Below, in pieces: positions 1 to 64,000 of a stretch of 64,000 nucleotides of DNA. Position 1 is the stretch's first letter. Each line of letters begins with the position of its first letter. The translations under genes were made by a program, and so were the position numbers. Source of the stretch: Octopus sinensis (lineage: Eukaryota); assembly GCF_006345805.1 (NCBI RefSeq), contig NC_043001.1:36952001-37016000 (forward strand), given 5' to 3'. The notes below the pieces were generated by a model. That model was not told the DNA's origin. It saw nothing but the letters and a program-made list of their open reading frames with translations, and ran no database searches.

Positions 1-13
1 GCAGTGATCGTAC

Positions 14-331
14 ATGATGTCACACAGCGAAGATACCAAGAGGCCTGTCAAGGCAAATCTAATTGGATCGAACAGTAAAAATAGTAAGAGAAAGAGGAAT
101 GAAAGCTACTCCAACTACATCTATAAGGTTATGAAACAGAACCATCCCGATACTGGAATATCCAAAAAGAACCCGTGACTATCATAAACGGTTTTGTTAA
201 TGACTTGTTCGAGAGAATCGCCGAAAGCCAGTCACTTGGCTCACTACAGCAAACGTTCGACCATCAGTAGTCGAGAGATTCTTACTGCTGTCTGACTTTT
301 GCTTTCTGACCAATTTGTCAAACATGCAATA
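14..331 (+). pseudogene. H2B: Histone H2B pseudogene (two frameshifts, one premature stop, 3' truncated)
   Basis: Manual translation from ATG 14 gives [52 protein letters not shown]. After a frameshift near 175 it reads IINGFVNDLFERIAE, and after one near 226 [34 protein letters not shown]. This matches the H2B core. TGA at 293 sits where the Arg (CGA) of TAVRLLL is expected. Confidence 0.88.
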
Positions 332-394
332 TTACTTTGTAAACATTTTGTGTGAGTGGGTGGGGGGTGCGCGTATGTGTGTTGTTTTATTCAT

Positions 395-778
395 ATACTT
401 GTTTCAGTCGGTTAACTGCGACCATGCAAGAGCACCGCCTGGAACCTTTTTTGTCGAACAATCGACTCCAGTACTTATTTTTTTAAGCCGAGTACTTTTT
501 CTATGAGTCCTTTTGCCGAACGGCTAAGTTACGGGACGTAAACACACCAGCACCGGTTGTCAAGCGGTGATGGGAGACAAACACAGACACAAAGACACAC
601 GCACATGTGTGTGTGTGTGAGTGTATACAATGTGCTTCTTTCAGTTTCCGTCACTCATAAGGCTTTGGTCGGCCCGAGGCAATTACAGAAGACACTTGAC
701 CAAGGTGCCGCGCAGTGGGACTGAACCCGGAACGATGTGGCTGGGAAGCAAGCTTCTTAACAAATAGCCACGCCTGCC
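395..778 (-). mobile_element. SINE family A (tRNA-like head, internal TA/TG microsatellite, GTAAAAGA tail)
   Basis: Reverse-complement copy of the element seen at 1923, 8556, 29014 and 54937. Confidence 0.85.
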
Positions 779-907
779 TGTAAATGGGATGCGGTGAATA
801 AACTGCCGTCTAAATTACGCAAAAAGGAAAATAACATTGATATCTCATTTTAACAGATATATTTACCGAAATTACATGAAAATATCAGGAAATACTAAAG
901 ACTAAAT

Positions 908-1510
908 TTATTCAATTAAATCGCCATTGGCTTCAACCGCGGTCTCCAGACGATTTCAGAATCTCCTGCAACTCTTCTAAATGGTCTTCTTGATTAAGTT
1001 GATGAATGCTGCCATAATTCTTGCCTTCAATTCAACTTTGGTGTTACAAGGAGTTTTGTTGACCTCCCGCTCAACTGCGCCTCACACATAGTAATCAAGG
1101 ACGTTTCAATTTGAGTTAGGTGGCCAGATGATAGCGGTGATGTGGTCGCAGAAATTGTCTGACAACAACTAGGTTTTCCTGCTTGTGCGGTATAGTGCAG
1201 AGTCCTGTTGCCGGACATAGGGACTTCCAGCAGCCACCAGGGTAGCATTATATCCTGCTTGATGTAGGCCTGTGTTGAGTTTAAAGCCGTGTGGGAAGAT
1301 GAATGGAGGCATAACGTCGCCATCGCTAGTGATCACTCCAAACACCATGATGTTGACTGGATGTTTGATTTTTATCACTCTGAGTACATATCCTTATATT
1401 GCACTTTCCTCAGACTGACACCCAAACACCCTGAAATGTTCATATTAGAACCCCCGGCGCGAATGCCAAGCAATACAATATGTAGTTTCCAAATTTCAGG
1501 CAAAGTGAAT
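908..1510 (-). mobile_element. Decayed Tc1/mariner-superfamily transposase, DD37D (maT)-like
   Basis: Minus strand reads KHPVNIMVFGVITSDGDVMPPFIF...QQDSA...IWPPNSN*NVLDYYV*GAVEREVNKTPCNTKVELKARIMAAF...ANGDLIE*. The third catalytic residue is D (LDY). Spacing is 35 in this copy, with two codons apparently lost. Confidence 0.8.
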
Positions 1511-1922
1511 TGCATCATGGTGCCGTTTTTTCTACAGACGGTGCCCTACTGACTGTACTATACTGTGTAGTCGACAAAATCAAAAATAAAGAATGCGCAT
1601 GCGCAAAATTAAATATATATAAAATGACGACAATTTACCCACCACATCCTGTATGTGTGTGTATGTTTGTGTGCGTGTGTGCGTGCGTGCGTGCATGTGC
1701 GTGCATGCGCGTGCGTGTATGTGTGTGTGTGTAGTATCTGAAGTGTACAGTATTATATATCCATTACTGCCGATATTGGTAAGGTCAACAATAATGATAT
1801 AATAGTGTATCCTTCGGATAATATACCCAGTCTATTGACAGATATACAAATATACGAGTGCATTTTTATCTGACGTATGGACTCTTTGACAACCTACATA
1901 TATATATATATATATATATATA

Positions 1923-2110
1923 GGCGTAGGAGTGGTTGTGTGGTAAGTAGCTTGCTTACCAACCACATAGTTCCGGGTTCAGTCTCAAAGCATGGAACTT
2001 TGGGCAAGTGTCTTCTAATATAGCTTCGGGCCGACCAAAACTTTGTGAATGGATTTGGTAGACGGAAACTGAAAAGAAGCCCGTCGTATATGTGTATATA
2101 TATATATATG

Positions 2111-2155
<45 letters not shown>

Positions 2156-2386
2156 ATGTGTGTGTATATGTTTGTGCGTATATGATTGTCCCTAACATCG
2201 CTTGACAACCGATGCTAGTGAGTTTACGTCCCCGTAACATAGCGGTTCGGCAAAAGAGACCGATAGAATAAGTGCTAGGCTTCCAAAGAGTAAGTCCTGG
2301 TTAGATTTGCTCGACTAAAGGCGGTGCTCCAGCATGGTCACAATCACATGACTGAAACAAGTAAAAGAGTAAAAGAGTAAAAGAGT
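1923..2386 (+). mobile_element. SINE family A
   Basis: Head GGCGTAGGAGTGGTTGTGTGGTAAGTAGCTTGC, internal (TA)/(TG)n, tail (GTAAAAGA)n. Confidence 0.9.
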
Positions 2387-2396
2387 ATATATATAC

Positions 2397-2458
<62 letters not shown>

Positions 2459-2813
2459 CGAACGTAAAATTTCAGTGAATTTTCCTTCTTTTTAAATTTT
2501 TACCAAAATTCACCACTACTCTTGTGTCATGGTGCATGAAATGTGCCATTTCAAGAAGCTTCGCGAACTTTGGTCAGAGAATATTTCAGTTGGTTAAATA
2601 TCCAACCAACTAATATATTTTATTGTTGTTTGACAAAATTAGTTCTCTGGATATTTAACCAATTGACAAATAATAAAGAAAAGGGGTGGAATTGAACCAG
2701 TGTGTGTATTAATTATATTAACATAACTGTCCCTAGCCAGAACAAAATTTACTTCAACACACGAATTCACATTATCTTGCAAGCCATATATATATAAGAA
2801 TTATATACATATA

Positions 2814-3228
2814 GGCGCAGGAGTGGCTGTGTGGTAAGTAGCTTGCTTACCAACCACATGGTTCCAGGGTCAGTCCCACTGCGTGGCACCTTGGGCAAGT
2901 GCCTTCTACTATACGCTCGGGCCGACCAAAGCCTTGTGAGTGTATTTGGTTGACGGAAGCTTAAAGAAGCCTGTCGTATGTATATATGTGTGTATGTGTG
3001 TGTTTGCGTGTGTATATGTTTATGTGTCTGTGTCTGTCCCCCAACATCACTTGACAACCGATGCTGGTGTGTTTACGTCCCCGTAACTTAGCGGTTCGAC
3101 AAAAGAGACAGATAGAATAAGTACTAGGCTCACAAAGAATAAGCCCTGTGGTCGATTTCTTCGACTAAGGATGGTGCTCAAGCATGGCCACAGTCAAATG
3201 ATTGAAACAAGTAAAATATTCAAAGAGT
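2814..3228 (+). mobile_element. SINE family A
   Basis: Same head, body and tail as 1923-2386. Confidence 0.9.
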
Positions 3229-3239
3229 ATTCATATATA

Positions 3240-4915
3240 TATATATATATATATATAACGGGAAGGTTTACGAAAATAAACAAAAGACGAAGGCAGATGG
3301 AGTTCAAACAAACAATTGTATTAGTATGGCGCTCAGGAATAGAAGTAAAACAAGTCTTTTACGTTTCGAGCCTACGCTCTTCAACAGAAAGATACACAGA
3401 AAAGAAACAAGGAGAGAAACAAGGAGAGAAAAAGAAAAAAAATGCGTGCAGGAGCTAACGATTGAACATGGAGTTCTGATTTCAGCCAGAAGTCAGAGAT
3501 CAGGCGTTAGACGCTAGAGGGATAGTAGGAGAGATAACAGGGTCAAGTGACCTCGCCCCAACATAAGGGTGCATGTGTGTATAAGAGAGTATGTATGTGC
3601 GTATGAAAGGTCTGGACGTGTGTATGTATGTATGTATGATGTGATGTGTAATGTCGTATGGTGTAGTGTAGTGTAGTGTAGTGTGGTGTGATGTTGTGGG
3701 GAGGTGGGGGCGAGAGTGTGGAAAGCCCATGTGGGGTGTGTGTTTGGCTGGGGGTTGGGGTAGAGTGGGGGTTGTGGGGAGAGTGAAAGGGGGAGAGAAG
3801 AGAGAGAAGGGAAGAGAGATGATGGGGAGGTGAGAGAGGAGATTAGGGGAGAGGGGAGGAGGAGGGAAGAGAGATGAGGGGGAGGGGAGAGAGGAGATGA
3901 GAGGGCAGAAGGAAGGTGAAGAGGAGGGGGATGGGAAAAGAGGGGAAAGGAGGATGAGGGTAGGGGGAGAGAAGGGGAGCGAGGGAGCAGAGAGAAAGAG
4001 AGAAGAAGAAAGAGGGAAGAAGAAGAGGGAAGAAGGGAAGAGGAGGGAAAGAGAGTAGGGGTGAAAAGATGAAGGACTGAAGAGAAGTAGGAGTCGGGGG
4101 GAGGTTAGATGAAAAGAGGGGGAGAGTTGAGACCAAATGGCGTAAAAGAGCGAAGAGTGAAGGTTAATTCCTGTTCACGGCGCAAACGGGAATCCGGATG
4201 GCCTCTGTGCAAGGACAATCCGAACACAGACAGATGTTGCAAGGAGTGACCGGTGGAGCGGAAATGGCGTGAGACCGGTGTGTCATTGGCAAGGCGGATG
4301 TCACGGAGGTGTTCCGCGAACCGGTCAGCCAAGCGGCGTCCCGTTTGTCCGATGTACAGGGAATGGCAGAGAGAGCAGGAGATGCAATAGATGATATTGC
4401 TGGAGGTGCAGGTGAAGGAGTTGATGATGCGATAGGGTCGATGATGGGTGCCAGTGAGGAGGGTGGTGTTGGAGAGGTAAGGACAAGTGCGGCAACGTGG
4501 GCGGGAGCAGGGGAACGAGCCAGGTTGGGAGGTAGGGTCAGGGAAGAAGCTGTGGACCAAGAGGTTATGGTCTCGTTTGAAGGAGGTGAGGGGTCAGTTA
4601 GGGAAGAGGTGGGAAGTGGACGGGTCGGACTGGAGATGCCGGAAAGCTCGAAGAATGGTGCGTTGGAGAAGTAGGGTCGTGGAGTGGTAAGTGAGGGGAA
4701 AAGGGAGGCGGGAGACTACAGGGCAGGTTCGGGGGGAGAGGGCAGATGCACGGTCTACGGAACGTGCTCTGGCAAGGGCGGTGTGGATAGTGGTGAGGGG
4801 GTATCCACGTAGGATGAAGTGGCGAGCCATGAGTTGAGACTGAGTCTCAAAGTCATGGTCGTCACTACAGAGCCTACGTAGACAGAGGAATTGGGAATAG
4901 GGGTATATATATACA
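3240..4915 (-). mobile_element. 5'-truncated Penelope-like retroelement: RT C-terminus, GIY-YIG endonuclease, CT-rich 3' region and pLTR with hammerhead-like motif
   Basis: ORF 4105-4560 contains FPCSRPRCRTC...FTCTSSNIIYCISCSLCHSLYIGQTGRRLADRFAEH...RLRREQELTFTLRSFTPFGLN. Upstream is YPYSQFLCLRRLCSDDHDFETQSQLMARHFILRGYP, the typical PLE post-RT segment. Confidence 0.9.
3355..3392 (-). ncRNA. Minimal type I hammerhead-like motif in the PLE 3' end
   Basis: UCUUU-CUGUUGA-A-GAGC(GUAG)GCUC-GAAA-CGU-A-AAAGA. Stem I is 5 bp, stem II 4 bp, stem III is the palindrome ACGU. Core has A6U. Confidence 0.65.
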
Positions 4916-5370
4916 CTTCGTTCTTTTTTTAAGTCCATCAGATGTTGAGGTACATCTTCTCTCCACCAGACTTCACGAAAGCTTTGAACATTGTTCAAAG
5001 CTTTAGTGAAGACTTATGGAGAACAGAGATGCCTCGACATCTGATGGACTTTAAAAACGACATCGCTGATGGAGCAGAATATATGACATGTCATCGTAGC
5101 AATGCATATGCAAATTCTAGCTGTCAGGTGATGAGGATTTCTCATTAACATCATTTTGGTTTTAATGAAACACTGTACAGTATTTAAATGACATTTGATC
5201 AACTATTTTATTGGTACTATAAAAGAATTCTTTTAAAATAATGCAAGCTATAAAAATGAATAATACGCTGCAGCGTACACAAAAATCTCCCATGTGTTGA
5301 TTTTATAGCATACGTGCTTACACTAATAAAAAAGAAAGTGTAATTTTTATGGTACGAATATATGAATATA

Positions 5371-5585
5371 TAGGCGCAATGGCCTAGTGGTTAGGGCAGC
5401 GGACTTGCAGTCGGAGGATCGCGGTTTCGATTCCCAGACCGGGCGTTGTGTGTGTTTATTGAGCGAAAACACCTAAAAGCTCCACGCGGCTCCGGCAGGA
5501 GGTGGTGATCCCTGCTGTACCCTTTCACCACTCTAAAGGCGGTGCTCCAGCATGGCCGCAGTCAAATGACTGAAACAAGTACAAA
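5371..5585 (+). mobile_element. Chimeric SINE: family B (tRNA-Arg-like) head fused to family A 3' tail
   Basis: 5371-5533 matches the family B head. From CTAAAGGCGGTGCTCCAGCATGGCC the sequence matches the family A tail. Confidence 0.8.
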
Positions 5586-7910
5586 AAAAAAAATATATAT
5601 ATTACGTAAATACACACATACACACATGCAAATACATACAGTATACACGGCACACACACACATTCACATATATATGTACACATACACACATATGAACATC
5701 GATGTCATAGAATGATATTTAAACTAAAACTGGAAAGCTCCAACTTAATAACTCAATCATTTCTAAAAGCATAACACATTAATTCACTTTTTACTTCGGA
5801 AAATGACATGTATGCACATGCAACTTTTTTCTTTTTTTACTTTGACTAAAAACATTGATTCTGTTAGCTATGTACCCACAAGCGTCTTCGCTCACCAACA
5901 AATACTGTACCAACCTCACCACATTTTTTTTATGTCAGAGTTGCTTTACTGTCCTTTGTTAACTCTCCAATGTGTATACATGTACAATTCATATGTGTGT
6001 GTCTTTGTATGTTAAATCACAAACCCGTGCGCTGCTAACATGTGATCCAGTATAAACTGTATTCATGGTTGTGGGGGAGAGTACTGACTAAACTTGTCAG
6101 GAATGCCAAGTGAGGAATTCACTAGAAATCAAACAAGAGAAATTGTGGTTGAGCGTATCTGTTAATATTAAGTAAGTTTTAATAAAAGAGTACAACTTGT
6201 TAAAAACAAAACAATCAACAGCCGCTCATCTTAAATCCAAAGATGGATCTGCTTTAATCGGGGATTCTGGAGGTATTCTGTAAAGATTGGTAGAGAGTTC
6301 ACAACTGTTTTTTCATAATCCATCCCCTATAGATGAGAAAGTCATAGAAAGCTTATTGCAGTATCATGTTATTTAAAAAATGGATAAGGATTCTAATATA
6401 CATGTCAAAATTGCCATTAGACAAGTCAACTAAGGGAAAATCTCAAGAACTTAGGGATACCTGATATTTACCTTTGTTTATCTCCAATAAAATACATTCT
6501 ATGCCCGTATTGTATAAATAACATGTAACTTTAAGGGTACTTTCACCATATGTAAATTAGCGTGACCACTACCTAAATTCATGTACTTAACATGACTTTC
6601 AACAAGACAGGATATATTTCTGTGTATTTAGATATTTGAAAAAAGCAATTTGTTTTTATGATATCTTAGCTTGATTAAAAGACTTTATTGCTTTCATGAG
6701 ACCAATAAAAATATTTTAACAGGTCTGGTGTCATAAAATATTATTAGGGGCATATGAAGAAAAAATGAAGATTTTTTTATTCAATTTAAGCTATAAAATT
6801 AGCTAATTTCGTTGTAGGTTTCTGTTCAATAAGGTAAGTGTAGCCTGTGTAACTAAATAGACAAGTAGTGACAAGATGTGGAAACAAATGAAGAATAAAT
6901 AAAATACTTGCTGTGTCAGTATAGAAAAATGGACATTAAAAAATATACTAAAATGAACTGCAGGGTGTTAGCTTAAACAGAAGCGCTATTCTATAAGGGA
7001 GGAGTATGCTTGTACAGATGTATATAAAGATCAGCTATGCTGGAACCTTCATTAAAAGCTCCTACACAATCTAGCAGAAAAGAGGAAAGTCACGGCAATA
7101 TTGTAAAAGGCACAGAAATAGAAAAATAACAAATCTCAGCAGTTTGATCCCAGCATATTTCCACCTTCAGCCAAAATCAGTATGTTAACTTTTACTTATA
7201 TCTGAGTTCAACTTTAGTTATGCAAAATGTTTTTTCATAGCAATTCATTAAAAACCTTTGCATTTCCTTCATTTCATTCAGTGATGTAACAACAAAACAA
7301 TACAAAAAAAAATTGTATGAAATTTGAAAGAAAATACAAAACAAAATCAGTAACTGAAGATTCTAGATTATGTAACTATTTCATTTTATAGTTTAACATT
7401 ATCTAAATTACAAATATATCATTCTTTTTTGAAACAGTGGATCTTGAACCACATAAAGCCACAAATATTTCCATACAAATATTATGCCAAAAGAAAAAAA
7501 ACCTCTTGCATAGTAAAAGTCAACAGCTACCCAAGGGATATGAACTTACGTATCCTGTATGTATGACAAGGCTTCAGCCACAGGCGTTCTTTGACCTTTC
7601 CCATCAAAATGGGTCTTCCAGCGATTATCTATAGCTCTATGCCCTCAGATCCACTCTTCCAAAAAAAGAATTATTTCACACCTCTTGTAAGTTTATAAAA
7701 TTCTTATAATATCAACAAAATATATAATTGTTTATAATATGTAATTGAAAAGTAATTTTATTGTTTTTAGTTACATAACAGCTATATGTTCATTCCATTT
7801 TCCTAAGAAATAATATCTAAATATTTTGTTGATTTTTAATGTGTTATAGAAATTATATACATACATACATGCATACGCGTGTGTGTGTGTGTGCGTTTAT
7901 ATATATATTA

Positions 7911-8288
7911 CTCTTTTACTTGTTTCAGTCATTTGACTGCGGCCATGCTGGAGCACCGCCTTTAGTCGAGCAAATCGACCCCAGCACATATTCTTTGTAA
8001 GCCTAGTACTTATTCTATCGGTCTCTTTTGCCGAACCGCTAAGTTACGGGGACGTAAACAAACCTGCATCGTTTGTCAAGCGAAGTTGGGAGGACAAACA
8101 CACACACACACATACATATATATATACGACAGGCTTCTTTCAGTTTCCGTCTACCAAATCCACTCACAAGGCTTTGGTCGACGCGAGGCTATCGTAGATG
8201 ACACATGCCCAATGTGCCACGCTGTGGGACTGAATCCGGAACCATGTCGTGGGTAAGCAAGCTACTTACCACACAGCCAGTCCTGCGA
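7911..8288 (-). mobile_element. SINE family A
   Basis: Reverse-complement copy with full head and tail. Confidence 0.88.
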
Positions 8289-8555
8289 CTTTTCATTTCC
8301 AGTTTACTGGATGGTAGTTTTCAAGCATTTATATATAATTTGTATAGCTCATTGAAAATGAAATAAATAATATGTGTTGTTAAGAAGTCAGCACCTTAGT
8401 TGTATGGTTTGGGATTCAGTTTCATTGTTTGGTACTTTGCACAAAGTCTTTTTTTCTACAGCATAACAAACTGCGTTCATAGCGATATAGCAAGGTCAGA
8501 TGATTACATCTGTAATAATCTAAGATTTTTCAATTACCTAAAAATATTGGTGTAT

Positions 8556-8718
8556 GGAGTGGCTGTGTGGTAAGTAGCTTGCTAACCAACCACATGGTTC
8601 TGGGTTCAGTCCCACTGCGTGGTATCTTGAGCAAGTGTCTTCTGCTATAGCCCCGGGCTGACCAAAGCCTTGTGAGTGGATTTGGTAGACAGAAACTGAA
8701 AGAAGCCTATCGTATATA

Positions 8719-8775
<57 letters not shown>

Positions 8776-9000
8776 GTGTTGTGTTTGTGTGTCTGTGTTT
8801 GTCCCCCTAGCATTGCTTGACAACCGACGCTGGTGTGTTTACGTCCCCGTCACTTAGCGGTTCGGCAAAAGAGACCGATAGAATTAGTACTGGGCTTACA
8901 AAGAATAAGTCCTGGGGTCGATTTGCTCGACTAAAGGCGGTGCTCCAGCATGGCCGCAGTCAAATGACTGAAACAAGTAAAAGAGTAAAGAGTAAAGAGT
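8556..9000 (+). mobile_element. SINE family A
   Basis: Full copy with (TA)n core and GTAAAAGAGTAAAGAGT tail. Confidence 0.9.
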
Positions 9001-10053
9001 ATGAAGCCAAACATTTGATGATGTTGGAAATTTTCCTTCTTTAACTTGTAGGTAACAAATTATAAATTCAATAAATACAAATTATGTCACAGATGCAAAA
9101 GCAATGTACACACAGCAACAAACAAAATCAACTTCAGCCAAATACACTCAGTGTATTGATAAAACCTGACTGAAAAACTGAACTGCAAAAGTTGCAAAGA
9201 TCAGTGGTTCTGCCAGTTTATAGAGCTTTTCATTTCTAGTTTACTGAACGGTAGTTTTCAAGCATTTAACCCACAACCACTACTATGTGAACAGCAATCA
9301 GTATTGACAATGGTAGCACTTATTAAGAGAAATGTGTGGAAAGGGTCATCTGAAGTGGAAATCTCAGCCGAAATGTTGGAAGTAGAGGTGACAGCAGGAA
9401 TATGTAGGTGAAAGTTACTCACTGGTTGTCAATACATAAGAGATAAAAATATGAACATATATACTTTTATTTTTAGCAAACGCCAGCAAGAATACCAAAA
9501 TTGACGGCAATCATTGACGTGACAGTAATACTATTTTTTTTTCTTGTTTATTTTCTGATGCAAGTAAAGAATGTTATTCAAAGTCACTTTGTTAAAACCA
9601 TCAGTTTTCTTTTCATTATTAATTTTTATTGCTTTTTAACTTTTTTAATATTTTTCTTATTGCAGAGAAACAGGACTTCTCATTAAATCTTCATTTCTAC
9701 TAAATATCTTACACCTCAACTTCAGATCCATGTTAAGTGAAAAAATATTGTGTTGGAGATATCCACATGGTATTTATAACAATAATTATCATTATATATT
9801 ATATATATATATATATAATATATATATATATGTTATGTAATAAGTCCCTTCATTTCCTAATAGCAGAGGTGTCTGTAAACAACCTTTTGACATGAAATGT
9901 TACGTTAATAAAAAACATATACCACAGAACATGAATAAATTTTTATCTTTCTGCTTGAATAATTTAGATTGATGTACATGTAGTAGTTATTTAATGATAG
10001 TAAAATATATACATTTCTTTTGTAAATCTTTCCAGTTCTTATCAAAATACAAC

Positions 10054-10329
10054 ATGAAGCAGTATTTGAGAAATTACTTAATAATTGCTGCCTTCTGTTG
10101 TATTGGAGTGATACTGTCTGCAGAATCTTCAGAAGTTGAAAGAAATCGTGCTGTTGAATCTCAAAACTATGCATTTATGGACAAACCAAATGGATACCAA
10201 CGCCGAATGCTACCCCATCTTTTACGAATTCGAAGAGACTTTGGATTTAATTTCAAGGAGCCTGAATATGAGCAAGTATGTGGACCATATAAAGTATCAG
10301 ATGCCTTGTCTGCTGAGCGAACTCCATGA
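10054..10329 (+). CDS. Putative secreted prepropeptide, 91 aa, unknown family (neuropeptide-, venom- or defence-peptide-like architecture)
   Basis: MKQYLRNYLIIAAFCCIGVILSA (basic n-region plus hydrophobic h-region) / ESSEVERNRAVESQNYAFMDKPNGYQRR / MLPHLLRIRR / DFGFNFKEPEYEQVCGPYKVSDALSAERTP*. A pyrimidine-rich acceptor ...TCTTTCCAG ends at 10035, the start context is AACATG, and AATAAA is at 10416-10421. The sequence is non-repetitive. Confidence 0.7.
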   Translation: MKQYLRNYLIIAAFCCIGVILSAESSEVERNRAVESQNYAFMDKPNGYQRRMLPHLLRIRRDFGFNFKEPEYEQVCGPYKVSDALSAERTP

Positions 10330-10415
10330 AAATGCAAATTTTTAACGAATTGCCCATAGTCGTGTATCTCGTATTTCTTCAAATGATACACTTGAATTTA
10401 ATATTTACAATTAAA

Positions 10416-10421
10416 AATAAA
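10416..10421 (+). terminator. Polyadenylation signal AATAAA of the putative peptide gene
   Basis: 87 nt after the stop, preceded by ATTAAA. Confidence 0.5.
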
Positions 10422-10546
10422 GTTACTATAGCTCTATATAAAGATTTGTTTTATTATTCTTACAGTGAATGTAAAGCTAGGTTCTTAATTATTTATGTTA
10501 TTATCGGTATAAAGGCGCAAACAGTTGCATACTTAAGACTGCTGTA

Positions 10547-10756
10547 GACGCAGGCATGGATGTGGGGTTAAACAGCTTGCTTCCCAACAGTGGGGTTTTG
10601 AGTTCAGTCCCACTACAGGGCATCTTGGGCAAGCGTCTTCTTCTATAGCCCATGGCCAGCCAAAGCCTTGTGAGTGGATTTCGTACATAGAAACTGAAAA
10701 CTCATTGTATACATATGTATACATACGAGTGTGTGTATGTGTGTGTTTGTGTGTGT

Positions 10757-10803
<47 letters not shown>

Positions 10804-10955
10804 ATATTTGTGTATATCCTAGTCTTGACATAATGTGATTGATATAAAGCAGCGTGTTGTTCATTTTCAATCTTCCGTAAAAAATATGTTTGGTTATGTG
10901 AATATTACCTTGCTTAGACACAGTTGAAGGTTGGCTACAGGAAAGGCATCGAGAA
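10547..10955 (+). mobile_element. SINE family A variant with a different 3' half
   Basis: Family A head, (TG)n core, then a divergent tail ending GGTTGGCTACAGGAAAGGCATC. Confidence 0.65.
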
Positions 10956-11387
10956 CGGAAAAATTGACGTCAAATAATAATCATGAAGCTGATGATCAAG
11001 AATGTCCTTTGTTAAATATTTAGGTCTTAGCTGTAATTCTGAATAAAGTCTTACAAGTAGGAGAAAACGACATACGTAGATACATACATATATACATACG
11101 TACATAGATAAATACGTACGTACATTCATACATATACAGTTCAAGTTTACAGAAAACAAAAACTGAAGATGTGTGAAGCAACAATCAGCTCTTTTATCAG
11201 TTTGACGCTCGGAAAGAATGGAATATTACGTTTAAAGTTCATCTAACAAATTTTCTTAGATAAGATAAGTCATAAATTTCTTTTTAAAACAATATTGTTG
11301 AAATTTGTTTGATTTTTATTGCAAAAATATTGATTTCTATATTGTTATTTGTTAATTATAAGTTACGATACGTATATTTACTTATTA

Positions 11388-11423
11388 TCATTATTATCAT
11401 TATTATTATTATTTTTATTAACA

Positions 11424-11454
<31 letters not shown>

Positions 11455-11480
11455 TATTATTATTATTATTATTATTATCA

Positions 11481-11520
<40 letters not shown>

Positions 11521-11522
11521 CT
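11388..11522 (+). repeat. (ATT)n microsatellite
   Basis: Direct reading. Confidence 0.95.
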
Positions 11523-12344
11523 TATGAATTATAATCTTAACGTATTACATATAATTTACATTGGTAAATAGTTTTGTAACACAAAATCTTATCGAATAGG
11601 TAGTAATTTTTTTTATTTGGTATGTAATATTGCATTTAAGTAAATATTTTAAATAACAATAGAAAATTTGGTTAATTCTATAAATGAGTGAGATATTAAA
11701 TCTATACATAAATTGATTTAATTATTTAATAAGTTTAACTAATTTGTGTGTATATATTTTAACCATTTTTCTACTTAAAATTTTTGTAGCTATAGTTGTA
11801 GTATTATTATGTATATAAGTTAGCATGAAGTTTTTTAGTATATATTACATAATTAGAATATGATTAAACTTAGATGTTTATTCAATAAATATATTAATAA
11901 ATAATATAATGTATATAGGTTAAATTACAGTATTTTAGCTTCACTTAATGTATATTATGTGTTTTATATATATTTTACATATTTTGTTTAAATTAATTGT
12001 ATCTTAATTTTTAAGTAATGATATATACTATAGTTTGTTATTTTCTTCTATAAGCTAAAATATATTTTCATAGATAAAAAAATATTTCTATCCATTTATT
12101 CTATTTTTATTTACACTACGTTTTTAACTAGATAGATTTATCATAAACACTAAGTCCTACGTAGTAAGTTTAAAGATTTAGTTAACAGAATATTTCCAAT
12201 AAAATATTTCATGTTTTTATTTTAAGATATATAGTTGAATTTCGTTCGATTTTTTATTGTAAAATTACGTATCTTTATATATATTTATATTTTCTCATAA
12301 GATAATATACGTACATTTATTTAATTATTTTATTGTTTTTATCG

Positions 12345-12426
12345 TAGACCTGATGAGTGACTATATTTAAATTGAATTGATTTTATTATCAATCTCAAAA
12401 TATAGCCACGAAACACATGTAGTCTA
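12345..12426 (+). ncRNA. Canonical type I hammerhead ribozyme
   Basis: UAGAC-CUGAUGA-GUGACUAUAUUU...AAAUAUAGCCAC-GAAA-C(ACAU)GU-A-GUCUA. All core nucleotides are consensus, stem I is a perfect 5 bp, and stem II is long. Predicted cleavage is after A12421. Confidence 0.8.
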
Positions 12427-12576
12427 TTTACTATTTATATACTATTTATTTATTATTTCGTAATTTATTTAGTTCTAGGTAAATGTTTTATTGAATCTAA
12501 TTTTTTCTATATGGTATGATTTAAGTATATCATTGCTGAATTGCTACATCGTGGTTCTTCTCTAATTTATATATAT

Positions 12577-13005
12577 ATGAGCACCTACATCGCTAAAAAT
12601 AGAAGTCAAGAATCCTTCTGTACCACCGAATAGTCACAAATGTACTCACTCGTGATGGTATTTTAATAATACCATACCTATATTTATTTATAAATAATTT
12701 CACACATTTCGTTTGTTCCTATAGTGTTTGGTTACTTCAAACGAACTTTTGTAGGCATGGTGGGGAAAAAATTTTGTGGTAATTAGCTATCAGACATTGT
12801 CTGATGAGAAATCAGGCACCTTTTTTGGCGCTAAATCTCGAAACCAGTACCAAGTTGACCAGTATTACTTGTTCTAACCCAGTAGAGGTAAGACGTTATT
12901 ATTGTCCGCTGAATTTTTTTCCTATCATGTCTGTAGTATATTTGTGACTATTTGGTCGTACAGAAGTATCTTTGACTTCTATTTTTTAGCGATGTAGGTA
13001 CTCAT
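12577..13005. mobile_element. About 70-bp inverted repeat enclosing a degenerate hammerhead motif (probable PLE end with inverted pLTR)
   Basis: 12577-12645 is the reverse complement of 12936-13005. CTGATGAG...CTCGAAACCAGTA lies at 12801-12849. Confidence 0.55.
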
Positions 13006-13015
13006 GTAGTGCCCT

Positions 13016-13046
<31 letters not shown>

Positions 13047-13153
13047 GTATTATTTTATTAATTTGCTCACGGCTAAGAATTCGGTTGCCACTCGTGATGG
13101 TATTTTAATAATACTATCCCTATATTATTGATATATATATATATATATATAAC

Positions 13154-13236
<83 letters not shown>

Positions 13237-13264
13237 TGTATTTTCCCTTGTTACCAGTAGAGAC

Positions 13265-13507
13265 CATACAAAGAGATTAAGAAAATTATTGCAGTCAAAA
13301 CTGACTTGCAAGAACCTTATTGAAGCTATAAATTCAAGAACAGTACCCTTAATCAGATATGGAGTTGGACTTATCGACTGAACCAAAAAGGATGTTAAGA
13401 ATCTTGACAGAAAACGTAAGAAGTTATTGACAATGTATGGAACCCACCTTCCGAAAGTTGCTATCAACCGGCTGTATGTGAGGAAAGACCAGGATGGAAG
13501 GGGTTAA
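13265..13507 (+). mobile_element. R4/Dong-like non-LTR retrotransposon RT C-terminal fragment
   Basis: [79 protein letters not shown]. Confidence 0.8.
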
Positions 13508-13537
13508 TATATATTATTAATACACACACACACACGC

Positions 13538-13590
<53 letters not shown>

Positions 13591-14577
13591 TATATCTATA
13601 TATATATATATATATAGATATATATATATATGTGTATGTATGTATGTATGTATGTGTGTGTGTGTATATTAATATATTATATATTATATATATAATATAT
13701 ATATGTGAAGAGAGGGAGATAGTGATTTTATCGATTTGCATTCATTGGATAGCGGCCATGCTGTAGCACTGCCTTTATGAGATCTTTTAGTAGTATTGAC
13801 TTCGGTACTTATTTGAGACTGGTGTTTATTCTATTGATTTCCGAGTTACATTTCTCCCTATCTGCATTCCTAATGTAAACTAACAAAACAAATATATTTA
13901 GAAACTTGCATAATTTTTTAAAGTAAAATACTCAACAATCATTCCATGAGAATGAGAATCATTATTTAAGTTGTGACAGCTACTTTAGACATGCAACGGC
14001 TTCCATTATCTATGATAGCTGAGAATTATATCAATAACTACATCAATAACTGTAACAACTATAATTGCAAGAAAAAAACTACAAAGTTTTTATTATACAA
14101 CTACAAAACAATTAACGAAAATAATTGAAAAAAAGCAATCATATATAATATGCGATATGATCGAACGCGTAGTAGGCGTTGGGCGATGAAATGAGATGAG
14201 ATTAAAAGAGATGTGATTAGATAAGATGGAATCAGATCAGACCATTTAACATTCATTACTTCTGTAATTTCATTCGATCAGATTTTGTTTCCATGTTCAA
14301 GCTTTTCGCATGTTGGTTGGGCAATGCAATGAAACAGCCAATCAAATCACTTTTTTTTGTTGCGTGCTTCTTTCCGTGTAAGAAAGATATAAAATTACGT
14401 CAGTTAAATTAAAGATATGTAAAGATAACTAATAAAAAAAATAAGAGCAAAAATAACAATTTTTTTTCTTTCTACTAAAAACACAAGGCCTAAAATATCG
14501 AGGGAAGGAGCTTGTCGATTCCATCGATCCCAATGCTCAACTCCTACTTATTTTATCGACCCTTAAAAAATGAAGGC

Positions 14578-14895
14578 GTGGAGGCGCAATAGCCCAGTAG
14601 TTAGGGCGGCGGACTCGCGGTCGGAGGATCGCGGTTTCGATTCCCAGACTGGGCGTTGTGTGTGTTTATTGAGCGAAAACACCTAAAGCTTCACGTGGCT
14701 CCGGCAGGAGGTGGTGGCGACGCCTGTTGTACTCTTTCGCCCCAACTTTCTCTCACTCTTTCTTCCTGTTTCTTGAGTAACACTGCGATGGACTGGCTTC
14801 CCGTCCAGCATGGGGGACACATACGCCAAAGAAACCGGGAAAACGAGCCCATGAACCTGGCTAGGCTTGAAAAGGGCGCATAAAAAATTAAAAAA
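14578..14895 (+). mobile_element. SINE family B (tRNA-Arg-like head, tail type 2) inserted in a family C remnant
   Basis: Head GGAGGCGCAATAGCCCAGTAGTTAGGGCGGCGGACTCGCGG. ATGAAGGC is duplicated on both sides. Family C sequence (ATCGACCC...AAGGCAAAGTCGAC) is split by the insertion. Confidence 0.85.
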
Positions 14896-15699
14896 AGATG
14901 AAGGCAAAGTCGACATCGTAAGAATTTGAACTCAGAAAGTAAAGACAGAAAAAATTTCGTCAAACATTCTGTGTTAACGATTCAGCAGTCTTGTCACCAA
15001 AATCAGTAATGGCACCAAAATTCTGGTACCATCAGTAATGGTACCGAATGCCAACAAATTTAGTGGTACTTATTTTATCGATCCAGAAAGGTGAAAGGTA
15101 AGTCGATCTCGACAGAATTTGAAGGTAAAGAGCTAGAAGAAATGGCTCTAAGCATCTTGTCCATCGCTCTAATCATAATAATTTCTGTTTTATTGCCGCC
15201 AGGAGTCTATCCATACGTACAATAATTAAACACTTACAAACGTGTCACAAAACGTGTGACGTTGGATAAAGTTAACTTATATAAAAGAGAAAGAAGTATA
15301 GACTTTACATAATATATTAAAATGGGTTTTTTTTTTTTAATTACATGAAATAATTAAAGGAGTATATGTATGTTAACAGAGATGTTGTTAATAGTAACAA
15401 ATAGAATTACAAGACAAAAAATGGTGATCCACCCGTACTCCAGTAGGAATGCACTAACCGCTTTGAGTTAGAGCACACTACGACATTGTCGATCAGATAT
15501 TAATCATACAAACACACACAGACACACACACACACACACACATATTATAATCAAGGTTAAAATCTATATAGGATTTTATCATGTAGCTAGCATGTAAAAA
15601 AACTATTTAGGTAAAACTTAATACAGAGTATTTTATTTTATAGAGCATATGGCGCTACCCAGTAGTTGCCCTTACTACAAATATATATATACATATATA

Positions 15700-15743
<44 letters not shown>

Positions 15744-15933
15744 TGTGTGTGTGTGTGTGTGTAAAATGTACGAGGCGCTTTCCTCAAGGTGACTCAAACT
15801 AATAAGTATATACTCTGAGTGCTCAAATTGGTATGCCACTAAAATCTTGATATAAACTATATATATACACACATTAACTCGCAGGGGATTCGTTCGAAAT
15901 GTACGTGTGTGTCTCCGTTATATGTATGCGTGT

Positions 15934-16013
<80 letters not shown>

Positions 16014-16029
16014 CATATACATATGAAGA

Positions 16030-16308
16030 ACAAACCTCCGCCATCTATTCTGCGTATGAGTCTGTGCTCACCTCTCAATATCATATATGCCATAAGATCT
16101 GCAAATCTAATGGAGGACTCAAGAGACATTCTTAGATCCAGAAAGATCAGAACTTAACTGCAATTCTTCGGGTCCAAATCGGATATGCAATCTATGTGGA
16201 TGCCTTATCATAACTTCGTCTGGTTTAAAAAGCTACAACAGAAGCCATGATGGATCTAGGATGTAGGTACAGCAGGTGGTCAGATTCTGTATAAGGAGTA
16301 GACAACCA

Positions 16309-16310
<2 letters not shown>
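16030..16310 (+). mobile_element. Probable LINE (RTE-like) 3' end with two decayed C2H2-type zinc fingers
   Basis: YHICHKICKSNGGLKRHS*IQK and CNLCGCLIITSSGLKSYNRSH, ending in a (TA)n tail. Confidence 0.55.
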
Positions 16311-16357
<47 letters not shown>

Positions 16358-17791
16358 TATGACTGGTTTGGGCATAATTTCCCATGTTGTAAGCTCACTC
16401 TCAGGACAGTAGTCGTCCAGGAGCTATAGAAGAGCCAATTCCAAGATGCCAAGCAGTTGTACAGAACCCGAAACTACGCAGTTTTGAAGCACACTGCTTA
16501 ATCGCAGAAACATGTATGTGTCTGCTTCTTCAGCTGTTTGTTTATGTGTGCGTGTCTGTGTGTATATGTACCTACTTACGTACGTACGTACGTACGTATG
16601 TATGTATGTATGTATGTATGTATGTATGTATGTATGTATGTATGTATGTATGTATGTATGTATGTATGCAACCATGCATGTATGAATGTATATCTGTGTG
16701 TGTATGTATAATTCGGTTACATGTTAGAAGATAACATTTAATCCACACTCAAATCTAGGATGTATCAAAAATCTGACAAATGAAATCTTTGAGCGTATGA
16801 GTTATCGTCTTTATCACATTGAAATATATCTAAAAGTTAGATCGGCAAACAGTGGTCCGGATGATAAATCGATGTTTCTCATGTCATTCGTCTTCAGAAT
16901 AAAATATGCAGTTAAGATATAACATAAACGTGGCAGATGCACATACGATATACGCGCTGGCAACAACCTATTTGCTTATACACATTGAGATACACATGTA
17001 TGTACGCGTGTATGTATATATGTATGTATGTATGAATGCATGTATATGTATGTATGCATGTATGTATGTATAAATGTGCGTGTGTATATATGCATGCATG
17101 TGTGTATGTATTACGTATATGCATATATAAATATACGAGGTATTCAAAAAAATGCATACACTATTTAAGAGCTGGGAAATCACTTAATTTCATTTCTTTG
17201 TAGAATTAACCCATTAGAAGTAATGAAAGGAGCCAGATAAATTTTTTGAACAAAGGAAATATCTCAAAAAGAACCTCGAGAAACGCACACACACACACTC
17301 GCACATACATACATACATACATACATACATACACACATACATACATACATACATACGTACATACATATATAATAAGCAGAAAATAGCGAAAACTTTTGAT
17401 CAACAAACAAATTGGTTTAATTATTTTTTAATACAATACTTTAACATTGCTTACGGCCGTTTCACTTACCAATGTCAGTCGCTGCCTCTAAAGAAAATTC
17501 CGAAAATAATATTCGTCATCTTTATAGCACATCCGATCTAGTGCATGGAGCTTCATCAGAATGAATACAAATTCATTAAATTGAAGAAGAGAAGAGGTAC
17601 ACTTATAAAAAAAAGATTAACCCACCAATTATTTTTCTAGATTATTTGCTAGTTTAGTCTTTTTGCCCATCGGCTTCAAGCTTTACACGGCTAAATGGTT
17701 TCATGGTGGGTTTGATATGTTAGAATATACAGATAATGAGTTAAAATGCGGAATCAATCTCGTTGTGTGTATATTTAAAATCTAAAGGCTA

Positions 17792-17858
17792 CCTACTGAT
17801 GAAGACTGGCCTCAGAAAATCTTTTTTTACTAAAATAAGTCAGAATCCATGGTCTAGG
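17792..17858 (+). ncRNA. Hammerhead motif, copy 1 (GAAA changed to GAAU)
   Basis: CCUA-CUGAUGA-A-GACU...AGUC-A-GAAU-CCAUGG-UC-UAGG. Confidence 0.6.
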
Positions 17859-18271
17859 AACTAAATTAGCTGGTAAATGTTTTTAATTTTCTTTCCCTTC
17901 GTGAATTTATCCGTAATAAGTGGTTTGAGTTGTTTACTGCTCTTTCTGGCGCAAGGCTTTCCTATGATGGAAGCCTCCTAATGTGTTTTAATGTACACGA
18001 TATTTTGATATGAATAATATATAGTCTATTGACCTTTTATTATTTGCGCTAGGCCACTGGTAATAAAACTTTCAATAATTCTTATTACCTTAATATTACT
18101 TATTATGTTTAAATGATTTTTGATAAATTTATTCGAAGTTTTACCGGCATCCTCTCTGTTTCCGGAAATAAGCTGCATCTACGCGGTGGATTTGAAAAGT
18201 TAGAATATACAGATAATGGGTTTAAATGCGGAATCAATCTCGTTGTGTGTATATTTAAAATCTAAAGGCTA

Positions 18272-18337
18272 CCTACTGATGAAGACTGGCCTCAGTAAAT
18301 CTTTTTTACTGAAATAAGTCAGAAACCATAGTCTAGG
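18272..18337 (+). ncRNA. Hammerhead motif, copy 2 (core intact)
   Basis: CCUA-CUGAUGA-A-GACU..UCAGUAAA(UCUU)UUUACUGA..AGUC-A-GAAA-C(CAUA)GU-C-UAGG. Predicted cleavage is after C18333. Confidence 0.7.
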
Positions 18338-18474
18338 AACTACATTAGCTGGTAAATGTTTTTAATTTTCTTTCCCTTCGTGAATTTATCCCTAATTAGT
18401 GTTGTTTACTGCTCTTTCTAGCACAAGGCTTTCCTATGATGGAAGCCTCTTGATGTGTCTTAATGTACACGATA

Positions 18475-18547
<73 letters not shown>

Positions 18548-18799
18548 CTCAGTGTACCTATACAGAAGAGTTCAATTTTAATCTGTGTCAAGCGGTTTTA
18601 CTCTGCGACTCCAGCTACGTTACTATGGCAACAGTCCAGATATTTATTGATCAGACCACATATATATTAAGAAAAAGAAGGTAGTCACGTATCTAAAAAG
18701 AAGCACTATTTGTTTAGCGAGGCGAAAGTGCTAAATAGTTTTTATCCAAATCCTGACTAACCTTTTCTCTTATACATACACACATATATTGATACATAC

Positions 18800-18853
<54 letters not shown>

Positions 18854-20028
18854 ATATATATATATATATATATTATATATAATATATAACTGGAAATGGA
18901 AGGACGATATTACAAGGTAGGAAGGAGTGGAACTGAATATCTTCACTGCAGACATTATTCATCAGCGGGAGCATGTCCTGGCAACATGTAAGTTATTGTT
19001 GATGAGTATTCTTGATGTTAAGACGAATTTCCGAATAGTCTTATTGATGAACTCATAATACAAAACAGTGGCACCAATGCAGTAGAAATCAACACAAGAT
19101 TGCGCCTGGTTGTTTTCTACAAGAAAGCTGAGAAAAGACAGCGAACATGTTCATACAAAGAAAAACCGTCATCTTGACTTCTTCACAATGCTAGGGTGGA
19201 TTGTGCAGCTGAAAAATGGCTGGCTTCTCAGGCCATATTACAATAACGTTTGCAGTATGACTTGTGTTTTCAATATGGTTTTATCTGATTTTTTTATCTG
19301 ATTTTTTTATCTGATTATTTAAAACTGATGTTATCTAAGTAGGATCATTTGAATTAGCACAAGTGAGAAAGGCACTAAAATATAGAGGATTTAGGGAACC
19401 GTGTGAGAGAATGGTCAGCAATGTGCGGCTGTTGTGTTGTAGCGAGATACGGTATGTCCTACCTGGTTGCCATACGACTTAGGAAGATCAGTAAAACATG
19501 ATACATCATATGTATCACAGATGTATGTCAGACATAAACCAAAGCCGGTGCAACGAACAAATTTTTAGTGAGTGTAAAACAAAATAGTTTCTCTATAATT
19601 TGCGAGGTTATATTGTGCCCAGTTTGTTGTAATATGAGCGTAAGTAATGATGAAGCCGAACGTGCTCGACCATTCCTTGTAACATTCGTGGAAGATGCTA
19701 AAATTGAATAATCTGCAGTCGACAACTGATGAAAGTTACCCCGCAGTGAAGTTTTGTATTACACGTGTGTGTACATATTTAGTATGCATGATAATCGAAC
19801 CCACACCACTTTTATTCATGATAAGTGTGCCAACTGAATACACCAAACTACCCACCCACACCCTTTCGCTAGATTAAAGAGCTATATTTTTAGTGCATTT
19901 TTTAAAACAAACATATGTGTCATGCGTTAAAAGGAGAAGCAGTTACGACAGAAATTGCTGTAAAAAATAATAATAATGTGTATCGGCTAAAGAAGTCTAA
20001 TATTTCCATTCGACGGAAAAAATAGAAG

Positions 20029-20252
<224 letters not shown>

Positions 20253-20497
20253 TTCTTCTTTCACAGGAATAGTGAAGACAGTGTCTGCCTAGCCTTTATG
20301 AAACAGGCCGAAACTTCGAAGTCATAGCCAACATTGTTCTTGTTAATCAATAATAAAAATGTACTCTACAAAAAGTATTGAATAATCATTCAGTTTTATG
20401 TAAAATTGTTTTCCATATAACGCGCCATAAGAACAAACATTAGTACAGTTAGATAGATAGAGAGAAAGAGAGACAGAGAGAGACAGAGAAAGAGTGG

Positions 20498-20529
<32 letters not shown>

Positions 20530-20677
20530 AGTCAGGCAGACAGACAGGCAGACAGGCAGTCAGACAGTCTGACAGAAAGTCAGACAGATAGTCAGACAGA
20601 CAGACAGACGAACAGACAGACGGACGGATGGACGGATAGGAAGACAGACAGGGAGACAAGCAGACAGATAGATAGAT

Positions 20678-20728
<51 letters not shown>

Positions 20729-20745
20729 CAGACAGACAGACAGAC

Positions 20746-20814
<69 letters not shown>

Positions 20815-21139
20815 CTGAGAGTGATATATATATTAAAATTATATTTTTTTGTTTGAATACCCAGAACCCAGAACACGCTCTGTGCATTCCATCGTCTGTT
20901 TGATAAATGAGGTAAGCTTGTACATTATGTTGAACGTGTATTTTGGTATGATGGCGAATGTTTGTTATTCAAGGAGGCAGGGGAGGTAATTATCAAACAA
21001 ACCAAGAAAGTTACTCTCCAACTGATTTCTTTTTTTTACTTTAAGATTTGAATTGGATTTTCTCCTAGTTTTGTAAATATTTGTTTAAAAATGTCTGTAA
21101 AAGACTCAAAATTCACTATTAATATATGGTTATATTTGT

Positions 21140-21609
21140 TTGTTGTGGCTATTGCTGTTGCTATTGTTGTAGTTTCTGATACTGCTTTTGTTTTTGTTTT
21201 TTGTAGTTGTTACTGGCGGTGGTGGTAGTGGTAGTGGTGGTGGTTGTGGTCTGGTGCTGGTGCTGTGCTGGTGCTGGTCGCGACGGCGGCGGTGATGGTT
21301 GTGGTTGTGGTGGTGGTGATGGTGGTGGTGGTGGTGGTGGTTGCGGTGGTGGTGGCGGTGGTGGTGGCGGTGGTGATGGTGGTGGTGGTTGCCTTAATAG
21401 TAGCGATGATGGTGATGATTGGCATTAATGGTGCTGGTGGGTGACAGTGACTACAGTGTTGATACTGGTGGTGATGGCGATGGAAATGATGATGATGGAG
21501 GTGATGCTGATGATGATGGCTTTCATTGTGGTATGGCGTTGGTGTTAGCATTATAAACAACATCATGGCCATAAGCATTATATTGTGGATGATCACCATC
21601 ACAGTCATC

Positions 21610-21640
<31 letters not shown>

Positions 21641-21766
21641 ACATCATCATCATCATCATTATCATCGTCGTCGTCAGTTACAACAATGATAACATAATCG
21701 TCATCACGAAAAAAACCACGAGCAAGTCCGCCGCCGACGCTGCCTCTGTAATTTCCCCAACACTAT

Positions 21767-21810
<44 letters not shown>

Positions 21811-21960
21811 ACAATAACAACATATGATTATTGGTATTTTATATTAATTTTATCATTACTTTTGCTTTTGTCCGATGTTGGTGTTGTTCTTTTTGTATAT
21901 TAAAAATTATCATCATCATCATCATCATCATCATCACCATCATCGTTGTTATTAATTTTA
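21140..21960. repeat. Compound trinucleotide repeat block (GGT, GAT, CAT, CAG, ATT)
   Basis: Direct reading; source of the poly-V/G/M/I/H ORFs. Confidence 0.9.
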
Positions 21961-22401
21961 TTATTATTCATTTCAAAAAACATAATAATAAAGCGTCGAA
22001 AAATTCTATGATGAGTCAACAATTTAATACATTTGTCATGTTGATTTTGGAAGAATTTCGATTTGATTAAATGAAGAGAAACGACATTATGAGAAAACAC
22101 TTTCTTTACGTTCCATGTCCAAACGAACCATCCTTCAAATTTTTCATATTTATTCCGTTTGGCCAAGATGGCGGAAGATTGATCTGTTGTCCGTGTCAAA
22201 AGTGTAACAGATGATTGGTGAATTGAATCACCTCCTGCATGATATATCAACAGGTTCTTCCCGCTACCTAACGGATGTTATATTATTGGAGGGGCATTTC
22301 TGCTAGAACAGATAATTTGCCAAAAGCGAAAAGCCTGAATACATATATTTGTACGTTTCTCAGCGCACACACTGACGCACACATCTCCCACACAAACGCA
22401 C

Positions 22402-22432
<31 letters not shown>

Positions 22433-22597
22433 TGCATACACACATGCACATGCACACACGCATACATCTCCAACACAAACACACGCACACACATATACAC
22501 TCACACACATATATATATTTATATATATATATATGGGGGCGGAAAGGAAAGTTTAAATAAATAGATGAGTAGATAGGTATGCAATATATATACGTGC

Positions 22598-22635
<38 letters not shown>

Positions 22636-22709
22636 GCACATATGCATGACATATATTACATTCACACATACACACATATATATATATACATAAATATATA
22701 CATTTATAT

Positions 22710-22767
<58 letters not shown>

Positions 22768-23444
22768 TATATATGCACGTACATATGTATGTGTATATAT
22801 ATATGTGTGTGTATATATGTATTTATGCATGTATATATATATATATATATAATATATATATATATGCATGTATGTATACATGTGTATGTGCGCGTATGTG
22901 TATGTATGTGCGCACGCATGTGTGTGTTTATGTGCGTGTGTGAACGTGTAAGCGTGAGGCTATGTGCCTCTGTATGTACATATGTATAAATATATTTCTA
23001 CATGAGTATATATATCATACTCATATATACTTGAATTACCACGCAACGCTTTACCACGTGTTTATTCTTTCGGACCATTCATATTAAATACTGTAAAAGT
23101 TTGGTGCACATATCCACAAATGTGCAATTTTGCAAGCATGCAAGAGTGAGGAGCTATTTATGCATTGAGCTTTTGCATTTGCCGATTCTGTTTATTTGTT
23201 ACTCTCTTGGTTGTTTTTTTTTAGTTGCTTTGTTTTAGTTTTTGGTTTTAAAGCCATTTGTTTATTTAATCCGTTCTAAGAATACATTAATTGTATTGAT
23301 GAATGGTTCAATCCGACAGAAAGCGAACAACCTATATGATTTCAAACTGCTACGTGAGCTAACGTGTATTTATGTATAAAGGTATATAAGGATGTTTGCC
23401 TGTGTATTTATTTACATTATTATGTATGTTTGTACGAATGCAAG

Positions 23445-23504
<60 letters not shown>

Positions 23505-23994
23505 TGAGAGAGAGAGATGTGTAAATATTTCAAAATATATTTGTTTCTGTTTACATAAACTTTCGTACATAAAATTACTTTATGAATTCATTTTCATTTC
23601 TAAATAGATGCACGCATACGTTTAAATGCACAAATAATTTGCACATTCACTTACACGTGCACACACACACAGTCATGCATACACAGTGCAAACACACGTC
23701 TATACCAAATATATGCATATAGACAAGTAGATATATATGTGTGTGAGACAGAAGTACGTGTTTGCCTGAAAGAATCAATACAAGTATATATACATAGATA
23801 CAGATTTGTGTGTAGGAATATGAATCTGCACACATATATGTACGCCCAAATTATGCATAAATATATTCATGTATGCATATGCGTACGCAGGCCTATAAAT
23901 ATATATACATATTTATGCAGATATATACTTATATATATGTATATACATGTATATTTATGCATATATATACTGTTATATATATAGCAAAAACATT

Positions 23995-24806
23995 TAGTTT
24001 TAAATCTCTTAGTGAGAGGTAAGTAGTAACAGTGCTACAGAGTAAAATCTATTTGCCAACGTAAATTGCCAGTCTTGATTAGGACGATTTTACAACCTTT
24101 TTTAGCCCCAGGAAAACATCTTCCATCTGGCTACCGGCACATAACTGAGTCCTTATACCGAGAGCAAGGGAGCTAGTATCCCCACTCAGCATAAAAGTGT
24201 ACCTGCGGACCATGGTTTCTTTGTTATTTCTCTTCATAAGCACAGGGTAACCGTTCGTTAGAGATGGCAGCTCTATGCCTTGTTCGAGGTATATACTTTT
24301 AAAGTGACGCACACTCACTGATCTCGGAAATAGGGAAAACAATTAGTTTTAAATTTCTGAACGAAAAGTAAGTACTGTTTGGCAACGTAAATTGACAGTT
24401 ACTACCATTTTTATCCCCAGGAAAACATCTTTTCTAGCAGGCTACCGAGGCACAACTGCATCCTTATACCTCGAACAAGGGGGTTAGTGTCCCCACTCAG
24501 CCTTAAACGGTACCTGCGGATCATGGTTTCTGTGTTATTCCTCTTCATCGTTAAAATTGTTTTTCCTCCTTACGAGTTGTGTGTCGCTTTAAAAGTATAT
24601 ACCTTGAACAAGGCCTAGTGCTGCCATCTCTAGCCAATGGTTATCCTGTGCCTATGAAGGGAAATAACCCAGCAACCATTGTCCATACGTACCGTTTAAG
24701 GCTGTGTGGGGACATTAGCTCCCGTGTTCGGGATATAAGGATGCAGTTGTGTATCGGTAGCTAGCTGGAAAAGATATTTTCCTGGGGGTTAAAACAGATG
24801 GTAACA
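23995..24806. repeat. Three diverged copies of an about 200-330 bp repeat: two direct, one inverted
   Basis: CCCCAGGAAAACATCTT...TACCTGCGGA(C/T)CATGGTTTC occurs near 24106 and 24416, with a reverse-complement copy at about 24580-24806. Confidence 0.8.
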
Positions 24807-25078
24807 TCGTCATGTTGAAGTCTGCGCTGCAACTAATTAGTTTTGCGCCGAATTATGGCACCCACCAGGTTGGGGCTCCCTATCATGGTAACACGTGCTA
24901 AGGAAGGTGAGGCAATTATGCCAGTCCAGAAAGTGGTCCACGTGGGAACAAATACTTGAATGTATGGTAAGAGATTATCTTAGCCTGTTTGCCTCTGGAC
25001 GGTTGATTTCTGTAGTTATTATCAATGTATTTTGGCGATTTATTTCAAACAAGCAGACATATTTAGTATGTCCTTTGG

Positions 25079-25130
<52 letters not shown>

Positions 25131-26454
25131 GATTAGTATGTATGTGTGTGCTTGATGTGTGTGTGTGTATGTATGTGTGCATGTGTGTATGTGTGAGTGT
25201 GTGTATTAATCTTCAGTCTCATTCTGCACTCTTCTTGCTACGTTGGATGAGATATACTGTAATTCAAAATTTAACTCCCTCTGATTATATATCAATTCTT
25301 TCGTTTTCAACAAAATTACATGCGACTATGGAACAATAATACATTTATTTGTGACTGTTTGGAGTAAAGACTATTCAATTTGTAACATGAGTTGCCTTCA
25401 GTCGTGATTTTTCAAATTTATTTCAGAACATCGGACTTAAGGTTTTGTTGGGTTCTCTTCTTGACGGTGTGGGTACTCCGTATGGACTTGTCACATATTA
25501 TGCTCTTGGTATCCATATATGTTTAAACTTAGTTAGGTGTGCTTCCATACCTAAAGGTGAGCTCTCGCTAATTCTAATCCGAGATGTAGAGATTATTTTC
25601 ATTTCAGGCGCTAGAAAAATCGCTTCATTTTGTTAAAGTTTTTAATCGGGACGTAGAAATGTTGCCCATTACTTTCGTAAACTTTTCGAAATTGGCTAGA
25701 TAGATGCAGTTGATACTGCTAGGGTGAATGTTATGAGCATCATAGCAATAAATTTTCCTTTCCCAATATAACCGAAGGCTATTTGTTGCTAAATCAGAAG
25801 AAACTGCTTTTTCTTTTAGTTTGTACTCTCATTATCAATGTTCGGGAAATATATCAAAGTTAACTTCTTTAGATAGAAATATTGAGCATCTCTTGGAAAA
25901 CACATATAAAAATGTGATAATGCCCTGGCAATAATAATATATCATAGTACTGCTATTTTCTATAACTTGCTTTCTTCTATCCTTATAAATAATGCACCAG
26001 TCACCTTTCAAAATAGTTGTCTATCATTACTGATGTAATGGCCTGGTTGGTAAGAAGTTTGCTTCTAAATCATGAGATTCCGTACTGGACCTGTGTGATA
26101 TTCTGGACAAGTGCCTTTTTATACGAGATCAGGGTCGAAATCAGACTTGTTGAATTGACTAAAGGTCTCTGTGTACTTATTTATCTCAGAACATGATATC
26201 TTCCTCATTTTCTGACATTATTAGTGGTATATACCAATGCCATCTCTTTTCAATTAGTGTTTTATAATTTTTTTTTCTTGGTTCAAGGCAAATAGTTTTG
26301 ACGTGGCGGGGGTAGAAGTCAACTACATCGACTCTAGTACTTGGTTGGTACTCTCTATTATCGACCCATTTGTGATGAGAAAATATGTCGATCTCGTTTG
26401 AATTTGTACTCAGAACGCAAAGCGTATAGCGATTCAGCCAGATCAGCAACTTTA

Positions 26455-26800
26455 GTTGGTATTTCATAATGCTGGCTTAACTTCCAGTGTGTGTCCAGTT
26501 CTGTCATTCTAGTGAATGTATTTTTTCTTGGCTAAGACTGGACAACCAGAGATTATGTGGATAAACTATTTCTTCTTCATCTCCACATATTCTGCAGATA
26601 CTAACTTTACTCTGCTTCAATACATGTTCGCGATGGTTTCTCATGGCAACTCTATGATCCTGTCTCGCACTCAAGAATCTTCAGTCAGAGATTTGAATTC
26701 TGCATTTCTCAGTCACTGTTGCAATTTGTCCTCTACTTCTACTTAGTTCAGTTTATTCACCTAATTGCCATATAACAGCTGTTTTTGCCATCTCATTATC
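26455..26800 (-). mobile_element. R4/Dong-like LINE fragment with CCHC zinc knuckle
   Basis: Minus strand, across frameshifts: LRNAEFKSLTE...CRICGDEEE..HIISGCPVLAKKKYIH*NDRTGHT..WKLSQHYE. Confidence 0.75.
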
Positions 26801-28303
26801 ACGGTATTGTACAGATCAAATCAGTTTTGTATTTGTTGATTTCTTTGAAGACAAAAGGCAGTTTGATTGCTTTTTAAACCACTGCTACAACGGAAAGCAA
26901 AATCACAATGGATCGACTATCTAAATACAAGATTGCCAGCATTTTTGTAGTTATAAAATGGCTTTAAAATCGAGTCACAGACTATCTTACTAGGCTTGTG
27001 TTATGTCGCACGTTCGGATGATCTCTACTTAACTCTACTCTCTCTACTCTTCTACTCTTGTCTACACAGCTGTGTTCTTGACGTCTAGGCTTCTCTCTCT
27101 ATATCTACGTATTGGGCTAGCCTACTTCATCGTCTGGAGGCGTCCACACAACAGCTTGAATGACAGTGATGGTTGATGAGGCAGTTAAGGTAGTACATTC
27201 AGAATAGTGGCCAACAATTTCCCGTCGGGACAGAACGGGCCGATTTCTTCATGCATCTACAAGCTTTCTAGGGGACGTCCCGATCTTCAGAAAAGGAAAA
27301 GCAGAGACCCTAGCCAGCAGGATTTGATCTCAGAAAGTTTTTCGTGGCCGGCCACCCTTCATACGAGACAATCTTTTATTTGACTCTCATCGAGAACTAT
27401 AATGAGATCTTCAGTAGCAACACAAAAGAACAACACGCAGCTGTTATGTGCAGCCAAGCGGTGTTTCTTTGGCTTTCTATGAATATATGTATGGCTGGTT
27501 GGAAAAGATTAATATTTGAGGTCGAGTTCAAAATGTGACATCATCGCCGCACAAAGTATTTATCAATCTTTTTTCATCTCATGTCACCTTAAGCAATATT
27601 GGTTAAAAACACTCTCTTCATAAGATCAGTCCATTCTTAAAAAAATAAACTAAAATAAGATAAAAGAAGAATAAGACGAAGAAAAAGGAAAAAATAATTA
27701 CTTAAGCACTTTTAGCGAAATAATTTGGAAAGGTTTCAATATTTTTATCTTGTTTTGCGTGATTTGTAAGCTCCGGCAAGGTTACAACGATATTGATTGG
27801 TTGGCAGTTCTTCACACAGTTTCGATAATACTGTTTCTCTGCACGAGATTATTTTTCAGGAAAATGGGAATTTATTGGAGAAACAATGTAATTTCACAAT
27901 TCTTCATAAAAACGGATCTAATTCTAACAGCCTGTTTTCTCTAATAATTTCAAGTTTTCCTTTTCTCTAAACCTACTAATTATCAAATTTTAAAAAAATT
28001 ACTTAGCTCATGGATGAAAGAGAGCAACTATGACATCCTTCAAGGCGTCTGAGTTTCGTGGAAAGGAGAAAGTAAATGATTCTCAGACTGGAATCCTGGC
28101 CCAAATACAATGGTCAACAAACACGTTTTGTAGTCTCTCCATTGTTTCCTTCGTTTCTAATCCTTTAGGGTATTCTTCATGACATTACCCATATTTTCGT
28201 CTCATGTCTAAGTCCGAAGGCCTTATTCTATTTATTTCATTTTCTTTGTATGCCCACATCCCGTCGTGTTTGTTTTCGTCTTTGCCGCTCGTCCGCTTGC
28301 CAT

Positions 28304-28349
<46 letters not shown>

Positions 28350-28350
<1 letters not shown>

Positions 28351-28547
28351 CTCTTTTACTTGTTTCAGTCATTTGACTGCGGCCATGCTGGAGCACCGCC
28401 TTTTTAGTCGAGAAAATCAACCCCACGCCTTATTCTTTGTAAGCCTAGTACTTATTCTTTTGCCGAACCGCTAATTAACGGGAACGTAAACACACCAGCA
28501 TCGGTTGTCAAGCGATGTTGGGGGGTGGGTCAAACACACACACACAT

Positions 28548-28578
<31 letters not shown>

Positions 28579-28735
28579 CGACAGGCTTCTTTCAGTTTCC
28601 GTCCGCCAAATCCACTCACAAGGCTTTGGTCGGCCCGAGGCTATAGTAGAAGACACTATCCCAAGATACCAAGCAGTGGAACTGAACCCGGAACCGTGTG
28701 GTTGGTAAGCAGGCTACTTACCACACAGCCACTCA
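28350..28735 (-). mobile_element. SINE family A
   Basis: Reverse-complement copy. Confidence 0.88.
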
Positions 28736-29013
28736 TTCGTCTCGTCTTGAATATTATTTCGTTTGTATGATATGTATTGTTTATTGCATATTTTCCTCAT
28801 ATTTGTATGTTCACTCTCAGTCGTCTTTGGTCCCTTGTTCGTTTGCTCGCTATTTCCCGTTGGCTTCTCGTCACTGACGCCACTAAAGAGAATCAATATT
28901 ATCGTTAAATGCATGAAATTGCTACGATCTTCTGGATGATAACTGACGAGGATTTGGTGATATCCAATGTGTGCTTTCCGTTTGTTTGTACTTATATATA
29001 TATATATATATAT

Positions 29014-29185
29014 AGGCGCAGGAGTGGCTGTGTGGTAAGTAGCTTGCTTACTAACCACATGGTTCCGGGTTCAGTCCCACTGCGTGGCACTTTGGGCAAG
29101 TGTCTTCTACTATAGCCTCGGGCCGACCAAAGCCTTGTGAGTGGATTTGGTAGACGGAAATTGAAGGAAGCCTGTCGTGTATAAG

Positions 29186-29241
<56 letters not shown>

Positions 29242-29471
29242 TGTGTCTGTGTGTCTGTGTTTGTCCCCCCAAAATCGCTTGACAACCGATGCTGGTGTGT
29301 TCATGTCCCCGTAACTTAGCGGTTCGGCAAAAGAGACCGATAGAATAAGTACTAGGCTTACAAAAAATAAGTTCTGGCGTCGATTTGCTCGACTAAAAGC
29401 GGTGCTCCAGCATGGCTGCAGTCAAATGACTGAAACAAGTAAAAGAAAGAAAGAAAGAAAGAAAGAAAGAA
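29014..29471 (+). mobile_element. SINE family A
   Basis: Full copy with an (AAAG)n tail. Confidence 0.9.
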
Positions 29472-30776
29472 ATTGTGTCTTTTTTTTAAATATATTCATT
29501 ACATCTACCCTAGGGTTGTGTGGGAACCCGGATAACAGATTAAGTATATATTCCAAAACTTAGTGCACACGAGGTAAAATATTTCAGGATTTACAGACAC
29601 TGGTTGAGCCTAAAGTGCTAAAATACAAGGTGTGTTACACCAACAGTAAATCGATAGTATACTTCAGGGTGATTTATATTTTGTGAAGGTTACAATCAAT
29701 AAAATAGATGCCATTATACTACTGGTACATATTTTATAGAACGTAGAAAGATGAAAGGCAATGTTTAACGATTGTGAGATTTGAACTTATAGGAAAAAGT
29801 ATTGCCTTAAAAACAGATAGGAAACTGGAGTGTTTTCATTGTTGTTAGCTAGAGATGTATTTTTGAGGTATTTGCGAAAGCCAGGCGTAACGAATTTTTA
29901 TTGATTTGCTGGATAACGAAGGGAAACAACAATGACCGTTCTTCAGGAACTCCGATGCTGATGGAAGGGAAGAAGTAAGTTATAGTTAGACAGGAAATCT
30001 GGCCCAAATACAGCAGAGTCAACTTCACTACAGCTACCTAAGTGTCTTGTGGTAGCTCGGATGACGAATTACTCATGGACGTAGGTTCTTGTAATCACCA
30101 GAGAAAAATGGCGCAAAGCTTTAAACTCAAAATAGTCATTTTCTTCGATCAAGAGACAGAGTAGAATTTATTTATTTAGATTTTCCATTTCAGTTGTCAT
30201 TTGACCCTATAGGTATAATGTGGTGGTAAAAAAGTGTAGTTGCGTCAATAATTAATTTGTAAAGAATATTAATAATATAAATGAAATGAGGGATTTACAA
30301 GTATTAGTGATTAAACTGAGATTTAGAATTTTCTCTCTCTCTCTTTCTCACACACACATACACATACACATTCTCTCTGACTCTCTCATACGCTCTCTCT
30401 CTCTCTCTCTCTCTCTTTGACTCTCTCTCACACACACTCTCTCGTGCACTCACACTCTCTGTGTCTCACACACACATGTATATGCAAGTGTGCATGTGTG
30501 TGTGTAAGTTTGCATATCAACGAGCTAAGCTTTTAGTTTACTGAGTCATTGATATAGCTTTACATGCTAAATAAATGCTTCGTTACAATCTTAATCTGCA
30601 TCAACATTATTATCAACATTATTTTGTGAGCTTTATATTATTCTTAGTTGTATTTTAATAATGGTTTCTCAATATAATCCTTGTAATGATAGCAACGAAG
30701 TTCATAATAACGACCATCATTATCATAACTTCTATCCTTATCCCATCATGTACACTTAGTTCACAATCATCATCAA

Positions 30777-30847
<71 letters not shown>

Positions 30848-32331
30848 CCATCATCAATATATATATTAGTGCTATCTTATATTACGTAATATACCTCAGT
30901 AAATACATTCGAAGCACGCAAGGAAAAGGTCATTTGAGTCGAATTTCTCCAATGCAAAGCACCCTGCAGCAATCGTTGCGAATATAAATTGTTGACGACA
31001 AAACCATATTACGTGTTTCCATTTCTCAAACGAATCTCCAGCCATTCACATTCTGCTCATTCTTCCACCATAAGCGCCACATTTATCAGTGATTTCTGAA
31101 ATTTTTATATAGAATGAAATCTTTAGAAGAAAGCCTCGGGTAAAGCATCTTTTACTTTCGGCAATGTCTATTGAAACTTTTAACTTTTAGAATTTGTATT
31201 GAAATAGTTGTTCGTTTGTTACTTTGTATTCAAACCTGTTTGCATCCTTTCGCCATTGTCATTTTGTTTGGTGACGAAGTCGAAAACATGTCACTATAGT
31301 AATTATACGTAAATGAATTGTTGGGAAGGTATTTTCTTCTTGAAATACGAAACTTTAGCCAGTCTTCGAGGCGATACTTTTCATTGAATCCTAATAGCAT
31401 TCACTGAACATATCTTGTCAGTTGTATGTACATGTTAATGACTTAGAGGCGAGTTTGTATTAGAAATGACAGTTTATGAATACTTGTGTTTAAAGTGAGA
31501 TAATATGGCATGAGGAAAAGGCGTCAGTTTCCAAACTTAATAGTTGTCAGTTTCTATATTTCCATCGATACTATTGTGTTGCACCATTAGTTAAGCTAGT
31601 TTCTAGGGATTGTCTCAGTTTACTTATGTGGGGACTAGATGTTGGTGGTTAACTACAGCTCATCCCTAATCAGCAGTTCTATGATCAAAGGTAATGAAGT
31701 AGTGACCATTTTTCTAATTCTTCAGACAGCGTGCATACATATTGCTTATTATGTTCTTCTAAGACAGTATTGTGTGATTTGAGCTTTGGCTACTAATTCT
31801 AGCAGGTCTATAGCTGTCAAAAGTGAAAGTAATTGATGATAAAATGTTAAAATACCTGTTTCATGGGTATTTGATTTAAAGATCGTTTGGCTATGAAACT
31901 ATTAAGAATTTGATTCCAAAAGCAGTAATGATAGAGGAAAATAATTCCCTGCATTCTGAGTTCAAGCCACATCGGCATCAGCTTTGACTTTAATTTTTCC
32001 GAATGTATAAAATGTAACCTACGCATGTACTAGGGTTCAATTAAATCGGTTATATTCATCCTCTTCAAATATTTAACCTTGTGCTAATCTGAAAAATAAG
32101 AATCAAACCCTGAAATCAACAACTCCTTGATTTTTTGGTTAGAAAGAAAAGAAGGTCGTTTAAAGATAATTTGAGTAATGCTGTTAGACGAATTTTCTTA
32201 ACAGTTAAGTCTGAAGGAAAGGGCTCCGCTCATAAATTTTGGCAGGCCCACCAAGAGTGGTAAAAATCTATGCCGATGAGGGACTTCTACAATAAGAGGA
32301 GTCTAATCTGCATGAGTGATGCCAAAGAGAG

Positions 32332-32857
32332 ATCTGAATGAAAGGTGACGTAATAGGGCTTATAGTCGCTTGGCGATCAACGTACTTACTGGAGCGGCCT
32401 AGAAGACATTCGTCGCGTGTAAAATACTTTTAAAATCAGAAACACACAACACACTCACTCATTTAGCTCCAGTGAAAACACACCAGTTCTTTCACTCTCA
32501 GAAAGTACGTCTAAAATTTGAATGACAATGAATTTACCGAAACTCCTACAAGCTGGAGCATTGTCGAAAATGTAATCCAATATTTACATGCATCAAATAG
32601 CTGTAACTTGTGATTGATAGAGAAGCATCTCAATTTCACTCAATATTTCAATGTCTGAAATAGTAAATCAAACAAAATTGTTCGCCGGCAAGCATTGTAG
32701 CAAATAGCACTTGATATAATTTCAACAGAAAGTCAGGTAAGTATTGCGGGCATCGCATCTACATATAAAATACATCCTGCAACGCTACTCGGTAATAATT
32801 CTTCTTTATAAAGGTAAGAAAACTTCCAACCCATCTCTCTCTGTCTATCTATCTATA

Positions 32858-32914
<57 letters not shown>

Positions 32915-33058
32915 CACAAATATACACAGAGAGAAAGAGAGAGAGAGAGAGAACTACACACACACGCACAAACATATATGTGCATGCATATGTATATATA
33001 AATATAAATATATATATATATATGTGTGTGTGTATGTGTGCATATATATATGTATATA

Positions 33059-33094
<36 letters not shown>

Positions 33095-33156
33095 TGTATG
33101 TATGTATTCAAGTATGTGTATATAAACAAGCACACATACTGTATATACATACATGC

Positions 33157-33222
<66 letters not shown>

Positions 33223-33502
33223 CGTATATATAAATATATATATGTACAAATCATACATTATACATACGCGCACCACCACACACGCACGCATGCAGGCGCG
33301 AACACATGTATACACATATACACACATATAGAGGAAGAAGTGAGACAGGGAGAGAGGACAAGAAAGAGACTGGCCGTCACAGATGTGTGCATCAAAGAAA
33401 AGTGTGTAAGCGTATGTACGTTTGTATATACATATAACTGTATGTATTCCATGCTATATAGGCCCTATGTGCGCGATTGAGTGTGTGTGTGTGTGTGTGT
33501 GA

Positions 33503-33570
<68 letters not shown>

Positions 33571-33922
33571 ATCTTTGAATAGTGCTATTAGCGTTTGGTT
33601 ATATTGAGTTAGTTGTAATATCTTGCGAGGAATATAAATACTGACGTAGGAATGTCTCAAAACTTCTCTGCCGAATGACTCAGATTTGATTCTGTAGAAA
33701 GATTGATGTTGTTGCTGTTACCCATATTCGCTGCCATTACCGCTGCTGCTTCTGCTTCTGCTGATGCTGCTGCTGCTGTTGGTGGTGGGGTTGTCCTCGT
33801 CGTGGTCGTTGTCGTTGCTTTTGCAATACGTCATTAGATGACATCTGAATGAAAGGTGACGTCATAGGGCTTATGTAGCCGCTTGGCGATCAACGTACTT
33901 ACTGGAGCGGCCTAGAAGACAT
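32332..33922 (+). repeat. About 80-bp near-identical direct repeat at 32332-32409 and 33843-33922
   Basis: ATCTGAATGAAAGGTGACGT(A/C)ATAGGGCTTAT..GCTTGGCGATCAACGTACTTACTGGAGCGGCCTAGAAGACAT occurs twice. Confidence 0.9.
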
Positions 33923-34001
33923 GAAACGTTTGATAAACGAGTTTAAGGCTCTTTATAACTGATATCGGCTTGCAGCGATTTTGAATTTCATGCTAAAACA
34001 C

Positions 34002-34033
<32 letters not shown>

Positions 34034-34294
34034 TCGTACAAGCATACACACCCACGTTTACACACATACAAAAATTCAAATTCAAAGATATAGTTTCTGG
34101 TTATACGCTGTATGTACATGTATACATTCGTAACCCATGCATAAATCATATATATTCAACACTGGTTGCTAAAATACTTAATGAGTAATTTGAAACAGGA
34201 TTCGAATTTCACATCTATCCAGGCTATATTGCACGGGCTTGTATTTACATAATTTGCAAGAGTTTGTGGATGGATGTGTATTTGAATGTATGTA

Positions 34295-35292
34295 TTGGGT
34301 TGGCAACTAAGTTCCCGCCGTTTTTTTTTTTAAATTTGGAATTTATTGCGTTTTTAAATTTTGGTTCTATTTTGTTTTTTCGAGAATTCTATTTTTGAAT
34401 CATTTTGGAAATCTTTTTTTTTCAAGTTAATTTTAGTTAATTTTTGTTTATTTTCAGATCATTAAAATGGAATGTCAAGTGAAAAACAAGCATTTTCGAC
34501 ACCCCCTTCTTTTGCTTTTAATCAAGGTTCTAAAGCCGCAAAAGCTGCCCGCAACATGTGTGCTGTGTATGAAGAGGGTGCCATAGCTGAAAGAACCGCT
34601 CGTGATTGGTATGCCAAGACGCATTGGTATCAAAGACGCACCTCGTTCTGGCCATCCAGTTGTGTTCGATGAAGAGCAATTAACCAACATTTGCATGAAA
34701 ATTCTCGTCAAACAACAAGGGAACTGGCAGAGAAAATGGAATGCTCCCACACTGTTACAGAGAAGCATCTTCACTTGATGGGAAAAGTTCAGAAGTATGG
34801 AGCATGGGTTCCGCATGCTTTAAGTGACAACAGCAAAAATCAACGAGCTACAATCTCCGCTGGTTTGCTTGCTCGTCACCGCTCAACTCAAGGACACAAG
34901 CAACGATTTCTTTACCGAATCGTTACTAGCGACGAAAAACGGTGCTTGTATGTCAATATGAAGCAGCGTAAGGAATGGCTTAGCCCCAGTAAACAAGCGA
35001 CACCGTGCGTGAAACAAGATCTTCATCCGCCTAAAACGATGTTGTGCATATGATGGGACTGGGAAGGGATTACCCACTTACGAATTGCTTGCACAGAACC
35101 AAACGGTCAACAGATGGAACGACTCAACACGGCTATTCAAGAGAAAAGACCTAATCGGCAGATGGAGTTCTGCTGCATGACAACGCCCGCTCTCATATCG
35201 ACAATATGACCAAGGAAGCCATTCAAACTCATGGGTGGGAAGCGCTGCCACCCACGCCGTACTCTCCTGACTTGGCACCAACAGATTTCCAC
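34295..35292 (+). mobile_element. Mariner (DD34D) transposon, decayed and 3'-truncated
   Basis: TA followed by TIR-like TTGGGTTGGCAACTAAG. ATG 34467 gives MECQVKNKHFRHPLLFAFNQGSKAAKAARNMCAVYEEGAIAERTARDWYAK. Motifs WVPHAL, IVTSDEK, HDNARSH and PPYSPDLAPTDFH are present. Confidence 0.92.
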
Positions 35293-35339
35293 ACACATAG
35301 ATAAAACACACACATAAAACACATAAAACACATCGATAC

Positions 35340-36422
35340 ATATATGTATGAAAACAAACAAATATTTGTTCTTATATTAGAAGCGTTGAAAATGTGTATT
35401 GTACAATACAAATACGAAGATATTTTTTCGAACGCAGAGTTGCCGTAAGAACAGCAGAAATACTGAGCAAATTACCCTTACGAGGCAGAAGAATTTGTCA
35501 ACAACCAGTCTGGGAGTCGAACCCGTATCTCTCAAAGACTTTACCATTAAGCTAAAGTGGATCTTTTCGGTTTGAACGGCAGTTTTTAACATAATTTCTA
35601 GGTAACTAAAAAATTTTAAACTCCGTATACTGGTAGAGTGTGTTTATAAAACATCTTTTTCCCTTGGCTTTATTGAGAAAATTCTATAGTTTGTAAGATA
35701 TTTGCTGTTTTTTTCTTCAATTTCTGCAATTTCAACCAATCAACGACGTCTATTGAGGTAAAAAAAAACATTCTGTGCCGTATTAATACGACCCTCGTTT
35801 AAGAAACAGATTGGGTTTATTTACATTTGTGAAAAAAAAAAGATACCCTTCCCCCCACCCCTAACCCTAACCCCAACTAACCCTAAAACAGATTGAAATG
35901 CAATAGATCGATACTAGGGTGATAATTATGGGTGACAATTTCATATGAAACCGCTAGAAAAAAACTGCCGAAAAGATCTGCTAAAGTGCCTTACCATTAA
36001 GCTAAACTGCCCGCTGACATATTCACCGCCGAATTTAGACGCTAAATACTTTAGCTTTATGGAACAACCATGTGTGTATAGATGCAAACAAACAAATATT
36101 GACAAATTCTTCCGCCTTGTGATAGTAATTTACTCAATATTTCTGCTGTTCTAACGGCAATTCCGCGTTCGAAAAATATTACCTTCTTCTTAGTATTGTA
36201 CAATACACATTTTCGACGCTTTTAATAAAAGAACAAATATTTCATTGTTTACATTCGTACAGACATAGTTGTTACATAAAACTAAATTATTTAGCGCCTA
36301 AATTCGGCGGTGAATATGTCAGCGGGTAGTTTAGCTTAATGATAAAGCATTCAGCCGGAGCGTTTGATGGATTTGTATTCAAGTCCCATGACTGGTTGTT
36401 GACAAATTTTTCCACCTTGTAA
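35340..36422. repeat. About 300-bp tandem unit containing Pol III A/B boxes, in opposed orientations either side of about 36095
   Basis: GACAAATTCTTCC at 36101 recurs at 36401. Reverse-complement copies lie at 35340-35558 and 35980-36090. A box is TAGCTTAATGG, B box GGTTCGACTCC. Confidence 0.7.
35559..35979. mobile_element. MITE-like element with short TIRs, apparent 8-9 bp TSD and an internal (CCCTAA)n tract
   Basis: Ends are GGATCTTTTCGG and CCGAAAAGATCT, flanked by GCTAAAGT(G) at 35551 and 35980. CCCTAACCCTAACC lies near 35859. A related copy starting GGATCTTT is at 37894. Confidence 0.6.
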
Positions 36423-36426
36423 GGAT

Positions 36427-37025
36427 ATATATATATGTATGAATTTTTTGCGTAATGAGATAAAAAACCAAGGCTGCATAGATATTAGAGAATTTCTAGA
36501 TAGAAGGTCTTACAGCTGTTTCTAGGTTATTCATTAATAATATCCCTTCATCGGAGACGGTGCGAGAGGAAAAATTAAGTCATATTTCTAGGTCAATTTA
36601 AACACAAACCATGAATCTACTACACTCTATATAAATTTCCTACTGGGAATGACCAACTTTAAAAGAATCTGACATTGCTTATAAACTCTACATCTGGATG
36701 GACTCATTAAACTCTGTTGGACTTTTGGATTTTACTCAAAGGATATTGGAATATTACACATATATACCATTATGCCTATAAAACGGATTTACGAATTTAA
36801 TAACCATACATATCTTACATTTATTTTCTTTCCTCCACCTCACTCTCTATTTGTATCACATCGAAACTAATTATGACTTAATTCTTCCTCTCACACCGTC
36901 TCCGATGAAGGGATATTATTAATTAATATCCTAGAAACAGCTGTAAGACCTTCTATCTATAAATGCTCTAATATCTATACAGCCCTGGTTTTTTTAATCT
37001 CATTACACAAAAAATTCATATATAC
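36427..37025. mobile_element. PLE-like 3' end with inverted pLTR; about 160-bp inverted arms, each carrying a hammerhead motif
   Basis: 36427-36594 is the reverse complement of about 36870-37025. The spacer reads KESDIAYK/TLHLDGLI, resembling the PLE endonuclease C-terminus (TLHPDGLN). Confidence 0.65.
36898..36949 (+). ncRNA. Hammerhead-like motif (U4C core variant); mirror copy at 36507-36558 on the minus strand
   Basis: GUCU-CCGAUGA-AG-GGAUAUUA(UUAAU)UAAUAUCC-UA-GAAA-CAGCUG-U-A-AGAC. Stem III is the palindrome ACAGCUGU. Confidence 0.65.
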
Positions 37026-38647
37026 ACACGCTGACATAGAACCAACGTTGAACCCTTTATTCGCAATATTACCGAATCTGGAACTTAACTATGGTCTGTC
37101 TATAGCACTTATTCAGCATTACCTGACACTTTCGGGTCTCAATGACACCATTATCTCTTATATATATATATATGTATGTATATATCTTTTGGAATTGGTT
37201 CTCGAAGCGCATAACTGATATAATTAATAGCATATAAACATTGGGTTGAAAAAGCCTTTTGGATGAAAAATGACAGTGGTTTTTCTACGGCTTTCGACCT
37301 TAGAAACATCAACAACTAAGGAATGAAAACCTAGAAATCTCTCTTCGGCTACCTAACGGATGTCAATGTGATTTCGACACTAATAGACAGGATCACTACT
37401 TCTCTCGATGTTAAAAACCTGACGCTACCTAGAAATATACAAAGCCAATAATCTGCGTTTGGATCTTAATTACAAACATAACCATATATAAACCGATTAC
37501 ATCACAACACAAAATCGAATTAAATATATTACACATTCAACAATTCAGTCAATAATAGATAATGCCTATAAAGAGAATAAACCAAAAACAATTAACACGA
37601 ATAGGATTAATTAAATGGAAATAGAAAGATAGAAGGTCGAAAACACGTGATCGCGTGGTCTCGACGCTGGGAGGTAGCGGGGATTCATCTAGCGATATAA
37701 ACATGTGTGCATTTTGCATTTTGCAAAGAAAGCCAATATGGGAGTGTCTCTCAAGGTAATTACCGCAGTATAGTTTGTTCTAAAAGAACATCCACGTTTA
37801 AGAGGGGATAAATTTTACCCCTCGGTATTAATACTACATCTGCCACTAATGTGCCCTAGACGAATGTCTCCAACAAATTCCAGATAAACCATCGGATCTT
37901 TACCTTTTGACCTACAGATTTAAAAAATATTTTTTTGTAATTAAACACTTTCAAACTTCGGACACTGGTAGAATGTGTCATATAAAACATCTTTTACTCT
38001 TAGAATTTTTGAAAAAAACTTATATTTACGAAATAATTTCACGTCAAAGTAGTCCTATTTCGGTAATTTCAACTAATCAATAACGTGTATTCAGCTGAAT
38101 AAAATTACTGCTGTTGTTTGTCAACAAGAACTTCCGGTGGTGTATTTTTCATTTGTCACTGTTATTTATGACATCGGTTCGTGCGTTCGTACTGGTTTTA
38201 GCTTTAAGGTTTTAGGTTTTGTTTATGAGTTATATGCGACCAACAGGTGAAAACATGACAAGAATACACAATTCAAGAAATTCTTCAGTTCAGGGGTATT
38301 TTATTCATGGATTTTCAAACAATGTTTCATACCCTAGGTTTACTGAGTCCAATATTTTCCTTTAATAGCCAATGGCATAACCTTTGGTTTTTATGACTGC
38401 TCTAGAAGATACACACACACACGTGTGTGTGTGCGTGAGCACGACCGAGTGAGAGGACAAACGAAAGAAAAGAACACTCAACACATTTAATAGGAGTTAC
38501 ATATATTACATATACTATTATAATTATTTGAAGCAGTTTGATTCGGCTCCGTGAGACTTAAACTGTCGCAGGTTTCGCAGCTTGTTCGGTTTCTGTTAGA
38601 AACCTGCAGAACTTTACGTCTCATGGAGCCGAATGAAACGGTTTTGA

Positions 38648-38738
<91 letters not shown>

Positions 38739-38772
38739 ATATATATAATATATATACATATAGATATATATG

Positions 38773-38814
<42 letters not shown>

Positions 38815-38817
<3 letters not shown>

Positions 38818-38973
38818 AATCCAAACGGGAAACAAAAAAACAACAACAATGGAACAATTACAGTATTATTATTAATAGGCGCTCAGGAAATGGAAGCAGG
38901 GAGGTATGACGTTTCGAGCGGAGCTCTTCGTCGGAAATAAAGAAGGAAGAGAGAGAAAGAAGACCAGAGCGGG

Positions 38974-38975
<2 letters not shown>
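38815..38975 (-). mobile_element. PLE pLTR fragment related to 3240-3400, with a hammerhead-like motif
   Basis: Shares AACAATT..GTATTA..GGCGCTCAGGAA...ACGTTTCGAGC..GCTCTTC with 3311-3385. Minus strand reads CCGACGA-A-GAGC(UCC)GCUC-GAAA-CGUC. Confidence 0.6.
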
Positions 38976-39046
<71 letters not shown>

Positions 39047-39053
39047 ATATATA

Positions 39054-39102
<49 letters not shown>

Positions 39103-39235
39103 AATATACATATATACGTATATATATAACATTGTACATATATATATAAAGCAATGTACATATATATATAAAAAAAACAATATTTATGTCTATATATGTG
39201 TGTGTATGTGTGTATATAAACATATACACACACAC

Positions 39236-39268
<33 letters not shown>

Positions 39269-40094
39269 TACATATATATATGCATAGGTATATGTATCTG
39301 TGTGTGTGTAAGTGTGTGTGCGTGCATGTATGTATATTGTTACAAAGTACTCCGGTTTCCACATAATCTATACATACTCTCGTATACGCGGACAAATTCG
39401 CATCAACACATACACACACGCACATAGACCCTCTGCACTTAAATACTTCCCTTTCATGCGTAAAAACATATATACCTACTGACAAGGAACACTTATACAA
39501 AGGCACGCGCACACACATATATAGACTACGAGCACTTATGCATGTGTATCTAATTTGGTTTTGTACCCATTTTTACATAGGTTTATATATATATATATAC
39601 CTCCATATACGTTAACATCATAATACGCACGCACACACATATATATATATATATATAAACCTACATAATCTAATGCACTTATATGCATATACTCGTACAA
39701 CACACGTTTATATGTATTGATGCATTACCCGAGTCATACATTCAAACATTCCCTTTTACTGAAATCGCGTAACTAACTTCATCCAATAAACGCATCAATT
39801 CTTCTTTCCCTGCTGGTCAACGGATTCCACCTTCAATCCGGATGTGATTACAATAACTGACCTATGACTTCAGCGTCTTGAATCTGTTCCAGGCGAATCT
39901 GAGCTCGTCTTTCCTCTCTTGGCGTGTTTCCGCAAATCATTTCCCCTGCTCACTAAAATGTCATTTATCAATTTAATTTTTATCTACTTTTAATCGTTCT
40001 CATCCTGGTCTTAGGATTACGTTATTGCGGGATGGACCATGTCTAGCCAAAAATGATCACGACTGTTCAATGAAGAGATAAACAGACAGTCCTC

Positions 40095-40141
40095 TCTCTA
40101 TCTATCTATCTATCTTTCTCTATCTATCTATCTATCTATCT

Positions 40142-40180
<39 letters not shown>

Positions 40181-40265
40181 GTCTCTCTTTCTTTCTCTCT
40201 CTCTCTCTCATTCACTCTCTCTCTATCAGTCTATCTATATACCTATATGTATTTGTGTACTCATG

Positions 40266-40343
<78 letters not shown>

Positions 40344-40381
40344 AATCTATCAATCTATCTCTATCTATCTATCTATCTATC

Positions 40382-40460
<79 letters not shown>

Positions 40461-40486
40461 GCCTATCTATCTATCTATCTATCTAC

Positions 40487-40535
<49 letters not shown>
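40095..40535 (+). repeat. (CTAT)n microsatellite
   Basis: Direct reading. Confidence 0.95.
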
Positions 40536-40536
<1 letters not shown>

Positions 40537-41071
40537 CACACACACATACACCCTCCATCCTCTCTTTATCCTACTGCGGCTGCTCCTTTTCTCTATCTTG
40601 TACCACCAACCTTATTATTAATCCTCATCGCTCTTTGTCAAACCCAATTTTCTCTTTTCCACCCGCCCCTTCTCTCCTTTTTTTTCTTCTCCACACTCTC
40701 TTTTCTTCGTTTTCTCTCACTCTCTCTTTCTCTTTCTCCCTTCCTTTCTTCGTCTCGGTATGACAAAGCCACTGAATGCTCAAATCACTGAATACGCAAC
40801 TACAATGAAATACACTAAACTATAACGTTATCAATTCGAACTCCCGTTATTGAATCGGAATAACAAGAAGCTAAATTACACGCACATACACATACACAAA
40901 CACGCACACATGCAGACACACGCACACATGTAGACACACACACACACACGCACGCACACACACATTCACACGCACAGACACGTACACTTGCACGCATACA
41001 CGCACGTACTCACTCGCTCTCATGCATACAAGCACGCACATACATTTGCACACACATGCACATGCATGCTA

Positions 41072-41115
<44 letters not shown>

Positions 41116-41282
41116 ACATTCACACACAGATTTGGATATCGATGCATTGCTTGTATAGGCTCGTTCTGGACTCATTGAAATATTCCTACACACTTCTGTA
41201 CTTATAAAAATACTATAAATATATAATTCATAAGAGGTTTTAAATTCTCAACACATATATATATGTATGTATATGTATATAC

Positions 41283-41335
<53 letters not shown>

Positions 41336-41699
41336 TCAGAAAAATGTAAAATGTTGCGTATAGAAACATTGTTTTTGGAGAAATAACCGGTTTCGTATTT
41401 ATTTTATTTTCAAATTTCTTTACGTATATTGTGTCATCTCTTCGCTATATTGTGAAATATGGAGTTCCAGACAGGGGAAGGTAATCAGGGATTTTTTCGG
41501 TATGAGGGAGATAATCACAAATGTTGGGAATGACTAGGCTTTATTAATTTAACATGAATTGGGTTAGAAAGAATAGAATGTTAGAAGTGGTTAGGTTTAG
41601 CTTTATATATTTTTTTTCAATGAGTAAGTTTCCTTATTTAAAAATGTTAGGAATAGTTAAGTTTTGGCTTATATTTTTCAATGAAATAGGTTTCCTTAT

Positions 41700-42050
41700 T
41701 TAATATAACTTATGTTGGTGTTCCAATGGCACATTGATAAAATGGAAAGATTACAAATTGTGGTAGCATTCGCTTTGCACATTTCTCAATATGTTCTCTA
41801 AAGGGTATCATTCTGTATTCTGGGAATGCAATCTGCTATCGATGCAGAGTGCATCTACGTCTGAGCGATAATCCCGTGGACCCTATGTAGTTTTGGTGGC
41901 AGCCCGAGCATCTTATAACATAAATCAGTATATATATATATATACATATCCGATTCAGGGTTGTGCATTTATCTAATGTTCTTCCTAGAGGTAAGACAAA
42001 AAATTTTATATGTTCGCTGCTGTCACACGTCTTTGCCAGTATATACACAG
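41700..42050 (-). mobile_element. Second PLE GIY-YIG endonuclease remnant, interrupted by a (TA)n tract
   Basis: LIYVIRCSGCHQNYIGSTGLSLRRRCTLHR*QIAFPEYRMIPFREHIEKCAKRMLPQFVIFPFYQC. Confidence 0.8.
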
Positions 42051-42555
42051 TGAAACTTTACTATAACGTCATAAATTTATTGTCTGCTATTTCCAGTAAA
42101 CATTGGTGCCTTGTTGTAACACTACTCTACATTTATATATACATATATATATGTGTGTGTTCGTGCGTGTATGTGTGTGTGTACAGTCGTCCTCAAAATT
42201 AGTCATGTCCTTGTTAATTTTTTTGATTTTTTGTTTTTGTGATGAAATGAATGCATTTTCTCAAGTTTGTTTATGAGTTATATGTGACCAACAAATAAAA
42301 GGATAACAATACATAATTCAAGAAATTCTTCATTTTTTGGGTATTTTATTCATAGATTTTTAAAAAGTGCCATCTTCGACATCCGAACCTAGACGCAATA
42401 TAGAACTTAAGATAGTTCTCGCAAGTCTCTTTCTTTGCTACACTTTAGAGTTTAGCAACGCACATACACGCACATACGCACACATACATATACATTATAT
42501 ATATATATGTATATATATATATGTATATATGTAATATATATGTATATATATTATG

Positions 42556-42607
<52 letters not shown>

Positions 42608-42741
42608 GTATATATATATGTATATATGTAATATATGTATATATATATAATATATATATGTATATATATAGTATATATATATGTATATATATATGTATAT
42701 ATATATACATATATATACACATATGTATATATATATATATG

Positions 42742-42788
<47 letters not shown>

Positions 42789-43236
42789 GCATGCACATTT
42801 TGACGCACGTATGGTCTGCGTGGCTATACGTATACATATGTATATGAAGTAAAATAGACCCCATCCATTAACACACGCACAGAGACAGATATGAACGCCA
42901 ACAAACCCGTACTGCGATATAAATGCATGCTTCTATATACATACGTAGATATGAAATTATTCATGTATGTATCTGAATACATTAGGAAATGCATTTCCTC
43001 CTTGTTGGTCCGTACAGCAGACGAATCTTCTTGTGAATAGCTGACTCATGCATCATAGATGTCACCACTGTAATTACCATTCCATCGTAGTATTTGCAAT
43101 TCATTCACCTAAAAGTATACACACACACACATACACGCATGCACACACACGCACGTGCGCGCACATGCGCACACACACACCACCCATCAGTTCAGCTTTG
43201 CATTAAGAGAATGACCTGAATAGAATGGTGATATGT

Positions 43237-43284
<48 letters not shown>

Positions 43285-43499
43285 ATATATATATATTAAT
43301 ATATATGCACATATATTATATTTAAAGGTATAATTTGCTTCGTTCACTTTACTGCTGGACGTCTGTATTCCTGATACACCGTCAGATGCAGTAAACACAT
43401 ACGTATATATATATACCTCTGTGTGTGTGTGTACATGAATATGTGCATGAACATAGTTATCTATCTTTCTCTCTCTATCGCTATGTATATATATATACA

Positions 43500-43727
43500 T
43501 ATTCTTTTTCTTGTTTCAGTCATTCCACTGCGGCCATGCTAGACCGCCGACTCGATGGAGATTAGTCAAAGAAATCGACCGCAGGACCTATTCCCTGTAA
43601 GCCTAGTACTTATTCTATCGATCTCTTTGGCCGAACCGGTAGATTTACTGTGATATATACCAGCATCGTTCGTGAAGCGGTGGGGGAACACAAATACACA
43701 CAGCACACACACAAATGTGTGTGTGTG

Positions 43728-43786
<59 letters not shown>

Positions 43787-43870
43787 TAAACAGACACAAC
43801 AGGCTTCTTCCACTTTCAATCTATCAAATTCAGTTTGATAGAACCATGTGGTGGGAAGCAAGATTTTACC
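43500..43870 (-). mobile_element. SINE family A, diverged copy
   Basis: TTGTTTCAGTCATT..CTGCGGCCATGCT...GGAACCATGTGG. Confidence 0.7.
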
Positions 43871-43943
43871 GCACAAATTATATATACATATAGATATGTG
43901 TGTGTGTATATATACATGTATATAGATATTTATATATAGATAT

Positions 43944-44028
<85 letters not shown>

Positions 44029-44033
44029 CAGAC

Positions 44034-44104
<71 letters not shown>

Positions 44105-44310
44105 GTGTGTGTATGCATGTGTGTGCGCGCACACGCGGATTTCCAACTTATTGGTTAAAACATTTACAAGTGCCTAGAGTTAGGTATTAGGAATTAGGCG
44201 AGTCCAGCGTGTGATATTAATTAATGAATGACAAAAGAACAAGTCACAAAATCACCTTCATTAGCTTAACGCTGTTTCTGTGATAAGAAATGCATTCAGA
44301 GCCAAATGCT

Positions 44311-44410
44311 NNNNNNNNNNNNNNNNNNNNNNNNNNNNNNNNNNNNNNNNNNNNNNNNNNNNNNNNNNNNNNNNNNNNNNNNNNNNNNNNNNNNNNNNNN
44401 NNNNNNNNNN
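44311..44410. other. Assembly gap (100 N)
   Basis: Direct reading. Confidence 1.
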
Positions 44411-44444
44411 ACAAGCTAAGACTTGCAATGCGACATAACACAGG

Positions 44445-44757
44445 TAGTGAACGCTCGTAGTTTAGTAGTTAGAGTATCCGGCTCCACGACCGGTAGGTCA
44501 TAAGTTCGATTCCCCGGCGGTACATTGTATCCTTGATCAAGACACTTTATTCCACGGTTGCTCCAGTCCATTCAAGCTGGCAAAATGAGTAGACAAGGCG
44601 GGCCTTGTCATATTGCGTCACACTGAACATCTTGAAAACTATGTCAAGAGTGCGCATGTCTGTGAAGTTCTCAGCCACTTGCACGTTAATTTCATGCGCA
44701 GGTTGTTCCGTTTATCAGATTAACTGGAACCCTCGTCGCTGTAACCGACAGAGTGCC
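44445..44757 (+). mobile_element. tRNA-head SINE with a different central domain (GTATCCTTGATCAAGACACTT) and family B tail type 1
   Basis: The 3' part aligns with 45650-45815. Confidence 0.7.
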
Positions 44758-45437
44758 AGAAGACAGGTACTGAGTCTGTAATTTTTATGGTTTCTTTGCT
44801 TATAGAATTGTGATACTTTTCTCTTTATTAAGTCAGTCATGTGTTGTTCCAATGTTCTTAGGAAATATTTCAACCAAAATTTTAGGGTTTTGTCACTTTC
44901 TATGTTCCAGCTGTTATGGTCTTTCACTTCTTTGTTTCGTTGATGTTTGTTTTGGGTGGATTTTTTTTTTTTTTTAGTGTTTGCGATAATCTTAATTGAT
45001 ATAACCTCCTGCCGTTATCAAATACCTCTGAAGCCTCTCTCAGATTACCTTACATAAAACTCACACCACACACACACATATTGAGAAACATATCAATTCA
45101 TACACAAATGTTTTACTTATACTAAAACAACAGTTTTAAACAAAATACGCGGACCCACACACATACTACACACAAACACACACATACATACACACATAGT
45201 ACAAATATACATACATACATAATACATACATACATACATACATACATACATAATACATACATAATACATACATACATACATACATACACAAGCACACACC
45301 TACTTAACTGCTCGCTAAATAATTATAAATAACTTCCGTCTTGCAGTCCTCACAGCCCGAAGATTCCCAACAGAGATGAAAACGGTCAGTCACTGCAGAG
45401 AATTGCACTTTCAGTAAAGATCTATACTGCATGACGT

Positions 45438-45816
45438 GTGGAGGCGCAATGGCCCAGTGGTTAGGGCAGCGGACTCGCGGTCATAGGATCGCGGTTTCGA
45501 TTCCCAGACCGGGCGTTGTGAGTGTTTATTGAGCGAAAACACCTAAAGCTCCACGAGGCTCCGGCAGGGGATGGTGGTGATCCCTGCTGTACTCTTCACC
45601 ACACTTTCTCTCACTCTTACTTCCTGTTTCTGTTGTACCTGTATTTCAAAGGGCCGGCCTTGTCACTCTCTGTGTCACGCTGAATATCCCCGAGAACTAC
45701 GTTAAGGGTACACGTGTCTGTGGAGTGCTCAGCCACTTACACGTTAATTTCACGAGCAGGCTGTTCCGTTGATTCGGATCAACCGGAACACTCGTCGTCG
45801 TTACCGACGGAGTGCT
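45438..45816 (+). mobile_element. SINE family B, full-length young copy with 17-bp TSD
   Basis: TCTATACTGCATGACGT at 45421-45437 and 45817-45833. The head has A/B boxes and a TCG anticodon-like loop, resembling octopus OR-type SINEs. Confidence 0.95.
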
Positions 45817-45874
45817 TCTATACTGCATGACGTATTATGTATTAACTCTAGAGATATTCGTTTGTGTGTGTATT

Positions 45875-45935
<61 letters not shown>

Positions 45936-46099
45936 TTCGATAGTTTGTACCTTATTTTTATTTGACGATGATCTACAAAAAAAAAGAAAAAAGAAACCCG
46001 AAGCGTATTGCTCATTTATGTGTTCTGCAGTAACTGGGAATGGCTATTCTGGTAGAGAAGTATTTGTCACAGTGCACACACTGATGTTTATTTATACCA

Positions 46100-47580
46100 A
46101 ATTTGCCTATTTCTGATTCTCGAGTAACCCTCTAGTGTCTGCTATTGAGGTTCATAAAAATTCAAAAGCATTTGAGACTCCTGATGTTCGACTCCTGTGC
46201 AGCCCTGTCCCGAGCATGATCTTTCCGTGAGTTTGGTTTTATCTTTCTGTTTTTCCAGGTTGCTTTCAGTGCATCTTTGAATATTCATGTGGTATACCAA
46301 CATTGGTGGAGGCACATGGCCTAGTGCTTATAGCAGCGGATTTGCTTTCGAGGAATCGCGGGTTCGAATCTCAGACCAGGTGATGTGTGTGTTTATGAGC
46401 GAAACACCTAAGCTCCACGTGTGTTTCCGGCAGAAGGTAATGGCGAACTTCTGCTGACTCTTTCGCCACAACTTCCTCTCACTCTTTCCTCCTGCATCTT
46501 GCAGCTCACCTGCGACGGACCGACGTCCCGTCCAGGTGGGGAACCTATACGCCAAGGAAACCGGGAAACCGGCCCTATGCTCCACAAGGAGCAAAAAGGT
46601 TTAAGAAGAATACCAACATTGTGTCTCCTATTTGCGAGCTCAGAATAGACAGTCACAGTCGAGCATTCTGGCATGTCCAGCCAAACACAATTGTATTGCT
46701 TGAGCTTAACAAACTAACTGAGAACACTACAACGCCTGAGAACCTCCTGAGAATCTCTGAATTGAGATTTAATCCCGCCACTTTGTTTAGAATCTTCCTT
46801 ATACAGGATATGTGAGAATAATTAAACTTTATACGTGGTACTGGTACACCGTCCAAGTTTCTGCACCAGGGAGGAGAGCTGGGAGGATTAGAGAATTGTA
46901 GATTTTGATTATGGAAGCTAAGCACATATTCGGTGTGCCACCAATGCCGTCTTAAAACATGGGTACACTGGGTTCTTTTCAGGGACCTCATGGGTCTAGT
47001 GGCCCAATTCGGATTTATCTATGTTGTGGCTTACTATCAATAAATAGTATAGGGTCCAGTACACTGATTTGCCCGAGGAAGAGGTCTCACAGTTCTAGGG
47101 GCCCAATTCTGCTCTGTGTATCCTGAGGCTTATTGTCAATAAATAAAAATTATTAGGTCCAGTAAATTGGTTAGTCGTGGTGGGGTGGGTAGGGGGTTTA
47201 TGATTCTGCTAAGACGGCCTTAGGTGACACACAATCTATGCTGAAGTCTTCCAAAACCATTACATTTCTTGCACTTACCGATAGGTGATGATACTTCAGC
47301 ATCGATGCAGGTATATAAGGAAAGTGCAAGATTATTGAAAAACCTTTACTTTTTTATATCTCATTCCCACTCACTTTTATTCCAAGTGGTTACATACTGT
47401 TCATTCCTTGTGAGGTTGATGCAGTACTTGTTTTAGTAGTGCTGATAGTAAGCCAAAGTTACAGCAAGATTGAGAACTGAGCACTACATGGACTCATCTG
47501 GTACAAGCAATATACAATCGTCCGCAAACAGCAATTCATTGACACGTAGATGTTTAACTTTGGTGTTTTTGCTTACAATA
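46100..47580 (-). mobile_element. Decayed RTE-clade LINE reverse transcriptase, interrupted by a SINE and an about 105-bp tandem duplication (47000-47200)
   Basis: Minus strand, across frameshifts: KNTKVKHLRVNELLFADDCILL; IDAEVSSPIGK...FGRLQHRL; CIRKILNK/WRD*IS/NSEILRR; GHARMLD; VYSELANRR; IKPNSRKDHARDRAA. Confidence 0.85.
46306..46609 (+). mobile_element. SINE family B (tail type 2) with 12-bp TSD, inside the RTE
   Basis: ATACCAACATTG at 46294-46305 and 46610-46621. Confidence 0.9.
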
Positions 47581-48037
47581 ATAAACAAATAAACCAAAGT
47601 TGCTGTTATGTTTGTTATGGCTGCTGTTTTGCAAAAATATGAAGTTACTGCGAATGAGAGGTGTCAATTCACTCAATCTGTCGAGTACAGTTAATTAAAA
47701 GATATGGTTATATGCGAGAAATAATACTCCTCTACCACCATCATACTAGCATCACTGTCATTTATCGATTAATTTCCCTGTGGGGAAAATTTCCTAATAA
47801 GTGTTCTGGAATTTGTTTTGGGTTTTATTTTTATATATATTTATATATTTAATCTGCAAATCAAAATGATGAAGCAAAATAAAAAGGTGTTAAGATTTGT
47901 GAAAACTTTAATTGTTAATTGTACATCTGAAATGTATTTGAGTGTGTACGTGTGTATGCGAACGTATGTGTATATGTGCGGATTCGTGATCAATGTTTTG
48001 CTTACAACATACACGCACATATACATACATATATACA

Positions 48038-48071
<34 letters not shown>

Positions 48072-48080
48072 CATACATAC

Positions 48081-48508
48081 TCTTTTACTCTTTTTTACTC
48101 TTTTACTCTTTTACTTGTTTCAGTCCTTTGACTGTGGCCATGCTGGAGCACCGCCTTTAGTCGAGCAAAATCGACCCCAGGCATATTCTTTGTAAGCCAG
48201 TACTTATTCTATCGTCTCTTTGCCGAACCGCAAAGTGACGGGAACGTAAACACACCAGCATCGGTTGTCAAGCAATGCTAGGGGACAAAAACACAGACAA
48301 ACAAACACATACACACCACATATATAAACATATATATACATATATACGACAGGCTTCTTTCAGTTCCGTCTACCAAATCCACTCACAAGGCATTGGTCGC
48401 CGGGGCTATATAGCAGAAGACACTGCCTAAGATGCCACGCAGTGGGACTGAACCGGAACCATGTGATTGGTTAGCAAGCTACTTACTAACAGCCACTCCT
48501 GCGCCTAT
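48081..48508 (-). mobile_element. SINE family A
   Basis: Reverse-complement copy with (TCTTTTAC)n tail. Confidence 0.88.
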
Positions 48509-48509
48509 A

Positions 48510-48618
48510 CATACTTACATACATTATACATACATTACATACAACCTACATACATACTACATACATACATACATATATATATAATATACGTGCCTACATA
48601 CATACATACATGCATACA

Positions 48619-48654
<36 letters not shown>

Positions 48655-49460
48655 TAAACGTGCCTACATACATACATACATACATACATGCATACATACA
48701 TACATACATACATACATACATACATACATACATACATACATACATACATACATACATACGTGCCTACATACATGTGCATCTATATATTTTGTATGAATAT
48801 AAATTTACGTGTACAGCTGTATGTATAAGCAAATATATATACGTATTATATGTGTTATATGTTATGTATATGATGAATGTGTATGTTTGTATCATTTATA
48901 TACATGTGTGTGTGTGTGCGAGCGTGTATATGTGTATATATATCTATATATCATATACAACTGTACGCTTTCATGCATATAAGTGTATATACGTATACAA
49001 TGAGAAGTGTAGGTGAACGCGTCGATGTGTTTTATATATGTATTTACCTGTATGTATGTATGTATGTATGTATGTATGTATGTATGTATGTATGTACGTA
49101 TGTATATATATGAGTATGCACGTACGTATGCATGTATGTATATATATGAGCATACACGTACGTATGTATGTTTGTACGTTTGTATGTATTTATGTATGTA
49201 TGTATGTAGTATGTATGTATGTACGTACGTACGTATGTACATATGTATGTATGTAGTATGTATGTACGTACGTACGTACGTATGTACGTATGTATGTATG
49301 TATGTATGTACGTACGTACGTACGTACGTACGTATGTATGTATGTATGTATGTATGTATGTGTATGTATATATGTATGTATGTATGTATGTATGTACGTA
49401 TGTATGTATGTACGTATGTATGTATTACGTATGTATGTATGTATGTACGATTATATGTAT
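48510..49460. repeat. Large (TACA)n/(TATG)n/(TACG)n microsatellite field
   Basis: Direct reading. Confidence 0.92.
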
Positions 49461-50215
49461 GAGTGCATTACAGAAAAAGATTAGTTGTTTTCATTATTAA
49501 GTCTTTCTTCACATACTTGTATTAATGGCTATCTTTAACAGTAATGCATGCAATTCAGAATTCAGATGGACATTTGCTTGGATATGGCATGTACGAGTGA
49601 TATATTACTTCTACAGAATAGTAAATATAGTTTATTCAAACGTGCTAGTTTGGCAGGCGCATAATATACTATAAAACTCTTAAGTTTTTATTTTAATTTT
49701 TCTTCAAGTCAGCAACTGGCAAGAGACATACATACATACATACATAACCTAGCTTTCTAAACTTAAGATATGAGTTCATTCAATTAAATCATCCGTAAAT
49801 AGTAGAAGATTTAGCATCGTACGTTTGCAAGTATTAGTACCCTGGGCTTTTTTTTTGGTATTTATTTATGTATTTTTTTGTAATTGATTTCGTTCTTGCT
49901 CACACATTTCACATTTCAACAAAACAAAACAGCCTTCCTTGTTTATGTGTGTGTGTGTGGGTGTGTGTGCATGTATATGAATGTATGTATATCTGTATAT
50001 GTATATGCATGTCTACTAATACATATATGTATATATATATACATATATATACATGTATATATATATACATATATATGCATATATATATATATGTATGATA
50101 TTATATGTATGTAAGTATATATATAATATTATATAGATATGTATGTATGTGTGGAGTATGTATGTATGTATGTATGTAGTATGCATGTATATATATATAT
50201 ATATAATATATATAT

Positions 50216-50251
<36 letters not shown>

Positions 50252-50252
50252 C

Positions 50253-50284
<32 letters not shown>

Positions 50285-50723
50285 GTATTATATAGCAATG
50301 TGCAAGAAGTCGATAAATGGCTAGACACGAAAGATTTAGTCTTAGGTCGCAAATAGTAATTAGCATGTCATTGAATTTTAACATTTAATCAACAGTCTAC
50401 TTCACTGGCAGCTCTTTACACTTTGCAGATTGTACTATTTTCATAATTTTGTTTTGTTGTTTCGTCTTTTTATTCAACAATTTTTTTTTGTGCTCTTTTC
50501 TTTCTTCCTGAGTTTATCGTCTATATATCTTCTCTAAATATATTTCACACATGTTTTAGAATAAACTTGATAATGCTTGGAAGTTGTGAACTTCCACTAA
50601 AAGAATTTTTTGATTCTATAATAAGAGTTTGTGTGAGTGAATAGTTCTGTGTGCTTACAGAATGCACATACACACACACACACACACATACACACACATA
50701 AACACATATATAGATAGATATAC

Positions 50724-50804
<81 letters not shown>

Positions 50805-50909
50805 TATGTATTATATATGTATATCATACATATGTATGTGTATGTACATATATATACATATATATATATATATATACATATATATATAGATAGAGAGAGA
50901 GAGGGGGAG

Positions 50910-50964
<55 letters not shown>

Positions 50965-53013
50965 GATAGATAGATAGATAGATATATTATGTATGTGTAT
51001 GTGTGTATGTCCGCGTGTACATCTATCATCTATTTATCAAAGAAATTTTGTATACGTGTGTATCTTTGTAATCTTTAAATTAACTCTTCGATTCTACATC
51101 ACTATTACATCTCTCATTTGTTTCTTCTTTACGTAGCTATCACCAGTTCTCCGCTGCCTCTACAGTGCTGAATCCCTTACTTATACTTCTTTACCTTTTG
51201 CTGTTTCTCACCGGAGTTTCTGCCACTCTTGCCGTTGTCTCCAGTTTCTTTTATTGTTTGATTTTTTAGTTTTGCAATGTTTTTAGGTTCTATCACTGCC
51301 ACACACGCACTCACACACAGACACACACACACACACACAATCTCTCTCTCGCGTTCTCTAACGCGCGTGCTCTCGCTTTTTCTCTCTCTCTCCCTCTCGC
51401 TCTCTCTCTCCTCTCTCACAGTACTACAATCTCTTACATCTCCTCTGACTCTCCATTCTACATTTTTTAGTGGTTTTCATTTTTTGGGGGTTTTTTTTCT
51501 TTTGCTATCTCCTTTTCCTCCTGTTTGGTGAAGCTTTATATTCCTTATCTTTTTTGCAACCCTAATACTATTAACACCTCTTACTTCCTCTTTTCTACCT
51601 GCGTTTGTTGTTCCTACCTTCTCTTGATCGCCATCTTTCCTGACTCCTGTTTCTCTAATGCCTTAAAACTCATTTCTATTTTCATTCAACTTCCTCTCAT
51701 TCTTCTTACGGATCTCTTCTTCCTTTATCAATTTCACTCTCCTTATTTTATCTTTTCTCTCCCTCTTTCTCTTTCTCTTTCATTCTCTCCCTCTCTCCCT
51801 CTCCCCCCCCCTCTCTCTCTCTCTCTTTCTCCTGCCATCATTTTCTCTTACGTCGCTTTTCTCTCACTTTCTTCTACGCTTTCTCTTGCACACATGCTTC
51901 CTCTTTCTTTTATATTCCTCTTTTATTCTGCTTTTTATGCGTATCTGTTATCTTTACTCTCCTAATACAATCAGTGCATCTCCTCTTCCCTTTCTATTTC
52001 TTTCTCCCATTCATCCGCTTCACACTTGCTCCCAACTTGATGCTATTAAGTTCCCTCCTAAACCCATTTTCTCTCCCTGTCTTATCATTTATTTCATCTT
52101 TCACGTTCCAAATATCTCTATCCATCCTGGTGTTGATTTAATCAATTAACCCTTCCCCAAATTACAGGTTCATGCCTATATTAGAAACAATTATTACCCT
52201 CTAATAATAATTAGTCTTCTATAAGACTGTAAGCTGCCAACACATCAAATTTTTATATATCCTACGTCTCGTTCACATCCTCCGATTCCAATGTTTAACT
52301 CGGACGGCACATCTTTGATCATATTCAGTTTTACCAGGTTGACCTGGGTTTAGTCAACAACATTAACATACCAGTTAATGGAAGGAGCCTGTTAGAAATA
52401 GCAGCAAGAATCTCCTCTAATTATATGTGGGCTCATCGTTTTCGAAATTGCAATGCTCAGGCAGCTACAAATTGGTTCGCATATACTACTTTTCACAAAG
52501 GGTCTGCTAAAGTGCATTAGAATTTACAAAGTGCACGAACTTCATAGTGAAAATTTTAGTTTAATGATGATTTCTAAAAAAAAAAAAAAAGGAATAGCAC
52601 GCATTAGAAAAAGGGTAAAAAGAAAGATGTATCCCATTTCTTACACGCACATGCCTGAGCAGGCAACAATCTAAGTCGGGAGTCAGAGATGGAATTAGAG
52701 ATGGAGCCTGCTTTAAAATAGAGATGTTTCTTTTCGAAGCATCATTCATACACCCACTGACTGATAAAACATGTAACATGTTCTGCTAATTTCATGCAGC
52801 CGCATGAAATTGTCTTTCAGTTGCTTCTTTCCAATTCTTAATTAACCTCTTTGGTTATGTTTCCATATCTACTGCCATTTAAATTAAATACTCATCGTTC
52901 ATTTCGCAAATCATTTGCATCACTTCGCAATTGCATCTCTCTTCAAAATCATACTTCTGTAATTTCTATTAAACATAGAACTGTCTGTTTGGGGTAAGAT
53001 GGGATACTGATAA

Positions 53014-53614
53014 GGCAGCGAACTGGCAGAAACGTTAGCACGCCTGGCGAAATGCTTAGCGGTATTTCGTCTGTCGCTACGTTCTGAGTTCAAATTCCGC
53101 CGAGGTCGACTTTGCCTTTTATCCTTTCGGGGTCGATTAAATAAGTACCAGTTACGCACTGAGGTCGATATAATCGACTTAATCCGTTTGTCTGTCCTTG
53201 TTTGTCCCCTCTGTGTTTAGCCCCTGTGGGTAATAAAGAAATAGGTATTTCGTCTGCGTTACGTTGTGAGTCCAAATTCCGCCGAGGTCGACTTTGCCTT
53301 TCATCCTTTCGGGGTCGATAAATTAAGTACCAGTTACGCACTGGGGTCGATGTAATCGACTTAATACCTATGTCTGTCCTTGTTTGTCCCCTCTGTGTTT
53401 AGCCCCTTGTGGGTAATAAAGAAATAGGTATTTCGTCTGCCGCTACGTTCTGAGTTCAAATTCCGCCGAGGTCGACTTTGCCTTTCATCCTTTCGGGGTC
53501 GATTAAATAAGTACCAGTTACGCACTGGGGTCGATATAATCGACTTAATCCGTTTGTCTGTCCTTGTTTATCCTCTCTGTGTTTAACCCCCTGTGGGTTG
53601 TAAAGAAATAGGTA
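53014..53614 (+). mobile_element. SINE family C with an internal tandem trimer of an about 183-bp unit
   Basis: Units start GGTATTTCGTCTG at 53061, 53244 and 53427. B box is GAGTTCAAATTCC. Confidence 0.88.
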
Positions 53615-54936
53615 GGGCGAGATACTGATGATTTTTCGTCAAAAATGTCACGATAAAAATGTCCCTCTCTTATAACGAACGCAATCGTAGTCTAAAGGCA
53701 GCGGAAATAGATACCAGAAATGCAGCTTACAAGATATTTCAGACTAACAAAGACAGGAAATTAGAGAGGCTACAAAAAGACAACTTGAACAGAGTGCAAC
53801 AGGATTAGCTGCAAACATACAACTTGAAACATACAGACTGCTCGTAGACATCAGAGAACTCGCCATAGTGCCAGGACAGACAGAAATCGCAATATCATAA
53901 CAAGCAGTGAGTGATGAGATCTTGATCATACACAGGTGAGCAATAAAAAAGGAGTACTTTCAGCCTTGATCTTGAACGCTATAATACTTCTGAAAGAAAA
54001 TTTCAATGGCATTTTATCAAAAATAAGCTGTTCCGATGAGACATTAGATACAACAGTCGTTGCTGATACACCAGATCTTCTGAAGCAGCTTCTTATTACC
54101 ACGACTGAGGAACCTAAATATTTTTGCAGAGCCTCGTATAATACGTGTCTTCTTCCCAAATTACTCCCTTTTGGACCAATAGTGGATATTCATGCCAAAT
54201 GATAATGTATAATGCAAGGCAAGCCCACCACAAAAGGGGATTACTGCAACCCCTCTATAAGTAAATGGCTCAGTGTCTGATGCTATATTTTGTTGATTTA
54301 ATTCCTAAACGATTCAATAAAAGTATCATTTTCCAGATGTTCCCTTACTAAAGTTTATGACAGTATAGAAGTTTGAAATGCCTTTGCTTGTGTGGCTAAT
54401 TATAAAAATATTCAAAAACAAAACCAAAACACCCGCTCTTTTTCACAGGTAGAAAATTTAGTAATAAAAAGAGTTATTTCGCCTGTATGCCTCGTTTCTA
54501 TAAAACGTCGACCATTGTACTAATGTTTTTGATATAAAGAGCAACACTTAATTTTTCAAGAATTAAAAAGACAAGTTCATAAAGTGATGTCATCCCCTTT
54601 GGCACAAGATATGATTTGATTTGTATACTTCAAGAGATGGTCTATACAAAGAACAGCTATGTCAGAAGTTTCAAGTATGCATTAAAGTCAGCACTCACCT
54701 TGGAGTTAATCTCAGTACTGAGGACTCTTCCTTTTTTTTTTCTTTTTTTTTTTTTGGTAAAGTAAGTCCTTCAGATCATGAGTTCAGTTTCGATGTGGGA
54801 AATAGGCGATTTTTCTGAAAGAGGGATAGACATTCTTTCATACATTTGTTTGAAAATATTTTACAGGCAAGTTTATGATGGCAAAATTAGAAATGAAGCA
54901 AATACATCCAAAGTTAGAAGGATTTTTTTTTACAAA

Positions 54937-55095
54937 TAGGAGTGGCTGTGTGGTAAGTAGCTTGCTTACCAACCACATGATTCCAGGTTCAGTCCCACTG
55001 CGTGGCACCTTGGGCAAGTGTCTTCTACTATAGCCTCGGGCCGACCAAAGCCTTGTGAGTGAATTTGGTAGACGGAAATTGAAAGAAGCCCGTCG

Positions 55096-55129
<34 letters not shown>

Positions 55130-55336
55130 GTGTGTGTGTGTGTTTGTGTGTCTGTGTTTGTCCCCACAACATCGCTTGACAACCGATGGGGGTGTGTTTA
55201 CGTCCCCGTAACTTAGCGGTCCGGCAAAAGAGAACGATAGCATAAGTACTAGGCTTACAAAGAATAAATCCTGGGGGTCGATTTGCTCGACTAAAGGCGG
55301 TGCTCCAGCATGGCCACAGTCAAATGACTGAAACAA
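54937..55336 (+). mobile_element. SINE family A
   Basis: Full copy. Confidence 0.9.
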
Positions 55337-55819
55337 GTAAAAGAATAAAAGAGTAAATAACAATACTTCATGAATTCAATCAGATTTTTGTTCCTTTGCT
55401 GTTCGAATTTTTCTTGACACATTCTTTTAGGAAGAACATGGGATTATTTTCTCGAATTCCTTTTTCTAGAATAAAATCAAATATGCCTTTTTCAGAGATC
55501 AAAGTTGTTGCTCTTCAACTTAGTTATTCAACTTTAATTTTAATTAGTTCCCTTGACGATGCAACCGCGGTGTCAACAGCGTTAAATTTATTGTTTGAAA
55601 AGTCGAGCGAACATAATTTTTGCAATACAGCTTTTAAGAAACAAAAAATTACAATGACATTGCAGATAAACTATTCCAGCACAATATCATTAATTAATTA
55701 CAATTCATGAATATGCTCTCCTTTAGCAAATTTCTGAAGTATTTCACTTCTTTAAAATAGAAACCTACGAAATGACCTGGCAGTTATGTTCAATTTTTAA
55801 TAATATTGTCATTCTTTAA

Positions 55820-56127
55820 CCCCTTACCCGGCAGAAACGAATATATGCGTTTTGACCGAAATCGTTTTTTTCCATCTCTGGCGAGTTAACTCGTCAAAAG
55901 ATAGACTCGCCAAAATCGACAGCAAACAAGTTCCTTCGTCTAAAAACGGGTTAACTCGTTTCTGCCCAATGCCGTAATTTAAAATCAATATTATTGAATT
56001 AGAATTCATAATAAATAAGGTTTGAAATATACCTCGAAATCACCATTCAAAACATAGTAAAATAAAACAATTAAAAAATATGTCTGAAAAATTACATTTA
56101 TTTTCAAAATAATTGTTGGGTAAGGGG
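55820..56127. mobile_element. piggyBac-like MITE with TTAA TSD
   Basis: TTAA(55816-55819)-CCCCTTACCC ... GGGTAAGGGG-TTAA(56128-56131). Confidence 0.8.
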
Positions 56128-56360
56128 TTAATTTCCTTCAGCCAAAGTCTACACTAAGTTCAGTTTGTTGTACATTGATGTAACTATCAACTAAATTCGT
56201 AACCGTAGAATCTATATTTTAATCATTTTCCTCAAAGGTACTCGTTATCCTCACTTCAAGAAACATAATTAAACTAATTTCATATTTTGACACGATTTTA
56301 CTCTAAAGAAATCATCACAAACAACTGAATGAAGTTCATGCACATAACACAATTGATTGG

Positions 56361-56732
56361 AAGCACTCCGTCGGTTACGACGACGAGGGTTCCGGTTGAT
56401 CCGAATCAACGGAACAGCCTGCTCGTGAAATTAACGTGTAAGTGGCTGAGCACTCCACAGACGCGTGTACCCTTAACGTAGTTCTCGGGGATATTCAGCG
56501 TGACATAGAAAGTGACAAGGCCGGCCCTTTGAAATACAGGTACAACAGAAACAGGAAGTAAGAGTGAGAGAAAGTTGTGGTGAAAGAGCACAGCAGGGAT
56601 CACCACCATCCCCGCCGGAGCCTCGTGGAGCTTTAGGTGTTTTCGCTCAATAAACACTCACAACGCCCGGTCTGGGAATCGAAACCGCGATCCTATGACC
56701 GCGAGTCCGCTGCCCTAACCACTGGGCCATTG
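56361..56732 (-). mobile_element. SINE family B (tail type 1)
   Basis: Near-identical reverse complement of 45438-45816. Confidence 0.92.
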
Positions 56733-57519
56733 ATATTGGCAGAATGTAACCATGACACTTGTTCCATCAGTTGCAACAGGGACTGTATTTTTTACCGAAT
56801 CAAAGTTGAATTCAGAAAGTTATTTCTAAATGTTCAATAATTTTTCAGCAAGGAAATAATTTCCATAAATTCTAATCGTCCTTAAATTCCTGAATATACC
56901 AATTACATTCAAATATCTGCAATTACACAAAAATATATATTGAATCATCCGCATTAAATGAGAAACAGCCTTTGTTAAAACTAAAACATTATCTTAACTG
57001 CGAGATATATACTTGCCATCTCAATATGGCTAACCACTAAGGGTGGGTGTTACTGTAGCTTGTAGCCCCAGGAGAACATCGTCTCCAGCTGGCTTTAGAC
57101 ACACTTTCTGTGCCCTTACGGTATTTGCAAAGGGAGGTCATCCCTCTCTCGTCAACCTAAGTGATACGCACGGACTGCAGTTTCTGGGTCTTGACCCGTC
57201 ATCGGCGTGCGACAATCACCGGTTTTCGATGAAAAGGAACTCCCTTATACCTCGTTCAGAGATTTATTATCTTAACTATTTTCCTTAAATATTTTTTTCC
57301 ATGGCAAACAGCTGTGAAAAGAGTTTTACGAGTTCAAATATCTCACAAACATATTTGAACTGGCCGTAAGTTGGTGTACTTTCAGTCACAGCTTCGCACA
57401 TCTACTCGCCAATTTATTCCAACCTAGTGACCAATATGCGCTATCAGTTAATATTATTGACTGGTTTATTTTTTAAATGAATTTTCGTCCCAGTAATGTC
57501 AGAATTGTCCCTTTCGTAT

Positions 57520-57564
57520 CTGGTGCTGAAGAAGACTGAAGAGTCCGCAATACGTATCCACTAG
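57520..57564 (+). ncRNA. Minimal hammerhead-like motif (GAAA changed to GCAA)
   Basis: CUGGUG-CUGAAGA-A-GACU(GAAG)AGUC-C-GCAA-UACGUA-U-C-CACUAG. Confidence 0.55.
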
Positions 57565-57689
57565 TCCAATAGAGAGTGCTCTGATCTGACTACGGTGTTC
57601 TGATACCTTTTTGTTTTAATCGACTTTTCCCCCACTGCAATGAAAAGCCTTTTATGAGTTCAAATATCTCTCAAATATATCGGATCTAT

Positions 57690-58405
57690 CAACGCTTACT
57701 CGACCGCTACAACGATGAGGAAGAAGCATTTATGGAGAGAATAGTCACAGGAGGAGATAGTGTCCATCATTTTGACCCCAAATTCAAAAGGTAGTGTAAG
57801 GAATGGAAACACTCGGAATCGCAAGCAAAAAGAAATTTAGTCCAAACCTTCAACAGAAAATGTGATGCTTATTGTTTTGAGGGGCGCAAAAGGACCTATA
57901 CTGAAACATTACCTAGGAAGGGGGTCTACACTCAGCAGTGTAGGTTATAGTGAAATGCTGGCCAACAAACTGAAACCAGCAATTCGCACCTAACGCCAAG
58001 GTCTATTGTCAAAGCAAGTGTTATTGTTGCACGACAATACACGCTAACATACAGCCACCTACACCGTTGAAACCATTGAAAAATCGGGTTTCTGGCTATT
58101 GGAATGCCCTGCGTACAGATCAGACTTCGCCTCTTCCGACTATCACCTCTTTGAACCGCTCGAAACATCCGCTACGGGGTCATAGATTTGCTATGGATGA
58201 AGAAATGCAGGATGCGGTGTATGAATGGCTGCGCGACCAGCCGAAAACATTCTTCTCCGATGGATAAGCAAGCTTGTGGACCGCCGGAAGAAGTGCATCG
58301 AAAATCTACGAGACTTTGACGAAAATTCTGTAATTGTTCAACCTTTGCTTTTGTTTTAATAAATTACAGAAACAAGAGTGCATATAAATTTCGACTAACA
58401 CCTGT
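57690..58405 (+). mobile_element. Decayed mariner (DD34D), 3' half
   Basis: RLLDRYNDEEEAFMERIVTGG...HHFDPK; LLLHDNTR*HTA...ECPAYRSDFASSDYHLFEPL (D-34-D); RGHRFAMDEEMQDAVYEWLRDQPKTFFSDG. Confidence 0.88.
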
Positions 58406-59439
58406 ACATACATACATATACATATGAAATTCTGTATGCATATCTTTTTGTATGTGTCTGTTAGTAAGTATATGCATCTCGTGTCTATCTGTCTATGTGA
58501 GTGATTTTTCCGCTCTAGTCGACACCCCCTCTCCCGCTTCCTTCCTCTGCTATTTGCAAACCAACATATGGTTTTCTTGTTCTGTTGCTGAACGTTGCTT
58601 CCTACACACTACACATACCCTCCCATAAATAGTCAAATAGACTATTAAATTAATCAACTTGCAAACCAGCAATACATATCTCCACAACCACTACATCACC
58701 CCACGCAAACTCTGCCTTGTTCTACTCTGTGACCTTCATTGTCTGAAAAACAAATGTGCCCGCCCTAAATTTCTTTACTCGCATATACACTCACCACACA
58801 AACATTAGCCTCATTCCTACATACACTACACTATTTAATCTGTGTTCTAACCTCTAACTACGACCGTTTTCAAAAACTACTTTATGCACCTAAAATTCGT
58901 TTCTTGCAAATATACCAACATGTCTTGCCTTATCCTATGTTTTAATTGCCACGTCACGCTATCCAGTTAAATACAACCCCATTGGCTGACAAATTAAATT
59001 TATTTAGCTTTATTTTCTAATAGTCAAAATAAACTCTTTATTTTTAAAAAAAGTGTATACCAGACCCTTTGATTACATCTACTCGCGCCCACACATGCAT
59101 TGACTATAAATACAAATAAATCACAATTCGCAAACCTGAGTCAAACTTGTCCTCCCTGGTCAAGAGAAAACTGGAATTAAACACCGACAATAAGATCTTA
59201 TTTTGAACAACTTTTAATCCGTCTCCATCTTCATTTATATTTTTATTAATTCGCTCTCCACCTTTTTTTTTAATCTCTCCCTATCTTTCTCTTTCTTTCG
59301 TAACTAATACTATATAGTTCGACTATTTCAGCAACAGTTCTTTGTTAGTTGATGTTGTCTTCTTTCTTCTTCTTCTTCTTCTTCTTCTCTTCTTCTTCTT
59401 CCAATCAGGACTCACGCCATTAGCCACAAAGAATAATCT

Positions 59440-59881
59440 CTCTAATTCGAACCTACTCTAAGCTACTAAGAATGCGTGTGGCAACTTCAAGATCCACCCA
59501 CCACACGCGATAGACTGGCGGTTGAACGGGCGCGAAAGCTACGTTGTTATCCTCATTCCGTAAACGGTGGCTTTTAACGTGTGGAGAGCTGAACCATCCT
59601 GGGGTACAGAGGATTCGCAATCTAGACTAGGGTCTGAAAGTTTTATCACACCATAGTGGGTTATACCATGGTTCCTCTACTTTGTGGCAGAAGTAAGAAG
59701 AAAGAGTGAGAGAAAGTTGTGGTGAAAGAGTACAGCGGGGTTCACCACCCCTCTCCGCCAGAGCCTCGTGGAGCTTAGGTGCTTTTGCTCAATAAACACT
59801 CACAATGCCCGGTCTGGGAATCGAAACCGCGTTCTTACGACCGCGAGTCCGCTGCCCTAACCACTGGGCCATTGCGCCTCC
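59440..59881 (-). mobile_element. SINE family B head (59690-59881) joined to an unrelated GC-richer body
   Basis: The head is near-identical to 45438. The downstream 250 bp match neither tail type. Confidence 0.65.
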
Positions 59882-61133
59882 TGATGTTGTTGTTGTCGCT
59901 GCGGCTGTTGTTTAGCACCAGGTCAACACTGATCAAACATCCAAGCAGAACCGAGACCACTCAGTCTATTTTTAAGTTTGCTATTTCTAAACGTGTCTTT
60001 TCCTTATTTAAGACGGATAGTGCAACGTCAGGTTAATTTGACTGTTATTTCTAGTAGAGCTTCTATCATTGAATTACTCCATCGTTAGATTTAACGTTCG
60101 TTAATTGATTCTAATTTAGCCGTGATAATAATATAGCTGACTCCACGATGATGAAATCAAACAAACATCACGTTTATATCACATCATGGTTGTTCAAGTC
60201 GAATCTTGACCGACCAATTAGAAGATGTTGACAGATTTAAGTGCCTTTAATTGGTGGCAAGGCCTGCAGGTAGGAATAACTGTTCTACAGCGCTAATTAT
60301 TTTCGTTAGACGGTTATAGATTTAAATTATCTTAAGGAAATGCTTGCGAAGAGCGCGTGTGTGTGTAGGCGTATGCATGTGTATCCATTCAAGTATGCAT
60401 TTGTTGTATGGAATCCAAATATGCATTAATATAAGTGCGTGTGTATGTATGTATGTATGTATGTATGTATGTATGTATGTATGTATGTATGTATGTAGGT
60501 ATGTGTGTATGTATGTATGTATGTATGTATGTATGCATGTATGTATGAATATATGTGTGGAGGTACGTGGACTAGCGGTCAGGGTGTCTGATTCGTGATC
60601 ATTCAATTTCTGAACTGGGCGGCGTGTTGTGTCCTTGAGCAAGACACTTCACTTCACATTTTCCTAGCCCACTCAGTTATAAATAAGTACCAACCGAATC
60701 CTGAAGAATCTATTTCTCCCTTCATCAGTTACGTCCTGAATGTGACGCTCGGTCACGGATGAAGGAGCTGAGAGAATATCTGTGGCTACTCGTGGGATAC
60801 ATAGACACTTAAAGTGATCAGTGAAAGAATGATACTTTTAGCGAACTATACTCTCTCGAAAGTGACTACTGACTGCACTTCACATAAATATGTATATACT
60901 TATGTATGTATGTATGTATGTATGTATGTATGTATGTACGTACGTACGTACGTATGTATGTATGTATGTATGTATGTATGTATGTATGTATGTATGTATG
61001 TATGTATGTATGTCATTATTCAGTTTTATTTCAAGATTTCTTACTAATAGTGAAAGAGCAGGTTTCTAACCTAAATCCAATGCTCCTTCATTGAAATTTC
61101 AACTTCAATAGGGTAATTTTATACGTATGTATT

Positions 61134-62295
61134 GGGTCATCCCATAAATAATGAGGTTTTGAATGAAAATAGCCCAACTAGACATTTTTTTTTTCAGAAA
61201 ATGAAGGGTAATGATTCATATTAAGCATACATTGAGAATATAGTTAACAGAAAACCATAATAATACTATCACATTTATTGACATAATGAATTATTTAGCA
61301 AAATGAGCGCCAAGGAAGAAACAATTCAATTGTGGGACCTCCAGGAGTGTGACAGCTAGGGATTTAAGGAATATTGGCCGCACGTAACGTGGGAAACCAG
61401 GACAAACAAGCAAAGCCATTCTCACCTCCTCCAGACTTCCTCGGGTACCGAAAAGCACCTGAAATCGAACCCTCAACACCATGGCTTCCGTGCGAGAACC
61501 CCCGAAACTGGCTCTTCACAAGAGTTTGAGGCTTCAATGAGCCCAAAAGTACATTACATTAGACTTGAGTTATGTTCTGTTCACTGACGAAACCAAGGCG
61601 ACCCTTGACGAACCTGATGGTTGGGCAAATGGTTGAGTCTATTTCGTAGACAAGCATCACCAACGTTTACGACGTCAAAAACAGGGTGGAGTCATATTCT
61701 GGGCTGGTATCATTGGGGACGGACTTGTTGGCCCAGTCAGGGTGCCTGAAGAGGTTAGAGTGACCACAGCCGCCTACTGCAATCTCCTGAAGGAGGTCTT
61801 GGATCCCTGGCTAGATGACATGCTACTGTTGCTTCTAAAGAATTTCGTATTTATGCATGACAACGCTCCTTCCCACTCTGCTAGGACCACCCATATATTC
61901 CTAGGGTCTTACGGCATACAAGGTTAAAATTTGATGGTGTGGCCGCTAGCATCTCCGGATCTCAACCCTATCGAAAATCAAGATGTTATGCCGATGGACG
62001 CCAATTTACGTCGATAGATTCTTATGGGCGACCATCAAAGCTGTAGCAGAGGCAGCCCAACCTGCTACTATTAAGAAATTGAGAGTTTCCATGAATAATA
62101 GGGTTTTTGAAGTTATCCGTCGAAATGGCGCTCATGTGGCTAAATAATTCATTATGTCAATAAATGTTATAATATTATTATGGTTTTCTGTTAAATATAT
62201 ACTCAATGTATGCTTGATATGCATTATTACCCTTCATTTTCTGGAGAGAAAAAATGTCCAGATGGGCTATTTTCATTCAAAAGCTATAAAGTGTA
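61134..62295 (+). mobile_element. Tc1-like DD37E (TRT-type) transposon, internally deleted, with about 145-bp TIRs
   Basis: 61157-61299 is inverted at 62139-62282. Protein reads VLFTDETKATLDEPDGWANG..GGVIFWAGIIGDGLVGPVRV..FMHDNAPSH...VWPLASPDLNPIEN, with 37 residues between the second D and E. Confidence 0.88.
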
Positions 62296-62486
62296 ATTCA
62301 CCCCAAAACTGAAGAATCTGAAATAAAAAAAGAAAGGACATTACACAGAATAATGAAAACATAAGAATAGTGTTGCCATATTGTGCAAACCAGTTGGAAA
62401 AAGTTTTATCAAAATCGATTTCACTCCTAAGCTATTAGTGTGGTTCTGGTGTGTGTGTTTATATATATATATATATTGTGGGGAAG

Positions 62487-62840
62487 GGATTGTCGATTAC
62501 ATCAACTTCAGCGTTCGACTGGCTCTTATTTCATTGAACCAGAAAGAATGAAAGATAAAGTCAACTTCGGCGGAATTTGAACTCAGAACGTAAAGACGGG
62601 CAAAATATCTGTTTCTTTATTATCCACAAGGAGCTAAACATAGAGGGGACAAACAAGGACAGACAAACGGATTAAGTCGATAACATCAACCCCAGTGCTC
62701 AGCTGGTACTTTATTTCATCGAACCCGAAAGGATGAAAGGCTAATTCGACCTCGGCGGAATTTGAACTGAGAACTTAAAGACGGATGAAATGCCGCTATA
62801 CATTTTACCTGGCATGCTAACGATTCTGCAGCTCGCCGCC
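62487..62840 (-). mobile_element. SINE family C, tandem dimer
   Basis: Reverse complement of the 53014 element; CGGCGGAATTTGAACT occurs twice. Confidence 0.82.
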
Positions 62841-63295
62841 TCCAGAAGCTGTAATAATAAAGTTTGTATTTTAGACAAGTTACTTAAATCTATCAGCCCA
62901 AGTCTAACAAGCTTGAAAAACTTTGGCTACCCTCAACAGAATATTAGCAAAAAGTAGTCCAGTGTCTATTCTATTTTTACATATATATTTCAGATATCGT
63001 AAATATCTAATGAGAAATGAAAAGCTAAGACAACTCACTGAAGTTGAACTCAGGACTGTTAATCAAAAAAATCTTATGCCGCTAACCAAACAGATAAATG
63101 ATATGCCACCTTATTCATCATCTGCCTAAATTTGGTGGTTGTTTTTATATCCGACAATTGAATCTTCTTTAGACATATCAATATATATGATATGCTTATA
63201 TGAGAACGGGAGACTGTGAGCGAAATGGAAAATTATGAGAAAATAGTTCAATAAATACATACACACATATATATATATAAACGCTTATAATCAAC

Positions 63296-63420
<125 letters not shown>

Positions 63421-64000
63421 GTAATTTCCTATATATCAGAATGTGCAAAAAAAAGTTTCATCATGAAAAAATAACAGACAAGTAATTTATTACACATAAA
63501 ATATACCCTCAAAATAAATTTTTTAAATATTTTGTTTATTTTTCCTTAATCTCTTATTCATTAGTTGTGGATTTTTTTCTTATTTTCTTTTTGATTTACA
63601 ACCACTTTTCTTCTTTTTTTTCTTTTGTTAATATTAATGACGTGGTTTCAACTGCAAGTAAAAAGCAGACTGACTGACAAACGGATAGACAAGAGTGGGG
63701 AAATATGAAGAAGTTCCGAGAGTCATAGATCGGTATCAGGCAGTCATGATGACTGAGAAAAACTAACGAAATACCCAAGGCGAGAGAATATAGCGTATAT
63801 AGGGATTTAGTTATTAAATTCGTTGACGTATGCGTCATCCGCCACTGAAAGAAAATTTCGAGAGAAACCAAAATGGCGGATGAGAAAATCTAGATGATCT
63901 GATATGTCAAAAACCATTCCCATCCAGGCAAACTGCTATTACCAGTCGAACATTTATCTGTTTTATCACCAATAAATTTTCCCTTAACCATATTAGAATG

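Follow-up and report, generated by a model that had tools for sequence, protein, structure and literature searches.

A putative secretory prepropeptide gene of Octopus sinensis and its probable origin as a rapidly diverging duplicate of the NKY-2 precursor gene

A short open reading frame (ORF) of Octopus sinensis raises the question of whether it belongs to a genuine gene for a secreted peptide and, if so, from which precursor it derives and which of its parts may still be of use. The window, by which we mean the whole stretch of 64,000 nucleotides (64 kb) analysed here, matches O. sinensis CM016863.1 from 36,952,001 onwards with 100% identity. The ORF corresponds to LOC118763463 (hereafter gene a), is 100% identical to the C-terminal 97 aa of XP_036359008.1, and carries the database label "uncharacterized" or "hypothetical". 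A preliminary description had presented it as an orphan. We conclude that, as judged by homology, gene a is an octopus duplicate of the gene for the molluscan precursor of NKY-2 (NKY, lophotrochozoan neuropeptide KY) and is diverging rapidly. With a probability of roughly 0.6, we consider gene a to be a secretory prepropeptide gene that arose by DNA-level duplication of an octopod NKY-2 precursor gene and has lost the hormone segment.

Anatomy of gene a

The features of gene a are given below, where paralogue b and the L003 copy are the other members of its clade of short paralogues.

7609-10440, + strand: gene a overall, two-exon gene, O. sinensis LOC118763463
7609-7686, + strand: upstream (5') exon of the O. 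sinensis Gnomon model, 3' part (tblastn with XP_036359008.1 residues 1-26, 100% identity)
7687-10035, + strand: intron of 2349 nt, with a polypyrimidine tract before its terminal AG (10034-10035)
10036-10053, + strand: 5'UTR part of exon 2, 18 nt, TTCTTATCAAAATACAAC, near-invariant in all paralogues by alignment
10054-10329, + strand: CDS, 91 codons and TGA, intact ORF of LOC118763463
10054-10122, + strand: predicted signal peptide, residues 1-23, MKQYLRNYLIIAAFCCIGVILSA, from hydropathy, charge and conservation from NKY-2 to a and b
10123-10206, + strand: N-terminal pro-peptide ESSEVERNRAVESQNYAFMDKPNGYQ (residues 24-49) and R50-R51, homologous to the NKY-2 segment ...AAVATRDNALMAPPSGYQGR
10207-10236, + strand: linker MLPHLLRI (residues 52-59) and R60-R61, aligned to RTQR of NKY-2
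10237-10326, + strand: C-terminal 30-aa peptide DFGFNFKEPEYEQVCGPYKVSDALSAERTP, at the position of the NKY peptide in NKY-2, with one Cys, hyper-divergent
10330-10440, + strand: 3'UTR with AATAAA at 10416-10421; blocks and hexamer conserved in a, b, the L003 copy and NKY-2

The 5' exon is delimited in its 3' part only, with coordinates given without a transcription start site, and it ends in the consensus donor TCTT/GTAAGT, with GT at 7687-7688. Exon 2 starts at 10036 behind the acceptor ...tctttccAG/TTCTTATC, 18 nt 5' of the ATG at 10054. The acceptor at 10035/10036 is used by two independent gene models, XP_036359008.1 of O. sinensis and CAI9722653.1 of O. vulgaris, and its homologue in the paralogous NKY-2B gene serves as the acceptor in the spliced transcript contig L007, an Octopus-like NKY-2B mRNA (94.8% to L008). 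The acceptor, the 91-aa ORF and the AATAAA hexamer, on which the preliminary description had based its gene-like unit, were all found in place.

The N-terminus consists of an n-region, MKQYLRN (net +2), a 14-residue hydrophobic core, YLIIAAFCCIGVIL (mean Kyte-Doolittle value 2.8), and LSA/E. This n/h/c layout, the hydropathy and the homology to NKY-2 signals fit the signal-like N-terminus of about 23 aa that had been proposed, which we retain as a prediction. The signal peptide is the best-conserved protein segment of the family, and the pro-peptide ESSEVERNRAVESQNYAFMDKPNGYQ is the most conserved part of gene a after the signal. Both basic sites reported earlier are present, as R50-R51 and R58-I-R-R61. 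R61 is invariant family-wide and R60-R61 is kept in all short copies, while RR50-51 is kept in a and b only, the L003 copy and NKY-2 having no such site. In the linker, residues 52-57 all differ (6/6) between O. sinensis and O. bimaculoides. The weakest conservation in the protein is shown by the two products favoured in the preliminary description, MLPHLLRI and the 30-aa C-terminal peptide.

The length of the ORF alone is unremarkable in a window with 30 ATG-ORFs that reach 91 aa or more, most of them microsatellite-driven. When the 200 ATG starts of the window giving at least 60 aa were put through a rough screen that combined signal peptide, dibasic site and sequence complexity, gene a alone passed. 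The AF2 model from a 7-sequence alignment is of low confidence (mean pLDDT 56.6), with a confident helix only in the signal. Scanning the ORF and its orthologues against Pfam assigned no family, and a PDB profile search gave no meaningful relative. A sub-threshold Pfam match to Sigma_reg_N was seen on the artefactual N-terminal extension of P0001.

Relationship to the NKY-2 precursors

Comparison of the short-paralogue clade with the NKY-2 clade by hhalign gave 99.1% and an E value of 1.1e-18 over residues 1-63, and BLASTP against P0010 gave 2e-14. This homology to a described precursor family overturns the earlier view of an orphan without a known precursor, and it is the kind of family match that the preliminary description had itself named as refuting its proposal. 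The profile search matches O. vulgaris CAI9722525-7, O. bimaculoides A0A0L8HY72/HY98 and one protein of Argonauta hians, and the octopod NKY-2 proteins so matched all carry KR-EPNWIWMPSHGYVPVP...STILRYG. This arrangement agrees with the published NKY-2 consensus G[YF]WIWMPAQG, the corresponding NKY-1 core being FW[RQ]P[LM]G[YG] (PMC6425005), and with the LLRY-NH2 end of the Crassostrea gigas NKY peptide (bioRxiv 10.1101/712687). Two repetitive ENA proteins of 1252 and 1595 aa (P0007/P0009) also match profile positions 39-68 (E 5.6e-6), which we judge to be a basic/Pro-rich repeat resemblance. In the maximum-likelihood (ML) tree, the short clade of a, b and the L003 copy is nested among octopod NKY-2 genes with support of 99/96, on branches 10-50 times longer; compared with NKY-2, gene a evolves 10-50 times faster (dN/dS about 1 against 0.1-0.2).

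On the one hand, gene a shares much with the NKY-2 precursors (CAI9722526.1, A0A0L8HY72/HY98, GAB1602875.1 and C. gigas): a 5' exon and one exon that holds the coding sequence and opens 18 nt upstream of the ATG, a homologous signal peptide (MKQY[LF]..QLII..FCCIGVILS), a homologous pro-segment (A[VL].S..[NY]A[FL]M..P[NS]GYQ.R), a basic site aligned to RTQR, and a similar 3'UTR and poly(A) signal. Gene a also lies on the chromosome of the NKY-2 cluster. On the other hand, gene a lacks the 12-aa DKNLLSLITRAA block, the KR site, the G[YF]WIWMP[AS][QH]G core and the [LI]RY-Gly amidation signal. The region aligned to the core is FKEPEYEQVCGPY, which has no Trp and holds a motif of neither the NKY-2 nor the NKY-1 type. 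The KR of NKY-2 aligns to K69-E70 (FK/EP), which is not a dibasic KR, and the nearest basic site, RIRR61, lies 8 residues upstream of the NKY-2 KR position, giving a peptide of 30 aa against about 35-43 aa expected. The product ends in ...SAERTP-stop, without the [LM]RY-Gly signal, whereas the NKY-2 relatives end in ...ILRYG-stop. Gene a encodes 91 aa and NKY-2 112 aa, and the C-terminal peptide of gene a has one Cys. Paralogue b likewise has no WIWMP core, no KR site and no RY-Gly amidation signal at its C-terminus.

The genomic arrangement was traced in O. vulgaris, where OX597818.1 carries at 24.23-24.38 Mb, in this order, NKY-2A, paralogue b, an NKY-2 pseudogene that has gained stops, NKY-2B and Selenoprotein S (SelS); the same NKY-2/SelS synteny is found in Argonauta. 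Paralogue b, at about 24,315,291, lies inside the NKY-2 cluster, whereas gene a lies 7 Mb away from it, at 31.25 Mb. The database has paralogue b as the N-terminal part of the chimeric model CAI9722527.1, and the Logan contig L002 is its orthologue according to the tree and comparison. Genes a and b have the truncated architecture, the RR and RIRR sites and a single Cys in common, the Cys being encoded at non-homologous nucleotides, and the duplicated unit reaches from the 5' exon and its donor across the intron into the 3' flank. Their proteins are 64% identical, with C-terminal peptides that are partly unalignable. No further paralogue was found in the 64-kb window, nor in the 10 kb flanking the O. 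vulgaris and Argonauta loci on each side.

Constraint, drift and recruitment

Conservation of the ORF in related species, which the preliminary description had named as a check, was observed. The 91-aa ORF of gene a is intact and without indel in O. sinensis, O. vulgaris and O. bimaculoides at 24% amino-acid divergence; paralogue b is intact in two species, and so is the L003 copy. The indels between the a and b coding sequences are all multiples of 3, against non-coding flanks in which 15 of 19 are not. The simulated chance of ORF retention is 0.03-0.10 for stops and ATG, times 0.027 for frameshifts, that is, jointly about 1e-3 under neutrality. This retention across species argues that the putative short secreted-peptide gene at 10054-10329 is real, and the secretory prepropeptide layout proposed earlier stands as a prediction.

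The dN/dS ratio is 0.10-0.18 in the slowly evolving NKY-2 and 0.85-1.5, or close to 1, in a and b, where the gene a lineage rests on the very close pair of O. sinensis and O. vulgaris (4 non-synonymous changes and 1 synonymous change) and the values for O. sinensis a against L002 are paralogue comparisons, L002 being orthologous to b. A ratio near 1, both for a against b and for O. sinensis against O. vulgaris, is what neutral drift would give. We regard it as possible, although rather unlikely, that gene a is an NKY-2 copy without function, or no longer functional, whose ORF has been spared by chance and by its short length. Every NKY-defining motif has been lost, the C-terminus of the short copies has been rearranged by indels and a frameshift relative to the parent, the exon-1 donor region has been deleted in O. 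vulgaris, no transcript-derived copy of gene a was found in the (sparse) protein collection, and the family does yield pseudogenes, such as the one in the O. vulgaris cluster. The signal and pro-segment of gene a also diverge from b at the rate of the intron, being no more conserved (84-88%, with 88% for the signal, against 86%). We observed that most a/b changes in the signal and pro-segment fall on the a lineage. However, simple decay does not sit well with an ORF kept without indel in three Octopus species despite their divergence, with in-frame indels throughout, or with the conservation of the start context, acceptor, poly(A) signal and R60-R61. Moreover, the signal and pro-segment of the sister paralogue b are demonstrably constrained, with significantly fewer differences between O. 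vulgaris b and L002 than in the non-coding DNA of the intron (p=5e-4).

Another alternative, which we consider unlikely, is that the short paralogues were recruited for secretion outside the nervous system, as in the salivary or venom gland, skin, reproductive tract or immune cells, with an active and diversifying C-terminal peptide. Genes a, b and the L003 copy would then form a small octopod clade of "headless" precursors, derived from the ancient NKY-2 hormone gene, in which the signal peptide and the N-terminal associated peptide persist but the hormone has been replaced by a hypervariable Cys peptide under diversifying selection; we doubt this to the same degree. The pattern that would fit it is a conserved signal and conserved UTRs (a against b, 94% in the 18-nt 5'UTR part of exon 2 and 81% in the 3'UTR) next to hyper-divergent mature codons: the C-terminal 30 codons of a and b are 55% identical, compared with 86% in the intron (p=5e-10), and those of the b orthologues 77%, compared with 86% (p=0.04). 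For the C-terminus of the b orthologues, dN/dS reaches 1.87, but this value comes from 15 against 2 changes and lacks significance; dS is elevated there too, and part of the excess divergence reflects indels or mis-alignment rather than substitution. Both a and b retain a single Cys, although the nucleotides encoding it are not homologous.

According to a 2026 preprint, short secreted proteins of the octopus venom gland, whose function is not known, fall into 27 superfamilies (10.64898/2026.02.02.703354). However, the same study, in which NKY served as a query, reported no NKY-like toxin and lists no NKY-derived family, and octopus SF1 toxins are said there to be unrelated to endogenous neuropeptide genes. 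It also describes the cone-snail C-superfamily and consomatins, which come from a somatostatin-related gene, and octopus "doppelganger" toxins (bioRxiv 10.64898/2026.02.02.703354). With such hormone-derived venom peptides of cone snails and octopus, the short paralogues share the conserved signal and UTRs, the hyper-divergent mature region and the origin from a duplicated hormone gene. They differ in that the hormone motif is lost and not mimicked, and in numbering just two short copies, with no large tandem array. If recruitment were true, it would be an early, small-scale case of a neuropeptide gene turned to an effector role in cephalopods.

Translation start, predicted processing and significance

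Both database models of gene a extend the ORF into upstream exons, which differ between the two models and are not conserved in either case. A less probable reading than those above is that exon 2 is the terminal exon of a longer protein, with an upstream start and with the hydrophobic stretch serving as an internal signal-anchor, not as a cleaved signal peptide. The 123-aa and 121-aa models do stay in frame from an upstream ATG through FLSKYN into MKQ, the 18 nt 5' of the ATG are highly conserved, and the NKY-2B mRNA contig L007 also has in-frame upstream ATGs. However, the upstream exons of the two models are unrelated, and CAI9722653.1 takes an H2B pseudogene as exon 1. About 1 kb including the O. 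sinensis exon-1 donor has been lost from gene a in O. vulgaris, and with it the O. sinensis upstream exon. The 5' exon donor and its flank are conserved upstream of O. vulgaris b, but the ATG of that exon is not. The models of O. bimaculoides and Argonauta begin at MKQ, and non-cephalopod NKY-2 precursors carry N-terminal signal peptides. Conservation indicates a translation start at MKQ. The earlier view that the whole CDS lies in one exon holds with this start and fails in both database models.

That gene a might be a true orphan, a de novo gene or a transposon-derived ORF is highly improbable: the missing Pfam and PDB relatives and the "uncharacterized" label would suit an orphan, but the hhalign, BLASTP and tree placement with NKY-2 refutes it, and a transposon origin was rejected, the flanks being single-copy and related by paralogy to the b locus rather than to repeats, with the transposon-like ORFs of the window located elsewhere.

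Returning to the duplication of an NKY-2 precursor gene, we propose that gene a kept the exon plan, the signal peptide, the "NKY-associated" pro-segment, the R60-R61 site, and the 3'UTR with its poly(A) signal. Substitutions and in-frame indels, together with one or more compensated frameshifts, would have reshaped the NKY-encoding segment, so that the gene now has neither the KR site nor the WIWMP core, nor the amidation signal Arg-Tyr-Gly at the C-terminus. We infer that the protein enters the secretory pathway, where the signal would be removed after A23 and prohormone convertases would cut at R50R51 and RIRR61. The predicted release comprises a conserved acidic N-terminal peptide of 26 aa, a short linker and a fast-evolving, Cys-containing C-terminal peptide of 30 aa. 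The predicted product cannot act as an NKY/RYamide ligand. Any function that has been retained would most probably reside in the conserved N-terminal peptide, and the C-terminal peptide may be free to drift or may be under diversifying selection.

In the literature searched, we found no match to the gene a sequence, its peptide strings or its accession numbers, and no report of the octopus NKY-2 cluster, of hormone-less short copies or of the conserved pro-peptide. Within the portion searched, the De Oliveira 2019 supplements gave LFRFamide matches only. NKY is one of the few neuropeptide families common to all mollusc classes, and its receptor and function are unsettled.

In summary, the octopus NKY-2 cluster consists of two conserved copies, one pseudogene and two short paralogues. 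Three database models are corrected by this study, in which an H2B pseudogene had been taken as an exon, b and NKY-2B had been joined into a chimera, and N-terminal extensions were not conserved. The short copies have shed the hormone and keep the signal and the N-terminal pro-peptide, a region conserved from bivalve-like NKY-2 precursors to cephalopods. This conservation suggests that the "spacer" of NKY-2 precursors may have a function of its own, and gene a offers a natural experiment, namely a precursor without its hormone. If the fast-evolving C-terminal peptides are expressed in exocrine tissue, they would provide a fresh example of the recruitment of a hormone gene.

Sequence anatomy and relationship to NKY-2

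Elements of gene a (LOC118763463), in window positions
10034-10035, +: AG acceptor after a polypyrimidine tract (seen in 9700-10800)
10036-10053, +: 18-nt leader between acceptor and ATG
ATG 10054 to TGA 10327-10329, +: uninterrupted ORF of 91 codons
10330-10440, +: conserved 3'UTR blocks (columns ~545-700 of the paralogue DNA alignment A3)
10416-10421, +: AATAAA, 3' of the ORF

The translated product, MKQYLRNYLIIAAFCCIGVILSAESSEVERNRAVESQNYAFMDKPNGYQRRMLPHLLRIRRDFGFNFKEPEYEQVCGPYKVSDALSAERTP, begins with an n-region of charge +2, a hydrophobic core of 14 residues and an LSA|E junction, and continues as an acidic part with basic sites at R50R51 and R58-I-R-R61. The preliminary description of 10036-10440 as an acceptor, an 18-nt leader and a 91-codon ORF with a signal-like start, RR/RIRR sites and AATAAA was accurate, since the ORF, signal-like and basic-site features are present as stated. 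The ORF length by itself is unremarkable in this window, which has 36% GC, is rich in microsatellites and holds 30 ORFs that start with ATG and reach 91 aa or more. Gene a is the only one of the 200 ATG-initiated window ORFs of at least 60 aa in which a signal-like start occurs together with a dibasic site and normal complexity.

One exhaustive and two word-indexed profile searches identified octopod relatives (Argonauta hians GAB1602875.1; O. vulgaris CAI9722525-7; O. bimaculoides A0A0L8HY72/HY98) and several Logan and ENA contigs. The 112-aa octopod relatives have the signal peptide and pro-segment in common with the gene a protein and then read ...RTQR(G/E)LKR-EPNWIWMPSHGYVPVPEPSN...RGSTILRYG-stop. 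The diagnostic core of NKY-2, the second type of lophotrochozoan neuropeptide KY, is G[YF]WIWMPAQG (PMC6425005), and the oyster NKY peptide is GGIWIWMPAQGYVSVP...NLLRY-NH2 (bioRxiv 10.1101/712687); two distant database matches (P0012 and P0013) contain the exact core. Judged by sequence, the 112-aa relatives are of the NKY-2 type. The short clade, consisting of gene a, its paralogue b and a third copy on contig L003, matched the NKY-2 clade in profile-profile comparison over residues 1-63 (99.1% probability, E 1.1e-18), and the gene a protein matched NKY-2 in pairwise BLASTP (2e-14). The earlier reading of a secretory prepropeptide gene is supported, with the ORF kept in three species, but the claim of an orphan without known precursor is not, and gene a is a hormone-less variant inside a known neuropeptide family. 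No published description of this variant was found in the literature searched.

Gene a still shares with NKY-2 the signal peptide, a segment reading A[VL].S..[NY]A[FL]M..P[NS]GYQ.R, a basic site (residues 60-61) and 3'UTR blocks including the poly(A) hexamer. Unlike NKY-2, it has lost the 12-aa block DKNLLSLITRAA, all Trp of the WIWMP core and the RY-Gly end, and FK|EP replaces the KR site. The 3'UTR blocks TTTCTC.T..TTCTT.CAATGACACA and AAAAATAAA.TTAC are conserved in the short paralogues and the NKY-2 genes of Octopus and Argonauta, more strongly than the C-terminal coding region, and suggest a shared post-transcriptional element.

The NKY-2 cluster and the short paralogues

NKY-2 cluster of O. 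vulgaris OX597818.1, in cluster order
L008:44283-44621: NKY-2A
L010:10001-10264: paralogue b, 87 aa
L010:28702-28920: NKY-2 pseudogene reading ATGAAGCCTTATTTCAGCAGGTAG..., with in-frame TAG and TGA
L010:40062-40148 (exon 1) and 65257-65595 (exon 2): NKY-2B
Beyond NKY-2B, opposite strand: Selenoprotein S

The adjacency of NKY-2 and Selenoprotein S is common to O. vulgaris and Argonauta. In O. vulgaris, gene a is also located on OX597818.1, 7 Mb from the cluster. The pseudogene still has an acceptor, 3'UTR-like sequence and AATAAT. CAI9722527.1 (209 aa) is a chimera in which residues 1-63 from b are joined to NKY-2B exons 1 and 2 (L010:10001-10201, 40062-40148 and 65239-65595); the model reflects either transcriptional read-through or a gene-prediction error.

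The Logan contig L007 (SRR16213285) is a spliced NKY-2B mRNA, whose colinearity with genomic DNA begins only at the position homologous to window 10036; its upstream part is annotated NKY-2B exon 1 sequence ending at a GTAAGT donor. Because this mRNA uses the homologous position, we regard the gene a acceptor as an inherited, functional feature of the NKY-2 family. The stored gene call on L007:130-768 (P0008, 212 aa) is flagged as not translating to the query and runs across an in-frame TAG near nt 217; the true NKY-2B ORF begins at nt 430, with in-frame upstream ATGs still within exon 1.

Genes a and b arose by a DNA-based duplication, which took in the region of the 5' exon, the greater part of the intron and also the 3' flank: window 7170-7870 corresponds to L010 6000-6667, and window 9188-10726 to L010 9174-10630. 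In a maximum-likelihood tree, the short clade was nested among octopod NKY-2 genes (support 99/96) and contained clade a (O. sinensis, O. vulgaris, O. bimaculoides; 95/94) and clade b (O. vulgaris and the species of contig L002; 95/91). Branch lengths were near zero in NKY-2 vs 0.1-1.0 in the short clade. The third short-type gene (L003-L005; Logan SRR11869384/385/391), an octopod gene of 82 aa (...KYRRAMKQVDDDDERKEYYYVSDPFPNF), branches in the tree below the a and b clades; neither RR50-51 nor the Cys has survived in it.

The C-terminal regions of a and b are alignable as DNA only with several indels. Since their common GGA(T)CCA falls in different reading frames (window 10270-10300 vs L010:10205-10245) and the single Cys codon precedes this motif in a and follows it in b, the alignment indicates a compensated frameshift, with one Cys retained or re-created.

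Constraint and candidate peptides

Nei-Gojobori dN/dS and identity by region
NKY-2 pairs: dN/dS 0.10-0.18
a vs b: dN/dS 0.85-0.96; identity 86.2% (intron), 88.4% (signal), 84.2% (pro), 55.1% (C-terminus), 80.9% (3'UTR)
b orthologues: dN/dS 1.48 overall, 1.87 in the C-terminus; identity 85.8% (intron), 98.6% (signal), 93.0% (pro), 76.9% (C-terminus)
Gene a, O. sinensis vs O. vulgaris: dN/dS about 1, from 4 non-synonymous and 1 synonymous changes

Between a and b, the C-terminus differed from the intron (Fisher p=5e-10). Among b orthologues, the signal and pro regions taken together changed less than non-coding DNA did (p=5e-4); the C-terminus changed more (p=0.04). We read the constraint on the signal and N-terminal pro-peptide as weak to moderate, clear in b and not demonstrably present in a, and the C-terminal peptide as evolving at or above the neutral rate.

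Considering that 15 of 19 a/b indels in the non-coding flanks break the frame and neither of the two CDS indels does, both being multiples of three, the probability of zero frameshift in the CDS is about 0.027. When substitutions were simulated to the divergence seen, the frame stayed open and kept its ATG in only 3-10% of runs. The gene a ORF has 91 aa and zero indels in all three species, and the true pseudogene of the cluster, with its in-frame stops, provides a decay reference beside it. Retention of the ORF by chance is unlikely. We read gene a as a genuine coding gene. A functionless, drifting duplicate, to be weighed against this retention and alongside the constraint not demonstrable in a, is an unlikely reading that deserves some weight.

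The products proposed in the preliminary description, MLPHLLRI and a 30-aa C-terminal peptide, proved to be the least conserved pieces of the protein. Between O. sinensis and O. bimaculoides, all six residues at 52-57 and 13 of the 30 C-peptide residues differ, and RR50-51 is missing in NKY-2 as in the L003 copy. The best-conserved candidate product is the predicted N-terminal peptide ESSEVERNRAVESQNYAFMDKPNGYQ, whose counterpart hardly varies across the NKY-2 precursors of cephalopods and can still be recognised in a precursor from outside this group (…SLLAPPSIYKSK…). An oyster study considered the bioactivity of such intervening precursor sequences unknown (PMC4200219). Diversification as an exocrine effector is doubtful. 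A 2026 preprint on octopus venom glands describes many short secreted families that lack an explanation, but does not list an NKY derivative (10.64898/2026.02.02.703354).

Start codon, surrounding DNA and interpretation

Database models and upstream exon
O. sinensis XP_036359008.1, 'uncharacterized protein LOC118763463': 123 aa, the window ORF being its C-terminal 91 aa
O. vulgaris CAI9722653.1: 121 aa, 96% identical to the gene a ORF
O. bimaculoides A0A0L8HDN1: 91 aa, 76% identical to the gene a ORF
Window 7609-7686, +: coding part of the O. sinensis upstream exon, ending at consensus donor TCTT|GTAAGT

At 100% identity, the window corresponds to O. sinensis CM016863.1 starting at position 36,952,001. 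XP_036359008.1 and CAI9722653.1 enter the ORF through the same acceptor (10035|10036) from different upstream exons, and neither N-terminal extension is conserved. 'Exon 1' of CAI9722653.1 is the counterpart of window 14-85, where a histone H2B pseudogene with frameshifts begins; use of its first ~72 nt as coding sequence is probably an annotation artefact. This pseudogene (window 14-~300, +; PDB H2B match E 4e-18) is interrupted in frame by TGA at 173-175 and carries frameshifts beyond it. The b locus has kept the donor of the O. sinensis exon but lacks its ATG. Window 7599-8577 is entirely missing in O. vulgaris (L001:~18415-18417); these ~980 bp are ancestral, since the b locus has them too. 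They contain the donor of exon 1 in the O. sinensis model, and the break lies next to a SINE-like repeat at 8578. Their absence could be a real deletion affecting gene a expression, or an assembly or haplotype difference. Translation from MKQ is therefore the conserved reading. Initiation upstream, with the ORF as part of a longer protein, is very improbable.

Repeats and other ORFs in the window
4108-5013, -; 34673-35050, 57974-58264, 61637-61924, +: one GIY-YIG-domain ORF (sub-threshold Pfam match, E 1e-3), one mariner-type Transposase_1 fragment (Pfam E 2.5e-5) and two ORFs judged mariner-like by eye alone, for which Pfam gave no match
2842-3229, 7908-8290, 8578-8970, 28344-28711, 29043-29446, 48094-48478, 54961-55357: SINE-like repeat of ~400 bp, copies 78-90% identical

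The four ORFs on the first line are transposon debris. Each SINE-like copy is followed by a microsatellite, and many long spurious ORFs (...VYQIHSQGFG...) arise from these copies. No host-gene exon beyond gene a was recognised in the 64 kb window.

A true orphan or TE-derived ORF is refuted by the NKY-2 homology. We consider, with a probability of roughly 60%, that gene a encodes an NKY-2-derived propeptide that would be secreted and then processed by convertases, would be unable to signal as NKY, and whose function, if any, would reside in the N-terminal peptide.
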